Source: Candidatus Palauibacter soopunensis
GTDB lineage: Bacteria > Gemmatimonadota > Gemmatimonadetes > Palauibacterales > Palauibacteraceae
Length of the DNA stretch: 64,000 bases
Direction of reading: 5' to 3'
Assembly (NCBI RefSeq): GCF_947581735.1
Contig: NZ_CANPVT010000002.1
Coordinates: 315,511 to 379,510, forward strand
The notes under the pieces are model-generated. The model worked only from the letters and a program-made list of their open reading frames with translations. It had not been told where the DNA came from and did not search any database. Below are positions 1 through 64,000 of this stretch, piece after piece. The position numbers were made by a program, and so were the translations under genes. Each line of letters starts with the position of its first letter. Position 1 is the stretch's first letter.

Positions 1-24
1 GGAGACGACCGGCCCCCCGCGTGG

Positions 25-537
25 TCACTTCGGTTTCAGCCCGTTCAGAAGGGTGGCTTTCTTCCCGCGCTTCGTCTGGATTTCGATCACGCCGTTCTCA
101 CCGCGCGGCCCGTAGAGAATCGTCGCGGCGACCCCCTTCACGATTTCTACGTGGGCTATGTCCAGGGCCTTGACGTCGGAGATGGGGAAGTCCTCCGGTT
201 GCACGACCCCGTCGATCACGACCAGCGGCGGGATCGAGCGACACGCCGTGCTGATCGACGTCGGTTCGCGCAGCCGGATCACCTCGGCCTCCCCCGGTGA
301 ACCAGCTCCCGTCTGCACTGACGAGATCGGCTGTTCCACCGAAGTCTGTTCGGCGGGGACGGAAAGCCGAGAAGGCTCTTCGACCCCAAAGTCCGGCGCG
401 AATGGCGACTCCGCGCGGTCGCACCCGACGCTCGCCAGCACGCAGACCAGCAGCATGGCGGTGGCCGCCGGACTCCCGAACCCGAACCTGCCTGGCCGGC
501 TGAACCGCATGAACCCGCCCTTCGCGTACGTCGTCAT
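25..537 (-). CDS. Small lipoprotein; C-terminal region resembles a TonB-dependent-receptor plug / carboxypeptidase-regulatory-like motif (…VVIDGV…DIAHVEIVKG…ILYGPRGENGVIEIQTKRG). The true start is probably the internal MRFSRPGRF… at ~510.
   Basis: Lipobox-like N-terminus (LLVCVLASVGC); plug-like motif recognised by eye; runs to the window edge. Confidence 0.4.
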   Translation of the reverse strand: MTTYAKGGFMRFSRPGRFGFGSPAATAMLLVCVLASVGCDRAESPFAPDFGVEEPSRLSVPAEQTSVEQPISSVQTGAGSPGEAEVIRLREPTSISTACRSIPPLVVIDGVVQPEDFPISDVKALDIAHVEIVKGVAATILYGPRGENGVIEIQTKRGKKATLLNGLKPK

Positions 538-587
538 CCGTAATCCCGTGTGCTAAACGCCCCGTTGCCGCGTTATGCGACAGTTCG

Positions 588-2130
588 ATGGCCTCCACGG
601 ACCGCTTTTCGGCTTGCGCGCGGCCGATCCGGGGTCGAACGTGGCTGGGCGTGCTGAAGGAGGTGGGACGGATGCCCGATCGCAGGGAGTTTCTGAGTCT
701 GGCCGGCATCGGCGGCGGCGGTGCGCTGCTCGGGGCCTGTGTGGGCGGCGAAGCGGGATTCGCTTCCGCCCGTGCGGGGAGTGAAGGTCTGGACCCGACG
801 GCTCGCGCGCTCCTCGACGAACTGCGCGCGATCCCCGTCGACGACACGCACTGCCACCCGCTGACGTTCGACGACGCGCAGACGGACCCCGACCAGTTCA
901 TCGAGCGGCTGGCGCTCTCCGCCTTCCCCATGGGCCGCTACTTCCCCGACGGGGTCTACGGGCGCTGGCAGGCGGGCGATGCCTCGGAGCGCGCCACCCT
1001 CGACGCCGAGTTCGACATCGCCGCCACGCGGGCCCGTGTGCTCGAGCAGGCCGGCGACACCGTCTTCCTCCGCTACCTCGTCAAGGAACTCGCCGCCTTC
1101 CTCGACTGCGACGCGACCTTCGAAGCGGTGATCGAGGCCCGGAACGAGCGGGGCCGGGACTACGCCAGTTATCTGGGCGCCCTGTTCGCCGACGCGAACA
1201 TCGAGAACGCGATGCTCGACATGGGCTACCGCGAGGGGATGGACCAGGCGGCCGTCGACCGCTTCAAGGACGCGATCTCACCCACGAACGGACGGCACAT
1301 CCTGCGCGTGGACACGATCCTTCGCGGCCTCACGGGCGACGACCTCGACCTCGGGATCGACGAGATCGAAACCCGCATGATGGCCGAGATCGAGGCGGGA
1401 CTCGACGGCGACGGCAACCTCGGCTCCCCGTCCTACGGGATGAAGTCGTACCTGCTCCCGCGCCTGGGGCTCCTCAAGCCGCACTTCGATCGAGAGGCGG
1501 CGCGCCGCTCATGGGACGCGTTCCGGGCGCGGCGCGCGCGCGGCGAGGTCCCGGCGGCGGACGCCCGGGATCGCGACGACTACTGGCAGTTGCAGGGCGA
1601 AGCGCTGATCTACCTCCATTCGCTCGCGCTCGAGGCATGCCTGGAGCGCGACATGCCGATGCAGTTCCACGCCGGCGACGGCGAGGCCCCGCGCGGGATC
1701 ATGCGCAACCAGGATCCCTTCCTCATGGAGGAGATGGTCCGCTTCGAGCGCGGCGGCGTGATGCGCATGCCGCAGGTCATCCTCATCCACGCCGGCTATC
1801 CGCTGATCGGGCGCGCCGCGTGGCTCACGCACCTGTACGCGAACTGCCACTTCGAACTGTCGCTCGCCGCGCCCCTCATCCACCACGGCATGCTGCGCAT
1901 GTTCCTCGAGGTGATGGAGGTCGTCCCCCTCTCCAAGCATCCTGTTCGGGAGCGACGCCTATCACCTGCCCGAGTTCTACTGGCTCGCCGCCAAGTGGGG
2001 CCGGCGCTTCCTCGCGCAGGCGCTCGGGATCTACGTCGACGCCGGCATCCTGACCCGCGACGAGGCCGTGGCGGCCGCCCGCATGATCCTGCACGAAAAC
2101 AACCGCCGCCTCTACCATCTCGATGACTGA
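588..2130 (+). CDS. Amidohydrolase-2 (PF04909-like) metal-dependent hydrolase with a twin-arginine signal; apparent +1 frameshift near 1935-1948 (possible pseudogene or sequencing error).
   Basis: RREFLSLAGIGGGGALLGA TAT motif; HCHP and HAGDG metal-binding regions. The annotated frame reads on as VVPLSKHPVRERRLSPARV… to 2126, whereas the +1 frame from ~1945 gives ILFGSDAYHLPEFYWLAAKWGRRFLAQALGIYVDAGILTRDEAVAAARMILHENNRRLYHLDD* ending at 2130, which is the canonical LFGSD… C-terminus of this family. Confidence 0.6.
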
Positions 2131-2143
2131 CCCCGGAGGACCC

Positions 2144-3811
2144 ATGAAGACGACCGGCCGCGCCATTCGAAGCGCTCTGACTGCCATTTCGGCGCTGATC
2201 CTGCTGGCCACGGCGGCGGAAGCCGCGCAGCCGATGCAGATGGTCGGGGCTCCGGACCGGGGCCCGGACGAGGGCGGGGGACCGTACGACCGCCTCATCA
2301 TCCGCGGCGCCACCGTGATCGACGGCACCGGCGCGCCCCCCATCGGACCGATGGACATCGTGATCGAGGGGAACCGCATCGTCGACGTCGTCGGCGTCGG
2401 CGTCCCGCAGCGCCCCATCGACGAGTCGCGCCGCCCCGGGCTCACCGTGGACGGCAACCCCGACGCCGTCGTGCACGAGATCGACGCCACGGGCATGTAC
2501 GTCCTGCCGGGGTTCGTCGACCTCCACCTGCACACCGGCGGCGTCCCCAAGGCGCCCGAGGCGGAGTACACGTACAAGCTCTGGATGTCGCACGGGATCA
2601 CCACCGGCCGCGGCGTCGCCTTCGGTCCCCACGACTGGTCCGTCCAGGAGAAGGCGCGGAGCGCGGCGAACGAGATCGTGGCCCCCCGCATGTGGGTCTA
2701 TCCCTTCACGGGAGCGGGCGGAGAGGGATGGAGCGGCCGCCTGATCGACACCCCGGAGGACGCGCGCGACTGGGTCCGCTACGTGAAGGAGTCGGGCGGC
2801 GACGGGCTCAAGCTCAACTCGTTCCGCCCGGAGATCATGGAGGCGCTGCTCGACGAGGCGGTCCAACTCGGCCTCGGGAGCACCGCCCACCTCGGCCAGA
2901 TGGGCGTCGCGCAGATGAACGCGCTCGACGCCGCGCGCCTCGGCCTCGGCACCGTCACGCACTTCTACGGGCTGTTCGAGGCGCTGTACAAGGACACCGA
3001 CGTCCAGCCGTGGCCCCCCGAGATGAACTACAACGACGAGCAGCACCGCTTCGGGCAGGTGCCCATGCAGTGGAACCTCATCCACGAGCGCGGGAGCCCG
3101 GAGTGGAACGCCTTCCTCGAGGAGATGCTCTCGCTCGACGTCACCCTCGACCCCACGATGACCGCCTACCAGGCGAGCTGGGACGTGGACGACCAGATGT
3201 ATGCCCCGTGGCACGAGAACTACACGCTGCCGACGCTGTGGGAGTTCTACGAGGCGAACCGCGAGGACCACGGCTCGTACTACTTCGACTGGACGACGTG
3301 GGAGGAGGTCGCGTGGCGCAACTTCCTCGAGGTGTGGCACGATCTGCTCAACGACTACAAGAACATGGGCGGCCGCGTCACCGCGAGTTCGGACGCGGGC
3401 TACATCTACAACCTCATGGGGTTCTCCACGATCCAGGAGATGGAACTTCTGCAGCATGCCGGGTTCCATCCGCTGGAGGTGATCCGCGCCGCGACCATGC
3501 ACGCGGCCGAGACGCTGTTCAAGCCGACGGGCCGCCCCATCGAGTTCGGCGTCGTGCGACGCGGCCTGCTGGCGGACCTCGTGATCGTGGACGAGAACCC
3601 GATCCAGAACCTCAAGGTCCTGTACGGCACCGGGGCGCGGCGCCTGAACGACGAGACGGGAGAGGTCGAGACGGTCGGCGGCATCCTGTACACGATCAAG
3701 GACGGCATCGTCTACGACGCGAAGCGCCTCCTCGCCGACGTGGCCGAGATGGTCGAGGAGCAGAAGCGCGCCGTCACCACCGCCACCGACAACGGAGATA
3801 CGAATAGATGA
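2144..3811 (+). CDS. Secreted amidohydrolase family protein (D-aminoacylase / dihydroorotase-like metal-dependent hydrolase).
   Basis: Signal peptide MKTTGRAIRSALTAISALILLATAAEA; classic amidohydrolase N-terminus IIRGATVIDGTG…IVIEGNRIV…DATGMYVLPGFVDLHLH. Start set at the internal Met (the ORF track starts at 2123). Confidence 0.75.
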   Translation: MKTTGRAIRSALTAISALILLATAAEAAQPMQMVGAPDRGPDEGGGPYDRLIIRGATVIDGTGAPPIGPMDIVIEGNRIVDVVGVGVPQRPIDESRRPGLTVDGNPDAVVHEIDATGMYVLPGFVDLHLHTGGVPKAPEAEYTYKLWMSHGITTGRGVAFGPHDWSVQEKARSAANEIVAPRMWVYPFTGAGGEGWSGRLIDTPEDARDWVRYVKESGGDGLKLNSFRPEIMEALLDEAVQLGLGSTAHLGQMGVAQMNALDAARLGLGTVTHFYGLFEALYKDTDVQPWPPEMNYNDEQHRFGQVPMQWNLIHERGSPEWNAFLEEMLSLDVTLDPTMTAYQASWDVDDQMYAPWHENYTLPTLWEFYEANREDHGSYYFDWTTWEEVAWRNFLEVWHDLLNDYKNMGGRVTASSDAGYIYNLMGFSTIQEMELLQHAGFHPLEVIRAATMHAAETLFKPTGRPIEFGVVRRGLLADLVIVDENPIQNLKVLYGTGARRLNDETGEVETVGGILYTIKDGIVYDAKRLLADVAEMVEEQKRAVTTATDNGDTNR

Positions 3812-4362
3812 GTGAGAGAAGGGAGACGGCGACGCTGGGCGGGGGGTGCTTCTGGTGCCTCGAAGCCGTGTATCAGCTTCTGGAAGGGGTGCACGGCGTG
3901 AAGTCGGGGTACGCCGGGGGGCATGCCGAGAATCCGACCTACGAGCACGTGTGCTCGGGCCGCACCGGACACGCGGAAGTCGTGCGCGTCACGTTCGATC
4001 CGGATACGGTTTCGTTCGACGATCTGCTGGATGTCTTCTTCACCATCCACGACCCCACGACGCTGAACCGGCAGGGCGCGGATGTGGGAACGCAGTACCG
4101 CTCGGCGATCTTCCACGAGAGCGAGGCACAGAAGGAGGCGGCCGAGCGGAAGATCGCCGAGATCACGGCCGCAGGGATCTGGCAGGACCCCATCGTGACG
4201 GAGGTCACCCCGCTGGAGACGTTCTACCCGGCCGAGGCCTACCACGACGACTACCTGAATCGGAACCCGACCCAGCCGTACTGCCAGGCGGTCGTGGCGC
4301 CGAAGGTGGCGAAGTTCCGACGCCAGCACCTCCAGCGCCTGAAGCGCGGAGCGGGCGTCTGA
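3808..4362 (+). CDS. msrA: Peptide methionine sulfoxide reductase A.
   Basis: GGGCFWC active-site motif; length ~184 aa; 4-nt overlap with the upstream gene. Confidence 0.9.
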   Translation: MSERRETATLGGGCFWCLEAVYQLLEGVHGVKSGYAGGHAENPTYEHVCSGRTGHAEVVRVTFDPDTVSFDDLLDVFFTIHDPTTLNRQGADVGTQYRSAIFHESEAQKEAAERKIAEITAAGIWQDPIVTEVTPLETFYPAEAYHDDYLNRNPTQPYCQAVVAPKVAKFRRQHLQRLKRGAGV

Positions 4363-4414
4363 CGGAGGCCGCGGCGCTTTCTGCGCGGCGCCGGTCTTCG
4401 CGGCGGGTCGCCGG

Positions 4415-5050
4415 GTGACGACGCCGGCGCACGCCGCGCTCAGCCTGATCGTCCTGGGCCGGTCCGAGCGCAACGCGCTGCCGGTCGCGCTCGGGGCCGT
4501 CGCCCCGGACCTCCCGATGCTCGTCTTCTACTTCTGGGAGCGGCTCGCGCGCGGCGTGTCGGAGGGCCGGATCTGGTCGGAGCGCTACTTCGACCCCGGC
4601 TGGCAGGTCGTGTTCGACATCCCGAGTTCGATCCCTCTTCTCGCACTCGCCCTGTGCATTCTCCTGGTGCTCATCGGCCGGCGTTCGGCCGCCGGGCGCA
4701 TCCCGCCTCCCGGAGTGGTCGCCGCGCTGCGGCCGGCGAGGCTCACCGAGTGGGCCCTGTTCGTCGCGAGCATGATCATCCACGCGCTCGGCGACCTGCC
4801 GCTGCACCGGGAAGACGCGCACCGCCACTTCTTCCCGTTCAGCGACTGGCGCTTCACGAGCCCCGTGTCGTACTGGGACCCGGACCACTACGGAGGCTAC
4901 GCGGCCATCGGTGAAGTCCTCCTCGTGCTGGCGGTCTCCTTCTTCCTCTTCCGGGCCTACCGCGGCCGGGGCCGCTGGATCGTGCTCGGAGTCGCCGGCG
5001 TCTACGCGCTCTTCATCGGCTTCGCCGTACTGATGTGGTCCGGGCTGTGA
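4415..5050 (+). CDS. Polytopic membrane protein, putative membrane-bound metal-dependent hydrolase (YdjM/DUF457-like).
   Basis: Several hydrophobic segments; HALGDLPLH…HRH histidine-rich motifs. Confidence 0.45.
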   Translation: MTTPAHAALSLIVLGRSERNALPVALGAVAPDLPMLVFYFWERLARGVSEGRIWSERYFDPGWQVVFDIPSSIPLLALALCILLVLIGRRSAAGRIPPPGVVAALRPARLTEWALFVASMIIHALGDLPLHREDAHRHFFPFSDWRFTSPVSYWDPDHYGGYAAIGEVLLVLAVSFFLFRAYRGRGRWIVLGVAGVYALFIGFAVLMWSGL

Positions 5051-6267
5051 TGGCCGACCGATTTCCGCTCGGGGCACGGGTCCGGCTCGCGGATCTCGCG
5101 GTCGATCCCTACCCGATCTTCTCCGAACTGCGGGAGGCCGAGCCCGTCACCTGGGTGCCGGAGATCGAGCGCTGGTTCCTCACGCGGCGCGACGACATCC
5201 TCGCCGTGCTCCGGGACCCCGACCTCTTCACGACGGACGCGCCTTCGACGATCCGCGACATGTTCGGCGTCCACATGATGACGACGGAAGGTCCGACACA
5301 GATCCGCTACAAGCGGAAGTGTCTGTCCCCGTTCCACGCCTCCCGCCTGAAGACGGCTTCGCTGCCGCCCCTGGTGGCGGAGGTCGAGCGCCTGGTGGAA
5401 GCGATGCGGTCGACGGCGAGGCCGGCGGACGGCGGACAGGCCGGTCGATGGCAGGCCGGGGAGGTGCGGACGGGTGTGGCCCGGCCGGTCGCGCTCCATT
5501 CGGTGCTCTCCGTGCTCGGCATTCCGCTGGCCGAGACGGAGCGCGTGAACGAGTGGTACGAACACTTCGCCCGCGCGCTGGCGAATTTCGCCGGAGATCC
5601 GGAGCTGCGCGCGGCGGGCAAGGGGGCAGCCGACGCGTTCGGCCGGGCGCTCGCACCGATCCTCGAGGAACTCGAACGGGACCCGGACGGCAGCCTGCTC
5701 TCCGACCTCGCGTGCGACCACGTCGACCCGCTCACGGCGGAGGAGATCCGCTCCAACGCGCTCATCATCCTCTTCGGCGGGATCGAGACGACCGAGTCGA
5801 TGATCGCCAACGCGGTGTGGGCCCTTCTCTCGCACCCCGAACAACTGCCGGCGGTGCGTGCGAGCGAGGCCGCCCTGGAGCTGGCGATCGAGGAGACGCT
5901 GCGCTGGGAGCCGGCGGTGCAGTCGGCCGCCCGCCACGCGACCCGCGATACGGAGATCCGCGGCGTCCGCATCGCGAAGGGCGAGGTCGTGCACTGCATG
6001 CTGGGCGCGGCCAACCGCGACCCCGCGCACTTCGAGCACCCCGACCGCTTCGACGCGACCCGCCGGAACGCCGGAGACCACCTGTCGTTCGCCGTGGGCC
6101 GCCACTTCTGCCTCGGCGCCCCGCTCGCCCGCCTCGAGACGCGCGTCGTGCTGGAGACGCTGTGGGCCCGCTGCCCCGGCCTCCGCCTTGACCCGGACCG
6201 CCCCGCGACCCCCCGTGGCTACGAATTTCGGAAGCCGCCGGCCCTGTGGGTGCAGTGGAAGGTCTGA
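5050..6267 (+). CDS. Cytochrome P450.
   Basis: FGGIETT (I-helix), ETLRWEP (K-helix ExxR), FAVGRHFCLGAPLAR heme-thiolate loop; start shares 1 nt with the upstream stop. Confidence 0.9.
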   Translation: MADRFPLGARVRLADLAVDPYPIFSELREAEPVTWVPEIERWFLTRRDDILAVLRDPDLFTTDAPSTIRDMFGVHMMTTEGPTQIRYKRKCLSPFHASRLKTASLPPLVAEVERLVEAMRSTARPADGGQAGRWQAGEVRTGVARPVALHSVLSVLGIPLAETERVNEWYEHFARALANFAGDPELRAAGKGAADAFGRALAPILEELERDPDGSLLSDLACDHVDPLTAEEIRSNALIILFGGIETTESMIANAVWALLSHPEQLPAVRASEAALELAIEETLRWEPAVQSAARHATRDTEIRGVRIAKGEVVHCMLGAANRDPAHFEHPDRFDATRRNAGDHLSFAVGRHFCLGAPLARLETRVVLETLWARCPGLRLDPDRPATPRGYEFRKPPALWVQWKV

Positions 6268-6271
6268 ACCG

Positions 6272-7384
6272 TCAGCAGTCGGCGCCGCAGTGGGCCGCCA
6301 CGAGGCGGGTGAGGATGCCCATGTAGTCGCTCCAGGGCGTCTGGGCGTCCGGGACCGTCTTGTGGGCGACGACCATGCCCACCGATGGGATGACCGTGAT
6401 GAACTGGCCGTACGCCCCCCGCCCGCTGTACGCCCCCTCGAATCCCTCCGGCACCGCGGGGCCGTCCCACACCCACCACATGTACCCGTAGCCGAATTCG
6501 CCGCCGCGCAGCCCCTCGGGATTCATCTCCTCGGAGGGCGTGACAATGCTGACGATGCGTTCGGCCCACCCGTCGGGAAGGATCCGCTCGTCTTCCCACA
6601 TTCCGTCCCGCTCCATGACGTATCCGATCCGGGCCATGTCCCGCGTGGAGAGGACCATGTGGTAGGCGAGATTCCGGGAGCGCGTGTCGTCGCCCGACTT
6701 GCGGTGGATCGACCGGTCCCAGTCCTCGAACCCCAGTGGCACCGCGAGGTCGGTCTCGAGCGCGTCGTAGATGTTGCGGCCGGTGAGCTGCTCGAAGGCG
6801 GCCCCCGCCGCGTTGAAATCCCAGTTGCTGTACAGGTAGTAGGTGCCGGGCTCCTGCGAACCGCGCGGCGGCGCGTCCGCGAGGTTGTCCCCCGCGTTCG
6901 AAGCCGGGTGGTAGACCCCCGAGCGGGCCGTGACGAGGTCGAGGACCCGGGCGCGCTTCTCGACCGGAAGCAGGCCCTGAACGTCGTCCATGCCGAGGTC
7001 GTCGAGAGTGAGCTCCAGGTCGATCGTGCCATCCTCGACGTAGTTCCCGTACAGCATGGCGAGAATGCTCTTCCGCACCGAGGCGAGATAGCTCAGCGAA
7101 TCGACGGGCCCGTGCTCGAACAGCACGCGTCCCCCGACGACGGCCATGACGGCGGAGGTATTGATCCCCTCCACGTAGGGATGGATCGCGTCCAGCGCCT
7201 CGGCCGAAAATCCGGCGGAGGCCGGCTCCGAGATCCGCTCCCACGACGCGCCCGGATAGACCGTTTCGGCCGCGCGCTCCGCGACCGGCGCCGGAGCGCA
7301 AGCGAACCCCGCGACGAGCGCCAGAACCAGCGCCGCCAGCGCCACGCACCCTTTGACGCGGTTCTCGTGTCTCACGATCATCAT
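6272..7384 (-). CDS. Beta-lactamase-related serine hydrolase (class C / D-aminopeptidase-like family), lipoprotein.
   Basis: Signal/lipobox MMIVRHENRVKGCVALAALVLALVAGFACA; SVRK (SxxK) motif; overall similarity to the beta-lactamase/transpeptidase fold. Confidence 0.7.
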   Translation of the reverse strand: MMIVRHENRVKGCVALAALVLALVAGFACAPAPVAERAAETVYPGASWERISEPASAGFSAEALDAIHPYVEGINTSAVMAVVGGRVLFEHGPVDSLSYLASVRKSILAMLYGNYVEDGTIDLELTLDDLGMDDVQGLLPVEKRARVLDLVTARSGVYHPASNAGDNLADAPPRGSQEPGTYYLYSNWDFNAAGAAFEQLTGRNIYDALETDLAVPLGFEDWDRSIHRKSGDDTRSRNLAYHMVLSTRDMARIGYVMERDGMWEDERILPDGWAERIVSIVTPSEEMNPEGLRGGEFGYGYMWWVWDGPAVPEGFEGAYSGRGAYGQFITVIPSVGMVVAHKTVPDAQTPWSDYMGILTRLVAAHCGADC

Positions 7385-7505
7385 GTCCCGATTCCCGTCC
7401 TGAAGAACTGGAAAGAGACAACAGTGAAACGCGCGCAGCACCGCCGCCAGTGTAACGGCTACGAACACGGGCGATCAGGATCCGAGTGAAGCGAAGGAGT
7501 CGTCG

Positions 7506-9686
7506 ATGTCGCGAGCGAAGGCCGCATGCCATGACCGTTTCCCCCTCGTCGCGGCGCTGCTCGCCGTGAGCGTCCAGACCGCCGGCTGCACCGGGGAGGG
7601 TGCCGACCCAGCCCCCGAATCCCCGGCCGACGCCGGGATCGCGCCCCCCGTCGCGCGCGTGATCCCGGAGCAACTGGAGACGCACGGGCACACGCGGATC
7701 GACAACTACTACTGGCTGAACCAGCGCGACAATCCCGAGGTCATCGCGTACCTCGAGGCGGAGAACGGCTACACCGACGCGCTGATGGCCCACACCGAGG
7801 ATCTCCAGACCGAGCTGTTCGAGGAGATCAAGGGCCGGATCCAGCAGACCGACCTCTCCGTTCCGGTGCGGGAGGGAGACTTCTTCTACTACACGCGCAC
7901 CGAAGAGGGGCGCGATTACCCGATCTACGCCCGGAAGCGCGGCTCCCTCGACGCCGACGAGGAAGTCATCCTCGACGTCAACCCGCTCGCCGAGGGCCAC
8001 GACTTCTACGCCGCCTTCCCTGAGGTCAGCTCCGACGGCGACCTGATGGCGTGGGCCGAGGACACCCGCGGGCGCCGCATCTACACCATCCGCATCCGGA
8101 ACCTCGACACCGGAGAGGACTACCCGGAGTCGATCGAAAACGCGTCCGGCAACATGGTGTGGGCCGAGGACAACCGGACGCTCTTCTATGCGCGCCGCGA
8201 TCCCGGGACGCTGCGTTCCTATCAGGTCTACCGCCACCGGATCGGGACCGACCCCGCGGAAGACGTGCTCGTGTACCAGGAGGACGACGAGGAGTTCAGC
8301 AGCCGCATCCGCAAGACGAAGTCGAAGCAGTACCTCGTCATCTCCTCCTCCCACACCGTGATGGACGAGCACCGCTTCCTCGACGCGACGAACCCCGAGG
8401 GCGAGTTCACCCTCTTCCTTCCGCGCGAGCGCGGGCACGAGCACCGCTTCGACCACTTCGGAGACCACTTCTACATCCGGACGAACCTCGACGGGGCCGA
8501 GAACTTCAAGCTCATGCGCACCCCCGTCGACCGGACGGCGACGGACAAGTGGGAGGCGCTCGTCCCGCACCGGGACGATGTCTTCCTGCAGGGGTTCGAG
8601 CTGTTCCGGGACCACCTCGTGATCTCGGAGCGCGCCGGGGGGCTCACCCGTCTGCGCGTCCGCGCCTGGGAAGGGGACGAGCACGAGATCGCGTTCGACG
8701 AGCCGGCCTACCTGGCCTCCCTGTCGGCCAACCCCGAACTGGACACGAACATCCTTCGCTACGGGTACACGTCGCTCTCCGCGCCGCGCTCGGTCTACGA
8801 CTACGACATGTTCACCCGCGAGCGCACGCTGCTCAAGGAGGACGAAGTGCTCGGCGGCTATGACCGCGCGGACTACGTGGTGGAGCGGCTGCACGCCCCG
8901 GCCCGCGACGGCGCCGTGGAGGTCCCGGTATCCGTCGTCTACCGGCGCGGCCTCGAGAAGGATGGTGACAACCCGCTCCTCCTCTACGCCTACGGCTCCT
9001 ACGGCGCGAGCATGGAGCCCACCTTCTCCTCCACGCGCCTCAGTCTCCTCGACCGCGGCTTCGTGTACGCGATCGCCCACATCCGGGGCGGACAGGAGCT
9101 GGGCCGCGCGTGGTACGAGGACGGGAAGATGTTCAACAAGAAGAACACCTTCACCGATTACGTGGACGCGGCGGATTTCCTCGTGGCGGAAGGCTACACG
9201 AGCCCCGAGAAGCTCTTCGCCCGGGGCGGGAGCGCCGGGGGTCTGCTCATGGGGGCGGTCGTGAACATGCGGCCGGAGCTGTTCCGGGGCGTGGTCGCGC
9301 ACGTGCCGTTCGTCGACGTCGTAACGACGATGTTGGACGAGTCGATCCCGCTCACGACCTTCGAGTGGGACGAGTGGGGCGATCCCCACGAACTCGAGTC
9401 GTACCGCTACATGCTGTCCTACTCCCCCTACGACCAGGTGGAGGCGAAGGACTATCCCAACCTGCTCGTCACGACGGGGCTGCACGACTCGCAGGTCCAG
9501 TATTGGGAGCCCGCGAAGTGGGTGGCGAAGCTGCGCGCGACGAAGACGGACGAGAACCGCCTGCTCCTCAAGACGCACATGGACGCCGGCCACGGCGGCG
9601 GCTCGGGCCGCGACCGGGCGTACGAGGAACTCGCCTTCGAGTTCGCCTTCATCCTCGACCTGCTCGGAGAGACCGCCCCGCGTTAG
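7506..9686 (+). CDS. ptrB: Oligopeptidase B (protease II), S9A prolyl oligopeptidase family, lipoprotein.
   Basis: N-terminal beta-propeller region plus C-terminal GGSAGGLLMG catalytic Ser and D…H triad; lipobox AGCTG. Confidence 0.9.
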   Translation: MSRAKAACHDRFPLVAALLAVSVQTAGCTGEGADPAPESPADAGIAPPVARVIPEQLETHGHTRIDNYYWLNQRDNPEVIAYLEAENGYTDALMAHTEDLQTELFEEIKGRIQQTDLSVPVREGDFFYYTRTEEGRDYPIYARKRGSLDADEEVILDVNPLAEGHDFYAAFPEVSSDGDLMAWAEDTRGRRIYTIRIRNLDTGEDYPESIENASGNMVWAEDNRTLFYARRDPGTLRSYQVYRHRIGTDPAEDVLVYQEDDEEFSSRIRKTKSKQYLVISSSHTVMDEHRFLDATNPEGEFTLFLPRERGHEHRFDHFGDHFYIRTNLDGAENFKLMRTPVDRTATDKWEALVPHRDDVFLQGFELFRDHLVISERAGGLTRLRVRAWEGDEHEIAFDEPAYLASLSANPELDTNILRYGYTSLSAPRSVYDYDMFTRERTLLKEDEVLGGYDRADYVVERLHAPARDGAVEVPVSVVYRRGLEKDGDNPLLLYAYGSYGASMEPTFSSTRLSLLDRGFVYAIAHIRGGQELGRAWYEDGKMFNKKNTFTDYVDAADFLVAEGYTSPEKLFARGGSAGGLLMGAVVNMRPELFRGVVAHVPFVDVVTTMLDESIPLTTFEWDEWGDPHELESYRYMLSYSPYDQVEAKDYPNLLVTTGLHDSQVQYWEPAKWVAKLRATKTDENRLLLKTHMDAGHGGGSGRDRAYEELAFEFAFILDLLGETAPR

Positions 9687-9725
9687 GGCATGATGGCCGC
9701 TCGTGCCGGGGCGCGCCCGCTCGCG

Positions 9726-10715
9726 CTAGGGCATGCCCGCCTGGGCGCGGACCCACTCGACGGCTTCGCGGTGCGTGCCGAACCAGACGCCGGGCTTCGT
9801 CCGCATGTGCTCGATGAGTTCGCGCAGGATCACGATCCGTGAGCGGTGTCCGATATAGTGCGGGTGCATGGTGAGGAGGAACATCGTCCCCTCCTCGTAC
9901 GCCACGTCGAACTCGTCCTTGTACACCTCCAGCACCTCGCGCGGGTTGGAGTAGCGGTCGCCGAGCGGATTGAAGAGCGGGGCGTCGTCCAGGATCCAGT
10001 CCACGGGGAGTTCGACGAGTCCCGTGGGCTCGCCGTTCTGGTTGATCTCGTAGGGACGGTCGTCCGCCATCAGCGAGGAGTCGTACAGGAAGTCCATCTC
10101 CAGCAGCAGGTCGAGCGTCGAGTCGCTGAAGTTCCACGACGGCGCGCGGTAGCCGACCGGGCGTTCGCCCATGAGTTCCGTCAGCCGCTCCACGGCCATG
10201 CGCAGCAGACGCTCCTCCTCCTCGCGCGGGAGCGTCGCGTTGCGCTCGTGGATCCAGCCGTGGACGCCGATCTCGTGGCGGCCGGAGGCCTGGATCATGT
10301 CGATCTGGTGCGGCGCCAGGCTGAAGCTGAGGGCGGGGCCGAAGAAAGAGGCGGCGATCCCGTACTCGTCGAGCAGGTCGATGACGCGGCCGAGGGCGAC
10401 GCGCGAGCCGTATTCCCCCTGCGAGAGGCCGCCCACGTTCGTGTCGCCGTTGCGCAGCCAGACCGTCTCGTTGTCCACGTCGAAGGAAAGCAGCACGGCC
10501 ACCCGGCCGCCGTCCGGCCACGAGTCCGGGTTCAGGTCGCGCCCCGCGCGCACGCGGTTGACGGCCTCGAACACGCGCTCTTCGGACCAGCGCCACGGCG
10601 GATCGTCCGCCTCCTGCGCGGCGTGGGCCGTCCCGGGAGTCGCGGCGGCCGCCGACATGCCGCAAAGGACGACGGCGAGTCCGCGAGAGATCGAAGATCG
10701 TATCGGGCCGGTCAT
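9726..10715 (-). CDS. Polysaccharide deacetylase (NodB-homology) family protein, secreted.
   Basis: Signal peptide; NodB motifs (FDVDNE, HGWIHE, LVELPV). Confidence 0.75.
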   Translation of the reverse strand: MTGPIRSSISRGLAVVLCGMSAAAATPGTAHAAQEADDPPWRWSEERVFEAVNRVRAGRDLNPDSWPDGGRVAVLLSFDVDNETVWLRNGDTNVGGLSQGEYGSRVALGRVIDLLDEYGIAASFFGPALSFSLAPHQIDMIQASGRHEIGVHGWIHERNATLPREEEERLLRMAVERLTELMGERPVGYRAPSWNFSDSTLDLLLEMDFLYDSSLMADDRPYEINQNGEPTGLVELPVDWILDDAPLFNPLGDRYSNPREVLEVYKDEFDVAYEEGTMFLLTMHPHYIGHRSRIVILRELIEHMRTKPGVWFGTHREAVEWVRAQAGMP

Positions 10716-10884
10716 GAGGATTCCCCCGTTTCGGTAGTCATCTCAAGTCTGAAGGCTTATTTTAACAGATTGCTCGTGAATCGGACGGTCGGCGCCGATT
10801 CCGTACGGCGCTGAGATCTGTCCCCGGATTCGTGGGCTCGTCGCCGTGGTGTCGGCCCTCCCTTGATTATGGCGACGACGACAC

Positions 10885-12492
10885 ATGACGACTACAACGG
10901 CCGAAATCGGCATCATGGACCTCAGCGCGGACGGGATCACCGTCACCCGCATAAAACGTAATCCCTCCGTGGGGGACATCTACGCCGATGCGCTGAGCGG
11001 ACGCGAGCCCGGCGCGATCAAGGCGGCGAACGGAGCCCTCGTGGCGTTCTCCGGCGCCAAGACCGGCCGCTCCCCGAACGACAAGCACGTGGTGCGCGAT
11101 CCGGAGACCGAGCGGGACGTCTGGTGGGGTCCGGTCAACTTCCCCCTCGAGCGCGAGAGCTTCCTGCGGAACAGGGCTCGCGTGCGCGCTTTCCTGAACG
11201 CGCAGGACCTCCTCTACGTCATCGACGGCTTCGCGGGCTGGGACCCCGCGTACCGCCTCAACGTCCGGATCATCTGCAACCGCCCGTACCACGCCCTCTT
11301 CATGCACAACATGCTCATCCGCCCCACGCCCGCGGAGTTGGCGGAGTTCGGCGAGCCCGACTTCGTCGTCTACAACGCGGGACAGGAGGCGGCGGACCCG
11401 TCGGTGGAGGGCGTCACCTCCCCGACGAGCGTCGATCTCTCCTTCGGCGACAACGAGGCCTGCATCCTCGGGACCGAGTACGCGGGGGAGATGAAGAAGG
11501 GCGTGTTCACGATCATGAACTACCTGATGCCGAAGCGGGACGTGCTCTCGATGCACTGCTCGGCGACGACCGACCCGACGACCGGGGCGTCGTCGCTCCT
11601 CTTCGGTCTGTCGGGGACGGGGAAGACGACGCTCTCGGCCGACCCGAACCGGCGGCTCATCGGCGACGATGAGCACTGCTGGACCGACTCCGGGATCTTC
11701 AACATCGAGGGCGGCTGCTACGCGAAGACGATCGACCTCTCCGAGGAGAAGGAACCCGACATCTACCGGGCCCTCCGGTACGGCGCGGTGCTGGAGAACG
11801 TCGTGCTGCGGGACGACGGAAGCGTGGACTGGTCCGACTCGTCGATCACGCAGAACACGCGCGGCAGCTACCCCATCGAGTTCATCGACAACGCGCAGGT
11901 GCCGTGCGTGGCGGGTCACCCCACGGACGTGATCTTCCTGACGGCGGACGCGTTCGGCGTGCTGCCGCCGGTGAGCCGGTTGACGCCCGAGCAGGCCATG
12001 TACCACTTCATCAGCGGGTACACGGCGAAGGTCGCGGGCACGGAGGTCGGCGTCACGGACCCCGTGGCGACGTTCTCGCCCTGCTTCGGGGGCCCGTTCC
12101 TCGTGTGGCACCCGGCGAAGTACGCGCGCCTGCTCGCGGACCGGATGCACGAGCACGGCGTGAAGGTGTGGCTCGTGAACACGGGCTGGAGCGGCGGGCC
12201 GTTCGGCGTCGGCGCGCGGATCGACCTCCCGCACACGCGCCGGATGGTCGACGCCATCCACGCGGGCGAACTCGGCGACGCGCCGACCGAGCCGGACCCG
12301 GTGTTCGGAGTCCACGTCGTGACGGAAGTGCCCGGCGTGCCCAGCGAGATTCTGCGGCCGCGCGCGACGTGGCCGGACCCCGCGGCGTACGATGAGAAGG
12401 CCGCGCACCTGGCGCGGCTCTTCAGGGAGAACTTCAGGGAATACGAGGACGACTGTCCGCCGGAGGTGTGTGCGGCGGGCCCCGTGATCTAG
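10885..12492 (+). CDS. pckA: Phosphoenolpyruvate carboxykinase (ATP).
   Basis: GLSGTGKTTLS kinase-1a motif, GDDEHCW, NTGW; ~535 aa. Confidence 0.95.
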   Translation: MTTTTAEIGIMDLSADGITVTRIKRNPSVGDIYADALSGREPGAIKAANGALVAFSGAKTGRSPNDKHVVRDPETERDVWWGPVNFPLERESFLRNRARVRAFLNAQDLLYVIDGFAGWDPAYRLNVRIICNRPYHALFMHNMLIRPTPAELAEFGEPDFVVYNAGQEAADPSVEGVTSPTSVDLSFGDNEACILGTEYAGEMKKGVFTIMNYLMPKRDVLSMHCSATTDPTTGASSLLFGLSGTGKTTLSADPNRRLIGDDEHCWTDSGIFNIEGGCYAKTIDLSEEKEPDIYRALRYGAVLENVVLRDDGSVDWSDSSITQNTRGSYPIEFIDNAQVPCVAGHPTDVIFLTADAFGVLPPVSRLTPEQAMYHFISGYTAKVAGTEVGVTDPVATFSPCFGGPFLVWHPAKYARLLADRMHEHGVKVWLVNTGWSGGPFGVGARIDLPHTRRMVDAIHAGELGDAPTEPDPVFGVHVVTEVPGVPSEILRPRATWPDPAAYDEKAAHLARLFRENFREYEDDCPPEVCAAGPVI

Positions 12493-12504
12493 AGGAGAAG
12501 CGCG

Positions 12505-14139
12505 ATGCGGCGACGCGATCTGATGTTGGCGGTGGGTCTGGCGGCGATGGTGGCCGGGTGTACGAGCGGGCAGCGGGAGGCGCCACGGATGGCGGGCGCC
12601 TCCATGGCCGGCGCCGCGCAGGCCGGCAACGGCGACGGCAACTCGACGCCGCTCTATGGCAATCTCGGCCCGCACCATCGCCCGATCACCACGCAGTCGA
12701 ACAAGGCGCAGGCCTACTTCGACGAGGGCCTGCTCTTCATGTACGCCTTCGGCACCTCGATCGCCGAGGAGTCGTTCCGGGCCTCGCAGGCCGAGGATCC
12801 GGAGTGCGCCTCCTGCTACTGGGGCGAGGCGTGGTCGCTGGCGCCGTACCTGAACGGCGGCATGTCGCCCGGCAACGAGCGCTCGGCCCACGCCGCCATG
12901 CAGAAGGCGCAGGAGCACAAGGCGGGCGCGACCGAGGTCGAGCGGGCGCTGATCGACGCCTTCGCCGTGCGCTTCGAGGCCGACCCGGAGCGTTCGCGCC
13001 GCCGCATGCTCGACACGCTGTACGCCCGCGAGATGGACAAGGTCGCGGCGCGCTACCCGGACGACCTGGATGTGCTCACGCTGCAGGCCGAAGCCTGGAT
13101 GCTGCTGCGCCCCCGCCGCGGGGATGTGGATCTCGAGGCGGAGGACGTGAAGAAGATCCGCCCCATCCTCGAGACCGTCCTGGCGCGCGACATCCGCCAT
13201 CCCGGCGCCTGCCACCTCTACATCCACCTCGTGGAGGCGTCGCAGGACCCGGGCTTGGCCGAGGCGTGTTCGGACCACCTCGGAAGCCAGATCGCGGTGA
13301 GCCACATCCACCACATGCCGACGCACATCTACATGAACATCGGCCGCTGGGGCGATGCGGTGCGCGGCAACCAGCAGGCGTGGCACGCGGACCAGAAGGC
13401 CGCGCACGGCGGCCCCCCCGGCGTCTATCCCTCGCACAACCTGCACATGCTCCTCAACGCCGCGGTCATGGACGGGCAGAGCGCCGTCGCGATCCAGGCG
13501 GCGAAGGACCTGGCGGGGCACCGCGGGCCGTGGGCGGCGTACATCCCGCTCACCTACGCCGCGTTCGGCCGCTGGAGCGAGATCCTGGCGGGCGAGGGCC
13601 CGAAGTCCGACGAGGCGATGGAACTCGTCGCGTGGAGCTTCTCGCGCGGTCTCGCCTACCTCCGGATGGGGCACGTGGACGTCGCGCAGGATCACCTCGA
13701 GGAGATCGATGAGGTGCTCGGGGACGCCGATCCCTCCGCCACCTTCCGCTACAGCCCCCTCGCGGACGTCGTCGCGCTGCCGCGTTCGATTCTCGCGGGA
13801 GAAGTCCTCAACGCGCAGGGGAAGGCGGACGAGGCCGTCGCGGCGCTGAAGCACGGGATCGGGAAGGAGGACGGACTCATCTACTCCGAGCCGCGGGCGT
13901 GGCACATGCCGGTCCGGCATACGCTCGGCGCGATCCTGCTCGAAAACGACCGGGCCGCCGAGGGGGAGAAGGTGTACCGCGGAGCGCTCGAGGATCTGCC
14001 CAATCAAGGCTGGGCCTGGTTCGGTCTCATGCAGGCGCTCGAGGCGCAGGAGAAGACGGCGCAGGCGCAGGAAGCCCGGCGGGAGTTCGACCGTTACTGG
14101 GTCCGCGCCGACACCTGGCTGCGCAGCTCGAGGTTCTGA
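12505..14139 (+). CDS. Lipoprotein with TPR-like helical repeats (conserved hypothetical).
   Basis: Lipobox MRRRDLMLAVGLAAMVAGC; helical repeat architecture; no catalytic motif recognised. Confidence 0.45.
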   Translation: MRRRDLMLAVGLAAMVAGCTSGQREAPRMAGASMAGAAQAGNGDGNSTPLYGNLGPHHRPITTQSNKAQAYFDEGLLFMYAFGTSIAEESFRASQAEDPECASCYWGEAWSLAPYLNGGMSPGNERSAHAAMQKAQEHKAGATEVERALIDAFAVRFEADPERSRRRMLDTLYAREMDKVAARYPDDLDVLTLQAEAWMLLRPRRGDVDLEAEDVKKIRPILETVLARDIRHPGACHLYIHLVEASQDPGLAEACSDHLGSQIAVSHIHHMPTHIYMNIGRWGDAVRGNQQAWHADQKAAHGGPPGVYPSHNLHMLLNAAVMDGQSAVAIQAAKDLAGHRGPWAAYIPLTYAAFGRWSEILAGEGPKSDEAMELVAWSFSRGLAYLRMGHVDVAQDHLEEIDEVLGDADPSATFRYSPLADVVALPRSILAGEVLNAQGKADEAVAALKHGIGKEDGLIYSEPRAWHMPVRHTLGAILLENDRAAEGEKVYRGALEDLPNQGWAWFGLMQALEAQEKTAQAQEARREFDRYWVRADTWLRSSRF

Positions 14140-14164
14140 CATTCGGCGCCCCGACCCGCTGGGC

Positions 14165-15046
14165 ATGATCGACTTCTCGCCGCCCGAGAGTCCGTTCAGG
14201 ATCAGCTACGACGGCGACTTCGACATCTCCCGTGCGGTGACGGCGCCACCCCCCGAGGCGCCCTCCGAGCGTGAGATGAGAAAGGAACTGAAGCGCACGG
14301 TACGCAGGATCTCGCGGCTCCAGCGGCGTCTGCACGCGCACCGCCACTACGCGGTGCTGCTGGTCTTCCAGGCGATGGACGCGGCGGGGAAGGACTCGAC
14401 GCTGCGGGCGGTCATGACGGGCGTGAACCCGGCCGGCTTCCGGATCAACGCCTTCGAGGCGCCGTCCAACGAGGAGGCGAGGCACGACTTCCTGTGGCGC
14501 ACGACGCGCCGCCTTCCCGAGAAGGGCCGGATCGGGATCTTCAACCGCAGCTACTACGAGGAAGTCCTCATCGTGCGGGTCCACCCCGAGTACCTCGATC
14601 GGCAGAAGCTGCCCCGCCGGCTGCCGATCCTGGAGCGCTGCGAGGAACGCTACCAGTCGATTCGCGACCACGAGGCGCACCTCGCGCGGAACGGGACCGT
14701 GATCCTGAAGTTCTGGCTCAACATCTCGAAGGAAGAGCAGGCCCGCCGCTTCCTCCGCCGCATCGACCGCCCCGACAAGAACTGGAAGTTCAGCCGCGCC
14801 GATATCGAGGAACGGCAGCACTGGGACGACTACATGGCCGCGTACGAGGACGCGATCAACGCGACCGCTCGCCCGTGGGCGCCATGGTACGCGATCCCGG
14901 CCGATTCGAAGCCTTGGATGCGGCTCCTCGTCGCCCAACTCGTGCGCGACCAGCTCGCCACCCTCGACCTCACCCATCCCGAGCTACCCGAAGACGAACG
15001 CGCCGAACTCCAGGGCTACCGCCAGCACCTCACCGCCGAACTTTGA
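14165..15046 (+). CDS. ppk2: Polyphosphate kinase 2 family (polyphosphate:nucleotide phosphotransferase).
   Basis: Walker A LLVFQAMDAAGKDST; PPK2 lid region; ~290 aa. Confidence 0.85.
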   Translation: MIDFSPPESPFRISYDGDFDISRAVTAPPPEAPSEREMRKELKRTVRRISRLQRRLHAHRHYAVLLVFQAMDAAGKDSTLRAVMTGVNPAGFRINAFEAPSNEEARHDFLWRTTRRLPEKGRIGIFNRSYYEEVLIVRVHPEYLDRQKLPRRLPILERCEERYQSIRDHEAHLARNGTVILKFWLNISKEEQARRFLRRIDRPDKNWKFSRADIEERQHWDDYMAAYEDAINATARPWAPWYAIPADSKPWMRLLVAQLVRDQLATLDLTHPELPEDERAELQGYRQHLTAEL

Positions 15047-15054
15047 TCGAAACC

Positions 15055-15882
15055 ATGCCGACCCGCCATCGCGCCTTTCTCGAGCGCGCGTTGGCTGCCG
15101 TCCCGGCGATCGACGGCATCGTCGGCCTGGCGGCGGGCGGGTCGTTCATCGCGGGCGAGATCGACGAGTTCTCGGACCTCGACTTCGTACTGGCGGTGGA
15201 TCCGGAGGCGTGGCCGGAGATTCTCGAGCGGCAGCAGGCGATCGCCGCCGAACTCGATCCCTCGTTTCTGGCGGGATTCACCGGCGAGCATGTGGGAGAG
15301 CCGCGCCTGCTCGTGTGCCTCTACGGCCCTCCCCTCCTGCATGTGGATCTGAAGTTCGTGTCGCTCGACGACGCGCACGAACGGATCGAGGACCCGGTCA
15401 TCCTGTGGGAGGTCGACGGCTGCCTGAGCGCCGCGTTCGCCCGCGCCGCCCCCCGCTACCCGGCCGCGGATCCGGACTGGATCGAGGATCGCTTCTGGAT
15501 CTGGGCGCATTACGTCGCCGACAAGATCGAGCGGGGAGAGATCTTCGAGGCGCTGGATGGACTCACCTTTCTGCGAGCCGCAGTGCTGGGGCCGCTGGCG
15601 TTCCTCGGAGCCGGCGTCGAGGCCACGGGCGTGCGCCGGATCGAGGACCGCCTCCCCGCCTTCGCGACCGATCTCGAACGGACGATTGGAGGCGTCGACG
15701 CGGCGGCGTGCGTGGCCGCGCTCGAAGCCGCGATCGAACTCTACACCGAGCTTCGGGCGGCCGGCGGCGAGGGAGGCCACGGCGAAATGAGCCGCGGCGA
15801 AACGAGCGCCGTGGAGCGCGAGGTCCGTGACTATGTGGCATGGATTCGCGGCCGGCTCGGCCTCGGCGGCTCGCGCGGCTGA
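15055..15882 (+). CDS. Nucleotidyltransferase-domain protein (Pol-beta superfamily, ANT/KNTase-like).
   Basis: GLAAGGSFIAGEIDEFSDLDFVLAV (GS…DxD NTase motif). Start taken at the internal ATG at 15055; the 5' extension in the ORF track overlaps ppk2 in another frame. Confidence 0.6.
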   Translation: MPTRHRAFLERALAAVPAIDGIVGLAAGGSFIAGEIDEFSDLDFVLAVDPEAWPEILERQQAIAAELDPSFLAGFTGEHVGEPRLLVCLYGPPLLHVDLKFVSLDDAHERIEDPVILWEVDGCLSAAFARAAPRYPAADPDWIEDRFWIWAHYVADKIERGEIFEALDGLTFLRAAVLGPLAFLGAGVEATGVRRIEDRLPAFATDLERTIGGVDAAACVAALEAAIELYTELRAAGGEGGHGEMSRGETSAVEREVRDYVAWIRGRLGLGGSRG

Positions 15883-15948
15883 TCGCCCTCCGGACGCACG
15901 TCGGATCGCCCGCGGGACATCTGTTCCGGGACCGACTCCGCCGACATC

Positions 15949-17124
15949 TTGCGAGCCTTGGCTCATCGCGCGCACCGAGAGGTTCTCATGACCGGCAGAC
16001 GACATCGACCTGAGCACTTGCACGCCGAAGCGGTCCGCCGCCGGAGCGCGATTCCACCCACCCTTCTCGCGGGAATCTGGCTTTGTGTCGGTTGCGCGCC
16101 GGATAGCGGCGCAGGGGCGAGCGGTGAGGGCGGCGGAGCGGAGGAGGGCGGCGCGGCGACGACGGAAGCCGTCCACTTCGCGTTTACGGAGGTCGTGCCG
16201 GGGGTCTACCATGCGCGCGGTGCGAGCGACCTCGTCGTGGGATCGAACGCCGGCGTGGTCGTGAACGAGGCGGACGTGCTGCTCGTTGATTCCCACATTT
16301 CTCCCGCGGCGGCGAGCGCCCTCATCGAGGATCTGCGCTCGATCACCGACAACCCCGTGCGCTACGCCGCGAACACGCACTGGCACTTCGACCATGCGCA
16401 CGGCAACCAGGTGTATCCGCCCGAAGTCGAGATCATCAGCCACGAGGCGACCCGGGCGGCGATCGCCGCGGGACGCTCGAACTCGGGCCGCTCCTACGAA
16501 CTTTTCGTGGGATCGATCCCCAGGCGGATCGAGCAACTGGAAGCGAGGCTCGACACGATGACGGACGCGGCGGCGCGCGCGGAGGTGGAGGCCACGCTGG
16601 AGGCGCAGCGGACCTACTACGCGCAGTTGCAGGAGGTCGTCCCTACGGCCCCCAACACGACGCTCTCGGAGCGGCTCACGCTCTACCGCGGCGGACGCGA
16701 GATCCAGTTCCACTTCTTCGGGCGCGCCCACACGGAGGGCGACGTCATCGTCTACCTGCCGGATGACCGCGTGATCATCACCGGAGACATGCTCACGGCC
16801 GGTCTCCCCTACATGGGCGACGGGTACGTCGACGAGTGGGTCGAGACGCTCGACCGCGTGAAGGCGCTCGACTTCGACTGGATCATCCCCGGCCACGGCG
16901 AGCCGTACCGGGAGCGCGAGCGGATCGACCACCTGCAGGCCTACCTGCAGGACCTGTGGGACCAGTCCGTCGCGCTCCACAGCCAGGGGGTGAGCGCGGA
17001 GGACGCCGCGGGCCGCATCGACCTCACCGCACACGCCGACAACTTCGGCGGGATCGCCAGCCCGGGCGCGAATCCCGTTGCGGTGCTGCGGATCTTCGAA
17101 CTGCTCGACGGCACCGCGAACTAA
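15949..17124 (+). CDS. MBL-fold metallo-hydrolase, lipoprotein (the start may lie at ~15988).
   Basis: THWHFDHAHG metal-binding motif, downstream H and D ligands, lipobox LCVGCA. Confidence 0.8.
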   Translation: MRALAHRAHREVLMTGRRHRPEHLHAEAVRRRSAIPPTLLAGIWLCVGCAPDSGAGASGEGGGAEEGGAATTEAVHFAFTEVVPGVYHARGASDLVVGSNAGVVVNEADVLLVDSHISPAAASALIEDLRSITDNPVRYAANTHWHFDHAHGNQVYPPEVEIISHEATRAAIAAGRSNSGRSYELFVGSIPRRIEQLEARLDTMTDAAARAEVEATLEAQRTYYAQLQEVVPTAPNTTLSERLTLYRGGREIQFHFFGRAHTEGDVIVYLPDDRVIITGDMLTAGLPYMGDGYVDEWVETLDRVKALDFDWIIPGHGEPYRERERIDHLQAYLQDLWDQSVALHSQGVSAEDAAGRIDLTAHADNFGGIASPGANPVAVLRIFELLDGTAN

Positions 17125-17150
17125 ACACGCAATCAGACGGAGGAGTCACG

Positions 17151-18290
17151 ATGTCCACCGATTCGAACCGGCGCGATTTTCTGAAGGTCACGGCTGCGGC
17201 GGGCGCCGCCCTCGGGCTCGGCGTCCCCGTCGGGGCGTGCTCGGGCCCGGCGGCCACGCCCCAGGCCTCGGGGAGCGGCGGGCGGCTGCTCATCCTGGGC
17301 GGAACCGGGTTCATCGGTCCCTACCAGGTTCGATCGGCGCTCGCGCAGGGCTTGGAGGTGACGATCTTCAACCGCGGCAGCCGCCCCGGCATGTTCGAGG
17401 GCGTCGAGGAACTCGTCGGAGACCGGAACGGGGACTTCGAGTCGCTGCGCGGCCGGACGTGGGACGTCGTCATCGACAACTCCACGGCCCGTCCCGACTG
17501 GGTGACGAGCATCGGGGAGTTCCTGCGCGACTCGGTGGAGTACTTCTACTACGTCTCTTCGCGCTCGGCGTACGCGAGCCACTCCACCGTGCCGATGACG
17601 GCGGATGTCCCGTCGTACACGTACGAGACGGCCGGCGTGGACCGCGCGACCTCCGACATCACGGATCTGCCGTACGGCCTCGCGAAGGCGGAGTCGGAGC
17701 GCGAGGCGATGCGGATCTTCCCCGACCGCTACGGGATCTTCCGCCCGGGTCTCATCATCGGACCCGACGACCCCACGGACCGCTTCACGTACTGGCCGGT
17801 GCGGATCCACCGCGGCGGCGAGGTGCTGTCTCCCGGCGACGGGACGGACCCGGTGCAGATCATCGACGTGCGTGACCTCGGCGACTTCATGGCGCTGTCC
17901 TCGGACCGCGGGCACACGGGCATCTTCAACCTCGTGGGCCCCGCGACGCCCCGGCCGATGGCGGAACTCCTGTACGGCATCCGGGCCGTCACGACGGCCG
18001 AGACGACGTTCACGTGGGTGCCGCGCGAGTTCCTCGCCGAGCGCGGCGTGCGGCCCTACGCCGAGATGCCGGTGTGGCGCCCTCCGACTCCGGGGTCGGA
18101 AGGGTTCGCGCGCTTCGACCTCTCCAACGAAGTCGCGCACGGGATGACGTTCCGCTCGCTGGCGGATACGACGCAGGCCACGCTGGACTTCCACTTCTCC
18201 CGGACGCCCGAGCGCCAGGCGGAGATGCGGCCGGGACTCTCCGCGGAGCGGGAGGCGGAGATCCTGCAGGAGTGGCACGCGTCGCGCTGA
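17151..18290 (+). CDS. NAD(P)-dependent epimerase/dehydratase (extended SDR) carrying a twin-arginine signal.
   Basis: RBS aggag 6 nt upstream; RRDFLKVTAAAGAALGLG TAT motif; ILGGTGFIG Rossmann motif. Confidence 0.75.
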   Translation: MSTDSNRRDFLKVTAAAGAALGLGVPVGACSGPAATPQASGSGGRLLILGGTGFIGPYQVRSALAQGLEVTIFNRGSRPGMFEGVEELVGDRNGDFESLRGRTWDVVIDNSTARPDWVTSIGEFLRDSVEYFYYVSSRSAYASHSTVPMTADVPSYTYETAGVDRATSDITDLPYGLAKAESEREAMRIFPDRYGIFRPGLIIGPDDPTDRFTYWPVRIHRGGEVLSPGDGTDPVQIIDVRDLGDFMALSSDRGHTGIFNLVGPATPRPMAELLYGIRAVTTAETTFTWVPREFLAERGVRPYAEMPVWRPPTPGSEGFARFDLSNEVAHGMTFRSLADTTQATLDFHFSRTPERQAEMRPGLSAEREAEILQEWHASR

Positions 18291-18345
18291 CGGCGGCAAC
18301 TGTGGTCGGCGCACACATGTAGATGGTGCGCGGGACGGGGCGGAG

Positions 18346-19611
18346 GTGGGGCGCGAGACCGACGGAAACGGAGGCGACGTGAACGACCGAGACGAAAGCT
18401 CCGGACTCACGCGGCGAGCCCTGATCGCCGGAGCCGCGGCGGCCGCCGGGGGCGCCATCACGGCGGGCGCGACGCGCGGACTGGTCCAGGAGGCGCCGGA
18501 TCCGACGAAGGTGCCGGGCGCCCGTCCCGTCACGGTCGGGTCCCGGTCGCCGCACGAGGCCCCGGAGAAACTCCTGTCCGGTTCCATGGGCGGCTCCTCG
18601 CGGACGCCGCTCCAGGATCTGCACGGGATCATGACCCCGGCGGATCTCCACTTCGAGCGGCACCACCACGGGATCCCCTACATCGATCCCGCGACCTACC
18701 GCCTCCTCATCCACGGCATGGTCGACCGGCCCACCCTCTTCACGCTCGATGACCTGAAGCGCTTCCCGCAGGTCTCGAAGCTGCTCTTCATCGAGTGTTC
18801 GGGGAACGGCGGCGGCGCCTACGCTCCGTCGCCCAGCCCGCAGCACACGCCGCAGTCGGTGGACGGCCTGCTGAGCACGAGCGAGTGGTCCGGAGTCGCG
18901 CTCTCGACGCTGTTCGAGGAGGTCGGGGCGCATGCGGACGCGACGTGGTTCCTCGCCGAGGGATCGGACGCGGCGGTCATGGGCCGCAGCATCCCGATGG
19001 AGAAGGCGTGGGACGACGCGATGATCGCTTACGCCCAGAACGGCGAGGCGATCCGGCCCGAGCAGGGCTACCCCGCGCGGGTGTTCCTTCCCGGATGGGA
19101 GGGCAACGCGAGCGTGAAGTGGGTCCGGCGCATCGAGCTTTCCGACCGCCCCGCGATGTTCCGCGACGAGACGTCCAAGTACACGGATCCGCTGCCGGAC
19201 GGGACGGCGCGGCAGTTCTCTTTCGTGATGGATGCGAAGTCGATCATCACGTACCCCACCTATCCGCGGCGGCTGCCGGGGCCCGGCTTTATCGAGATCA
19301 CCGGCTACGCCTGGACCGGCCGGGGCCTCATCGAGCGCGTGGAAGTGAGCACGGACGGCGGCGACTCGTGGCACGACGCGGTGCTGCAGGAACCCGTGCT
19401 GCCGAAGTGCACGACGCGGTTCCGCCACGCCTGGGAGTGGGACGGCGGCCCGGCGCACCTGCTGAGCCGCGCCACCGACGAGACGGGCTACACGCAGCCG
19501 GTCCGGCAGCAGGTGCTCGACGCGCGCGGACCCGGCACCCGCTACCACTCCAACGCGATCCGGGGGTGGCGCGTGGCCGGCGACGGCTCGATCGAGTTCG
19601 CGCCGGTATGA
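18346..19611 (+). CDS. sorA: Sulfite dehydrogenase / sulfite oxidase-family molybdopterin subunit (SorA/SoxC-like), TAT-exported.
   Basis: RRALIAGAAAAAG TAT signal; Moco-binding region with conserved Cys (FIECSGNGGG); C-terminal dimerisation domain. Confidence 0.85.
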   Translation: MGRETDGNGGDVNDRDESSGLTRRALIAGAAAAAGGAITAGATRGLVQEAPDPTKVPGARPVTVGSRSPHEAPEKLLSGSMGGSSRTPLQDLHGIMTPADLHFERHHHGIPYIDPATYRLLIHGMVDRPTLFTLDDLKRFPQVSKLLFIECSGNGGGAYAPSPSPQHTPQSVDGLLSTSEWSGVALSTLFEEVGAHADATWFLAEGSDAAVMGRSIPMEKAWDDAMIAYAQNGEAIRPEQGYPARVFLPGWEGNASVKWVRRIELSDRPAMFRDETSKYTDPLPDGTARQFSFVMDAKSIITYPTYPRRLPGPGFIEITGYAWTGRGLIERVEVSTDGGDSWHDAVLQEPVLPKCTTRFRHAWEWDGGPAHLLSRATDETGYTQPVRQQVLDARGPGTRYHSNAIRGWRVAGDGSIEFAPV

Positions 19612-20282
19612 GCCGCGCCAGCGTGGTCTCGCGGAGGCTGGCGATGGCGGCCCTCGTGCCGGCGCTGGCGGCCTGCGGCGCGGGCGACTCCGAGGGCGGC
19701 GCGGAGGTCGGCAGCGCCCCACCCGGCGCGGCTGCGGTCGCGACGACCGATCCGGGCGGCGGGACGCCCGGCCGGGCGGGCGTGACCGAGCCCCTGTACG
19801 GCTTCGGGACGCCCGCGACCGCGTCCCAGATCGCGGCGTGGGACATCGACATCGGTCCCGACGGCGCGGGCCTGCCTCCGGGGCGCGGCTCCGTGGCGGA
19901 AGGGCTGGAGGTGTGGGAGCGCCACCGCTGCATTCTCTGCCACGGGCCCACGGGGCGCGAAGGGCCGAACGACCTCCTCACGGGGCGCATCCCCGGAGAC
20001 GAGTTCCCGTTCGCGAACGACCGCAGCCTGCGCTCCACCGTCGGCAACTACTGGCCCTACGCGACGACGCTGTTCGACTACACCCGCCGCGCCATGCCCT
20101 TTGACCTCCCGGGAACGATGACGGACGAAGAGGTCTACGCCGTGGTCGCGGCCATGCTCTACTTCAACGACCTCCTGCCCGCGGACGCCGTCGTCGACTC
20201 CGCGGTGGTCGTCGACACGCGCATGCCCGCCCGCGACCGCTTCGTCCCCGACAACCGAACCGGCGGCCCCACCATCCGCTGA
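19608..20282 (+). CDS. sorB: Mono-haem cytochrome c, sulfite dehydrogenase cytochrome subunit (SorB-like).
   Basis: ATGA overlap with sorA; signal peptide/lipobox; single CILCH haem-binding motif. Confidence 0.75.
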   Translation: MSRASVVSRRLAMAALVPALAACGAGDSEGGAEVGSAPPGAAAVATTDPGGGTPGRAGVTEPLYGFGTPATASQIAAWDIDIGPDGAGLPPGRGSVAEGLEVWERHRCILCHGPTGREGPNDLLTGRIPGDEFPFANDRSLRSTVGNYWPYATTLFDYTRRAMPFDLPGTMTDEEVYAVVAAMLYFNDLLPADAVVDSAVVVDTRMPARDRFVPDNRTGGPTIR

Positions 20283-20291
20283 CCAACGCGC

Positions 20292-20579
20292 CTACACGAG
20301 TTCGATTCGGAGCCGTCGCCCGAGCGCCTCGGCAGCCCCTATCAGCGTGGCGAGTTGGATCCGATCGTTGCTCGGATCCAAGACCCGATCCAACTGGCTG
20401 CGGCTCGTGTTCATCTTTTGGGCCATCTGATTCTTGCTGAGGCGTTCCGTAGCCATGGCCTCCTTCAACTGCCACGCGATGACACGCTTGACGGCCGCCG
20501 CCGTCGTCTCCTCCAGCGTCCCTTGTTCCCGGAGATAATCCTCGAACGACGAACCGACGCCTCCTCTTTCCTCAACCAT
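20292..20579 (-). CDS. XRE-family HTH transcriptional regulator (HigA-like antitoxin-type); no partner toxin found.
   Basis: FEDYLREQG…LSKNQMAQKMNTSRSQLDRVLDP HTH; ~95 aa if started at the internal MVEERGG. Confidence 0.6.
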   Translation of the reverse strand: MVEERGGVGSSFEDYLREQGTLEETTAAAVKRVIAWQLKEAMATERLSKNQMAQKMNTSRSQLDRVLDPSNDRIQLATLIGAAEALGRRLRIELV

Positions 20580-20794
20580 GAACGAACTCCCTTGCCCGCC
20601 TTCGTGCGATGTCCATCTCGGACTTCGGCACCGCTTAGGCGCTGACATGGTCCCTTGCCGGATGCGTGTACCTTATATGGTACAGGCCGTCAAGCGCGTC
20701 TCAACTAGTCCAGGGACATCGTCTTGCGCTGAGACTTAGCGGCCCGACTCTTGAAGCCAACCCTCGATCTCCAATGACCCAGGGACACCCCTCC

Positions 20795-21589
20795 ATGAAT
20801 GACACGAACCTCGTCGGACGTGCGCTCGCCTCGGCGCTCATGAGCCTGCTGGCGATCATGGCAGTGGCGGGCGTTGCGCAGGCGCAGGACGGCTCGGACG
20901 GCTCCGGTCAGGCGGAAAGCTACATCGGCGCGTTCGCGGGACTTGGCTCGCTGGACGTTCGCATGACCGACCTCAACGGCTTTACGGGGTCGAACGGCGT
21001 CCCCGGCCAGGCGTTCGAGTACGACGGCGCCGGACTCGCGGTCGGTGTCGTGGCGGGGCGGTACTTCCACCTGGGGCGCCTGCGGCTCCTGTTCGAGGCG
21101 GACGGGGCGTTCAGCGGCGTGTCGGCGACCCCCGGACAACTGGATCCGGCCGGCATGGATGAAACGGCGGCGGCGGAGCTGCGTTGGGCCGGGACGGCGC
21201 GCATCGGCCTTCGGAGGTCCCTCGGCCGCGTCGGCCTATTCGTCGCCGGCGGCGTGTCGGTGGCCGGATTCTCCAACTCGTTCACCGATCTCGACCCGGG
21301 AACGGACAGCCGCCTGCAGTTGGACCCCGACGATTCCTTCGACGAGCGGCCGACGCGGGTCGGATGGGTCGCCGGGGCCGGCATCGAAATGCCGGTGGCG
21401 GGTGCCTGGACCCTCCGACTCGAAGGCCTCTACAACGATTTCGGCGAGACCATCCACCAGGCGGAGAACCGGCGTGACGTCAACGCCGGCGTCTGCGGAC
21501 CGGCCGGGCTGCCGAGCCCCTGCCGCTACGGCTTCGACCAGCGGCTCGCGCTCCTCCGTCTCGTCCTCGTGCGCCGTCTCGGCCGCTGA
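20795..21589 (+). CDS. Outer-membrane beta-barrel protein (OmpA-like barrel / OmpW family).
   Basis: Signal peptide MNDTNLVGRALASALMSLLAIMAVAGVAQA; alternating amphipathic beta-strands; aromatic-rich C-terminus. Confidence 0.6.
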   Translation: MNDTNLVGRALASALMSLLAIMAVAGVAQAQDGSDGSGQAESYIGAFAGLGSLDVRMTDLNGFTGSNGVPGQAFEYDGAGLAVGVVAGRYFHLGRLRLLFEADGAFSGVSATPGQLDPAGMDETAAAELRWAGTARIGLRRSLGRVGLFVAGGVSVAGFSNSFTDLDPGTDSRLQLDPDDSFDERPTRVGWVAGAGIEMPVAGAWTLRLEGLYNDFGETIHQAENRRDVNAGVCGPAGLPSPCRYGFDQRLALLRLVLVRRLGR

Positions 21590-21631
21590 TCGCCGTGCGG
21601 CCCCGAGGCTCCCGCCCGACCCGCCGACGCG

Positions 21632-23353
21632 TCAGCCGCTGATCTCGTGTGCCTCGCCGGCGCCCCGCGGCAGCCGGATCCGCTCGACCAGCCGCTGCGC
21701 CTCCGGCGGGGGCGCCGGCGTGAAGCGGGACACGACGATCGCCACCGCGAAGTTCACCGCCATCCCGATGGACCCGATGCCTTCGGGTGAGATTCCGAAC
21801 CACCAGTTCTCCGCCACGTTGGCGGCCGGGTTCACGAACTTGAAGTAGACGATGTAGGCGGCGGTGAGCGTGATCCCGCACAGCATGCCCGCGATCGCCC
21901 CCTCTCGGTTGAGCCGCTTCGAGAAGATGCCGAGGATGATGACGGGGAAGAACGACGACGCCGCGAGCCCGAACGCGAACGCGACGACCTCCGCCACGAA
22001 GCCCGGCGGGTTGATGCCGAGGTATCCGGCCACGAGGACGGCGAGTCCGGCGCTCACCCGCGCCGCGATCAGTTCTCCGTGTTCGCTGATGTCCGGCCGC
22101 CAGTTGCGCTTCAGCAGATCGTGGCTGATCGCCGCCGAGAGCACGAGCAGCAGTCCGGCCGCCGTCGAGAGCGCCGCCGCCAGTCCGCCCGCCGCCACGA
22201 GCCCCACCACCCAGTTCGGCAGCCGGGCGATCTCCGGATTCGCGAGCACCATGATGTCGCGGTCGATCGTGAGCTCGTTCTGCACGGGAGCACCCGCGGC
22301 GTCCACCGCCTCCGGTCCCACGTACTGGATCAGCCCGTCCCCGTTGTGGTCCTCGTACGAGATCAATCCCGTCGCCTCCCACTTCGTGAACCACTCCGGC
22401 ATCTCCGCGTACGGCTGGTCCGTCACCGTGTTGAGCAGGTTCGTCCGCGCGAACACCGCCACCGCCGGCGCCGCCGTGTACAGCAGCGCGATGAACACGA
22501 GCGCCCAGCCCACGCTGATCCGCGCGTCCCGCACCCGTGGCACCGTATAGAAGCGGATGATTACGTGCGGCAGCCCCGCCGTCCCCACCATGAGCGCGGC
22601 CGTGATCGCCAGCACGTCGAGCGTCGACTTCGTGCCGTCCGTGTAGGCCGCGAACCCAAGCTCCTGGTGCAGGCCGTTCAGGCGGTCGAGCAGGAACGTC
22701 CCCGTCTCCTGCTCCGCCGCGCCGAGCCCGATCTGGGGAATCGGAATCCCCGTGACCAGCATCGACAGGAAGATCGCCGGCACCATGTACGCGAAGATGA
22801 GCACGCAGTACTGCGCCACCTGCGTGTAGGTGATCCCCTTCATCCCCCCGAGCACCGCGTAGAAGAAGACGATCCCCATCCCGATGACCACGCCCCAGAC
22901 GATGTCGATCTCCAGAAAGCGGCTGAACACGATCCCCACGCCGCGCATCTGGCCCGCGACGTAGGTGAAGGAGACGAAAATCGCGCAGATCACGGCCACG
23001 ACCCGCGCCGTCTGGGAGTAGTAGCGCTCGCCCACGAAGTCCGGGACGGTGAAGGCCCCGAACTTCCGCAGATACGGGGCGAGGAGCAGCGCCAGGAGCA
23101 CGTAGCCGCCCGTCCAGCCCATGAGGTAGACGGAGCCGTCGTAGCCCAGGAAGGAGATGATCCCGGCCATCGAGATGAAGGAGGCGGCCGACATCCAGTC
23201 CGCCGCCGTCGCCATCCCGTTGGCGAGGGGATGAACCCCTTTGCCCGCGACGTAGAACTCGCTCGTGGAATGGGCCCGCGACCAGATCGCGATCCCGATG
23301 TAGAGTGCGAACGAAAGCCCGACGAGCGTCGCCGTCCACTGGAGAACCGTCAT
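21632..23353 (-). CDS. actP: Cation/acetate symporter (sodium:solute symporter family).
   Basis: Strong similarity to ActP (13-14 TM, GxxxG-rich); paired with the upstream DUF485 gene. Confidence 0.9.
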   Translation of the reverse strand: MTVLQWTATLVGLSFALYIGIAIWSRAHSTSEFYVAGKGVHPLANGMATAADWMSAASFISMAGIISFLGYDGSVYLMGWTGGYVLLALLLAPYLRKFGAFTVPDFVGERYYSQTARVVAVICAIFVSFTYVAGQMRGVGIVFSRFLEIDIVWGVVIGMGIVFFYAVLGGMKGITYTQVAQYCVLIFAYMVPAIFLSMLVTGIPIPQIGLGAAEQETGTFLLDRLNGLHQELGFAAYTDGTKSTLDVLAITAALMVGTAGLPHVIIRFYTVPRVRDARISVGWALVFIALLYTAAPAVAVFARTNLLNTVTDQPYAEMPEWFTKWEATGLISYEDHNGDGLIQYVGPEAVDAAGAPVQNELTIDRDIMVLANPEIARLPNWVVGLVAAGGLAAALSTAAGLLLVLSAAISHDLLKRNWRPDISEHGELIAARVSAGLAVLVAGYLGINPPGFVAEVVAFAFGLAASSFFPVIILGIFSKRLNREGAIAGMLCGITLTAAYIVYFKFVNPAANVAENWWFGISPEGIGSIGMAVNFAVAIVVSRFTPAPPPEAQRLVERIRLPRGAGEAHEISG

Positions 23354-23643
23354 GCCGCGCCCTCCTCGTCACGCTCGTCGACGTCGAACTCCCGGTCGAG
23401 CCGGTTCATGAGGAAGACGTAGACGAAGATGAGGACGACGAAGACGTAGATCGCGCCCTGCTGCGCGAACCAGAACCCGAGCGGGAAGCCGGTCCCCGGG
23501 ATCCGGACCGCGTCGAGCGCGTCCGCGAACACGATCCCGGCGCCGTAGGACACCAGAGCCCAGATCGCGAGAAGGATCCCCACATAACGGAGATTGCGGC
23601 GCCAGTACGCCAGATGATCGCGGCCTGCTGCGGGTCGATTCAT
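23350..23643 (-). CDS. DUF485 (YjcH-like) small inner-membrane protein accompanying ActP.
   Basis: ~97 aa, two TM; ATGA overlap with actP. Confidence 0.85.
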   Translation of the reverse strand: MNRPAAGRDHLAYWRRNLRYVGILLAIWALVSYGAGIVFADALDAVRIPGTGFPLGFWFAQQGAIYVFVVLIFVYVFLMNRLDREFDVDERDEEGAA

Positions 23644-23763
23644 GGGTCTCCCAGCGTGCGGGTCCGAACTTCCACGGGCTGCCAGGACTTCACTTCAGCG
23701 ACGCCCAAGGCTGCGGCCCGGCTGGGCGGCGCGCCAGTGTAACGCCTCGCGCAGCGACGGCGG

Positions 23764-25449
23764 CTACCAGAACACGCCGAACACGAGCCAGGCCGAGATG
23801 GCGGCGAGAACTCCCGTGTAGAGCGCCGGGCTGGCCAGCAGCGGCACGCGTTCGCTGAAGGGGTGGAGGCGGATCGGACCGAGTTCGCCGGAACTCTTCG
23901 CCAGCCAGTCGTCGGCGCGCGGGGCCGACGCATCGCCGCCGCCCGCCCCGATACCGGCCGTCCCGCGCCAGCGCGGGAGCAGCGCCGCGAAGGCGCAGCC
24001 GGCGGCCGTGAAAGCCACGGCCCACACGAACGCCTCCCACTGTCCGGTCAGCCAGGAAGGCAGCCACGAGATGTCGATGACCTCGCGATCCACGAAGCCG
24101 ATGACGCCGTACAGCCCTCCGGTGGCGAGACCGGCCATCCCCACCCGCCGGTTCGAGCGCGTGACGGCGCCGACGAGGTAGACGATGAGAAGCGGCGTGA
24201 CGAAGACGGACGTGACCGAGCGGAAGGCGGCGAGCATCGTCGGCGCGCGCAGGATCAGCGGCAGGTAGGCGAACCCCAGGACCAGGATCGCGACCGTCGC
24301 GATGCGTCCCACGCGGAGGTAGTGGGCGTCGTCCCGCTCCCGCGAGATGAAGCGCGCGTAGATGTCGCGCGTGAAGACGGCCGACATCGACGAGCCCATC
24401 GAATCGAAGGTGCTCACCGCGGCGCTCACCACGCCGGCCACCACGAGTCCCTTGGCGCCGATCCCGAGATAGGTGGAGATCAGGTGCGGGTACATTTCGT
24501 CGGGCCGGGCGAAGTCCGGGAACTGCGCCCGCCCGAAGAGCCCGAGCATGTCCGTGAAGAGCAGGATGACGAGGCTCACGCCGGCTCCCAGGACGCCGGC
24601 CATCTTCATGTCCCACAGCGAGCGGGCGCCCATCATCCGCTGGGTGGACGTGTGGCTCACCGTCCACCAGCCGGAGGAGATGAGAATCCACGCGATGAAG
24701 ATGACGGCCGGCGACGTGGTCCCGTCCCGTCCCCGGAAGGCGCCCACGTGGACCAGGTCCGCGGCGGCGAGGCCCGGCGCGAGTCCCTCGGCTGTCGTCC
24801 CCAGGCCTTCCAGTTGCGCAACCATCGCGTCCCAGCCGCCCACGGCCTGCCAGACGGCGATGCACACCGCGAGACCTCCCGCCATCACGAGCACGCTCTG
24901 CAGCACGTCCGTCGCGACGACCGCCCGCAACCCGCCCACGGCGGTGTAGACGCCCGACAGGACGACGAGCGATACGATGAGCGCCCAGGACAGTTCCGGT
25001 CTCAGTCCGCCGACCCCCACCAGGGTGAGATGGACGGACCAGATCATGAGCCCCAGCACGGAGGTCCGGTACTGGATCTGGATCAGCGCGCCGAGGACGC
25101 GCGTCCCCGGACCGAAGCGGTGCTCGAGGTACTCGGAGTTGGTGTACAGTCCGGCCCGGTAGATGGCGGGGACGATCACGAACGTGGCGATCGTCACCCC
25201 GATGAGTCCGCCGAACGTGTGCGCGGAGAGGAAATGCAGGCCCTCGCTCGCGATCGTCCCCGTGGCCGACACGAACTCCGAGTTGTCCATGTTGGTCGCG
25301 AAGAGGGACAGGCCGACGGCCCACCACGGCAGCGCTCTCGAACTCAGGAACCACTCGCCGCTCGTGGAGGTGCCGCGCGCGCGGCGCAGCCCGTAGGCGA
25401 TGATCGCACCGTTCAGTCCGAGGACGATCAGCCAGTCCAGGGCGCTCAA
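23764..25449 (-). CDS. Sodium:solute symporter (SSS) family transporter.
   Basis: SSS family signature regions; ~560 aa polytopic. Confidence 0.85.
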   Translation of the reverse strand: MSALDWLIVLGLNGAIIAYGLRRARGTSTSGEWFLSSRALPWWAVGLSLFATNMDNSEFVSATGTIASEGLHFLSAHTFGGLIGVTIATFVIVPAIYRAGLYTNSEYLEHRFGPGTRVLGALIQIQYRTSVLGLMIWSVHLTLVGVGGLRPELSWALIVSLVVLSGVYTAVGGLRAVVATDVLQSVLVMAGGLAVCIAVWQAVGGWDAMVAQLEGLGTTAEGLAPGLAAADLVHVGAFRGRDGTTSPAVIFIAWILISSGWWTVSHTSTQRMMGARSLWDMKMAGVLGAGVSLVILLFTDMLGLFGRAQFPDFARPDEMYPHLISTYLGIGAKGLVVAGVVSAAVSTFDSMGSSMSAVFTRDIYARFISRERDDAHYLRVGRIATVAILVLGFAYLPLILRAPTMLAAFRSVTSVFVTPLLIVYLVGAVTRSNRRVGMAGLATGGLYGVIGFVDREVIDISWLPSWLTGQWEAFVWAVAFTAAGCAFAALLPRWRGTAGIGAGGGDASAPRADDWLAKSSGELGPIRLHPFSERVPLLASPALYTGVLAAISAWLVFGVFW

Positions 25450-25492
25450 GGGATGGAGACGCTCCTGTCGTGAGGTTGCCGCGGTCGGGCAA

Positions 25493-25655
25493 AGTGTCGT
25501 GTCCCGGAAATACCCCGGCTATTCGAGCGCCGATGCATCCGGCTCCGCGGCGTTGCTCCTCCTCGAAATGACGCTGCCATTCCTCGTCGGAGCGCCTAGC
25601 GGAATCCGGCGCCTCGGCACTCTCGGTAGCTCGTGTATTTCCGGGACACGACACT
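25493..25655. repeat. 163-bp intergenic element bounded by perfect 21-bp terminal inverted repeats (AGTGTCGTGTCCCGGAAATAC … GTATTTCCGGGACACGACACT); MITE-like or a large regulatory hairpin.
   Basis: Seen directly: 25493-25513 is the exact reverse complement of 25635-25655; the interior is also imperfectly palindromic. Confidence 0.5.
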
Positions 25656-25715
25656 GGGCGTCCGCTACCGTAGCCGGCGCCCCGCCCGACGGTCAACGGC
25701 GGCCGCTCGGGTCGG

Positions 25716-27020
25716 TCATGCGGCGGCCGGCCGGGCCGGCAATGCTGCCGCCAGCGCGCGGTCGAGATCCTCGACGATGTCGTCGATGTGCTCGATGCCG
25801 ACGGAGAGCCGGATCGTCTCCGGACGCACGCCCACGCTGAGCTGCTCTTCCTCGGTGAGCTGCCGGTGCGTCGTGGACGCCGGGTGGCACGCCAGCGACT
25901 TCGCATCCCCGATGTTCACGAGCCGCTTGAACAGCTCGAGCGCGTCGTAGAACTTCACGCCCGCCTCGAAGCCGCCCTTCACCCCGAAGGTCAGGATCCC
26001 CGAAGCCCGGCCGCCCAGGTACTTCAGGGCCAGCTCGTGGTACGGATCGCCCGGCAATCCGGCGTAGCTCACCCACTCCACGGCCGGGTGGTCCTTCAGG
26101 TGCTTCGCCACGGCCAGCGCGTTCTCGGAGTGGCGCTCGATGCGGAGGTTCAGCGTCTGGATCCCCTGGATGATCTGGAACGCGTTGAAGGGCGAAATCG
26201 CCGACCCGGTGTTCCGCAACGGCACCGTGCGCGCCCGACCGATGTACGCGGCCGGCCCCAGCGCCTCCGTGTAGACGACCCCGTGGTAGCTGGGTTCCGG
26301 CGTCGTGAACTGCGGATAACGGATCTCGTGCTCCTCCCACGGGAATTTCCCGGAATCGACGATGGCGCCGCCGAGTGAGTTGCCGTGGCCGCCGATGTAC
26401 TTCGTCAGCGAATGCACCACGATGTCGAACCCGTGTTCGATCGGCTTGAGGAGCGCGGGCGTGGCGACCGTGTTGTCCACGATGGTGGCGACTCCGTGGG
26501 CGTGCGCCACGTCGGCCACCGCCGCGAGGTCTACGATGTTGCCCGCCGGGTTCCCGATGCTCTCGACGAACACCGCCTTCGTGCGGGCATCGATCAGCTT
26601 GGCCAGATCGTCCGGGCCGTCGCCTTCGGCGAAGCGCACTTCGATCCCCAGCTGCGGCAGCATGTGGGCGAAGAGCGTGTACGTGCCGCCGTACAACTGG
26701 GGCACCGAGACGATGTTGTCCCCCGCGGCGGCGAGATTGAGGATGGAGTAGTTGACCGCTGCGCTGCCGGAGGAGAGCGCCAGCGACGCCAGCCCGCGCT
26801 CGAGCTGGGCAATCCGCTCCTCCAGCACGGCCTGCGTGGGGTTCATGATGCGGGAGTAGATGTTTCCCTCGACCTCGAGGTTGAAGAGGTCCGCGCCGTG
26901 CTGCGCGTCGTCGAACTCGTACGCCACGGTCTGGTACAGCGGCACCGCGACGGCGTGCGTGGTGGGCTCGGACTCGTATCCGAGGTGAATCGCTACTGTT
27001 TCGTCTCTCATTGGTCTCAA
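25716..27020 (-). CDS. metY: O-acetylhomoserine aminocarboxypropyltransferase (O-acetylhomoserine sulfhydrylase), PLP-dependent.
   Basis: Cys/Met-metabolism PLP family; HSLTKYIGGHG PLP-lysine region; ~434 aa. Confidence 0.9.
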   Translation of the reverse strand: MRPMRDETVAIHLGYESEPTTHAVAVPLYQTVAYEFDDAQHGADLFNLEVEGNIYSRIMNPTQAVLEERIAQLERGLASLALSSGSAAVNYSILNLAAAGDNIVSVPQLYGGTYTLFAHMLPQLGIEVRFAEGDGPDDLAKLIDARTKAVFVESIGNPAGNIVDLAAVADVAHAHGVATIVDNTVATPALLKPIEHGFDIVVHSLTKYIGGHGNSLGGAIVDSGKFPWEEHEIRYPQFTTPEPSYHGVVYTEALGPAAYIGRARTVPLRNTGSAISPFNAFQIIQGIQTLNLRIERHSENALAVAKHLKDHPAVEWVSYAGLPGDPYHELALKYLGGRASGILTFGVKGGFEAGVKFYDALELFKRLVNIGDAKSLACHPASTTHRQLTEEEQLSVGVRPETIRLSVGIEHIDDIVEDLDRALAAALPARPAAA

Positions 27021-27095
27021 CCCTTTCGTGAGATCGATTGCGACTGGATCAGGCCCGAACGCCGGGCCGTGAACTTCCGTGTACCTGGCCGATGC

Positions 27096-28169
27096 TCATC
27101 GGTGCGGAACCCGGATCGGGGTGCCTCGCGCGTCAGCGGACTCTCGCGCGAGACACAACTCGGCATTGAGCAAACAGGCGCCGGCGGCGCCCCGGATGCC
27201 GTTGTGCGAGACCACGGTCATCGCGAGGTCGTGTGGCGGCGCGGCACGAATCCTTCCGACGCTCGCCGCCATCCCTCCGGCCGCGCCGATGTCCAGGCGC
27301 GGCTGTGGACGGTCGGGCTCCGACCGCACGATGAGCGGTCGCTCGGGAAGCGAAGGCAGACCCGGCAGGGATGGCGGGCCTCTGAACTCGGCGAGCGCCC
27401 GCGCGGCGTCCCCGGGACTCGCGGGCGATGCGAGCTTCAGAAAGACGTTCGCGGTGTGGCCGTCGAGCACCGGTACGCGGTTGACGCTCGCCGCCACGGG
27501 AATATCGGTCCCCAGGATCTTGTTGAGTTCGGGACCGATCTTCTCCTCTTCGCCCGGGATCCAGGGAATGGCGTTCCCTCCGATCTGAACGGAGCCGATC
27601 CCGTGGAGCCCGGCGCCGGTGACGGCCTGCAGCGTGACGATCGTGGCCGACTCGATGCCGAAAGTCTCCTGGATGGGAGCCAGCGCCAACGCCAGCCCCG
27701 CGACCACGCAGTTCGGGTTGGCGACGAGGCGGCCCCCCCGCTCCGACCACGGCTGGGTCGCCGTGAGAGTCAGGGCCTGCGGGTTCACCTCCGGCACCAA
27801 CAGCGGCACGTCCGCTCGCAGCCGGTGCGCCGAGGCGTTGGTGCATACGGTGTGCCCCGCTTCGGCGAGCGACGGTTCGAGCCGGTGCGCCACGCGCGAA
27901 GGGAGCGCGGAGAGCACGAGCCGGCAGGGCGGCCGCTCGACCGCCATGCGCAGGGGCAGCGGAACAGCCTCCGCGGGAGGATCTCCTCCGAGACTCCACC
28001 GGACCACGTCGCCGTACCTCTCGCCCGCATGCGTCTCGGACGCGGCGACCGCCGCAAGCCGGAGCGTCGGGTGGCCGTCCAGCATCCGAACGAGCCGCTG
28101 CCCGACGATCCCGGTCGCGCCCAGGACGGCCACGGGCACGCGTTCATTCGACGGATGGGTCAGGCGCAT
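27096..28169 (-). CDS. asd: Aspartate-semialdehyde dehydrogenase.
   Basis: VAVLGATGIVGQ NAD(P)-binding N-terminus; active-site Cys region ANPNCVV. Start set at the internal ATG (RBS ggagaggag upstream); the 5' extension in the track overlaps the lysC-like gene. Confidence 0.85.
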   Translation of the reverse strand: MRLTHPSNERVPVAVLGATGIVGQRLVRMLDGHPTLRLAAVAASETHAGERYGDVVRWSLGGDPPAEAVPLPLRMAVERPPCRLVLSALPSRVAHRLEPSLAEAGHTVCTNASAHRLRADVPLLVPEVNPQALTLTATQPWSERGGRLVANPNCVVAGLALALAPIQETFGIESATIVTLQAVTGAGLHGIGSVQIGGNAIPWIPGEEEKIGPELNKILGTDIPVAASVNRVPVLDGHTANVFLKLASPASPGDAARALAEFRGPPSLPGLPSLPERPLIVRSEPDRPQPRLDIGAAGGMAASVGRIRAAPPHDLAMTVVSHNGIRGAAGACLLNAELCLARESADARGTPIRVPHR

Positions 28170-28939
28170 CGGGCACGCTCCTCTCCGCCATGGCCGGTGT
28201 CGGGCGGCGGGTCGTTTCTGCCGACCCAGGTGCCCGTGCCGCCTGGAGCCGCCACCCTGAAGGCGACCCGGTGCCGCTCGGCGAAGCTCAGCGCCCGGTC
28301 CTGAACGACTCCGGCGCCCGTTCGCCGGGCCTCGCTCCACGATGTCCGGCGGATCGGCTTGACGTGCGGGAACCGTTTCGGGTCGGCCGGGAAGATCCCA
28401 TCCACATCCTTCACGAGACGGACTTCCGCCGCGCCGAGCGCGTGTGCGAGGAAAAGCGCCGTAAGGTCCGAGCCTCCCCGCCCGAGCAGCGACGTGATGC
28501 CCGTGGCGTCGACGCCCACGAATCCGGGAAGGACGATCACGTCGTGCGTGGCCAGGGCCGTCTCGATCGCCCGAGCGTCCACGTCCACCGGCTCGGCGGC
28601 CCCGAGCGGCCCCCGGGTGCGGATCGGCAGGCGCGAGAACGACATGCCCACCGCACGCACGCGCCCCGTCACCAGGGCGAGGTGCAGCAGGGCGACGGAC
28701 GCTTCCTCCCCGGGCGCGAGGAGAGATCCGATGAGGTCGTCCGGGAGCGAGGGCGCAACTTCGCGCGCCGCGGAAAGAAGATCGTCGGTGGTGTCCCCCA
28801 TGGCCGACACGACGGCAACGACCTTCGCGCCGGCGGCGACTTCAGCCCGGATCTCCTCGACCGCCAGCCGGTATGCGGCCGGATGCGCCAGCACGGATGA
28901 ACCGAATTTGAGTACGTGAACGCGGCGAACTTCGCGCAA
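28160..28939 (-). CDS. lysC: Aspartokinase-like amino-acid kinase, catalytic domain only (no ACT regulatory domains); probable TTG start.
   Basis: VLKFGSSV N-terminus, VVVSAMGDTTDDLL, LLAPGEEASVALL, SLLGRGGSDLTA, VKDVDGIFPADP. The track's 5' extension (to 29050) reads through the SAM riboswitch and is rejected. Confidence 0.65.
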   Translation of the reverse strand: MREVRRVHVLKFGSSVLAHPAAYRLAVEEIRAEVAAGAKVVAVVSAMGDTTDDLLSAAREVAPSLPDDLIGSLLAPGEEASVALLHLALVTGRVRAVGMSFSRLPIRTRGPLGAAEPVDVDARAIETALATHDVIVLPGFVGVDATGITSLLGRGGSDLTALFLAHALGAAEVRLVKDVDGIFPADPKRFPHVKPIRRTSWSEARRTGAGVVQDRALSFAERHRVAFRVAAPGGTGTWVGRNDPPPDTGHGGEERARCA

Positions 28940-29037
28940 TGAAACGCCTCCCCCCGAGTCTCGATTCACGCTCAGCGGACTCCGGAGAAGCGACGCCCTG
29001 GGAACTGCAGCTGCCGTGCAATGAAGCGCGGCGGGCG

Positions 29038-29153
29038 ACTCATCTACCAACGGATTACATCCGTCGCAGGAGTTGGCACATCAGTGGAAGAGCCACCTTC
29101 CACAGGTTGCCCCGGTGTCTTCGGGCCTGTCCCTCGACCGGTCTCGATGAGCG
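29038..29153 (-). promoter_or_regulatory. SAM-I (S-box) riboswitch in the leader of the lysC-like/asd/metY operon.
   Basis: Minus-strand RNA: GCUCAUCGAGACCGGUCGAGGGACAGGCCCGAAGACACCGGGGCAACC…UGUGCCAACUCCUGCGACGGAUGUAAUCCGUUGGUAGAUGAG. P1 CUCAUC/GAUGAG, GAGGGA, GGCCC, GGCAACC, GUGCCAA-UCCUGC all present. Confidence 0.85.
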
Positions 29154-29273
29154 TTGTGGGCGCGGAGGCTACAGGGTCGTGGGCGGCGCGTCAAGTTTTG
29201 GCGGGCGAAGCCGGGCGAGAGGCGCCGCGCGTGTTTCTTGACCGCCGTTGCCGGACCCATTAGGGTCGGCCGC

Positions 29274-29385
29274 TACTCATCGAGACCGGCTGAGGGACGG
29301 GCCCTTTGAAGCCGGGGCAACCGGGGCGCAACGCCCAGCGGTGCCAACTCCTGCGGACCCCGAACACGGGTCCGAGAGATGAGCG
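29274..29385 (+). promoter_or_regulatory. SAM-I (S-box) riboswitch in the leader of metX.
   Basis: ACUCAUCGAGACCGGCUGAGGGACGGGCCCUUUGAAGCCGGGGCAACCGGGGCGCAACGCCCAGCGGUGCCAACUCCUGCGGACCCCGAACACGGGUCCGAGAGAUGAG matches the P1-P4 consensus almost residue for residue. Confidence 0.9.
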
Positions 29386-29504
29386 TCGGACCCGCACGGT
29401 CGGTCGGCTGCTCCGGAGTTGGCGTCGCGAACCACAGACGCGAGCCGAAACGGAGACACAGCTTGAACGCCGTACTGCCGGAGGGTCGGAGGGGCGCCGT
29501 CGCG

Positions 29505-30479
29505 ATGCCGGCGGCGTGGAGACCGGAACTGGAGGCCGGGATCGACGCCTGCTTCCGGGTGCGCTACGAACTCGCCGGACCCGAGGGCGCCCCGCTGCTC
29601 GTCGCGATGGGGGGGATCTCCGCCGACCGCCACGTCTGCGCCAACGCCCTGGACCCCGCGCCCGGCTGGTGGAGGAAGCTGGCGGGCCCGGGTCTGGCCA
29701 TCGACACGAACCGCTGGCGGCTGCTCGCGATCGACTTCCTCGGATCTCCCGGGACGTTCGAGTCGCCGGATCGGATCCATCTCACGCCCGGAGACCAGGC
29801 GGACGCCGTCGCGGTCGCGCTGCGCCACCTCGGTGTCGAACGGGCCCACCGCATGCTGGGCGCCTCCTACGGCGGCATGGTCGCGCTGGCGATGGGGATC
29901 CGCCATCCCGCCCGCCTCGACGGCGTCGTGCTGATCGGCGCGGCGCACCGCGGCCATCCCCAGGCCATCGGAATCCACGCGGTGCAGCGCTGGATCGTCG
30001 AGTTCGCGCTCCGGCACGGCCGGGGGAGCGAAGGCGTGGCGCTCGCCAGGGCGCTGGCGTTCACGACCTACAAGTCCGCGGAAGGGCTCGACGCCCGCTT
30101 CCCGCACGACTGGGAGTGGGAGGATGGCGCCCCGGTCTACGCCGTCGGCCGCTACCTGGAGAAACAGGGACGGGAGTTCGCGGAACGGTTCGAGGCGGAG
30201 ACCTATCTGACGCTGTCGGCTTCGGTCGACCTGTGCGACCTGCGTCCGGACGAACTCGGCGTCCCCGCCTGGCTCATCGGGTGGGAGGAGGACACGCTGG
30301 TCCCGCCCTGGCTGCTCCTGGAGACCGCAGGCCGGATCGGCGCGCCTTCTCGCCTGCGGATTCTGAACTCCGACGCGGGCCACGACGCCTTCCTGCTCCA
30401 CGCGCCCGACTACGAGGAAGCCCTGAGGGAGAGTCTCTTCGCGACGGAACCGCAGGCCCTCGCGGGCTCAGCCGGATGA
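29505..30479 (+). CDS. metX: Homoserine O-acetyltransferase (alpha/beta hydrolase).
   Basis: GASYGGMVA nucleophile elbow; MetX family. Start set at the ATG at 29505, downstream of the riboswitch; the track's 29379 start lies inside the aptamer. Confidence 0.85.
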   Translation: MPAAWRPELEAGIDACFRVRYELAGPEGAPLLVAMGGISADRHVCANALDPAPGWWRKLAGPGLAIDTNRWRLLAIDFLGSPGTFESPDRIHLTPGDQADAVAVALRHLGVERAHRMLGASYGGMVALAMGIRHPARLDGVVLIGAAHRGHPQAIGIHAVQRWIVEFALRHGRGSEGVALARALAFTTYKSAEGLDARFPHDWEWEDGAPVYAVGRYLEKQGREFAERFEAETYLTLSASVDLCDLRPDELGVPAWLIGWEEDTLVPPWLLLETAGRIGAPSRLRILNSDAGHDAFLLHAPDYEEALRESLFATEPQALAGSAG

Positions 30480-30488
30480 CTCGCGGGT

Positions 30489-32210
30489 TCAGCCGGGCGC
30501 CGCCGCCGCGACGGGAAGCCGCACGCACGAAGGATATGCGGCGGTGTGCAGGACCGTGTTCCGCGCCGTCCGCATGCGCGTGCCCGTCCCCACGTCCTCC
30601 CCCGTGTTGAGGTTGCGGCTGAAGCGGGGGAAGCAACTGCTCGTGATCTGAAGCCTGATCCGGTGGCCGGCCCGGAACACGTGGCTCATCGGATAGAGCC
30701 GGATCCGGAACTCGGTGGCTTCGTTCGGCTCCAGAAGCTCCGTCCGGTCCAACCCCCCTCGATATCGCGCGCGCAGGATCCCCTCTGTGAATACGAATGA
30801 TCCTCCCGCCGGATCGACGTCCGTCACCCGCGCCACGAAGTCCGTGTCGCGCGCCGAAGATTCAGCGTAGAGCACGACCTCGACCGGCCCCGTGACCTCG
30901 AGATCGTCCTCCAGAACCCGCGAGGTGTAGACGAGCACGTCGGGCCGCCGCTCGAGCGGCGCCTGCTCGACGGGGCCGCCCCGCATCGGCGTCTCGGCGT
31001 GGGTCGTGATCAGCCGGGAAGAGAGATTGCCCCCGAGTGAGGGCGCCGGATCGCGCGGATCGTACTCGAAGCGGTCCGGCGGCTCGTCCCCGGGAGGCTC
31101 CGGATCGAGCCGGGCGTCGTCGCCCCGGTTCGCGCGCCCGCGGCTGTGCAGATACCAGGGCACTTCCTCCGTCCCCGGCGGCGGCCACTCCGCGCCCTCC
31201 CGCCACCGGTTGGCGCCCGTCGTGAACCAGCGCAGCGGCGGGTCTTCGCCGATCCCGTCGTCCACGCCGCGAAGCTGCCAGTCGAACCAGCGCCGCTCCT
31301 CCTCCCGCACATCCACCCAGGCGTCCGGGCCGAAGTCGAGGTCCCCGACCGTCCTCGTCTCCGGGACCTCGTGCGACCAGGGCCCGAGCAGGCTCCGGCT
31401 CTGCGTGCGGGCGCGCGGGGTCGCCGCCCCCGACATCCCCTCGTGGATGCGAAGCAGGGACCCCGGATACGCGTCGTACCACCCGCCCTGCTGAAACACC
31501 GGCGCCGTGACGCGGTCGTATTGGTCCGTGACCCTGAGGCGCCGCCAGTACTCGTCCCGCGTCGGGTGTTCCAGCCACTCCCGCCAGTAGGGGATCTTCC
31601 GTCCGATCGCGCGCTCGTCCATCTCGATGAGCGGCAGATGGGCCCAGAACTTCGGGTTCTGAAACAGGCGCGCGGCCTGCGGGCCGGTCACGATGGCGAG
31701 GTTCGTCTCCCAGATCACGGCCGCTGCGAGCGAGAGGAGCAACTGGAAAGCCCCGCCCAGGTAGTGACAGTCGCCGAAGTGGTCGTCGCAGATCACGTGC
31801 GACGCCATGCAGGTGAGGTGCGGGCTGCCGAGCGGCGCGCTGAGCCACTGCGTGAGCCCGCCGTAGCTGCGCCCCCACATCCCGATCTTCCCGTCGCACC
31901 ACGCCTGCCCCGCCACCCACTCCAGCGTGTCGTGCCCGTCCTCGATCTCGGGGAGATACGCGTGGAACACGCCCTCGGACTGGAACCGGCCGCGACAGTC
32001 CTGGACCACGAACGCGTACCCGCGCTCGGCCCACCAGACGCCGTTGTCGATGAACACGTCCCGGCCGCTTTCGTACGGCGTCCGGGTCAGGATGGTGGGG
32101 AAGGGACCTCCGGAAGCGGGCAGATAGACATCCGCCGAAAGCCGCACCCCGTCCCGCATCCGCCCCCGCACCCCATGCAGCAGCCGCACCTCCCGCGGGG
32201 ATTCGGGCAC
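30489..32210 (-). CDS. CocE/NonD family hydrolase (S15 X-Pro dipeptidyl-peptidase-like).
   Basis: GRSYGG nucleophile elbow; CocE/NonD C-terminal beta-sandwich domain; GTG start. Confidence 0.8.
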   Translation of the reverse strand: MPESPREVRLLHGVRGRMRDGVRLSADVYLPASGGPFPTILTRTPYESGRDVFIDNGVWWAERGYAFVVQDCRGRFQSEGVFHAYLPEIEDGHDTLEWVAGQAWCDGKIGMWGRSYGGLTQWLSAPLGSPHLTCMASHVICDDHFGDCHYLGGAFQLLLSLAAAVIWETNLAIVTGPQAARLFQNPKFWAHLPLIEMDERAIGRKIPYWREWLEHPTRDEYWRRLRVTDQYDRVTAPVFQQGGWYDAYPGSLLRIHEGMSGAATPRARTQSRSLLGPWSHEVPETRTVGDLDFGPDAWVDVREEERRWFDWQLRGVDDGIGEDPPLRWFTTGANRWREGAEWPPPGTEEVPWYLHSRGRANRGDDARLDPEPPGDEPPDRFEYDPRDPAPSLGGNLSSRLITTHAETPMRGGPVEQAPLERRPDVLVYTSRVLEDDLEVTGPVEVVLYAESSARDTDFVARVTDVDPAGGSFVFTEGILRARYRGGLDRTELLEPNEATEFRIRLYPMSHVFRAGHRIRLQITSSCFPRFSRNLNTGEDVGTGTRMRTARNTVLHTAAYPSCVRLPVAAAAPG

Positions 32211-32211
32211 G

Positions 32212-32781
32212 CTAGGTCGGGATGGCGGCGAGGACCTCGGACGGTTCGGCGCGCGCCGTGTAGTCGGGGTCGGCGGAGGCGTAGACGATGGTTCCGTCGC
32301 GGTCGATGACGAAGGTGGACGTGAGCGGGAGTTCCCAGGACTCGTCGCCGTTGAAGCGGGCGAGGTCGATGCCGAGCCCGTCGCGGTACAGGGTGCGCAG
32401 CTCTCCGTCGACGGTGAACGTCAGGCCGTAGTCGCGCGCCACGCCGAGCCCGAAGTCGAGGAGGACGTCGAACTCGATGCCGTCTTCCTCGATCCAGCCG
32501 CGGGCGAACTCCGGGAGCTGCGGGGAGAGCGTGACGAGACGGCCCCCCTTCGCCCTGATCTCTGGGAGAACCGATTGAAGAGCAGCCTGCTCCTCGCGGC
32601 AGTACGGTCACCAGCGGCCCCGGAAGAAGCTGAGCACCACGGGCCCCCGCTTGAGGAGCGTCGCGAGCCGGACCGTGGGGCCGGCCACGCTCGGGCGGGC
32701 GAAGAGCGGCGCCCGGTCGCCCACGCCCGGGACTCGGTCGAGGATGCCGGAACTCCGCAGCGCCTCCGTGCCCGCGGCCAT
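32212..32781 (-). CDS. Peroxiredoxin-like (AhpC/TSA / redoxin, thioredoxin fold) putative selenoprotein: in-frame TGA (32608-32610) at the catalytic Cys position, giving W-U-P-Y-C.
   Basis: Single reading frame: …GPVVLSFFRGRW-TGA-PYCREEQAALQSVLPEIRAKGGRLVTLSPQLPEFARGWIEEDGIEFDVLLDFGLGVARDYGLTFTVDGELRTLY…TSTFVIDRDGTIVYASADPDY. The track's two fragments (32608..33237 and 32212..32442) share a frame; the only interruption is the TGA. Confidence 0.6.
32577..32607 (-). promoter_or_regulatory. Candidate bacterial SECIS-like hairpin starting 12 nt downstream of the in-frame UGA.
   Basis: mRNA: UGA CCGUACUGCCGC GAGGAGCA-GGC-UGCUCUUC. An 8-bp stem (one G·U) with a GG-containing apical loop; the loop G sits ~21 nt from the UGA. 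Confidence 0.4.
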
Positions 32782-32902
32782 GACCTCCGTCGCGGCGGCG
32801 GGACGCGCGGCCTCCTTCTCTGCGCGGATCCCGGCGAGTCGCCGGTTGAGCGGCCCGCTCACCGCGGTGCTCCCCTGAGTCCTCCCGTGGCTCGCCGACG
32901 CA

Positions 32903-34501
32903 TCACGGCGTGCCGGCGCGCAGGCGCCGCTCCCAGAAGTCGAGTTGGGCCGTGCGGAGTTCGCTTCCCGCCTCGACCGTCGGCCCCAGCACGAGATGGG
33001 CCTCGGAGTCGCGCGTGTAGGCCGGCCACGGCGGCAGCCCGGGACCGTTCGGATCGCCGTTCGCGGCGAAGTTGACCCAGTAGGAGGACATCGTCTCCGC
33101 CAACCGGCGGTCCACCGCTTCCCGTTCGCCTGGACCGACGTTGCCGAAGGCGTACACGATCTCGGCCGCGTGGTACGACTTGAGATAGTCCTTCGCGGGC
33201 CCCGGCGGCTCGTGCGTGAAGTAGTAGAGCCACGCATCCGCGCCGGCGGCTTCCGACGCCCGCGCCCACGTCCGCATCTGGATGCCGAACAGGGCGTCGC
33301 CCCGGCTTCGCATGAAGGCGTCGAAGATCTCGCCCTCCTCCTTCACGGGGTAGGCGGCGTCGAAGCTCTCCGCATCGTCGCCGACACGGCCCGCGACCCA
33401 CTCGCGCCACGCGTCGAGCGTCTCCGGCACGGATCTCGGGGACGAGAGGGAGGTCATCTCATCGGCGTTGAACCCGACGAGCACCGGGACGTTGTTGTGT
33501 GCGCCCCCGGCGAACGCCGTCGTCACGTCCGTCGGCAGCACCCAGCCGTCCACGTTCTCCGCCGTCCTGAAGCCGCGCCCGGCCGGCGTCTCGAGCCCCG
33601 CCATCACGCTCGCGGCGGAGAGCCGCCGCATGTCCTCCAGCGTCTCCGCCCCGAGCGCCCCGAAGAACGCCGCGCCGATCTCCTCCGCGGAGCGTCCGCC
33701 CTCCGGCGCCTCCGAAAGGCGCATCATGGGCCCGAACCGCCCCCCGCTCTGCCCGATGGCGCGGTGGAAGAGTCCCGCCGCCAGCGGCGTCGCCATCAGC
33801 GTGTTCACGCTCCACGAGCCGGCCGACTCGCCGAAAATCGTCACGCGGTCCGGGTCGCCGCCGAAGCTCGCGATGTTGTCGCGCACCCACTCGAGCGCGG
33901 CGACCTGGTCGAGGACCCCGTAGTTGCCGGACGATCTGTGTTCGGATTCGGCCGTGAGGAGCGGGTGCGAGAGGTAGCCGAACGGTCCGAGCCGGTAGTT
34001 GATCGTGACCACGACCGCGCCCTTCTCCGCCAGTGCCGTCCCGTCGTAGATGCCGGTGGAGCCGGACCCCCGCGTGAGCGCGCCCCCGTGGATCCAGACC
34101 ATGACCGGCCGCCGCTCCGAGGCGTCGGCGGCTCCGGTCCAGACGTTCAAGTACAGGCAATCCTCCGCCGTCGGGGCGGGGGGACCTCCGAAGAACGAGC
34201 CCGCGCCGTAGGGGGTCTGCATGCACTCCGGCCCGAAGCTCTGCGCGCGCAGCGTCCGCCGCCCCCACGCTTCGACCGGCTGGGGCGGCTTCCAGCGCCG
34301 GTCCCCCACGGGCGGCGCCGCGAAGGGAATCCCCTTGTAGGAGCGAATCCCGTCGACGAGGAGGCCGTCGACGTTCCCGCTGGCGGTCTCGACGCGGGTC
34401 TGCTGCGCGAGCAGCGGCGCCCTGAAGCCACCGACGGCCAGGGCGACGAGCAGGACGCGGGCCAAAGTGCGAACCGGATGAGCGCGAGAGTCACGACGCA
34501 T
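32903..34501 (-). CDS. Carboxylesterase type B (para-nitrobenzyl esterase-like), secreted.
   Basis: GESAGS active-site Ser; cholinesterase-family N-terminal Cys region. Start set at the internal ATG at 34501; the track's 872-aa ORF extends spuriously upstream. Confidence 0.85.
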   Translation of the reverse strand: MRRDSRAHPVRTLARVLLVALAVGGFRAPLLAQQTRVETASGNVDGLLVDGIRSYKGIPFAAPPVGDRRWKPPQPVEAWGRRTLRAQSFGPECMQTPYGAGSFFGGPPAPTAEDCLYLNVWTGAADASERRPVMVWIHGGALTRGSGSTGIYDGTALAEKGAVVVTINYRLGPFGYLSHPLLTAESEHRSSGNYGVLDQVAALEWVRDNIASFGGDPDRVTIFGESAGSWSVNTLMATPLAAGLFHRAIGQSGGRFGPMMRLSEAPEGGRSAEEIGAAFFGALGAETLEDMRRLSAASVMAGLETPAGRGFRTAENVDGWVLPTDVTTAFAGGAHNNVPVLVGFNADEMTSLSSPRSVPETLDAWREWVAGRVGDDAESFDAAYPVKEEGEIFDAFMRSRGDALFGIQMRTWARASEAAGADAWLYYFTHEPPGPAKDYLKSYHAAEIVYAFGNVGPGEREAVDRRLAETMSSYWVNFAANGDPNGPGLPPWPAYTRDSEAHLVLGPTVEAGSELRTAQLDFWERRLRAGTP

Positions 34502-34515
34502 GCGAGGCTCCGGAA

Positions 34516-34857
34516 TCAGGAGGGAGGCGAGGGGCTGGCCGGGGGCGGCATCTCCCCGTTCCAGCGGAAACGCTTGAGCGAGATGCGTCCCCACTTGTCG
34601 AATTCCACCCCTTCGTTGGCCAGCAACTGGTACTGGATCATCTCGGAGTACGAGTCGCCGCGGGGGCTGATCTCGCCGCGCGCGTTGATCACCCGGTGCC
34701 AGGGCAGCGGCCGGTCGGAGGCATAGAGCGCGTAACCCACGAGACGGGCCTGTCCGCCGAGTCCGGCGAGCTGCGCGACCTGCCCGTAGGTGGCGACGCG
34801 ACCGGCGGGAATCCGGGCGACGACGTTGCAGATGCGCTCGTGGAGGTCCGAAGCCAT
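34516..34857 (-). CDS. Alkyltransferase-like (ATL) protein: MGMT-family DNA-binding domain with Trp replacing the acceptor Cys.
   Basis: PWHRVIN in place of PCHRV; ~113 aa. Confidence 0.75.
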   Translation of the reverse strand: MASDLHERICNVVARIPAGRVATYGQVAQLAGLGGQARLVGYALYASDRPLPWHRVINARGEISPRGDSYSEMIQYQLLANEGVEFDKWGRISLKRFRWNGEMPPPASPSPPS

Positions 34858-34942
34858 GGTGGTCGTCACTCGCTACGTGGCCGGGGGTCGTGTCATCTTC
34901 GAGAACAGTTTCGAACGCGTGAATCTTGGGGAGTGGGAACCG

Positions 34943-36862
34943 ATGGACAATTCTCGGCCGGGCCGCGTCTTCGCATTGGCCGTAGCGCTCGCCGCCTGTT
35001 CCGGAGGCGGAGACGCGCCCGCGACGCGGGTCGCCGACGGCGGAAGCATGCCGGAAGGATCCGCCGCCCTCGACCGCTTCGCGCAGGACCCGGACGATCC
35101 CTCCGCGGCCCCCGAACCGACGTTCGAGGTGCGGGTCGAGACGGACCTCATGGTCCCGATGCGGGATGGGGTTCGCCTCGCGACGGACCTCTATCTGCCG
35201 GTCGAGTCCGCCGACCGCGGCGACCGCCTGCCCGTCGTCATGATCCGGCTGCCGTACGACAAGGCGTCCTATCGGGCCGGCGCGATCTCTCCGGCGCGGT
35301 TCTTCGCGGGACACGGATACGCCGTCGTCGTCCAGGACGTGCGCGGCAAGTACGCGTCGGAAGGGGACTATCTCCTGTCCGCGGCGGACCGCGAGGACGG
35401 TTACGACGCCGTCGAGTGGGCCTCGACCCAGCCCTGGTCGAACGGGAAGGTCGGAACCTTCGGCTGCTCCTACCTCGGGGAGAACCAGACGCAACTCATG
35501 GCGCAGCGCCACCCGGCGCACGCCGCCGCCATCCCGCTCGCGGCCGGCGGGGCGGTCGGCTCGGCCGGCGGACGGTACGGCTACTTCGGCATCTTCGAGG
35601 GAGGCGCCTTCGGGCTCTCCGCGAGCTTCGGCTGGTTCCGCGGCAACGGCCGGAAGCGGCCGGGGGGCGAGCCGCCGCCGCAGGTCGAGATGTTCGCCGC
35701 GCTCCGCGAGCTACCCACCGTCGACCTCATGCGGAAGTACGGCCCGCCCGACCGGGACACGGACTGGGAAGAGGTCATGAGCACGCCGCTCGCCGACGAA
35801 TGGTGGGACGGACTCGGATACCTGAGCGACGCCGACCGGTTCGACACGCCGGCGCTCCACGTGAACTCGTGGTACGACCTCGGCGCCAACGAGACGCTCC
35901 AGCAGTGGCGGATGATGCAGGACAACGCGGTGAGCGACCGCGGCGGCGCGCACCAGTACGCCATCCTCTCTCCCACCAGCCACTGCATGTCCGAGCGCGC
36001 CACGGAAAACACCGTGGTCGGGGACGTCGACTTCGGCGACGCCCGCCTGCCGTACCGTTCCCTCTATCTCGCCTGGTTCGACCACTGGCTGAAGGGCGTG
36101 GACAACGGGGTCACCGACATCCCCCGGGTCCACTACTACGTGATGGGCCGGAACGAATGGGCGTCCGCCGACACCTGGCCGCCCCCCGGGGCCGAGATGA
36201 CCCGCCTCTATCTCCGCAGCGAGGGCAACGCGAACACGCGGCTCGGCGACGGCGTCCTGTCCACGGAGGCCCCCGGCGAGGAACCCGCGGACCGGTTCGT
36301 CTACGACCCCGCGGACCCCGTCCCCTCCCGCGGCGGATCCGTCTGCTGCACCGGGAACCCGGATGACCAGCCCGGCGCGTTCGACCAGTCGGACATCGAG
36401 GAACGCGAGGACGTCCTCGTGTACACCGGCGATCCGGTCGGCGACGGCGGCCTCGAGATCGCGGGCCCGCTCGAGGCGCGGCTCTACGTGAGTTCGAGCG
36501 CCCCGGACACCGACTTCACCGTGAAGCTCCTCGACGTGCATCCCGACGGACGGGCCATCAACATCGTCGAGGGCATCATGCGGGCGCGCTACCGGGACGG
36601 ATACGAGGAACCCGCGATGATGGAGGAGGGACAGGTCTATCCCGTCCGGGTGGACCTCCATTCCGTGGCGCACCGGTTCGCGCCCGGCCACCGCGTGCGG
36701 ATCGAGGTCTCGAGTTCCAACTTCCCCCGCTTCGACCGCAACCTGAACACGGGCGGCAACAACTATGACGAGACGGAATGGGAGGTCGCGGAAAACGTGA
36801 TCCACCACGCCGGAGACCGGGCATCGCACATCGTCCTGCCCGTCATGGAGAGGGACGGATGA
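34943..36862 (+). CDS. CocE/NonD family hydrolase (S15 peptidase-like), lipoprotein; paralog of 30489..32210.
   Basis: Lipobox ALAVALAACSGG; GCSYLG nucleophile elbow. Start set at the ATG at 34943. Confidence 0.8.
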   Translation: MDNSRPGRVFALAVALAACSGGGDAPATRVADGGSMPEGSAALDRFAQDPDDPSAAPEPTFEVRVETDLMVPMRDGVRLATDLYLPVESADRGDRLPVVMIRLPYDKASYRAGAISPARFFAGHGYAVVVQDVRGKYASEGDYLLSAADREDGYDAVEWASTQPWSNGKVGTFGCSYLGENQTQLMAQRHPAHAAAIPLAAGGAVGSAGGRYGYFGIFEGGAFGLSASFGWFRGNGRKRPGGEPPPQVEMFAALRELPTVDLMRKYGPPDRDTDWEEVMSTPLADEWWDGLGYLSDADRFDTPALHVNSWYDLGANETLQQWRMMQDNAVSDRGGAHQYAILSPTSHCMSERATENTVVGDVDFGDARLPYRSLYLAWFDHWLKGVDNGVTDIPRVHYYVMGRNEWASADTWPPPGAEMTRLYLRSEGNANTRLGDGVLSTEAPGEEPADRFVYDPADPVPSRGGSVCCTGNPDDQPGAFDQSDIEEREDVLVYTGDPVGDGGLEIAGPLEARLYVSSSAPDTDFTVKLLDVHPDGRAINIVEGIMRARYRDGYEEPAMMEEGQVYPVRVDLHSVAHRFAPGHRVRIEVSSSNFPRFDRNLNTGGNNYDETEWEVAENVIHHAGDRASHIVLPVMERDG

Positions 36863-37323
36863 CCGACTCCGGATCGCCCCCGGGCTACCGTCCCAACCTC
36901 GACGAGGCGGTCGAGACGTGGTCGAGCATGAACGACGCCTCGATCCTGCGCAGCGTCGCCGCCGTCATCCTGGGGTTCGTGGTGCTGACGCTGGGCTCGG
37001 TGCTCGCCGGCCGGCTGATGCTGTCGCTGTTCGGCGTCGAACCGGAGATGGCTCCGGGCGCCGCGTTCATCTTCACGAGCCTGGGCGTGCGCCTCGCGGT
37101 CACCGTTCTGGCGGGCTTCCTCGCGGCCCTCGCCGCCCCGCGCGCGCCGCGGCTCCATGCGGTTGTCCTGGCGGCGATTCTCGTCTTCTTCAGCCTCGCC
37201 TCGCTCGCCGGCCTCTCGGCGTCCGGCGACCCGTACGGGCCCGCATGGTACCCCATCGTGATGCTCGTCATCGGCCCCGTCGGCGTCCTCATCGGCGGTG
37301 CCCTCCGAGCCGGACGACGCTGA
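36859..37323 (+). CDS. Small hydrophobic membrane protein (hypothetical).
   Basis: ATGA overlap with the upstream gene; 3-4 TM segments. Confidence 0.4.
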   Translation: MTDSGSPPGYRPNLDEAVETWSSMNDASILRSVAAVILGFVVLTLGSVLAGRLMLSLFGVEPEMAPGAAFIFTSLGVRLAVTVLAGFLAALAAPRAPRLHAVVLAAILVFFSLASLAGLSASGDPYGPAWYPIVMLVIGPVGVLIGGALRAGRR

Positions 37324-37348
37324 TCCGGTGCCCCCGGAAAGGTCGGAA

Positions 37349-38476
37349 ATGCGAATCGAAACGCTGGCGGTGAAGACGGGCATGGACCCGGACGCGACGA
37401 GTCGGGCGATCGCGCCCCCGATCACGCTCTCGACCACCTTCGAGCGCGGGGAGGACGGGTCGTACCCCGGCGGGTTCGACTACTCCCGCAGCGGGAATCC
37501 GAACCGGGCCTTGCTGGAGGCGGCGCTCGCCGCGCTGGAGGGCGGGCCGGAAGCCGTCGCGTTCCCCTCGGGGATGGCGGCGACGTTCGCCGTCATCTTC
37601 TCGCTCGCGCCGGGGGATCACGTCGTCGCCGCGGACGACGCGTACTACGGGACCGGCGTTCTCCTGCGGGACTCGTTCGCCGAGCGCGGCATCGAGGCGA
37701 GCTTCGTCGACATGACCGACCTCGACGCCGTCCGCGCCGCCATGCGGCCGAACACCCGCCTCGTGTGGATGGAGACGCCGTCGAACCCGCTCATCCGCAT
37801 CTCCGACATCGAGGCGCTCGCCGGCATCGCCCGGGAGGGCGGGGCGATCTCGTGCTGCGACAACACGTGGGCGACGCCGCTCCTGCAGCGGCCGCTGGAT
37901 TTCGGCGTGGATCTCGTCATGCACTCCACGACCAAGTACTTCGGCGGCCACAGCGACGTGACCGGCGGCGCGGTCATCGTGCGCGAGCCGGGCGGGACGC
38001 TCGATGCACTGCGGAAGATCCAGAAGGACGGCGGCCTCGTGCCGTCGCCCTTCGACGCCTGGCTCACGAGGCGCGGCCTGGAGTCGCTCGCCGCGCGCAT
38101 GGCCCTGCACTGCGCCAACGCCATGGAGCTTGCCCGCTTCCTCGACGCCCACCCGCGCGTCGAGCGGGTCCACTATCCGGGCCTGGAGAACGATGCCGGG
38201 CACGCCCTCGCCGCGCGTCAGATGTCCGGCTTCGGCGGCATGCTGTCCTTCGACGTCGCGGGCGGCCAGGAAGAGGCGTTCGCGGTCGCGGCCCACGTGA
38301 AGGTCATCGCCCGCGCCACGAGTCTCGGGGGGACCCACTCCCTCATCGAGCACCGGGCGTCCGTCGAAGGTCCGACGACCCGAGCTCCGGAGAACCTGCT
38401 CCGCATGTCCGTCGGCCTCGAACACATCGACGATCTGAAGGAGGATCTGGACCGGGCCCTCTCCGCCGCCTCCTGA
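37349..38476 (+). CDS. metB: Cystathionine gamma-synthase / gamma-lyase family PLP enzyme (trans-sulfuration).
   Basis: Cys/Met-metabolism PLP family; HSTTKYFGGHSD PLP-lysine motif. Confidence 0.8.
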   Translation: MRIETLAVKTGMDPDATSRAIAPPITLSTTFERGEDGSYPGGFDYSRSGNPNRALLEAALAALEGGPEAVAFPSGMAATFAVIFSLAPGDHVVAADDAYYGTGVLLRDSFAERGIEASFVDMTDLDAVRAAMRPNTRLVWMETPSNPLIRISDIEALAGIAREGGAISCCDNTWATPLLQRPLDFGVDLVMHSTTKYFGGHSDVTGGAVIVREPGGTLDALRKIQKDGGLVPSPFDAWLTRRGLESLAARMALHCANAMELARFLDAHPRVERVHYPGLENDAGHALAARQMSGFGGMLSFDVAGGQEEAFAVAAHVKVIARATSLGGTHSLIEHRASVEGPTTRAPENLLRMSVGLEHIDDLKEDLDRALSAAS

Positions 38477-38542
38477 GCTCCTCGCCCAACGGGCTCGGCG
38501 GCCGTGCCCCGCAGCCGCCCGAAGCGTTCCCGCGGGAACGTT

Positions 38543-41500
38543 TCAGCTTTCCAGCGCGTGAATCCAGTCGGTGAACACCCGCTCGCCGGCTGGGCGCAGC
38601 CCGGCGTGGCGACCCGATTCGAGGAGCGCTTCGACGAAGGCCTGTGCGTACCCGCGGCTGAAGGCGATCAGGACGGCGTCGTCCCGCCAGGTGACGACTT
38701 GGCAGGGGACATGGAGGACGGGCCCCTGGGTCAGGAATGGGCGCGCGCGCACCGGGTTGAGGAGGTCGAGATCGGTGACGCTCTCCAGTACCTCCTGAAC
38801 GGAGTCTCCGAGCAGCGCGAGCCAGCAGTGCGAGTCGGTCGTGTCCGTGTAATGCGGACTGTCCGGCATGGCCGGGGGTGCGCCCGGTCCGACGTGCCAG
38901 ATCGAGGCTTGGGTCCCGTTCATGCGGTTGATCATCAGCCCGTCGCGGACCTGGACGTCTCCCGGCGTGCGCGGCACGTCGAGGCCGAATGGCTGCACGG
39001 CCCGGATGTTGCGGTGCTGGGCGTCCCAGCGTGTGCGGTGGCTGAGGTCGATGAGGCAGGCCTGGCGCAGGGCGTCGGTGGAGGCGCGGTCGGTTTCGTA
39101 GTCGAGCACCACGTTCCAGCCGGCCCGGCGCTCGGTGCGGGCGGGCGCGGCGTCGAAGCGGACCGGAGACCGGCGATGGGCCGCGGGCGCCGGCTGCGAT
39201 GACGCCTCGCCGGACCGGCGCGGGCGCCCTTCGGGGGCGATCCGCAGGCGCTGCCCCTTCGGATCGTAGAAGTGGGGAGGCACCACGGTGGCGGTCGAAC
39301 GCACGGTCCGCCGGCCCGGCGACTCGTACAGGTCGAGCGAACGGCCCCGCTCCGCCAACCGGTCCTCGACGAGCGCGAGTCCGTACTGCCAGCCCAGCGT
39401 CGCGCTGTGCCGCGTCGTGCAGACGAAGCCGGCGATCCGCTCCCCGTCCACGACGAGCGCCCCGTCCTCGGGCCGGTGGGCGATGTCGCCGTCGTCGATC
39501 CGGAGTCCGACGAGCTTCAGCCGCCCGGCCTGTTCCTCGCAGTGGCGCAGCGCCGCGGCGCCCACCTTGCCGGAGGCCAGGTCTTCGCGGTCCCAGAGCC
39601 AGCCCATGCCGATGTCGAGGAGCGTGACGCGCTGCTCGGACTCCGTCCCGATGATCACGTGTCCCTTCTCGGCCCGCAGGCAGTTCTGCGCTTCCAGCCC
39701 GAACGGCCGGATGCCGTACTCCGCCCCGGCCTCCCACAACAGATCCCACACGTACCGGGCACAGCTCGCGCGCACGTGCAGTTCATAGGACAACTCGCCG
39801 ACGAACCCGAGGCGCAGGCACCGCGCCGCCACGCCGTCTCCCACCTCGATCTCGCGGCAGCCGAGGTACGGGAACGCCTCGTCCGAGAGGTCCGCGCCCG
39901 TGATCTTCTCCAGCACCCGCCGCGCGTTCGGCCCGGCCACGTTGATGGAGGCGAGGGCGTCGGTGAGGTTCACGAGGTTGTAGTCCCACCCGTCGTACCG
40001 CGTGTGGAAACGGAGCCACTCGACCGTGGTCCCCGCCCGGTTCGAACTCGTCGTGAAGTAGAACTCGTCCTCGCCCGTCCGCACGACGACGCCGTCGTCG
40101 ATGATGTTGCCCGTGTCGTTGCACATCGCCGAGTACGCGCAGCGGCCGGGCCGGGCCCGCGTCATGTCGGAGACGTAGGCGCGTTGGAGGGCGCGCAGGG
40201 CGTCGGGTCCCCAGATCCGGAACTTTCCCAGCGGCGAGCTGTCGAGGAGGCCGACGTTCTCGCGCACGTTGCGGATCTCTTCCAGGCACTCCCGATCCTC
40301 GCTGAAGTAGCGCGCCCGCTGCCACGGCCCCGCCCGTCGGAACACGGCGCCCCGCGACGCCTGGTCGTCGTGGAGCGGGGTCCGCTTGTGGATGTCGTGG
40401 TTCGGGCCGGCGAGCGTCGCGAGGGAGGGGGGGATGACCGGCGGGCGCACCGTGGTGGCGGCGAAGCTGCCCACCGGCCGCCCCGCGATCTCGGCCATCG
40501 CCATGGCGAGGTTCTGGCCCGGCACACGGTACTGCCCGGGGCCGAGTCCGAAGTTCCCGAAGCGCTTCGCGAGTTCGGGCACGTCGAAGGCGTAGGCGGC
40601 GCACTGGGCCGCGTTCTTCCACGTGCCGTCCTCGTCGAAATCGAGGAACGCCTTGCGGCCGGGGGCGAGACGCCGTCCGGCGGCGGGTCCGCGGACGATC
40701 GAGGAGCCCCGGGCGGGCCCCGGCAGGTCGGCCAGGCGCGCGCGCTCCCGGGTCAGCGCCCCCGCGACGTCGGTGCCACACGCCGCGGCGGCCTCGAGCC
40801 CGGCGATCCGTCCGGAACCGGTGAGCGCCTCGAGATCGGTGAGCCGAAGAACACCGCCCGCGGCGAACACGTCGGGCGGGAGGCGCTCGAGCTCGAAGGT
40901 CCGGGTGCGTTCGCCGTGGCGGAACCGCGCGCCGGCGCATGAGAGGACCCCGATGTCCGGTTGCCGCCCCGCGCTCGCCACCAGCAGGTCGCACGCCACG
41001 CGCAGCGCGTCGCCCGCCCCGCCACCCCCGGCGCCGCTCCCCGCCCGCGCCGCCACCTCTACGCCCCGCACCCGGCCTCGCCCACGCACCCGGGTCGCGG
41101 CCCATCCCGGCCGGAAGTCGATCCCCGCGGCCGAGAGGGCGTCTACCAGCTCCGGGTCGTGCCCTTCGCGCCGGGCGTCGGCGACGACGCGGATGTCCAC
41201 ACCCAAGGCCGCCAGATCCGCGGCCGCCTCGAGCCCGAGGTCGTCGCCCACGCTGAAGGCGGCGGCCGCGCCCGGCCGGACGCCATAGGTCCGCGCGAGC
41301 CGAATCGCCGTATCGACCTGCATCACGCCCGGACGGTCGTTGTGCTCGAACACGAGCGGCCGCTCGATCGATCCCGTCGCGACCACGATCGTCCGCGCGC
41401 GACACTCCCAATGCACTTCCCGTGGTCCCCGGTCGAACGGCATCGTCGCGGAGCCGCCCGCGGTGGCGCCGCCGGCCGCGCGCTCCGCCCCGCCGTGCTG

Positions 41501-42259
41501 AAAGCCCGTGAGCAGGTTCTCGCCCCAGATCCCTGTGACCGGCGCGTGCCGGACCACGCGGATCGAGTCCGTCCCTTCGACCTGCGTGACGAGTGCCGAT
41601 ACGTCATCGGCCAGCGGGCGACCGTCCCGCACGCGCCAGTCGAGGTGCCCACCGAGCCACGGCCGCCGCTCGAACAGGCACACCCGCAGGCCGCGCCGTC
41701 CGGCCTCGAGCGCCGCCGACAGCCCCGCCGGGCCGCCGCCGACCACCGCCACGTCCGCGTGCAGATAGCGCTCCGCCCGCTCCCCCGCGTCCGCCCGCTC
41801 CGCCGCGTCCAGCCTCAACACGCCCAGGCCGGCCAGCGCCCGCATCCGCTCCTGGAAGAACCGGGCGGCCCACGCGGGCCGGTGGAAGAGCCGGTAGTAG
41901 AAACCCGCCGGCATGAACCGGTCGAGCCGGTCCAGGAAACCGAACGCGTCGAACCGCGGGTCGCCGCGCACGTTCTGCGCTCCGACCTCCATCCCCTCGC
42001 GCAGCGGCGCCGTCCCCGCCGACTGGTTCGGCACGCCGTCGATCGAGACGAGCTGGCTCGACCCTTCCCCCTCCAGGTCGTACAGGCCCCGTGGCCGGTG
42101 ATACTCGAAGCTCCGGCCGAAGGTGCGGATCCCCGCCCCCCAGAGGGCCGAGGCGACCGTGTCTCCCTCGAACCCCTCCAGCGCGCGCCCGCACCAGCGG
42201 AAATCGAGCGGGCGCGAACGGTCGAGGCGCTCCGTCGAAGAGGGCGGCAGCCGGCTCAC
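38543..42259 (-). CDS. soxA: Heterotetrameric sarcosine oxidase alpha subunit (SoxA), continuing in-frame into a ~210-aa gamma-subunit (SoxG)-like region with no intervening stop.
   Basis: N-terminal [2Fe-2S]-like region, VAVVGGGPAGLSAALEA NAD/FAD fold, GcvT-like folate domain, SoxA-like …VVPPHFYDPKG C-terminus, then RRSPV… SoxG-like sequence; 1238 aa in total (typical SoxA ~1000 plus SoxG ~200). Confidence 0.75.
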   Translation of the reverse strand: MSRLPPSSTERLDRSRPLDFRWCGRALEGFEGDTVASALWGAGIRTFGRSFEYHRPRGLYDLEGEGSSQLVSIDGVPNQSAGTAPLREGMEVGAQNVRGDPRFDAFGFLDRLDRFMPAGFYYRLFHRPAWAARFFQERMRALAGLGVLRLDAAERADAGERAERYLHADVAVVGGGPAGLSAALEAGRRGLRVCLFERRPWLGGHLDWRVRDGRPLADDVSALVTQVEGTDSIRVVRHAPVTGIWGENLLTGFQHGGAERAAGGATAGGSATMPFDRGPREVHWECRARTIVVATGSIERPLVFEHNDRPGVMQVDTAIRLARTYGVRPGAAAAFSVGDDLGLEAAADLAALGVDIRVVADARREGHDPELVDALSAAGIDFRPGWAATRVRGRGRVRGVEVAARAGSGAGGGGAGDALRVACDLLVASAGRQPDIGVLSCAGARFRHGERTRTFELERLPPDVFAAGGVLRLTDLEALTGSGRIAGLEAAAACGTDVAGALTRERARLADLPGPARGSSIVRGPAAGRRLAPGRKAFLDFDEDGTWKNAAQCAAYAFDVPELAKRFGNFGLGPGQYRVPGQNLAMAMAEIAGRPVGSFAATTVRPPVIPPSLATLAGPNHDIHKRTPLHDDQASRGAVFRRAGPWQRARYFSEDRECLEEIRNVRENVGLLDSSPLGKFRIWGPDALRALQRAYVSDMTRARPGRCAYSAMCNDTGNIIDDGVVVRTGEDEFYFTTSSNRAGTTVEWLRFHTRYDGWDYNLVNLTDALASINVAGPNARRVLEKITGADLSDEAFPYLGCREIEVGDGVAARCLRLGFVGELSYELHVRASCARYVWDLLWEAGAEYGIRPFGLEAQNCLRAEKGHVIIGTESEQRVTLLDIGMGWLWDREDLASGKVGAAALRHCEEQAGRLKLVGLRIDDGDIAHRPEDGALVVDGERIAGFVCTTRHSATLGWQYGLALVEDRLAERGRSLDLYESPGRRTVRSTATVVPPHFYDPKGQRLRIAPEGRPRRSGEASSQPAPAAHRRSPVRFDAAPARTERRAGWNVVLDYETDRASTDALRQACLIDLSHRTRWDAQHRNIRAVQPFGLDVPRTPGDVQVRDGLMINRMNGTQASIWHVGPGAPPAMPDSPHYTDTTDSHCWLALLGDSVQEVLESVTDLDLLNPVRARPFLTQGPVLHVPCQVVTWRDDAVLIAFSRGYAQAFVEALLESGRHAGLRPAGERVFTDWIHALES

Positions 42260-42591
42260 GACGGATCTCCCCCGCTCGCCTCATTCTCGCCCGCGTCGCC
42301 GCCGCCGGGCCGCGTCTCCCGGTTCGTGGCCGGGTCGCGCCAGGTCGAAAACCAGACGCCGCAGCCGGCCCCGTGGTGCCACCACTCCTCGTGCGGCTCC
42401 AGGCGGTTCATGCGGAACTGCGCCCACCGGAAGTGCGCCTCGGCGGCGGCCCCGGGATCCGATCCGGCCGCCGGATCCGGGTCGGCCGCGGGCTCCGCCT
42501 CCGCCGGCCTCGGCCCCCGCTCCGGTCCCCCGTACGTGAACTCGTACACGTCGCGCTTCCCGCACACCGGGCACGTCAACCGGAACGTCAC
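42256..42591 (-). CDS. soxD: Sarcosine oxidase delta subunit.
   Basis: LTCPVCGKRD zinc-finger-like N-terminus; ~110 aa; ATGA overlaps on both sides. Confidence 0.8.
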   Translation of the reverse strand: MTFRLTCPVCGKRDVYEFTYGGPERGPRPAEAEPAADPDPAAGSDPGAAAEAHFRWAQFRMNRLEPHEEWWHHGAGCGVWFSTWRDPATNRETRPGGGDAGENEASGGDPS

Positions 42592-43900
42592 GGCACCGTC
42601 AGTCCCACTGCCCGTACTTCATGGTCGTGGCCGTCTCCCCCATGTACCGGTTCTCGAGGAAGCGGCGCAGGGCGAACGGGCGCAGGATGTCCGGCGCCTC
42701 CTCGCGCGCCATGAATTCGGCCATGTACCTGCCCGCCACGGGCCCGGACTTGAAGCCGAAGTATCCCCAGCCCACGTCCAGGTAGAGCCCCTCGTGGGCG
42801 AAGTTGCCGTCGAGGATGGGCGCCATGTCCGGCGTCATGTCCGCGAGCCCCGCCCACACGCGCAGAAACCGCACGCCCTTCAGGCACGGCATGAAATCCG
42901 TCAGCGACTCCGCCTGATGCTTGAAGTAGCCCGCCGTGACATCCGTCGTGTAGTTCACCTGCGGGTCCATGTGCGCGCCGGTCGCGATCTCCCCCTTCAG
43001 CGTCTGGTTCGCGTAGACGTGGTACGCCCCGGAACTCACGACGTGGTGCAGGAACGGCTTCAGCGGCTGCGTGACCATCGCCTGGATCGTGAGCGGGTTC
43101 ACGGGCAGTTCGATGTCGAGCATCGCCGCGACCGCCGGCCCGTAGCCGCCCGCCATGATCCCGAGCTTCCGGCACCCGATCGGCCCCGCGCTCGTCCGCA
43201 CGCCCGTCACGCGCCCGCCCTCGGTGTCGATCCCCCGGACCTCGACGCCCTGGTGGATGGCGGCCCCGTGCTGGCTGGCGCCCCGGGCCAGTCCCCACAC
43301 CACCGCGTCGTGCCGCACGACGCCCCCGGGCGGGTGGTACATGCCGGCCTGGATCGGGTGCGCGGGCCGGTCCGACACGTCGAGCGCCGGGACCAGTTCC
43401 TTGCACTGCTGCGGATCCAACAGTTCCGAGCGCACCCCGCAGAAGTTCGCCGTGTTGATGGAGAGCCGGAACGCGGCTACTGCCGCCTCGCTGTGCGCGA
43501 GGTTGACGTTGCCGCAGTTGTGGAACATGAGGTTGAAGTCGAGTTCGTCCGTGAGGATGGGCCACAGCTTCAGGCCCTCGTCATAGAGGGGGACGTTCTC
43601 CTGCGTGCGCTGGTTCGCCCGCACGATCGCGGTGTTTCGCCCGGATCCCCCGAACCCGATGTACTCGCTCTCGAGCACGGCGATGTCCCGGACGCCGTGG
43701 TCTTTCGCGAGATAGTAGGCCGTGGCGAGCCCGTGGATGCCGCCCCCGATGATCACGACGTCGTAGTGGCGGCGTAGCGGCCGCTCCTCCCACAGGCGCC
43801 CGGACCGGAAGACGCCCGCCCCGAGTGCGGATTTCAGTCGCCCCGGCGGGCTGGCAGCCCGAGGGACACGCTCCGCTGCCTTCGAGCGGCGCTGCATCAC
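42588..43900 (-). CDS. soxB: Sarcosine oxidase beta subunit (FAD-dependent); the real start may be internal.
   Basis: YDVVIIGGGIHGLATAYYLAK dinucleotide-binding motif; DAO family. Confidence 0.85.
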
Positions 43901-43909
43901 GCCTGAAGG

Positions 43910-45229
43910 TCAGCCGATGACCGAGTAGGACGAATCCGGGTTCATCGTCCGGAGTCGACTGAAGAATCCGAGATCACAGTCCCGCCTCGTATACTTCATA
44001 TGGAACTGTACCGGATCGACGTCGTGGTCGCGCCCGTCCTCGACCGCCTCTATCAGCTCCGCCATGAGCTGGCCCGCGACCGGCGCGTTCTTGAACTGGT
44101 TCCCGGACGTCCCCACCGCCATATAGAAGCCGGGCAGGTCCGACTTGTCATAGATGGGGATCCAGTCGTCCGACACATCGTAGAGGTCGACGAGTCCCTG
44201 CCGCGCCTCCGGGACCGGGAGTCCCTTCACGCGCTGCGCCTCGCGCAGGACCTGCGTCCTCCACTGATAACTGAACGTATTGTCATAGTCGTCCGGGTCC
44301 TCCACCCACTCCAGATCGTCGCACGGCGGATCCTCGGAACCGATCAGAATGTGATTGCCGACTTCCGGCCGCGAATAACACCCGATGTCGCTGTCCGAAA
44401 TCAGCATCCCCACGACGTTATAGTCGACGCCCTCCGGCGCGGGCACGTGGCACACCTCCTGCTTCAGGGCGCGCGTCTTGATGTTCATCCCCTCCTCAAC
44501 CCCCGCCATGCGGTTGATGACGAAGGAATGGGGACCGCCGACGTTCACGACGACAGGCGCCCGGACTTCGGACCCGTCCTTCAGTCGAACCCCGGCCGCC
44601 CTCCCGTTCTCCCGCAGGATCTCCGTCACCTCCGTGTTGAAGCGGAACTCGCCCCCGTGCGCCTCGCACCCGAGTTGGACGTTGTGGCAGCACAGTTGCG
44701 GGTCGTTGATGTAGCCGGATTCCGGGATATAGAGGGCCCCCGCCACGTTGCCGCCCGAGGGCCGGCCGAACCCCGGATCCTCCTCCGTCACCGGAGGCCC
44801 GAACTGCCGCGTGTCGAGGACGGAGAGCTTCTCCCTCATCCCCTCCGCGTCCAGGTCCTCGTACGCGACGTGGAGTTCGTCGAGACTCTCCTTCACCCGC
44901 TGCAGGTGGTGGTTCTTCTCCGTCTTCGTGACGAGGCAGCCGGTGTTGACGTAGCGCGCGAGCCCGGAGGGATCCGGCACGCCGACGTACTTCCCCCAGT
45001 CGAGCCAGTAGAAGTAGGACTCGCGCGCCATGGCGACGCCGTCCGGGGTCGAATAGTGGAGGCGGATGATGGCGCAGGTGTTCGAGGTCGAGCCGTACCC
45101 GGCGGCGGGGAGCTTGTCGACGTTGAGCGTCCGGAACCCGCGCTTGGCCAGTTCGAATCCGGTGCAGACGCCGATGACGCCGGCTCCGATGATGATCGCG
45201 TCGTAGTCCCTGGCCATCGCCTCGCTCAC
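43910..45229 (-). CDS. FAD-dependent oxidoreductase (DAO family; glycine/D-amino-acid or N-methyl-amino-acid oxidase-like).
   Basis: YDAIIIGAGVIGVCTGFELAKRG Rossmann motif. Confidence 0.75.
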   Translation of the reverse strand: MSEAMARDYDAIIIGAGVIGVCTGFELAKRGFRTLNVDKLPAAGYGSTSNTCAIIRLHYSTPDGVAMARESYFYWLDWGKYVGVPDPSGLARYVNTGCLVTKTEKNHHLQRVKESLDELHVAYEDLDAEGMREKLSVLDTRQFGPPVTEEDPGFGRPSGGNVAGALYIPESGYINDPQLCCHNVQLGCEAHGGEFRFNTEVTEILRENGRAAGVRLKDGSEVRAPVVVNVGGPHSFVINRMAGVEEGMNIKTRALKQEVCHVPAPEGVDYNVVGMLISDSDIGCYSRPEVGNHILIGSEDPPCDDLEWVEDPDDYDNTFSYQWRTQVLREAQRVKGLPVPEARQGLVDLYDVSDDWIPIYDKSDLPGFYMAVGTSGNQFKNAPVAGQLMAELIEAVEDGRDHDVDPVQFHMKYTRRDCDLGFFSRLRTMNPDSSYSVIG

Positions 45230-45233
45230 CGCC

Positions 45234-46682
45234 TCACCCGCCGATGCGTTCGTACACCGCGTGCGATACGCGCTCGTTCCCGTCCGCGTCCGTGCTCCGG
45301 TATTCGTTGTCGATCCGGTTTCCGTCCTCGGACAGGACGTTGATGATGACCTGCGTGACGCGGCCGTCCCGCCGGCTCGTGATCCGGTTCGTATAGCGGT
45401 CCACGACCTCCACCGCCGTCTCGACCCCGTCCCGCCCGGTCACGGGCCGGAATTCGCCGTCGAACATCGTGTCGTAGCTCCACTTCGCCTCGCCGCCGCG
45501 GGTGTTGGTGGACTCGACAGTGATCTTCATCCCGCCGTCCCCCCAGGGTTCATAGGTCATCACGTTGAGAGCCGGGGGCGGCGCGTCGGAGCGCAGCTTC
45601 CACACGCCGTAGCGGGGGTTGGCGCGGTCCGCGGCCGGATCCCCCGGGCTCCCGGGGTTGAACAGGAAGTAGTCGTAGATCGCGCGGGAGATCTGGGCGA
45701 TCGTCGCCTCGCGCGCCGGGACCGGCCGCTCGGAGTCCTTCACGAACACGACCGTGATCACGTGCCCGGCCCCGTCGGGAAGGTAGATGTACCCGACGTC
45801 GTTGGTGGTCCCGCCGATCGTCCCCGTCTTGTGGCCGACCGGGGTGCCGGGCGGCAGCACGCCCTTGATGCGGCCGGTGCCCGTCTGCACTCGCAGCATG
45901 ACGTCCTTGAAGACCTCCGTGTTCTTCGAGCCCAGCGCCTCGCCCGCCCAGGTCATGGCGAGCAGGTGCGCCATCGCGCGGGGCGTCGACGTGTCGCGCG
46001 CATCGGTCGAGAAGGCCTCCCGTGCCGCCCCGCGCTCGTCCGCCGTCACCTCCGCGGCCCGTTCCCGGAACTCCGCCATCGAGATGCGCCCGTCCGCGGG
46101 GGTCTCGACGCCGGAATAATCGCCGATCAGCGACGAGGTCGGACGGTCCACGCTCAGTCCGTCGACGCGCAGTTCCGCCATGCGCGCGTTCACGGCGTCG
46201 GGGCCGCCGGCCGCGGTGAGGGTGAGGTCCGTCGCGCTGTTGTCGGAGATGAGGAGCATCAGTTCGAGCAGGTTCCGGAGGGAGAGCGCCACCCCGGGGT
46301 CGTCGAACAGGTTCGAGATCGTCCCGCTGCCGGGATGGATGTCGGAGGGTTCGAGTTCGACCATGTCCGCCAGCGAGATCTCGCCGCGGTCGACCCGGGA
46401 CAGGAGCTGCACCGCGATCGGAACCTTGTAGGTCGAGGCCATGGGGAAGCGCTCGTCCTCGTTGAACCACACCGCGCGGCCCGTCTCGATGTGGACGGCG
46501 CCGACGCCCACCGTGCCCCCGCTGCCGGGCGCCAGGCGCTCGATCTCCGCCAGAAGACGGCCGAGACCCGGGTCCCCCGCGGGCGTGACGGACTGCGCCG
46601 CGACCGGGACGGCGGCCAGCATCCCGATGGCCAGCGTCGCCGCGGCCAGTCTCGTGAACGAATGTCGTGTCCGGACGCGCAT
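45234..46682 (-). CDS. Class A beta-lactamase homolog with a ~170-aa C-terminal extension, secreted.
   Basis: Signal peptide; STYK (SxxK), SDN, HKTGT (KTG) motifs in class-A order and spacing; an extra domain follows the lactamase fold. Confidence 0.8.
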   Translation of the reverse strand: MRVRTRHSFTRLAAATLAIGMLAAVPVAAQSVTPAGDPGLGRLLAEIERLAPGSGGTVGVGAVHIETGRAVWFNEDERFPMASTYKVPIAVQLLSRVDRGEISLADMVELEPSDIHPGSGTISNLFDDPGVALSLRNLLELMLLISDNSATDLTLTAAGGPDAVNARMAELRVDGLSVDRPTSSLIGDYSGVETPADGRISMAEFRERAAEVTADERGAAREAFSTDARDTSTPRAMAHLLAMTWAGEALGSKNTEVFKDVMLRVQTGTGRIKGVLPPGTPVGHKTGTIGGTTNDVGYIYLPDGAGHVITVVFVKDSERPVPAREATIAQISRAIYDYFLFNPGSPGDPAADRANPRYGVWKLRSDAPPPALNVMTYEPWGDGGMKITVESTNTRGGEAKWSYDTMFDGEFRPVTGRDGVETAVEVVDRYTNRITSRRDGRVTQVIINVLSEDGNRIDNEYRSTDADGNERVSHAVYERIGG

Positions 46683-46833
46683 CGATCATACTCCGTGGTT
46701 CGTTTGAGCCGGGTCCTGCTTCCGCCGGTACGGTAGCCGTTGCGCAACGCGCGGACGAGACCACCGGTGCCGGGTCGCCCCGGCGGCCCCGCCGGTGGCA
46801 TACTCCGCGATCCACGCAGGCAAGAGGGAGACG

Positions 46834-48111
46834 ATGCCGGACGACAATCGCGCGCTGACCCCTGAGGAACGCCGCGCCGTTGAGGCGGTGGACGCGGACC
46901 GGCTCTTCGCGCTTCTGGCCGACTTGATCGCGATCGAGAGCGTCGCGAACCGCGAGACGCCGGCCCAGGAGCGGGTGGCCGAGGAGATGCGGGCCATCGG
47001 CCTCGAGACGGACGTGTGGCAGATCGACTTCGAGCGGCTGCGCCGACACTCCGCCTACACCGCCGACGTGGAGCGTCACGAAGGTCTCGGAGTCGTCGGC
47101 AGCATGGGACGCGGCGAAGGCCGCACGCTGATCCTGAACGGGCACGTCGATGTCGTCCCCGCGGGCGAGGTCGAGCGCTGGACGCACCCGCCGTTCGAAC
47201 TCACGCGTCGCGCCGGTCGCCTGTTCGGGCGCGGGGTCGTGGACATGAAGGGGCAGGTGTGCGGCGCGCTGGCGGCGGCGTGGGCGCTGCGCGACGCGGG
47301 GATCGAACTGGACGGCGCGCTCCAGATACAGAGCGTGATCGGCGAGGAGGACGGCGGGGCTGGGACGCTGGCGACGATCGAGCGCGGGCACACGGGGGAC
47401 GGGGCGATCGTCGTCGAGCCGACGGAGTTCGTCATCGCGCCCGCGCAGGCCGGCGCGCTCAGCTTCCGGCTCACGGTCCCCGGCCTCGCCGCGCACGGGG
47501 CGATGCGGGAAGAGGGCGTGGACCCGGTAGAGAAGTTCATTCCCATCTTCCGGCGACTCCGGGCCCTCGAGGCGGTCCGGAACCGCGACGTGGCCGACCC
47601 GCTGTTCCGCGGGGAAGCGCTGCCGTACGCCCTGACCATGGGACGGCTCCGGGCGGGGATCTGGCCCTCGACCGTGGCCGAGAGCCTCATCGTGGAGGGC
47701 CGCTACGGCGTCGCGCCCGGAGAAGACCTCGCCGGGGCGCAACGCGCGCTGGAGGATGCCGTGACCGAGGCCGCGTCCGGTGACGCCTGGTTGCGCGACC
47801 ACCCGCCCACGGTCGAGTGGATCGGGGCACAGTTCGCCCCCGCCCGCACGGACGCGCGCGACCCTGTGGTCGGCACCCTGGCCGGCGCCGTGCGGTCACT
47901 CGGCGGCACGGAACCCCGCGTCGGGGGCGTGCGCTACGGCGCGGACATGCGGCTCCTCGTCAACCACGGCCACGTGCCCACCGTGCTCTTCGGCCCCGGC
48001 GACGTCCGCGAGGCCCACCGCCCCGACGAGAGCATCCGGGCCGCCGACCTGGTCGAACTGGCCCGCATCCTCGCCGTCACCGCCATCCGCTTCTGCGGCA
48101 TCCGGGGCTGA
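46834..48111 (+). CDS. M20 family metallopeptidase (ArgE/DapE/succinyl-diaminopimelate desuccinylase-like).
   Basis: RBS agggag; HVDVVP, GRGVVDMKG, EEDGG metal-binding motifs. Confidence 0.8.
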   Translation: MPDDNRALTPEERRAVEAVDADRLFALLADLIAIESVANRETPAQERVAEEMRAIGLETDVWQIDFERLRRHSAYTADVERHEGLGVVGSMGRGEGRTLILNGHVDVVPAGEVERWTHPPFELTRRAGRLFGRGVVDMKGQVCGALAAAWALRDAGIELDGALQIQSVIGEEDGGAGTLATIERGHTGDGAIVVEPTEFVIAPAQAGALSFRLTVPGLAAHGAMREEGVDPVEKFIPIFRRLRALEAVRNRDVADPLFRGEALPYALTMGRLRAGIWPSTVAESLIVEGRYGVAPGEDLAGAQRALEDAVTEAASGDAWLRDHPPTVEWIGAQFAPARTDARDPVVGTLAGAVRSLGGTEPRVGGVRYGADMRLLVNHGHVPTVLFGPGDVREAHRPDESIRAADLVELARILAVTAIRFCGIRG

Positions 48112-48259
48112 ACCCGAGTCCATGGCGTTGCCGACCGTGTCTCGGGGGCGTGGGCCATCCGCTCATGCCTTGCGCTCAAACCCTCGCAATTAAAGGTTGG
48201 GGCATGTTTTTTTATTAGCGGCGCACGCTATTCAAATCACTTAACCAGGCGCTGTCCCC

Positions 48260-49417
48260 ATGATCCGCGGTGCGACCGGTCGCTACGAGACAAGCGCGGC
48301 AGGCGGCGAGACGGTCCGGGCGTTCGTCCCCGCGCCCCTTCCGCCGCAGCCGGACCTGGACCTGAAGACCCTGCTGGACCCGCTGGAGAAGGCGTCGCTG
48401 GCCCTCGGCAGTTTGGACAGCTTCGCCTCCCTCCTTTCCGATCCCCACATTTTCCTGTTCAGCTACGTCCGCAAGGAAGCGGTCCTCTCTTCCCAGATCG
48501 AGGGCACCCAGTCCTCGCTCTCGGATCTGTTTCTCTTCGAACTCGAACCGAAAACAGGTGCTCCGTTCGACGAGATCACAGAGGTGTCCAACTATGTGGC
48601 CGCCCTGGAACACGGGCTGCGGCGGATGCGGGAGGGGTTCCCGTTCTCCAACCGTCTCATTCGCGAAATTCACGCCACTCTGCTCCGTAGCGGAAGAGGC
48701 AACAAACAGGCTCCGGGCGAGTTCAGGCGCTCCCAGAACTGGATCGGCGGCACCCGGCCCGGAAACGCGAGTTTCGTCCCGCCCCCCGCGCATGCGGTCG
48801 AAGAATGCATGTCGCGGCTGGAACGTTTCCTGCACTTTCCCGCTGCGGGCCTGTCCCCGATCCTCAGGTCCGGTCTGGCCCACGTTCAGTTCGAGACGAT
48901 TCATCCCTTCCTCGATGGGAACGGGCGCGTGGGCCGACTGCTGATCACCCTCCTGCTCTGCCACGATGGCGTACTGCGAGAGCCGCTGCTGTACCCGAGC
49001 CTCTATCTGAAGCAACATCGCGATACGTACTACGCCCTCCTCGATGAGGTCCGGCGGACCGGCGATTGGGAGCGGTGGCTCACGTTCTTCCTCGACGGTG
49101 TGGCGGAGACCGCGACCGACGCCGTCGCCAAGGCGCAGCGCATGCAGGAGCGGTTCGAGGAAGACCGCGCGCGGGTCGAGCGTTCCGGGCGGGCGGCGGG
49201 TTCGAGATTGCGTATTCACCAGGCGTTCCGGGACCGTCCGGTCCGAGACCTCCCCGGCCTCGTCCGGCAAACCGAGTTGTCCTTCCCGACCGTGTCATCC
49301 GCGGTGAAGGCACTGGAGCGGTTCGGGGTCGTCCGGGAGATTACGGGCAAGGCACGCGACCGTGTCTTCGCCTACGAGCCGTATCTGGCCATTCTCAACG
49401 AGGGGACGGAACCATGA
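48260..49417 (+). CDS. fic: Fic family protein (class II, with an intramolecular SxxxEG inhibitory helix).
   Basis: HPFLDGNGRVGRLL FIC motif; upstream SSQIEGT inhibitory motif; preceded by an AT-rich leader. Confidence 0.9.
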   Translation: MIRGATGRYETSAAGGETVRAFVPAPLPPQPDLDLKTLLDPLEKASLALGSLDSFASLLSDPHIFLFSYVRKEAVLSSQIEGTQSSLSDLFLFELEPKTGAPFDEITEVSNYVAALEHGLRRMREGFPFSNRLIREIHATLLRSGRGNKQAPGEFRRSQNWIGGTRPGNASFVPPPAHAVEECMSRLERFLHFPAAGLSPILRSGLAHVQFETIHPFLDGNGRVGRLLITLLLCHDGVLREPLLYPSLYLKQHRDTYYALLDEVRRTGDWERWLTFFLDGVAETATDAVAKAQRMQERFEEDRARVERSGRAAGSRLRIHQAFRDRPVRDLPGLVRQTELSFPTVSSAVKALERFGVVREITGKARDRVFAYEPYLAILNEGTEP

Positions 49418-51018
49418 AGACACGTGCAAAAGTGAGCCTGCGCGATTTCTTCGACGGCTCGGCGTTGCCGTCGCTCATCCTGATCATCGCGCTCGTCGCG
49501 GGCGGAGTCCCGCTCGCGGCGCAGTCATTCGCGGTCGAGGAGACGACGGTCGCGGAAGTCCACGCGGCTTTCCGGGCGGGCGACCTCACGTGCGAGGGTC
49601 TGGTCGGGGCCTACCTGGCGCGCATCGACGCGTACGACAAGCAGGGGCCGCTTCTCAACTCGATCGCCGTCGTCAACCCGCGCGCCCTCGAGGAGGCCCG
49701 GGCCCTTGACGCCGCCTTCGCGTCCGGCGGCCCCACCGGGCCGCTGCACTGCGTCCCCGTCCTCCTCAAGGACCAGGTGGAGACGAGCGACATGCCTACG
49801 ACCTACGGGTCGGCGCTCTTCGCGGGCTACATGTCGGAGCGGGACGGGACCATCGTGACGCGGATGAAGGAGGCGGGCGCCCTCATCATCGCAAAGACGA
49901 ACATGGGCGAGTTCGCCTCGCGCTACGTGGGGTCCGGGTTCGGGATCATCCGCAACGCGTACGACACGGGGCGGAACCCGAGCGGCTCCTCCGGCGGCAC
50001 GGGAGCCGGCGTGGCGGCGAATCTCGGCCTCATCGGCATCGGCGAGGACACGGGCGGCTCCATCCGGGGCCCGGCGGCGGTGGCCTCGCTCGTCGGCCTC
50101 CGTCCCACGCTTCCCCTCGTGAGCCGGTTCGGGATGATGCCCGCCAACCCCACCACCGACACGATGGGTCCGATGACCCGCACCGTGATGGACGCGGCCA
50201 TCCTCCTCGACGTCATCGCCGGCTACGACCCCAACGACCCCGTGACGGCGTATTCCGTGGGCCAGGTTCCCGACTCCTACGCGGCCGGACTCGACGCGGG
50301 GGCGCTGACCGGCGCCCGGATCGGCGTGATCCGCGAGCCGATGGACCGCTCCGTGGACACATCATCGGACGGGTTCCAGCAGGTGCGCGCCCGCATGGAG
50401 GCGGCGATCGGCACTCTCCGCGACCTGGGGGCCGAGGTATTCGACGTCGCAATCCCCGGAATCGAGCAGGTGAGCACCGTCTTCGGCGCCAACTCCTACG
50501 AGACCGAGGAGGTGACGGATGCCTACCTCGCCGAACTCCGCGACCCGCCGTACCGCACGCTCGCATCCATTCTGCTGAGCGGCCGCGTCAACCCGTGGCG
50601 GGCCGCCGGCATGGCCGATCTCCTGGGGAAGACGACCCGTGATCCCGGCTACCTGGAATACCTCCTGGCGCGCGACCGGGTGAGAGAGGACGTCATGGCG
50701 ACGATGGCCGAGCACGACCTCGACGCCTTCGTCTACGCCACCTTCGACCACCCGCCGGACCTGATCGCCGAGGATGTGGAGACGAACCCCGCCCCGGCCG
50801 ACCGCTACGCCCTCGGCGACAACCGCTCGCTGAGTCCGCTGACGGCGCTCCCGGCGCTCACGGTGCCCGCGGGATTCACGGACGACGGCCTTCCGGTGGG
50901 CCTCGAGTTCCTGGGCCGTCCGTTCACGGAGGCGATGCTCCTCGGCTTCGGCTACGCCTACGAGCAGGCGACAAATCACCGCCGCCCACCCCCCACCGCC
51001 CCACCCCTCGGACGTTGA
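49414..51018 (+). CDS. Amidase-signature family amidase with a signal peptide.
   Basis: ATGA overlap with fic; GGSSGGTGAGVAA and GGSIRGPAA signature; Ser-cisSer-Lys triad region. Confidence 0.85.
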   Translation: MKTRAKVSLRDFFDGSALPSLILIIALVAGGVPLAAQSFAVEETTVAEVHAAFRAGDLTCEGLVGAYLARIDAYDKQGPLLNSIAVVNPRALEEARALDAAFASGGPTGPLHCVPVLLKDQVETSDMPTTYGSALFAGYMSERDGTIVTRMKEAGALIIAKTNMGEFASRYVGSGFGIIRNAYDTGRNPSGSSGGTGAGVAANLGLIGIGEDTGGSIRGPAAVASLVGLRPTLPLVSRFGMMPANPTTDTMGPMTRTVMDAAILLDVIAGYDPNDPVTAYSVGQVPDSYAAGLDAGALTGARIGVIREPMDRSVDTSSDGFQQVRARMEAAIGTLRDLGAEVFDVAIPGIEQVSTVFGANSYETEEVTDAYLAELRDPPYRTLASILLSGRVNPWRAAGMADLLGKTTRDPGYLEYLLARDRVREDVMATMAEHDLDAFVYATFDHPPDLIAEDVETNPAPADRYALGDNRSLSPLTALPALTVPAGFTDDGLPVGLEFLGRPFTEAMLLGFGYAYEQATNHRRPPPTAPPLGR

Positions 51019-51081
51019 CTCGACCGACATGCACCATCATATTGTGCATGTGTCACAGTCATGCACACCCAAGAGAGGTCA

Positions 51082-51408
51082 ATGTCGAGGATTCACTTCG
51101 TCGTCAAGAAAAGCGCCAGGCTCCGCTACCAGGCCCAGGCCGACCGCGAGGGGAAATCGCTCGCGCAGTGGCTGCGTGAAGCGGCCGACGAGAAACTGGA
51201 GGCCGCGCGTCCACGCCTGTTCACCGTAGAGGAACTCAAGGCGTTCGCCGCCAAGTGCGACGCGATGCATCCCCCCGGCGCCAGGGAGCCGAGCTGGGGA
51301 GGAAACCAAGCGGATGCTCGTCGAGACTCGGTTCCCGGATCCCGGCGTATGATCTTCGTCGACGCCAACGTTTTAATCTACTTGTCTGAAATCCGACAAT
51401 CGGCGTGA
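51082..51408 (+). CDS. Degenerate vapBC copy: RHH-type antitoxin paralog fused in-frame to a truncated PIN N-terminal remnant (…RRMIFVDANVLIYLSEIRQSA*).
   Basis: ~75% nucleotide identity between 51082-51270 and the downstream vapB (51430-51620); a PIN-start motif MIFVDxNV occurs in both copies. Confidence 0.55.
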   Translation: MSRIHFVVKKSARLRYQAQADREGKSLAQWLREAADEKLEAARPRLFTVEELKAFAAKCDAMHPPGAREPSWGGNQADARRDSVPGSRRMIFVDANVLIYLSEIRQSA

Positions 51409-51429
51409 GGCCGGGGGAAGAAAACGATC

Positions 51430-51699
51430 GTGTCCCGCATTCACTTCGTCGTCAAAGAGGCGGAAAAGGTCCGCTACCAGGCGCAGGCCAGTCGAGAGGG
51501 GAAGTCTCTCGGGCAGTGGTTGCGCGAAGCCGCTGACGAGAGGCTGGCCGCGGCCCGTCCGCGCAAGTTCACTCTGGAGGAACTTCGCGAGTTCAACGCC
51601 GCGTGCGATGCGCGGCGGTCCGACGCTCCTGAACCCGACTGGCCCGAAGTGAAGCGAGTGATCTCGGAGTCCAGACTGTCCGGGATCGAGACCACGTGA
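51430..51699 (+). CDS. vapB: Type II antitoxin VapB (ribbon-helix-helix / CopG-like), GTG start.
   Basis: RIHFVVKEAEKVRYQAQASREGKSLGQWLREAADERL; 4-nt overlap with vapC. Confidence 0.75.
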   Translation: MSRIHFVVKEAEKVRYQAQASREGKSLGQWLREAADERLAAARPRKFTLEELREFNAACDARRSDAPEPDWPEVKRVISESRLSGIETT

Positions 51700-52097
51700 T
51701 CTTCGTCGACACGAACGTCTTCATATACCACGTCGGCCGTCAGCACCCGCTGCGTCGGGAGGCGCGCGAGTTCATCGCTAGATCATTGGCACGCGATGAC
51801 CATCTCGTCACATCCGCGGAAGTGCTCCAGGAACTGCTCAACTTCTACTTGAAGGGCCACCGACTGTCCGCCCTCGACGACGCTTTCACGCTCGCGGAAG
51901 CCTGCATTGACGAAGTGTGGGCCGTGGAAGAGGCGGACGTCCTGACCGCTCGGAATCTCGCGAACAACCATCCCGGGCTGGAGGCGCGAGACCTCGTTCA
52001 TCTTGCCTCCTGCATCCGGCGGGAGCCCGACGACCTCATGACGTTCGACCGGGCGCTGGCCGCGGCTTGGCGGTCGCGGTCGCCCGGAAGGAACTGA
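51696..52097 (+). CDS. vapC: PIN-domain toxin VapC.
   Basis: MIFVDTNVFIY, acidic catalytic residues; ~133 aa. Confidence 0.85.
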   Translation: MIFVDTNVFIYHVGRQHPLRREAREFIARSLARDDHLVTSAEVLQELLNFYLKGHRLSALDDAFTLAEACIDEVWAVEEADVLTARNLANNHPGLEARDLVHLASCIRREPDDLMTFDRALAAAWRSRSPGRN

Positions 52098-52279
52098 CGC
52101 GATCTCGCGGCGGGGCGCCTCCGCGTCGCCCTCCCCCTCATTCCGCAGCGTCCGCCGTGTCCGTTCGTCGCTCGCCGTGCCCTGTCTGCCCCGTGTCTAC
52201 CGAGATAGCGTATCCGGCGGAATCTTCGCAGAAACCCCGGCACGGGCTGCCTGCCCGTGGCAAGAAGGAGAGCAGCGAG

Positions 52280-55200
52280 ATGACGGATTCGTCGAGACGG
52301 CGTGCGTCGCGCGCGCGGCTGGTGGTCGGTTTGGGCGTCCTGATGGGGCTTCCCGGAGCCTCACCCGCCTGGGCGCCGGAGGTTCGGGCCCAGGAGGTCG
52401 ATCAGTCGCTCGTGGCGGAGGTCGTGGCCGGCCTGCCCCTGCGCGAGATCGGCCCCGCGCTCATGGGCGGCAGGATCGCGGACATCGCCGTGCACCCGCA
52501 CCGGAGCAGCACGTGGTACATCGCGGTCGGCTCCGGCGGCGTGTGGAAGACGACGAACGCGGGCGTGACGTGGGACGCGATCTTCGAGGACGAGTCCGTG
52601 TACTCGATCGGCGATGTCGCGATCGATCCCGACAACCCGGACGTAATCTGGGTGGGGACGGGGGAGAACGTGAGCGGGCGCCACGTCGGCTGGGGGGACG
52701 GCGTCTACCGCAGCCGCAACGGCGGGGAGACGTGGGAGAACGTCGGCCTCGGGGATTCGGAGCACATCGGCAAGATCCTCATCGACCCGCGCGACAGCGA
52801 TGTGATCCTGGTGGCGGCCGAGGGGTCGCTCTGGGCACCGGGCGGCGACCGGGGCGTGTACAAGTCCACCGACGGCGGCGACTCGTGGCGGCTCGTGCTG
52901 GAGATCGACGAGAACACCGGCGTCACCGACATCGAGTTCGCCCCCGGCAACCCGGACATGGTCTACGCGGCGGCGTACGAACGGCGGCGCAAGATCTGGG
53001 GACACCTCGCCGGCGGACCCAACTCGGGCATCTACAAGTCGACCGACGGCGGCGAGAACTGGCGCCGGATCACGGCCGGACTCCCGAGCGGCGATGTCGG
53101 AAAGATCGGACTCGCCGTCACGCCCGCGAACCCCGAGGTCGTGTACGCGACCATGGAGGCGAACGACGAGGAGCGCGGCTTCTACCGGTCCCTCGACAAG
53201 GGGGAGAGCTGGGAGCGGCGGAACTCCTACATCTCCGGCGGCACCGGGCCCCACTACTACCAGGAGATCGAGGCCTCGCCGCACGACGCGGACGTCGTGT
53301 ACCAGATGGACGTGTTCATCCAGGTCACGCGGGACGGGGGCGCGACCTTCGGCAACCTCGAGACGGGGCGGGAGAAGCACAGCGACAACCACGCGCTGTG
53401 GATCGACCCGGAGGACGGGCAGCACCTGATCGTCGGCACGGACGCCGGGCTGTACGAGAGCTTCGACGACGGGCGCACGTTCCGGCACTTCCCGAACATG
53501 CCCATCTCGCAGTTCTACAAGCTGACGCTCGACAACGCGGAACCGTTCTACAACGTGCTCGGCGGCGCGCAGGACCTCGGCACCCTGTGGGGTCCCGCCC
53601 GCACCACGAACATCGAGGGCGTGCGGAACCGGGACTGGTACGTGCCCATGGGGGCCGACGGGTACGCGGTCCAGATCGACCCGAGGGATCCGGACATCCT
53701 CTACCTGCAGACGCAGCAGGGGAACCTCTACCGCTACGACCGGGGCAGCGAGGAGGCGCTCGACATCCAGGCGCAGCCCGCGCCCGGCGACCCGCCCGAA
53801 CGCTGGAACTGGGACGCGCCGGTCCTCATCAGCCCGCATGACCCCGACCGGATCTACCACGGCTCGCAGCGCGTCTGGGCGAGCGACGACCGGGGCAACT
53901 CCTGGACGGCGATCAGCGGCGATCTGACGACGGACGTAAACCGCTACGAACTGGAATTCATGGGCCGCGTATGGAGCGTGGACGACCTCATCGACAACGG
54001 CGCCATGTCCAAGTACGCGACCCTCACCGGGATCTCCGAGTCGCCGGTGACGGCGGGCGTGATCTACACGGGGAGCGACGACGGACTCATCCACGCGACG
54101 GAGGACGGCGGCGCGAACTGGCGGCTCGCGGGCGCCCTCCCCGGCGTGCCCGAGCGGGCGTTCATCAATGACGTGGAGGCGTCGCAGTTCGACGCGGCGA
54201 CGGTCTTCGCCGTGGCGGACAACCACAAGGAGGGCGACTTCCGGCCGCTCGTGTTCGAGAGCAACGACGGGGGCCGCACGTGGCGCTCGATTTCCGGCGA
54301 TCTGCCGAACGGGACGATCCTGTGGGCGATCGAACAGGACCACCTGAACCCGAACCTCCTCTTCCTCGGGGCGGAGTTCGGGATGTACGCGAGCGTGAAC
54401 GGGGGCGAGAACTGGCACATGCTCCCCGGGCCGACGATCCCGCACCGCGATCTGGAGGTCCAGCGGCGCGACAACGACGTGGTCGGGTCGACGTTCGGCC
54501 GCGGCTTCTACGTGCTGGACGACTATACGCCGCTGCGCGAGCTGGCCGGCGGGGAGAACACCGCGATGGCCGCTGCGGACGGCGGAGCGCTGTTCCCGGT
54601 TCGCGACGCCTGGTGGTACGTCCCCTCGGTCCCCATGCAGGCGCGCGGCAAGCCGACGCTGGGGTCGGACGACTACACGGCTCCGAACCCGGACTTCGGC
54701 GCCGTGATCTCCTACTACTTGCCGGAGACACCGACGACGATGGCGGAGGCGCGCCGCGCGGCCGAAGCGGAAGTGCGAGCGGCCGGGGGAGACGTGACGT
54801 TCCCCGGCTACGACGCGCTGAACGAGGAGACGACCGAGAGCGGCCCGCGGGCGCTGGTTGCGATCGCCGACGCGGACGGCCGGACCGTGCGCTGGGTCGC
54901 CGGCCCCGCGAGCAAGGGACTCCACCGCGTGAGCTGGGATCTGCGGGCCCCGGCGCCCGATCCGATCGACCTCACGGTCCCCGGCTTCACGCCGCCGTGG
55001 GCGGGACCGCCCCAGGGGCCCCTCGTCGCCCCGGGCGAATACTCCGCGCAACTCGTCGTCGTCACGGCCGAAGGCGCGCGGGAGGTCGGCCAGGCGCAGA
55101 CTTTCGGAGTGAAGGCGGTGCCCACGGCCGATCCGGGCACGGACTTCGGGGCCGTCGTCGCCTTCCAGAACGAAGCGTCGGAGCTGAGGCGCCGCATCGC

Positions 55201-55612
55201 ATCGGCGGGCGAGGAAGTCGGCCGCGCCCGCGACCGGCTGCGTCACATGCGGGCCGCCCTCCTCGAGGCGCCGGACGCCCCGCTGGACCTGTTCGGGGAC
55301 CTCGATGCGCTAGGCGCCCGCCTTCAGGAGTTCTCGATCCGTCTCTTCGGCGACCCGGCCCGGCAGCGCCTCAACGAGCCCACCGTACCCTCGATCTCGA
55401 ACCGCGTGGGACGCGTAATCGGCGGCCACTGGGACACGCGCCAGACGCCGACGGCCACCCACCGCCGCAACCTGGAGATCGCCGAGACGGACTTCGGCGC
55501 GTGGCTGTCGGATTTCCGGAACTTCATGGACGGTGCCTTCGCCAACGCCGAAAGCGCCCTGGAAGCGGCCGGAGCCCCCTGGACCCCCGGCCGCCGCCTC
55601 CCCGGCAGCTAG
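52280..55612 (+). CDS. Large secreted BNR/Asp-box repeat protein (sortilin/VPS10-like beta-propeller).
   Basis: RBS aaggagag; signal peptide; many S-x-D-x-G-x-T-W Asp-box repeats (STDGGDSW, STDGGENW, SNDGGRTW, TEDGGANW…). Confidence 0.8.
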   Translation: MTDSSRRRASRARLVVGLGVLMGLPGASPAWAPEVRAQEVDQSLVAEVVAGLPLREIGPALMGGRIADIAVHPHRSSTWYIAVGSGGVWKTTNAGVTWDAIFEDESVYSIGDVAIDPDNPDVIWVGTGENVSGRHVGWGDGVYRSRNGGETWENVGLGDSEHIGKILIDPRDSDVILVAAEGSLWAPGGDRGVYKSTDGGDSWRLVLEIDENTGVTDIEFAPGNPDMVYAAAYERRRKIWGHLAGGPNSGIYKSTDGGENWRRITAGLPSGDVGKIGLAVTPANPEVVYATMEANDEERGFYRSLDKGESWERRNSYISGGTGPHYYQEIEASPHDADVVYQMDVFIQVTRDGGATFGNLETGREKHSDNHALWIDPEDGQHLIVGTDAGLYESFDDGRTFRHFPNMPISQFYKLTLDNAEPFYNVLGGAQDLGTLWGPARTTNIEGVRNRDWYVPMGADGYAVQIDPRDPDILYLQTQQGNLYRYDRGSEEALDIQAQPAPGDPPERWNWDAPVLISPHDPDRIYHGSQRVWASDDRGNSWTAISGDLTTDVNRYELEFMGRVWSVDDLIDNGAMSKYATLTGISESPVTAGVIYTGSDDGLIHATEDGGANWRLAGALPGVPERAFINDVEASQFDAATVFAVADNHKEGDFRPLVFESNDGGRTWRSISGDLPNGTILWAIEQDHLNPNLLFLGAEFGMYASVNGGENWHMLPGPTIPHRDLEVQRRDNDVVGSTFGRGFYVLDDYTPLRELAGGENTAMAAADGGALFPVRDAWWYVPSVPMQARGKPTLGSDDYTAPNPDFGAVISYYLPETPTTMAEARRAAEAEVRAAGGDVTFPGYDALNEETTESGPRALVAIADADGRTVRWVAGPASKGLHRVSWDLRAPAPDPIDLTVPGFTPPWAGPPQGPLVAPGEYSAQLVVVTAEGAREVGQAQTFGVKAVPTADPGTDFGAVVAFQNEASELRRRIASAGEEVGRARDRLRHMRAALLEAPDAPLDLFGDLDALGARLQEFSIRLFGDPARQRLNEPTVPSISNRVGRVIGGHWDTRQTPTATHRRNLEIAETDFGAWLSDFRNFMDGAFANAESALEAAGAPWTPGRRLPGS

Positions 55613-55643
55613 CCCAACGTCGCCGGGGCCTCGCCGTCGGCCG

Positions 55644-57356
55644 TCAGTGGCCGATGGCGAGGCCGTCCTTGCGGGGGTCCGACGCGCCGGCCCAGCCGCG
55701 GTCCAGCTTCATGACGAGCTGACCGCCGCCGAACGAGGCGCTCTCCCAGTCCACGAGCTCGTGGCCGAACGCGCTCATGCCGGCTTCGAGTCCGTCCGTC
55801 AGCCGCTCGACCGCGACCCGGAGCCCGCCCATGTGGCGGAAGCGGGCCGCGTCGATCGCCTGCTGCGGGTCCATCCCGAACTCGATCATGTTGAGGACGA
55901 CCTGGGTGTGCCCTTGCGGCTGCATCGACCCGCCCATGACGCCGAACGCCATCAGCGGCTCTCCGTCCCGCGTCACGAACCCGGGGATGAGCGTGTGGAA
56001 GGGCCGCTTGCCCGGTGCGACCTGGTTCGGGTGCCCGTCCTCGAGCGTGAAGCCGGCGCCCCGGTTCTGCAGCACGAAGCCCGTCCCCGGGACCACGACG
56101 CCCGAGCCGAACGAGCCGTAGATGGAGTGGATGAAGGAGACCATGTTCCCGTACCGGTCGGCGACCGACAGGTAGATCGTCTCCGTGGCGGTCGCGAACT
56201 CGCCGGGCTCGACCCGCTCGGCGGCCACCGCCGGGTTGATGAGCGCCCGCCGCGACGCGAGGTAGTCGGGGTCGAGGAGTTGCTTCGGGTCGATCTCCAT
56301 GTGGTCGGCGTCGCCGACGTGCCGGGCCAGGTCCGCGAACGCCACCTTCTTGGCCTCGATCAGGTGATGGAGGTACTCCGGCGAGTTATGCCCCATCCCC
56401 GCCAGGTCGAACGGCTCGAGCATCCCCAGCATCTGCAGGGCGGCAACGCCCTGGCCCGCGGGCGGCAACTCCCAGATCGTCCACCCCTTGTAGTCCATGG
56501 ACAGCGGCTCGACCCAGCGCACCTCCATCGCCGCCATGTCCTCCGGCGTGAGGTAGCCACCGAGTTCCGCGAGTCCCTCCGCCACCCGCGTGCCCAGCTC
56601 GCCTCCGTACATGGCGGAAGGGCCTTCCGCCGCGATCGTGCGCAGGGTGCGAGCGAAGTCCGGGTTCCGGAACCACTCGCCCGCTTCCGGCGCCCGCTCG
56701 CCGTCGATGAGGTAGGTTGCCGCGGCCCCGGGGTCCGCCTGCAGCTTCCGCAACTGCCCCTGCCACTGACCCGCGATGATCGGCGTGACGGGAAAGCCCT
56801 CCTCGGCCAGCGCGATGGCCGGCGCCACGAGTTCGGCGATCGGCCGGCTCCCGTACTTCTCGTTCAGTGCGCCCCAGCCCGCGATCGCCCCGGGCACGGT
56901 CACCGCCCCCGGCCCCGAGCCCGGCACGCGGTCGTAGCCGTCCGCCCGGATCCGTTCCGGCGTCATGTGGGTCCCGGCGCGGCCGGTCGCGTCCAGGCCG
57001 ACGAGACGACCCTCCTCCGCGGACCAGAAGAGCGCGAACAGATCGCCGCCCAGCCCCGTCATGTGCGGTTCGACGAGCGAGAGTACGGACGAGGCCGCGA
57101 TCGCCGCGTCGAAGGCGTTGCCGCCGTCGCGCAGCACACCGAGCGCGACGCTCGACGCCATGGGCTGGCTCGTCGCGACCATCCCGTTCGGAGCGTAGAC
57201 GGTGGATCGCCCCGCCATGGAACCCGGAGCATTCATCGCGGCCTCCTGACTTGACGAGTTCCTGAGACTCTCCGCGTCCGCGGTGCCGCAGGCGGCGGCG
57301 GTCACGGGGAGAACGGCGAGGACGAGAGTCGTGGCAACGTCGCGCATGCACATCAT
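55644..57356 (-). CDS. ggt: Gamma-glutamyltransferase, lipoprotein.
   Basis: TETIYLSVADRYGN catalytic-Thr region; GGxxQ; ~570 aa. Confidence 0.9.
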   Translation of the reverse strand: MMCMRDVATTLVLAVLPVTAAACGTADAESLRNSSSQEAAMNAPGSMAGRSTVYAPNGMVATSQPMASSVALGVLRDGGNAFDAAIAASSVLSLVEPHMTGLGGDLFALFWSAEEGRLVGLDATGRAGTHMTPERIRADGYDRVPGSGPGAVTVPGAIAGWGALNEKYGSRPIAELVAPAIALAEEGFPVTPIIAGQWQGQLRKLQADPGAAATYLIDGERAPEAGEWFRNPDFARTLRTIAAEGPSAMYGGELGTRVAEGLAELGGYLTPEDMAAMEVRWVEPLSMDYKGWTIWELPPAGQGVAALQMLGMLEPFDLAGMGHNSPEYLHHLIEAKKVAFADLARHVGDADHMEIDPKQLLDPDYLASRRALINPAVAAERVEPGEFATATETIYLSVADRYGNMVSFIHSIYGSFGSGVVVPGTGFVLQNRGAGFTLEDGHPNQVAPGKRPFHTLIPGFVTRDGEPLMAFGVMGGSMQPQGHTQVVLNMIEFGMDPQQAIDAARFRHMGGLRVAVERLTDGLEAGMSAFGHELVDWESASFGGGQLVMKLDRGWAGASDPRKDGLAIGH

Positions 57357-57424
57357 TCGGCTGATCCCCCTGACTGATCCCTCTGAGGGTTAGCGGTGGG
57401 CCCGAACCGGGCGCCGCACGCACA

Positions 57425-58321
57425 CTACGGCCTCCATGCGGCCATGGCATCCCAGCGCGGGTGGCGCGTGATGTTCACCGGCTCCGATCCGTCCGCGCCC
57501 ATCGCGTAAATCTCGGAGTTCCCGTCCCGCTTGGTCGAGAACAGCACGTACGCGCCGTCCGGCGACCAGCGCGGCAGTTCGTCCACTCCGGCGCGTCCCG
57601 AGAGGTTGGTCTGGCCGCTGCCATCCGCCCGCATCACGTAGATCTCCGCGTCCCCGATATCGCGGTAGGACGTGAAGACGATCCGCGATCCATCCGGCGA
57701 CCAGGACGGGGAACGCGCGCCGCCCTCGGCGGGGAGCCGCGCGAGCCCCGTCCCATCGGCCCGCATCGTCCACAGCGAGAACCGCCGGCCCCCGTCGCGG
57801 TCCGAGGCAAAGACGATCCGCGCGCCATCGGGCGACCAGTCCGGGTCCACGTCGAAGGACGACGGGCTCCGCGTGAGGTTGACCGGATTCGATCCGTCCA
57901 CGTCGATCACCCAGATGTCCGGATCCCCCGTGCGCTCGGAGACGAAGACCACGCGCGTCCCATCCGGGGACAGGCGCCCGGAACGGTCGTTCGCCGAGTC
58001 CCGCGTCACCGGCCTCGCATTCGAGCCGTCCGCGTCCATGAGGAAGATGTCGGGGTTCCCGTCGCGCCAGCTCGTGAACACGATCCGCGACCCGTCCGGC
58101 GTCCAGCTGGGCTCGAGGCTCGTTTCCCCCTCCTCCGTCAGCGGCCGCTGTCCCGTCCCATCCGCGTTCGCCACCCAGACGCGCATGAACCTCTCGCGGA
58201 TCGCGGTGAAGACGATCTCGCCCGCCGCGGGCGGCTCGGGACCCGTGGCGTCCCCGCACCCGAGCGCCGCCAGCGCTGCCAGCGTCATGCAAAGGAGTCG
58301 GGGCGCCTTCCAGGCGTACAT
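57425..58321 (-). CDS. TolB-like PD40 (WD40-like) beta-propeller repeat lipoprotein.
   Basis: Repeated P-x-W-SPDG-x-x-IVF-x-S PD40 motifs (6-7 copies); lipobox LGCG. Confidence 0.85.
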   Translation of the reverse strand: MYAWKAPRLLCMTLAALAALGCGDATGPEPPAAGEIVFTAIRERFMRVWVANADGTGQRPLTEEGETSLEPSWTPDGSRIVFTSWRDGNPDIFLMDADGSNARPVTRDSANDRSGRLSPDGTRVVFVSERTGDPDIWVIDVDGSNPVNLTRSPSSFDVDPDWSPDGARIVFASDRDGGRRFSLWTMRADGTGLARLPAEGGARSPSWSPDGSRIVFTSYRDIGDAEIYVMRADGSGQTNLSGRAGVDELPRWSPDGAYVLFSTKRDGNSEIYAMGADGSEPVNITRHPRWDAMAAWRP

Positions 58322-58439
58322 GACGTTCGTCCGTCCTCCAGGGCTCGCGAGTTTCGGTGCGGCCCGATCCTCGTTGCATCCCGCCGGGGCGCGGACGAGC
58401 TTGCGCCACAGCGTTTCGGACCGACCCGGGAGTCAAAAG

Positions 58440-59744
58440 ATGAGACAAATCGTACGCTCGCACCAAGCCCTCCTTCCCGTCCTGTCCCTTTTCCTCGCCC
58501 CGTTTCTCGCTTTCGGTTGCGGAGAACCGGCAGACGACCCGGGAACCGCGGCCGGTGAGGAGGCTTCCATGGACGAGGCCGAACTCGAACGGCGTGCCCG
58601 CGAGATCCACGAGAGCGTGCTCACGATCGACACGCACGACGACATCCCCTACAACTTCGCCACCCCGGAGGTGGATCCGCTCAACGCGGACCGCCAGGTA
58701 AATCTCGAGAAGATGCGGGCGGGCGGGCTCGACGTCGGTTTCTTCATCGTCTACGTGGGACAGACCGAGCGCACGCCGGAGAACTACGAGGCGGCGAAGC
58801 AGGGCGCGATCACGAAGTTCGAGGCGATCCACCGCATGGCCAACGAGATGTACCCGGAGCAGATCGGGCTCGCCCACACCGCCGACGACGCGGAGCGGAT
58901 CCACGCCGAGGGCCGGCTCGTCGCCGCGATCGGGATCGAGAACGGGTACGTGATCGGGACGGATCTCTCCCTCCTCGAACGATACCACGAACTCGGCGCC
59001 CGCTACATCACCCTGGCGCACAACGGCAACAACGACATCGCCGACTCGGCGCAACCCAACTTCGCGTTCGGCGACACCCCGGAGGAAAACGGGGGCATCA
59101 GCGCCTTCGGCGAGGAGGTGATCGCCGAGATGAACCGGCTCGGAATCATGGTCGACGTTTCCCACATTTCGAAGGCGGCCAGCCTCGAGGCGATGGAGCT
59201 CTCCGAGGCTCCGGTCATCGCGTCGCACTCCGGCGCCCACGCGGTGAACGCCCATCCCCGCAACATGGACGACGAGCAGTTGTATGCCCTGCGCGAGAAC
59301 GGCGGTGTGATCCAGGCCGTCGCCCTCGGGGCCTTCGTGAAATCGCCTCCGGAGGAGCAGCAGGCGGAGGTCACCGCGCTCCGGGAGTCGATCGGCTTCA
59401 CGAGCTTCTCCCAGATGACGGACGAACAGCGCGTCGCCTTCCGCGAAGGGATGGCCGAGATCCGTTCGCGGTATCCGGCCGTGGACGTGGCGGACTTCGT
59501 CGACCACATCGACCACGCGGTCAACCTGATCGGCATCGATTACGTCGGGATCAGTTCGGACTTCGACGGCGGCGGCGGGATCGAGGGGTGGAGCGATGCC
59601 TCGGAGACGCTCAACGTCACGATCGAACTCGTGCGCCGAGGCTATTCCGAGGACGAGATCCGGCAGCTCTGGGGCGGGAACACGCTGCGCATCTGGCGCG
59701 CCGCCGAGGAAGTCGCCGCGGATCTGCAGCAGAGCGGGGGCTGA
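58440..59744 (+). CDS. Membrane dipeptidase (M19, renal dipeptidase family), lipoprotein.
   Basis: IDTHDD…, HNGNND, VDVSH, SHSG, GSDFDG zinc-ligand motifs; lipobox AFGCG. Confidence 0.85.
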   Translation: MRQIVRSHQALLPVLSLFLAPFLAFGCGEPADDPGTAAGEEASMDEAELERRAREIHESVLTIDTHDDIPYNFATPEVDPLNADRQVNLEKMRAGGLDVGFFIVYVGQTERTPENYEAAKQGAITKFEAIHRMANEMYPEQIGLAHTADDAERIHAEGRLVAAIGIENGYVIGTDLSLLERYHELGARYITLAHNGNNDIADSAQPNFAFGDTPEENGGISAFGEEVIAEMNRLGIMVDVSHISKAASLEAMELSEAPVIASHSGAHAVNAHPRNMDDEQLYALRENGGVIQAVALGAFVKSPPEEQQAEVTALRESIGFTSFSQMTDEQRVAFREGMAEIRSRYPAVDVADFVDHIDHAVNLIGIDYVGISSDFDGGGGIEGWSDASETLNVTIELVRRGYSEDEIRQLWGGNTLRIWRAAEEVAADLQQSGG

Positions 59745-61462
59745 TGCGCGTCAGGACGCTCACCGCGGTCGTCCCGCTGGCGCTGGCGGCGGCCGCGTGC
59801 GGCGAATCGCCGCGGGAGCCGGCCGACGCCGACGGGCCCTTCCGGGTCGGCGCGACGATCGATGTGGGAGCGGCTCCGCACGGCATCCGGTTCAGCCCGG
59901 ACGGCGACACTGCCTGGGTGGCCCTGAGCGGCGAAGGCCGCATCGCGGTCGTGGACCTCTCGGAGTCCGCAGTTGTGGCGCGCTGGGAGGCCGGGGACGC
60001 GCCGCTCGACCTCGTCCGCGTCGACGGCGGCTGGCTGGTGAGCCAGTTCCGGGATTCGACGCTCATCCGGCTCGACGACGAGGGCCGGATCGTCCCCGGC
60101 GCCGTGTGGGACGTCGGGGCGGGTCCGTCGCTGTTCACGCCCGGGACCGTGCGCGGCGAGACCTGGATCACGACCGAGTTCTCCGACCGGTTGTGGACGG
60201 TGGACACCCGCGAGGGCACGCCGCGGGGGTTCCACGCCACCGGCGATCGCCCCTATCCGGCGGACGTGATGTGGGACGGCTCCTACGCCTTCGTCCCCAA
60301 CCTGGATGCGGGGTCGGTCTCCGTCATCGACCTCCTGAACGGTGAACCGGACGCCACGGTCGAAGCGTGTCCCGGCCCGCCGGGGGGCGCGCTCACGCCC
60401 GACCAGGTCACATACGTCGTCGCCTGCGGCGGGTCCGACGAGGTGGCCTTCATCAACACCGCGTCCTTTGCGATCACGGGCCGCGTCTCGGAGGGCATCG
60501 GCCCCCGGCCGTTCTCGGTCGTCGTGTCTGGAGATGGTCGCCACGCGCTGGTCAACAACGCGGGCGGGACCACGGTCTCCGTCGTCGACCTCGAATCCCG
60601 CGCGGGCGTGCAGCGGTTGGAGGTCGGCGAACAACCCATCGTCCTCCGCGCGCACCCGGACGGCGAACGCGTGTTCGTGGCGAACGAGATCTCGGGCACG
60701 CTCGTCGAACTGGCGCCGGCCGTGGCGGAATCGTCCGCTCCCTCCGACGGGGAGGCGACGCTGAACGAGGTCGTCGTGCTCGGGATGATCCACTCGGGCC
60801 ACGAGACCAGCGAGATGTTCAGTCTGGAGATCGTGAGAGACCTGGTGCGGGAGATCGATCCGGACTACTGGCTGACGGAGATCCCGCCCAACCGCTGGGA
60901 CCGGGCATGGGCCGAGTTCGAAGCCACCGGGACGGTCGAAGAGCCCCGGGTCCTCCGCTTCCCCGAGTACATGGAGGGGCTCTTCCCCCTCTCCCGCGAG
61001 CTGGACTTCGAGGTCATTCCCACGGCGGGGTGGACGGAGCCGATGTCGGACTTCCGGGCCGCGTATCTCGACGCCTATTCGCGGGATCCGGACCGGGCCG
61101 AGGGCTGGGCGGAGTACCGGGCGGCAGCGGAGGCTTCAGCCGAGGCGCTCGCCGCGGGCGCGGGGGACGACCCGCGCTGGATCCACACCGATGCCTACGA
61201 CGAGGCCTACGACATCCGCATGCGGACGTACGCCCGCCTGTTCGACGCGGATCTGGGCCCCGGAGGGTGGGACGCGATCAACGCCTCGCACTGGGCGTAC
61301 ATCGAGGATGGGCTGGACCGGCATCGAGGCGAGGGCGTCCGGTTCCTCCTCACCTACGGAGCGGGACACAAGGGGCCGTTCCTGCGCGAACTCCGGAAGC
61401 GCGACGACATCGTGCTCCTGGACGTGGGGCCGTTCCTCGACCGGGTGGCTGCGGCCCGCTAG
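59744..61462 (+). CDS. Lipoprotein with an N-terminal YVTN-type beta-propeller and a C-terminal TraB/GumN (Tiki)-like domain.
   Basis: Lipobox AAAACG; repeated …VVDL/VIDL… propeller blades; C-terminal VVVLGMIHSGHETSE … LLTYGAGHKGPFL resembles the GxxH…GxxH pair of the TraB/Tiki superfamily (weaker call). Confidence 0.5.
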   Translation: MRVRTLTAVVPLALAAAACGESPREPADADGPFRVGATIDVGAAPHGIRFSPDGDTAWVALSGEGRIAVVDLSESAVVARWEAGDAPLDLVRVDGGWLVSQFRDSTLIRLDDEGRIVPGAVWDVGAGPSLFTPGTVRGETWITTEFSDRLWTVDTREGTPRGFHATGDRPYPADVMWDGSYAFVPNLDAGSVSVIDLLNGEPDATVEACPGPPGGALTPDQVTYVVACGGSDEVAFINTASFAITGRVSEGIGPRPFSVVVSGDGRHALVNNAGGTTVSVVDLESRAGVQRLEVGEQPIVLRAHPDGERVFVANEISGTLVELAPAVAESSAPSDGEATLNEVVVLGMIHSGHETSEMFSLEIVRDLVREIDPDYWLTEIPPNRWDRAWAEFEATGTVEEPRVLRFPEYMEGLFPLSRELDFEVIPTAGWTEPMSDFRAAYLDAYSRDPDRAEGWAEYRAAAEASAEALAAGAGDDPRWIHTDAYDEAYDIRMRTYARLFDADLGPGGWDAINASHWAYIEDGLDRHRGEGVRFLLTYGAGHKGPFLRELRKRDDIVLLDVGPFLDRVAAAR

Positions 61463-63258
61463 TCGCCGAGCAGATCCAGGATCGCGGACTTCGAGATCAG
61501 CTCGGAGAAGACGTGCGGCTGCCCACCCGGCCGATAGAGCACATAGAAGGGGATGCCGTAGCGGCCGAAGTCGGCCAGGTAGCGGCCGATCGACTCGTCG
61601 CGCCGCGTCCAGTCCGCCCGCATGGCGATGACGCCGTACCGCTCGAACGCGCCGGCCACCTCCTCGGTCTCCAGGAAGAGCGTCTCGTTGACCTTACAGG
61701 TGAAGCACCAGTCGGCCGTCACGTCGACGAACACGTAGGTGCCCTCCGCCGCGAGTTCCTCGGCCCGCTCGCGGTCGAAGGGTTGCCACGCGATGAGGCG
61801 ATCCTCCGGCGCGACGCCGATCCTGGAGGGCCCCGCTTCGGACCGCCCCGCGGCCACCGTGGAGACGGCCATGACCGTCAGCGCCGCCGCGGCGACCCCG
61901 GCAAGCCGGCGCCCGGGCCGACCGCGCTGCGACCGGCTGGCGAGCCAGATCGCGAGGGCCACGGCCAGCAGCCCGATCTCGAAGAAGGCGACGCGCGGCG
62001 CCGACACCAGCCCCGACATGACGAAGAGAAGCCACACGAGTGTCGCCGCGAGCAGGAACCCCATCACCACGCGGAAGGTCGCCATCCACGGCCCCGGCCG
62101 CGGCAGCACGCGCCCCGCCGCCGGGAACGCCGCGAGGAGCAGGTACGGAGAGGCCATCCCGGTGCCGATCGCGCCGAACATCGCCGCCGTCGTGATCGAA
62201 TCCTGCGTGAGCGCGAAGCCGAGCGCGGTCCCCAGGAAGGGGGCGGAGCAGGGCGTCGCCATCAGCGTGGCGAAGAAACCGGTCACCAGGTGCCCCGCGA
62301 GCCCTTCGGACGGACCCGACGAGCCCACCTTCGCCAGCGTCCCCGGGAGGTGGATCTCGAACAGGCCCCACATGTTGAGCGTGAAGAGCAGGATCACGAC
62401 CGCGAGCGCGCCGACGAACAGCGGTTCCTGGAACTGGATGCCCCAGCCCACCGCGACGCCGGCCGCGCGCGCCCCGATCGCCGCCCCCGCCAGCAGCAGG
62501 AAGGAGAGGACGATCCCGGCCGCCGTGGCGAGGCTCCCGGTCGTGAGCGCGCGCCGGCCCCCCTCCGCGCTCTTCATCAGCCCGAACACCTTCAGCGAGA
62601 GCACGGGAAGGACGCACGGCATGGCGTTGAGAATCAATCCACCAAGGAAACCCAGGAGCACGAACCAGAGGAAGCCGCGCCCCGCGCCGCCGATCTGCGC
62701 GCCGCCGCCCGTCCCGGCGCCGGCATCAGCCGCAAAAAACTCCGGACTGGCAGCCTCGCCGCCCGTCCCGACGGTGAGTCCCACGGTCGCCGGCGTGGTG
62801 ACCTGCGGGAGGCACATTTTGTCATCGCACGCCTGGTACGTGACGTTTGCCCGGATGGGGTACGTGCCCGCAGCCGCGGCGGCTGGCGTTGCCAGGGAAC
62901 CCCGGACGAACACCTCGCCCTCGTACACCGATATCGCAGTGGGTGCGAAGCTGAACGTCTTCATCTCCCCGGGCGGATACCGGAGCGCCGCCTCCGGCCA
63001 GTCCGGTGGCAACTCGAGATCGACACTGGTCGGGATCAAGTAGTCGTACGTCGGCTGGTTGCTGTTGGCGTGCCAGCCGTCCTCGATGGTGAGGCGCACC
63101 GCGAGTTCTGCGGGCTCGCCGGCGAGGTAGGCGGTGCGGTCGAGGGCGACCTCGACATCTCCCTTCTCGAGGTCCAGCGCCGCCTGTTGAGGAAGCTGTG
63201 CCGCGCCCGGGCCCGGGAGGACGGATCCCGCGACCGCGGCCCACACGACCGCGAGCAT
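61459..63258 (-). CDS. dsbD: Thiol:disulfide interchange protein DsbD (cytochrome c biogenesis); the alternative upstream start at 63324 is less likely.
   Basis: N-terminal periplasmic domain with Cys pair, central NAMPCVLPV…TPCSAPF membrane domain, C-terminal thioredoxin-like TADWCFTCK. Confidence 0.85.
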   Translation of the reverse strand: MLAVVWAAVAGSVLPGPGAAQLPQQAALDLEKGDVEVALDRTAYLAGEPAELAVRLTIEDGWHANSNQPTYDYLIPTSVDLELPPDWPEAALRYPPGEMKTFSFAPTAISVYEGEVFVRGSLATPAAAAAGTYPIRANVTYQACDDKMCLPQVTTPATVGLTVGTGGEAASPEFFAADAGAGTGGGAQIGGAGRGFLWFVLLGFLGGLILNAMPCVLPVLSLKVFGLMKSAEGGRRALTTGSLATAAGIVLSFLLLAGAAIGARAAGVAVGWGIQFQEPLFVGALAVVILLFTLNMWGLFEIHLPGTLAKVGSSGPSEGLAGHLVTGFFATLMATPCSAPFLGTALGFALTQDSITTAAMFGAIGTGMASPYLLLAAFPAAGRVLPRPGPWMATFRVVMGFLLAATLVWLLFVMSGLVSAPRVAFFEIGLLAVALAIWLASRSQRGRPGRRLAGVAAAALTVMAVSTVAAGRSEAGPSRIGVAPEDRLIAWQPFDRERAEELAAEGTYVFVDVTADWCFTCKVNETLFLETEEVAGAFERYGVIAMRADWTRRDESIGRYLADFGRYGIPFYVLYRPGGQPHVFSELISKSAILDLLGD

Positions 63259-63414
63259 CGGCCAGGCGCGCCGAGCTTCGCCGCGTTCCGCGCCTGCTGT
63301 CCTGCCTCTCGAACCGACCGCCATTCGTCCCGATCCCTTGAACGAGCTTCCGACAACCCGGCGGGAAAATTAGCCGCCCGGCCTCTGCGTCAAAACACCC
63401 GTCCCCCCCGGCGC

Positions 63415-63450
63415 GATGGACGCCTGTGATGGACGCCCGCGATTGACGCC
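63415..63450 (+). promoter_or_regulatory. Three direct repeats GAT(G/T)GACGCC with a 13-bp period, upstream of doxX; candidate operator.
   Basis: gatggacgcc (63415-24), gatggacgcc (63428-37), gattgacgcc (63441-50). Confidence 0.3.
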
Positions 63451-63515
63451 CCCATTTGCGGCGGACCACTCTTGAAGGAAGGAGGAACGTCCCGCACACC
63501 GGAACGGAGGCCGAC

Positions 63516-63923
63516 ATGAAACGCTGGGGTCTGCTGCTGCTGAGAGTGAGCACGGGGTGGCTGCTGGTGATGTGGGGGCTCGACAAGTTCGTGAACGTGG
63601 AGCACGGCCAGCGCGTGGCCGAGAGCTTCTATCTCGGGATCGGGTCGCAGGCGGTCGTCCAGAACGTGTTCGGCGGTCTGGAGATCCTCCTCGGCCTTTT
63701 CGTGGTGCTGGGCCTGTGGAGGAAGCGGGCGTACCCGGTGGCGTTCGTCGTGCTCCTCATCACGGCGCTCGCGGTGTGGAAGTCGATCCTCGATCCGTGG
63801 GGCTGGGTCCTCGACGGATCGCAGGTCCTCTTCTATCCCTCGATCATCGTTCTCGCCGGCGCCATGGTCCTGTGGGGCACGATGGACCAGGACGAGTTGA
63901 CGCTCGACGCCCGCATGGGCTGA
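63516..63923 (+). CDS. DoxX family membrane protein.
   Basis: RBS ggaacggagg; 4 TM; DoxX-like LLRVSTGWLLVMWGLDKF. Confidence 0.75.
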   Translation: MKRWGLLLLRVSTGWLLVMWGLDKFVNVEHGQRVAESFYLGIGSQAVVQNVFGGLEILLGLFVVLGLWRKRAYPVAFVVLLITALAVWKSILDPWGWVLDGSQVLFYPSIIVLAGAMVLWGTMDQDELTLDARMG

Positions 63924-64000
63924 CCGACCTCCGACCCGTTCCGGCGCGCCCGGGGTGACGCGCCGGAACGGGTCAGGGGATCAGCCGTGCTCCGGCTCGG

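Follow-up and report, generated by a model that had tools for sequence, protein, structure and literature searches.

The flavoenzyme gene cluster of Candidatus Palauibacter, a sponge-associated Gemmatimonadota bacterium, raises the question of whether its soxA-like alpha subunit gene continues in frame into a gamma subunit, and whether such a continuation is a natural gene fusion or a soxG with its own start that overlaps the soxA 3' end, the two readings offered in an earlier note on this DNA. The cluster was analyzed within a 64-kb stretch of the genome, called here the window, and its features are listed in Table 1.

Table 1. Features of the alpha-gamma locus in the window, and free gamma-position genes in two unfused loci (L001 and L003, own coordinates).
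Feature	Position	Strand	Basis or remark
Gamma-equivalent domain, residues 1029-1238	38546..39175	-	GcvT-type folate-binding-domain fold without C-terminal barrel
Interdomain linker, residues 1007-1028, IAPEGRPRRSGEASSQPAPAAH	39176..39241	-	DNA reading; no stop, no in-frame start
Alpha part, residues 1-1006	39242..42259	-	Pfam architecture; ends ...FYDPKGQRLR
Fused alpha-gamma ORF	38543..42259	-	GTG start, 1238 aa, stop codon 38543-38545
Delta subunit, SoxD/MgdB-type, 111 aa	42256..42591	-	PF04267 SoxD 50.8 bits, cut-off 27
Beta subunit, SoxB/MgdA-type FAD-dependent oxidoreductase, 433 aa	42599..43900	-	Pfam DAO E 3.3e-65
Second DAO-family flavoprotein, 439 aa	43910..45229	-	Pfam DAO E 5.7e-46; immediately upstream of beta gene
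Free gamma-position genes	L001:10940-11647; L003:10898-11587

Direct reading of the DNA bore out the 1238-aa ORF previously proposed at 38543-42259, which lies on the minus strand and has a GTG start. The alpha-type part of the ORF reaches ...VVPPHFYDPKGQRLR at residue 1006, and past this point 232 further codons follow, via IAPEGRPRRSGEASSQPAPAAH and then RRSPVRF.... The run-on beyond the usual SoxA C-terminus is therefore real, and somewhat longer than the ~210 codons first estimated. Stop codons are absent from the alpha reading frame across the junction. By our own rough estimate, a stop-free run this long would occur by chance in ~1-2% of cases at 71% GC; chance is nevertheless excluded as the source of the extension, because its residues 1021-1232 are homologous to the product of a separate gene that immediately follows alpha in L001 (57% identity, BLASTP E 5e-82).

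Pfam and NCBIfam assignments confirm the gene order beta-delta-alpha. The alpha part carries the domain set of SoxBDAG/MgdABCD alpha subunits (Fer2_4-like N-terminal, Rossmann/Pyr_redox_2, SO_alpha_A3, GCV_T folate-binding and GCV_T_C barrel domains), aligns end to end with TIGR01372 (soxA; residues 8-1006 on 8-995 of 996) and matches solved SoxA structures (PDB 1vrq_A, E 1.5e-93; 2gag_A, E 1.9e-92), while plasmid-borne SoxA-type genes share no more than 35% identity with it (tblastn). Beta has TIGR01373 (soxB) as its best NCBIfam match (E 1.5e-112, residues 36-418 on 21-403 of 407), and its gene holds the same position in loci L001-L004; the true beta start may lie slightly downstream of that of the longest ORF, since the orthologue in L002 has 420 aa. 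A PF04267 delta gene is placed between the beta and alpha genes, as in SoxBDAG/MgdABCD systems, yet the four separate polypeptides of those systems are not found, alpha and gamma being one ORF. The ATGA overlaps claimed between successive genes hold in part: the delta stop does overlap the alpha GTG start, as GTGA, but the beta stop and the delta start are 7 nt apart.

The alpha score on TIGR01372 (657.7 bits) lies under the NCBIfam cut-off of 1164, and the beta score on TIGR01373 (376.5 bits against a cut-off of 529.45) fits a divergent member. With both subunits scoring below the soxA and soxB cut-offs, and with some close unfused relatives located in N-methylglutamate-pathway clusters, the label 'sarcosine oxidase' given in the earlier note is a putative one; the domain set is of the SoxBDAG/MgdABCD type. 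From the domain content, oxidative N-demethylation with tetrahydrofolate-dependent one-carbon capture is predicted. The second DAO gene, probably co-transcribed, encodes a protein with weak similarity to N-methyltryptophan oxidase (76.7 bits) and monomeric sarcosine oxidase (67.7 bits), both far below cut-offs, and a 435-aa DAO gene occupies its position in L002, L003 and L004. In addition to this oxidase, the locus has peptidases, an amidase and a deacylase as neighbours.

Comparison of orthologous loci, which had been suggested as a check, separates two states: related Palauibacter loci are fused, and the alpha and gamma genes of the nine non-Palauibacter genomes compared are separate. The contig collection has no exact match to the window protein, and loci of relatives were compared in its place. 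In every unfused relative alpha ends one residue after RLR. The alpha C-termini of L001 and L003 read ...RLRV-stop and ...RLRM-stop, and are followed by a gene of 235 or 229 aa that starts inside the ATGA or GTGA in another frame and begins with M, 9-17 residues and RRSxVxF. A free homologue start within the alpha stop region occurs in L001, L003, L021 and L023-L028. The gene order of L003 (DAO, beta, delta, alpha, (gamma), convergent Cys/Met PLP enzyme) is syntenic with that of the window. The C-terminal domain of the fused protein is orthologous to this free downstream protein, and the linker takes the position of the latter's N-terminal tail.

The linker is predicted to be a flexible, Ala/Pro/Gly-rich stretch of ~22 residues. 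It occurs in 28 variants of 18-24 aa, all in frame (A 27%, P 22%, G 12%), and is disordered in an AlphaFold model of residues 620-1238 (619 residues, pTM 0.76), with predicted pLDDT <50 at residues 996-1020. Being also rich in Arg, it could be accessible to proteases, and free gamma is the ancestral state; gamma might therefore also, or only, exist as a free chain, released by linker proteolysis or made by internal initiation, in a mature four-chain complex. We consider this improbable. As for initiation, the internal RBS and start sought near 39180-39260 were not found: in-frame ATG, GTG and TTG are absent between codons 994 and 1049, codon 1049 being already beyond the conserved gamma-family N-terminus RRSPVRF, and no Shine-Dalgarno-like motif precedes the nearest in-frame GTG codons (986, 992, 993, 1050, 1051). 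A start at codon 1050 would remove the RRSPxxF segment, which is nearly invariant in the gamma family. These observations, together with the stop-free alpha frame, speak against a separately initiated soxG overlapping the soxA 3' end.

The likeness of the extension to SoxG holds for fold and operon position, but not for a sequence match to the SoxG models. No match to PF04268 or TIGR01375 was obtained at E<=10 for the C-terminal 231 aa, and none of 30 gamma-family members matched PF04268 at E<=1; within the fused protein, the only region that matches these models is residues 758-847, a part of the alpha GcvT domain. The canonical SoxG of B. vietnamiensis, taken as a control, reaches 90.2 bits. 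A search of PDB sequences with the gamma-family profile returned no SoxG and no meaningful match, and hhalign of the same profile gave a non-significant probability of 10% against canonical SoxG and of ~10% against a Neorhizobium gamma-position protein. These comparisons showed no sequence-level tie to SoxG, and fold comparison was therefore required. The SoxG fold, a GcvT-type folate-binding domain of ~190-200 residues that lacks the C-terminal barrel, is shared by the C-terminal domain, with a Foldseek TM of 0.68 normalised to 2gag_C. Its top structural matches are the GcvT domains of alpha and T-protein, not SoxG, so that 'gamma' is used here as a positional and fold assignment. Also, PF01571 GCV_T matches the domain (37.8-38.2 bits, cut-off 25.6, E 1.3e-9) and 14 of its 30 relatives.

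Instead of a gamma equivalent, the domain could be an additional folate-binding domain of GcvT type that has its own function (for instance regulation, or a second folate site), the enzyme family then being devoid of a true SoxG. This we regard as quite improbable. The match of canonical SoxG to GCV_T covers the same region of the profile as that of the C-terminal domain (positions 93-214 and 130-221, respectively), and since SoxG itself has a GcvT-type fold the distinction is one of degree. Moreover, the free homologue is always found where gamma is expected, with an overlap with the alpha stop, and the operons of the unfused relatives contain no second gamma candidate. Its length (~210-235 aa) and missing barrel match those of SoxG, and NCBI gives the name 'sarcosine oxidase subunit gamma SoxG' to a few free homologues.

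The fused state is present in all 18 related genomes evaluated (those that bear the name Palauibacter and others closely related to it by identity, some with records titled complete chromosomes), whereas nine out of nine non-Palauibacter genomes are unfused. The fused proteins form 19 clusters of 77-100% identity, all of fused length (1220-1254 aa), and the genomes, which are independently assembled, and the clusters were drawn from NCBI, ENA, JGI and Logan. In a neighbour-joining tree the fused proteins group as one clade, whose sister is the L003 protein. An artefact of assembly or sequencing, in which two real genes were falsely joined through an indel of 1 nt at the ATGA/GTGA overlap, is effectively refuted: a single indel could indeed join the genes of the unfused relatives, which share a 4-nt overlap but are read in different frames, and at least one related assembly contains a frameshifted copy of 1103 aa with an out-of-frame tail (P0020), but the identical fused frame recurs in all these genomes and clusters, the linker is in frame in every sequence at no fewer than three lengths, its ~22 aa are unlike the simple read-through expected after one indel in a recent ancestor, and its GC3 (0.83-1.0) is coding-like.

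Other lineages (P0035, P0037, P0241) contain fusions whose linkers are unrelated, and the alpha-gamma join therefore appears to be structurally tolerated. P0035 and P0037 are single sequences that could be assembly artefacts. P0241 was the one new junction-spanning fragment among the matches listed in a search of 1.84 billion representatives with a junction-spanning query, the remainder being mainly free gammas; Palauibacter proteins are absent from the representatives listed. A further word-indexed search added no distant fusion to these among the matches listed, which were the junction-spanning fragments P0390-P0394. No report of an alpha-gamma fusion came up in literature searches.

Taken together, we give a probability of roughly 0.88 to a genuine, lineage-specific alpha-gamma gene fusion that would make a three-chain version of a SoxBDAG/MgdABCD flavoenzyme. 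The natural A-G fusion put forward in the earlier note is supported by its recurrence in related genomes, the frame kept through all linker variants, the monophyly of the fused proteins and the syntenic unfused neighbour locus.

Such a fusion may have arisen from alpha (soxA/mgdC-type) and gamma (soxG/mgdD-type) genes that, in the ancestor, would have shared a 4-nt overlap (ATGA or GTGA) and been read in different frames, an arrangement that persists in other Gemmatimonadota. In the Candidatus Palauibacter ancestor, a frame-changing mutation at the overlap would have abolished the alpha stop and joined the ORFs, the former gamma N-terminal tail becoming the flexible linker. The product would be a single alpha-gamma polypeptide of ~135 kDa that presumably assembles with separate beta and delta subunits into three chains, not the usual four. 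The solved heterotetrameric sarcosine oxidase is the established model for the roles of the beta, alpha and gamma subunits. By analogy with it, beta would oxidise a secondary N-methyl amino acid, the GcvT-like domain of alpha would place the one-carbon unit on tetrahydrofolate, and the gamma domain would be a non-catalytic structural module packed against alpha, the tethering of which would fix a 1:1 stoichiometry and favour assembly. Sarcosine, N-methylglutamate or a related N-methyl amine would be the substrate. Conserved across the genus, the fusion departs only modestly from a well-known enzyme and reveals no new mechanism.

A wider and more speculative proposal, which we find doubtful, is that the Gemmatimonadota enzymes constitute a distinct uncharacterised SoxBDAG/MgdABCD branch with a gamma family unseen by SoxG models and at least 3-4 independent fusions (the Palauibacter clade, P0035, P0037 and P0241), and that the Palauibacter enzyme, always accompanied by the second DAO and found amid peptidase, amidase and deacylase genes, might have as its substrate an N-methylated amine that is neither sarcosine nor N-methylglutamate.

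The fusion provides a natural 'Rosetta-stone' link, indicating that the unannotated protein of ~220 aa encoded after Gemmatimonadota soxA-like genes is the gamma partner of alpha; by extension, 'hypothetical proteins' after proteobacterial soxBDA loci may likewise be gamma. It also suggests that the distance from the alpha C-terminus to the gamma N-terminus can be bridged by ~20 residues, and offers a ready-made single-chain alpha-gamma design for the expression of multi-subunit SoxBDAG-type enzymes. Two annotation problems are exposed: PF04268 and TIGR01375 miss the Gemmatimonadota gamma family, and the fused protein carries the name '2Fe-2S iron-sulfur cluster-binding protein' whereas its N-terminal domain holds just one cysteine.

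Among known systems, the nearest counterparts of the C-terminal domain are the stand-alone Gemmatimonadota gamma-position proteins, which are 50-61% identical to it over the whole domain and share the invariant motifs RRSPxxF, DLSHR, RMNxTQ, TTDxHC, QGP and RGY. These are separate proteins of 205-250 aa, whose genes have a start codon of their own within the alpha stop region, whereas the window counterpart lacks a start and is covalently attached. The heterotetrameric sarcosine oxidases (TSOX, SoxBDAG; PDB 1x31/1vrq, 2gag) known from Corynebacterium sp. U-96 and Stenotrophomonas (Pseudomonas) maltophilia have alpha and gamma as two chains, while here they are joined by a 22-residue linker; the soxA and soxB scores are well under the cut-offs and the gamma part goes unrecognised by both SoxG models.

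The four-component architecture of N-methylglutamate dehydrogenase (MgdABCD) is homologous to SoxBDAG, and annotation often confuses both (PMC13236597). The unfused relatives L001/L023 and L027 (~69% alpha identity) show the gmaS/mgsABC pattern, their loci being adjoined by Gln-synthetase-like, ammonium-transporter, Glu_synthase, GXGXG and GATase_6 genes. Among the loci searched by tblastn with the L001 proteins, matches to gmaS-, amt- and mgsABC-like proteins were confined to L001, L023 and L027, and neither the window nor the DNA flanking the Palauibacter loci gave any gmaS-, amt- or mgsA/B/C-like gene. The likeness to Mgd is one of architecture and of the relatives' gene neighbourhood. A Paracoccus plasmid homologue considered as an Mgd reference was dropped, as it has no N-methylglutamate-pathway context. 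Literature searches for sarcosine or methylamine metabolism in the description of Palauibacterales found nothing.

Dimethylglycine-type enzymes of the same superfamily, DMGO (1pj5) and DMGDH (4pab/5l46), unite in one chain the flavin dehydrogenase and GcvT-like folate modules that are separate in TSOX, and their GcvT domains are among the top structural matches to the gamma domain. However, they fuse a beta-like module to GcvT and have no gamma, delta or second GcvT-like domain, whereas in Palauibacter it is alpha and gamma that are fused.

Long chance ORFs are common in the window because of its G+C content (~71%). The alpha-gamma ORF is clearly coding, given its GC3 of 0.91 and the presence of the full sarcosine-oxidase-type alpha domain set in Pfam (Fer2_4, Pyr_redox_2, SO_alpha_A3, GCV_T at residues 629-887 and GCV_T_C at residues 915-999). 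The TIGR01372 soxA model aligns end to end (residues 8-1006 against model positions 8-995 of 996), as do the solved SoxA chains 1vrq_A (E 1.5e-93) and 2gag_A (E 1.9e-92) with the fused protein. Past ...VVPPHFYDPKGQRLR (residue 1006) the frame stays open for 232 more codons, confirming the in-frame extension of SoxA described in the earlier note. The ATGA overlaps also described there hold only in part: the delta stop and alpha start do overlap, as GTGA, but the beta and delta genes are 7 nt apart. Downstream, the fused gene and a Cys/Met PLP-enzyme gene converge, with 66 nt between their stops; this gap contains a palindrome that may be a bidirectional terminator stem.

Location of the oxidase operon and associated features in the window
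Feature	Coordinates	Strand	Remarks
Palindrome CGTTCCCGCGGGAACG	38525-38540		16 nt, perfect, without T-run
Fused alpha-gamma ORF	38543..42259	-	GTG start, 1238 aa
SoxD-family (delta) gene	42256-42591	-	PF04267, 50.8 bits; upstream of alpha
SoxB-type DAO (beta) gene	42599-43900	-	upstream of alpha
Second DAO-family flavoprotein	43910-45229	-	439 aa; directly upstream of beta gene
Class A beta-lactamase-like protein	45234-46682	-	482 aa; NCBIfam 209.7 vs 200 bits cut-off, passed
Fic/DOC-family gene	48260-49417	+	between M20 deacylase and amidase

Scanned alone, the last 231 residues gave no match to Pfam SoxG (PF04268) or to any NCBIfam model, and scored 37.8 bits against PF01571 GCV_T (E 1.7e-9), which exceeds the gathering score of that model; weak SoxG matches of the whole protein fall in the GcvT domain of alpha (residues 758-847), outside the extension. 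Although the earlier note had named the lack of a PF04268 match as a result that would refute its reading, the identity of the extension is settled by other evidence, from unfused relatives and stand-alone homologues. The comparison with orthologous loci proposed there showed such a free gene in both L001 and L003. In the unfused locus L001, alpha (979 aa, 69% identical) ends ...FYDPDGKRLRV-TGA and a 235-aa gene begins within ATGATGA, in another frame than alpha; its product, starting MTEPSPAAKRRSAVRFDA..., is 57% identical to the window extension (BLASTP E 5e-82). L003, the closest unfused relative (alpha 966 aa, 73% identical), shows synteny with the window: its DAO, beta, delta and alpha genes are followed by a 229-aa gene (GTGA overlap) and then by genes for a convergent Cys/Met PLP enzyme and a CocE/NonD hydrolase. 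Stand-alone homologues of the extension (205-250 aa) number more than 270 and share invariant motifs with the window domain; a few of them carry the NCBI name 'sarcosine oxidase subunit gamma SoxG'.

The gamma-position genes of proteobacterial soxB-soxD-soxA loci on a Neorhizobium plasmid (L029 5888-6544) and a Paracoccus plasmid (L031 11849-12460) are annotated 'hypothetical protein', and the Neorhizobium product matches GCV_T, not PF04268. Gamma subunits thus seem to be under-recognised well beyond Gemmatimonadota.

The linker between both parts is predicted to be disordered (pLDDT <50 at residues 996-1020; the modelled segment, residues 620-1238, has an overall pLDDT of 83.9 and a pTM of 0.76), and its proteolysis could conceivably yield free gamma. 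Internal initiation, implied by the separately initiated soxG that the earlier note offered as an alternative, appears unlikely from the nucleotide sequence, since in-frame ATG, GTG or TTG are lacking between codons 994 and 1049, no Shine-Dalgarno-like motif precedes the junction-nearest in-frame GTG codons (986, 992, 993, 1050, 1051), and codon 1050 is already past the RRSPxxF start, nearly invariant in the family; neither the internal RBS nor the start suggested near the junction was found.

NCBI holds the identical protein as '2Fe-2S iron-sulfur cluster-binding protein [Candidatus Palauibacter soopunensis]'. All 19 protein clusters at 77-100% identity (NCBI, ENA, JGI and Logan assemblies) are 1220-1254 aa long and align over the full query. 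After them come relatives of at most 73% identity, about 965-1070 aa long, which cover 81% of it. A survey that took a single genome from each GTDB species and then checked the ORFs recovered the fused ORF in 18/18 related genomes (some named P. irciniicola, denitrificans, rhopaloidicola or ramosifaciens, others only Gemmatimonadota, 76-86% identical; several records titled complete chromosomes) versus two ORFs in different frames in 9/9 other Gemmatimonadota or Longimicrobiales loci. Neighbour joining on the alpha parts places the fused proteins in a single clade whose sister is the L003 protein. The linker varies more within this clade than any other segment, with 28 distinct sequences of 18, 19, 22 or 24 residues (A 27%, P 22%, G 12%, R 10%, S 8%), every one of which keeps the frame. 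An assembly error cannot account for this combination of clusters, genome split, tree and in-frame variable linkers, and the natural A-G fusion is supported. A related copy, P0020 (1103 aa, 94% identical, 3.4-Mb contig), has its C-terminal ~40 residues out of frame, so that this genome either contains a frameshift error here or carries the gene as a pseudogene.

Free gammas have an N-terminal tail of 9-25 residues before RRSP, and SQPAPAAH of the window aligns with TEPSPAAK of L001. The natural fusion could have arisen from an ancestor in which gamma began within the alpha stop but in a different frame. A net loss of 1 nt or gain of 2 nt at this overlap would have removed the stop and joined the frames, the free-gamma tail becoming the present linker. 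Together with beta and delta, the alpha-gamma chain would make a three-chain form of the SoxBDAG/MgdABCD enzyme, tethering gamma at a fixed 1:1 stoichiometry. Outside the Palauibacter clade, the fusions P0035 (1268 aa) and P0037 (1293 aa) have unrelated, longer linkers and nest separately among unfused proteins, and the fragment P0241 (43% identity) is another fusion. These three cases, each a single sequence, suggest that the join is structurally easy and recurrent.

Alpha and beta score far below the NCBIfam soxA (657.7 vs 1164) and soxB (376.5 vs 529) cut-offs, and the best plasmid-borne proteobacterial relatives are ≤35% identical. In L001 (12399-18586), L023 and L027, from Longimicrobiales and Gemmatimonadaceae MAGs, unfused homologues adjoin glutamine-synthetase-like, ammonium-transporter, Glu_synthase, GXGXG and GATase_6 genes. 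This gmaS/mgsABC pattern has the look of an N-methylglutamate (methylamine) pathway cluster in Gemmatimonadota. The dehydrogenase of this pathway, MgdABCD, is a SoxBDAG homologue frequently mis-annotated as SoxBDAG (PMC13236597). These pathway genes are absent from the window and the Palauibacter loci, which carry instead a conserved second DAO oxidase directly upstream, a class-A-beta-lactamase-like protein, an ArgE/DapE deacylase, an amidase, CocE/NonD hydrolases and a cystathionine-gamma-synthase-family enzyme. Given the sub-cut-off scores, the Mgd context of relatives and its absence here, we commit only to a predicted THF-linked oxidative demethylase of a secondary N-methyl amino acid, with sarcosine and N-methylglutamate as leading candidate substrates. 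The N-terminal ~100 residues (42259-41960, minus strand) form a Fer2_4-like domain that has a single cysteine, C23, and cannot ligate a 2Fe-2S cluster; the NCBI name is thus a domain-fold artefact.

The second DAO flavoprotein bears only a weak resemblance to N-methyltryptophan oxidase or monomeric sarcosine oxidase, and a 435-aa DAO gene occupies the equivalent position in L002, L003 and L004, not in L001 (N-methylglutamate context). The beta-lactamase match spans residues 47-339 of 482, leaving ~140 C-terminal residues unmatched, and this gene also adjoins the oxidase operon in L002, an 87%-identical relative. The Fic/DOC gene looks like a strain-specific insertion, since the M20 deacylase and amidase genes of L002 lie ~115 nt apart at the equivalent place. 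The whole 64-kb window is unusually rich in peptide/amide hydrolases (two CocE/NonD (S15), prolyl oligopeptidase, gamma-glutamyltranspeptidase, M19 dipeptidase, carboxylesterase, amidase, M20 deacylase and two beta-lactamase-fold proteins), and also holds two SSF transporters and two Cys/Met PLP enzymes.

No description of an alpha-gamma fusion was found in the literature, the enzyme goes unmentioned in the description of the Palauibacterales, and public annotation does not recognise the fusion. Mechanistically unsurprising, the fusion has its use in providing a Rosetta-stone link and in correcting annotation, and the fused protein is a new architecture within a well-known enzyme class.
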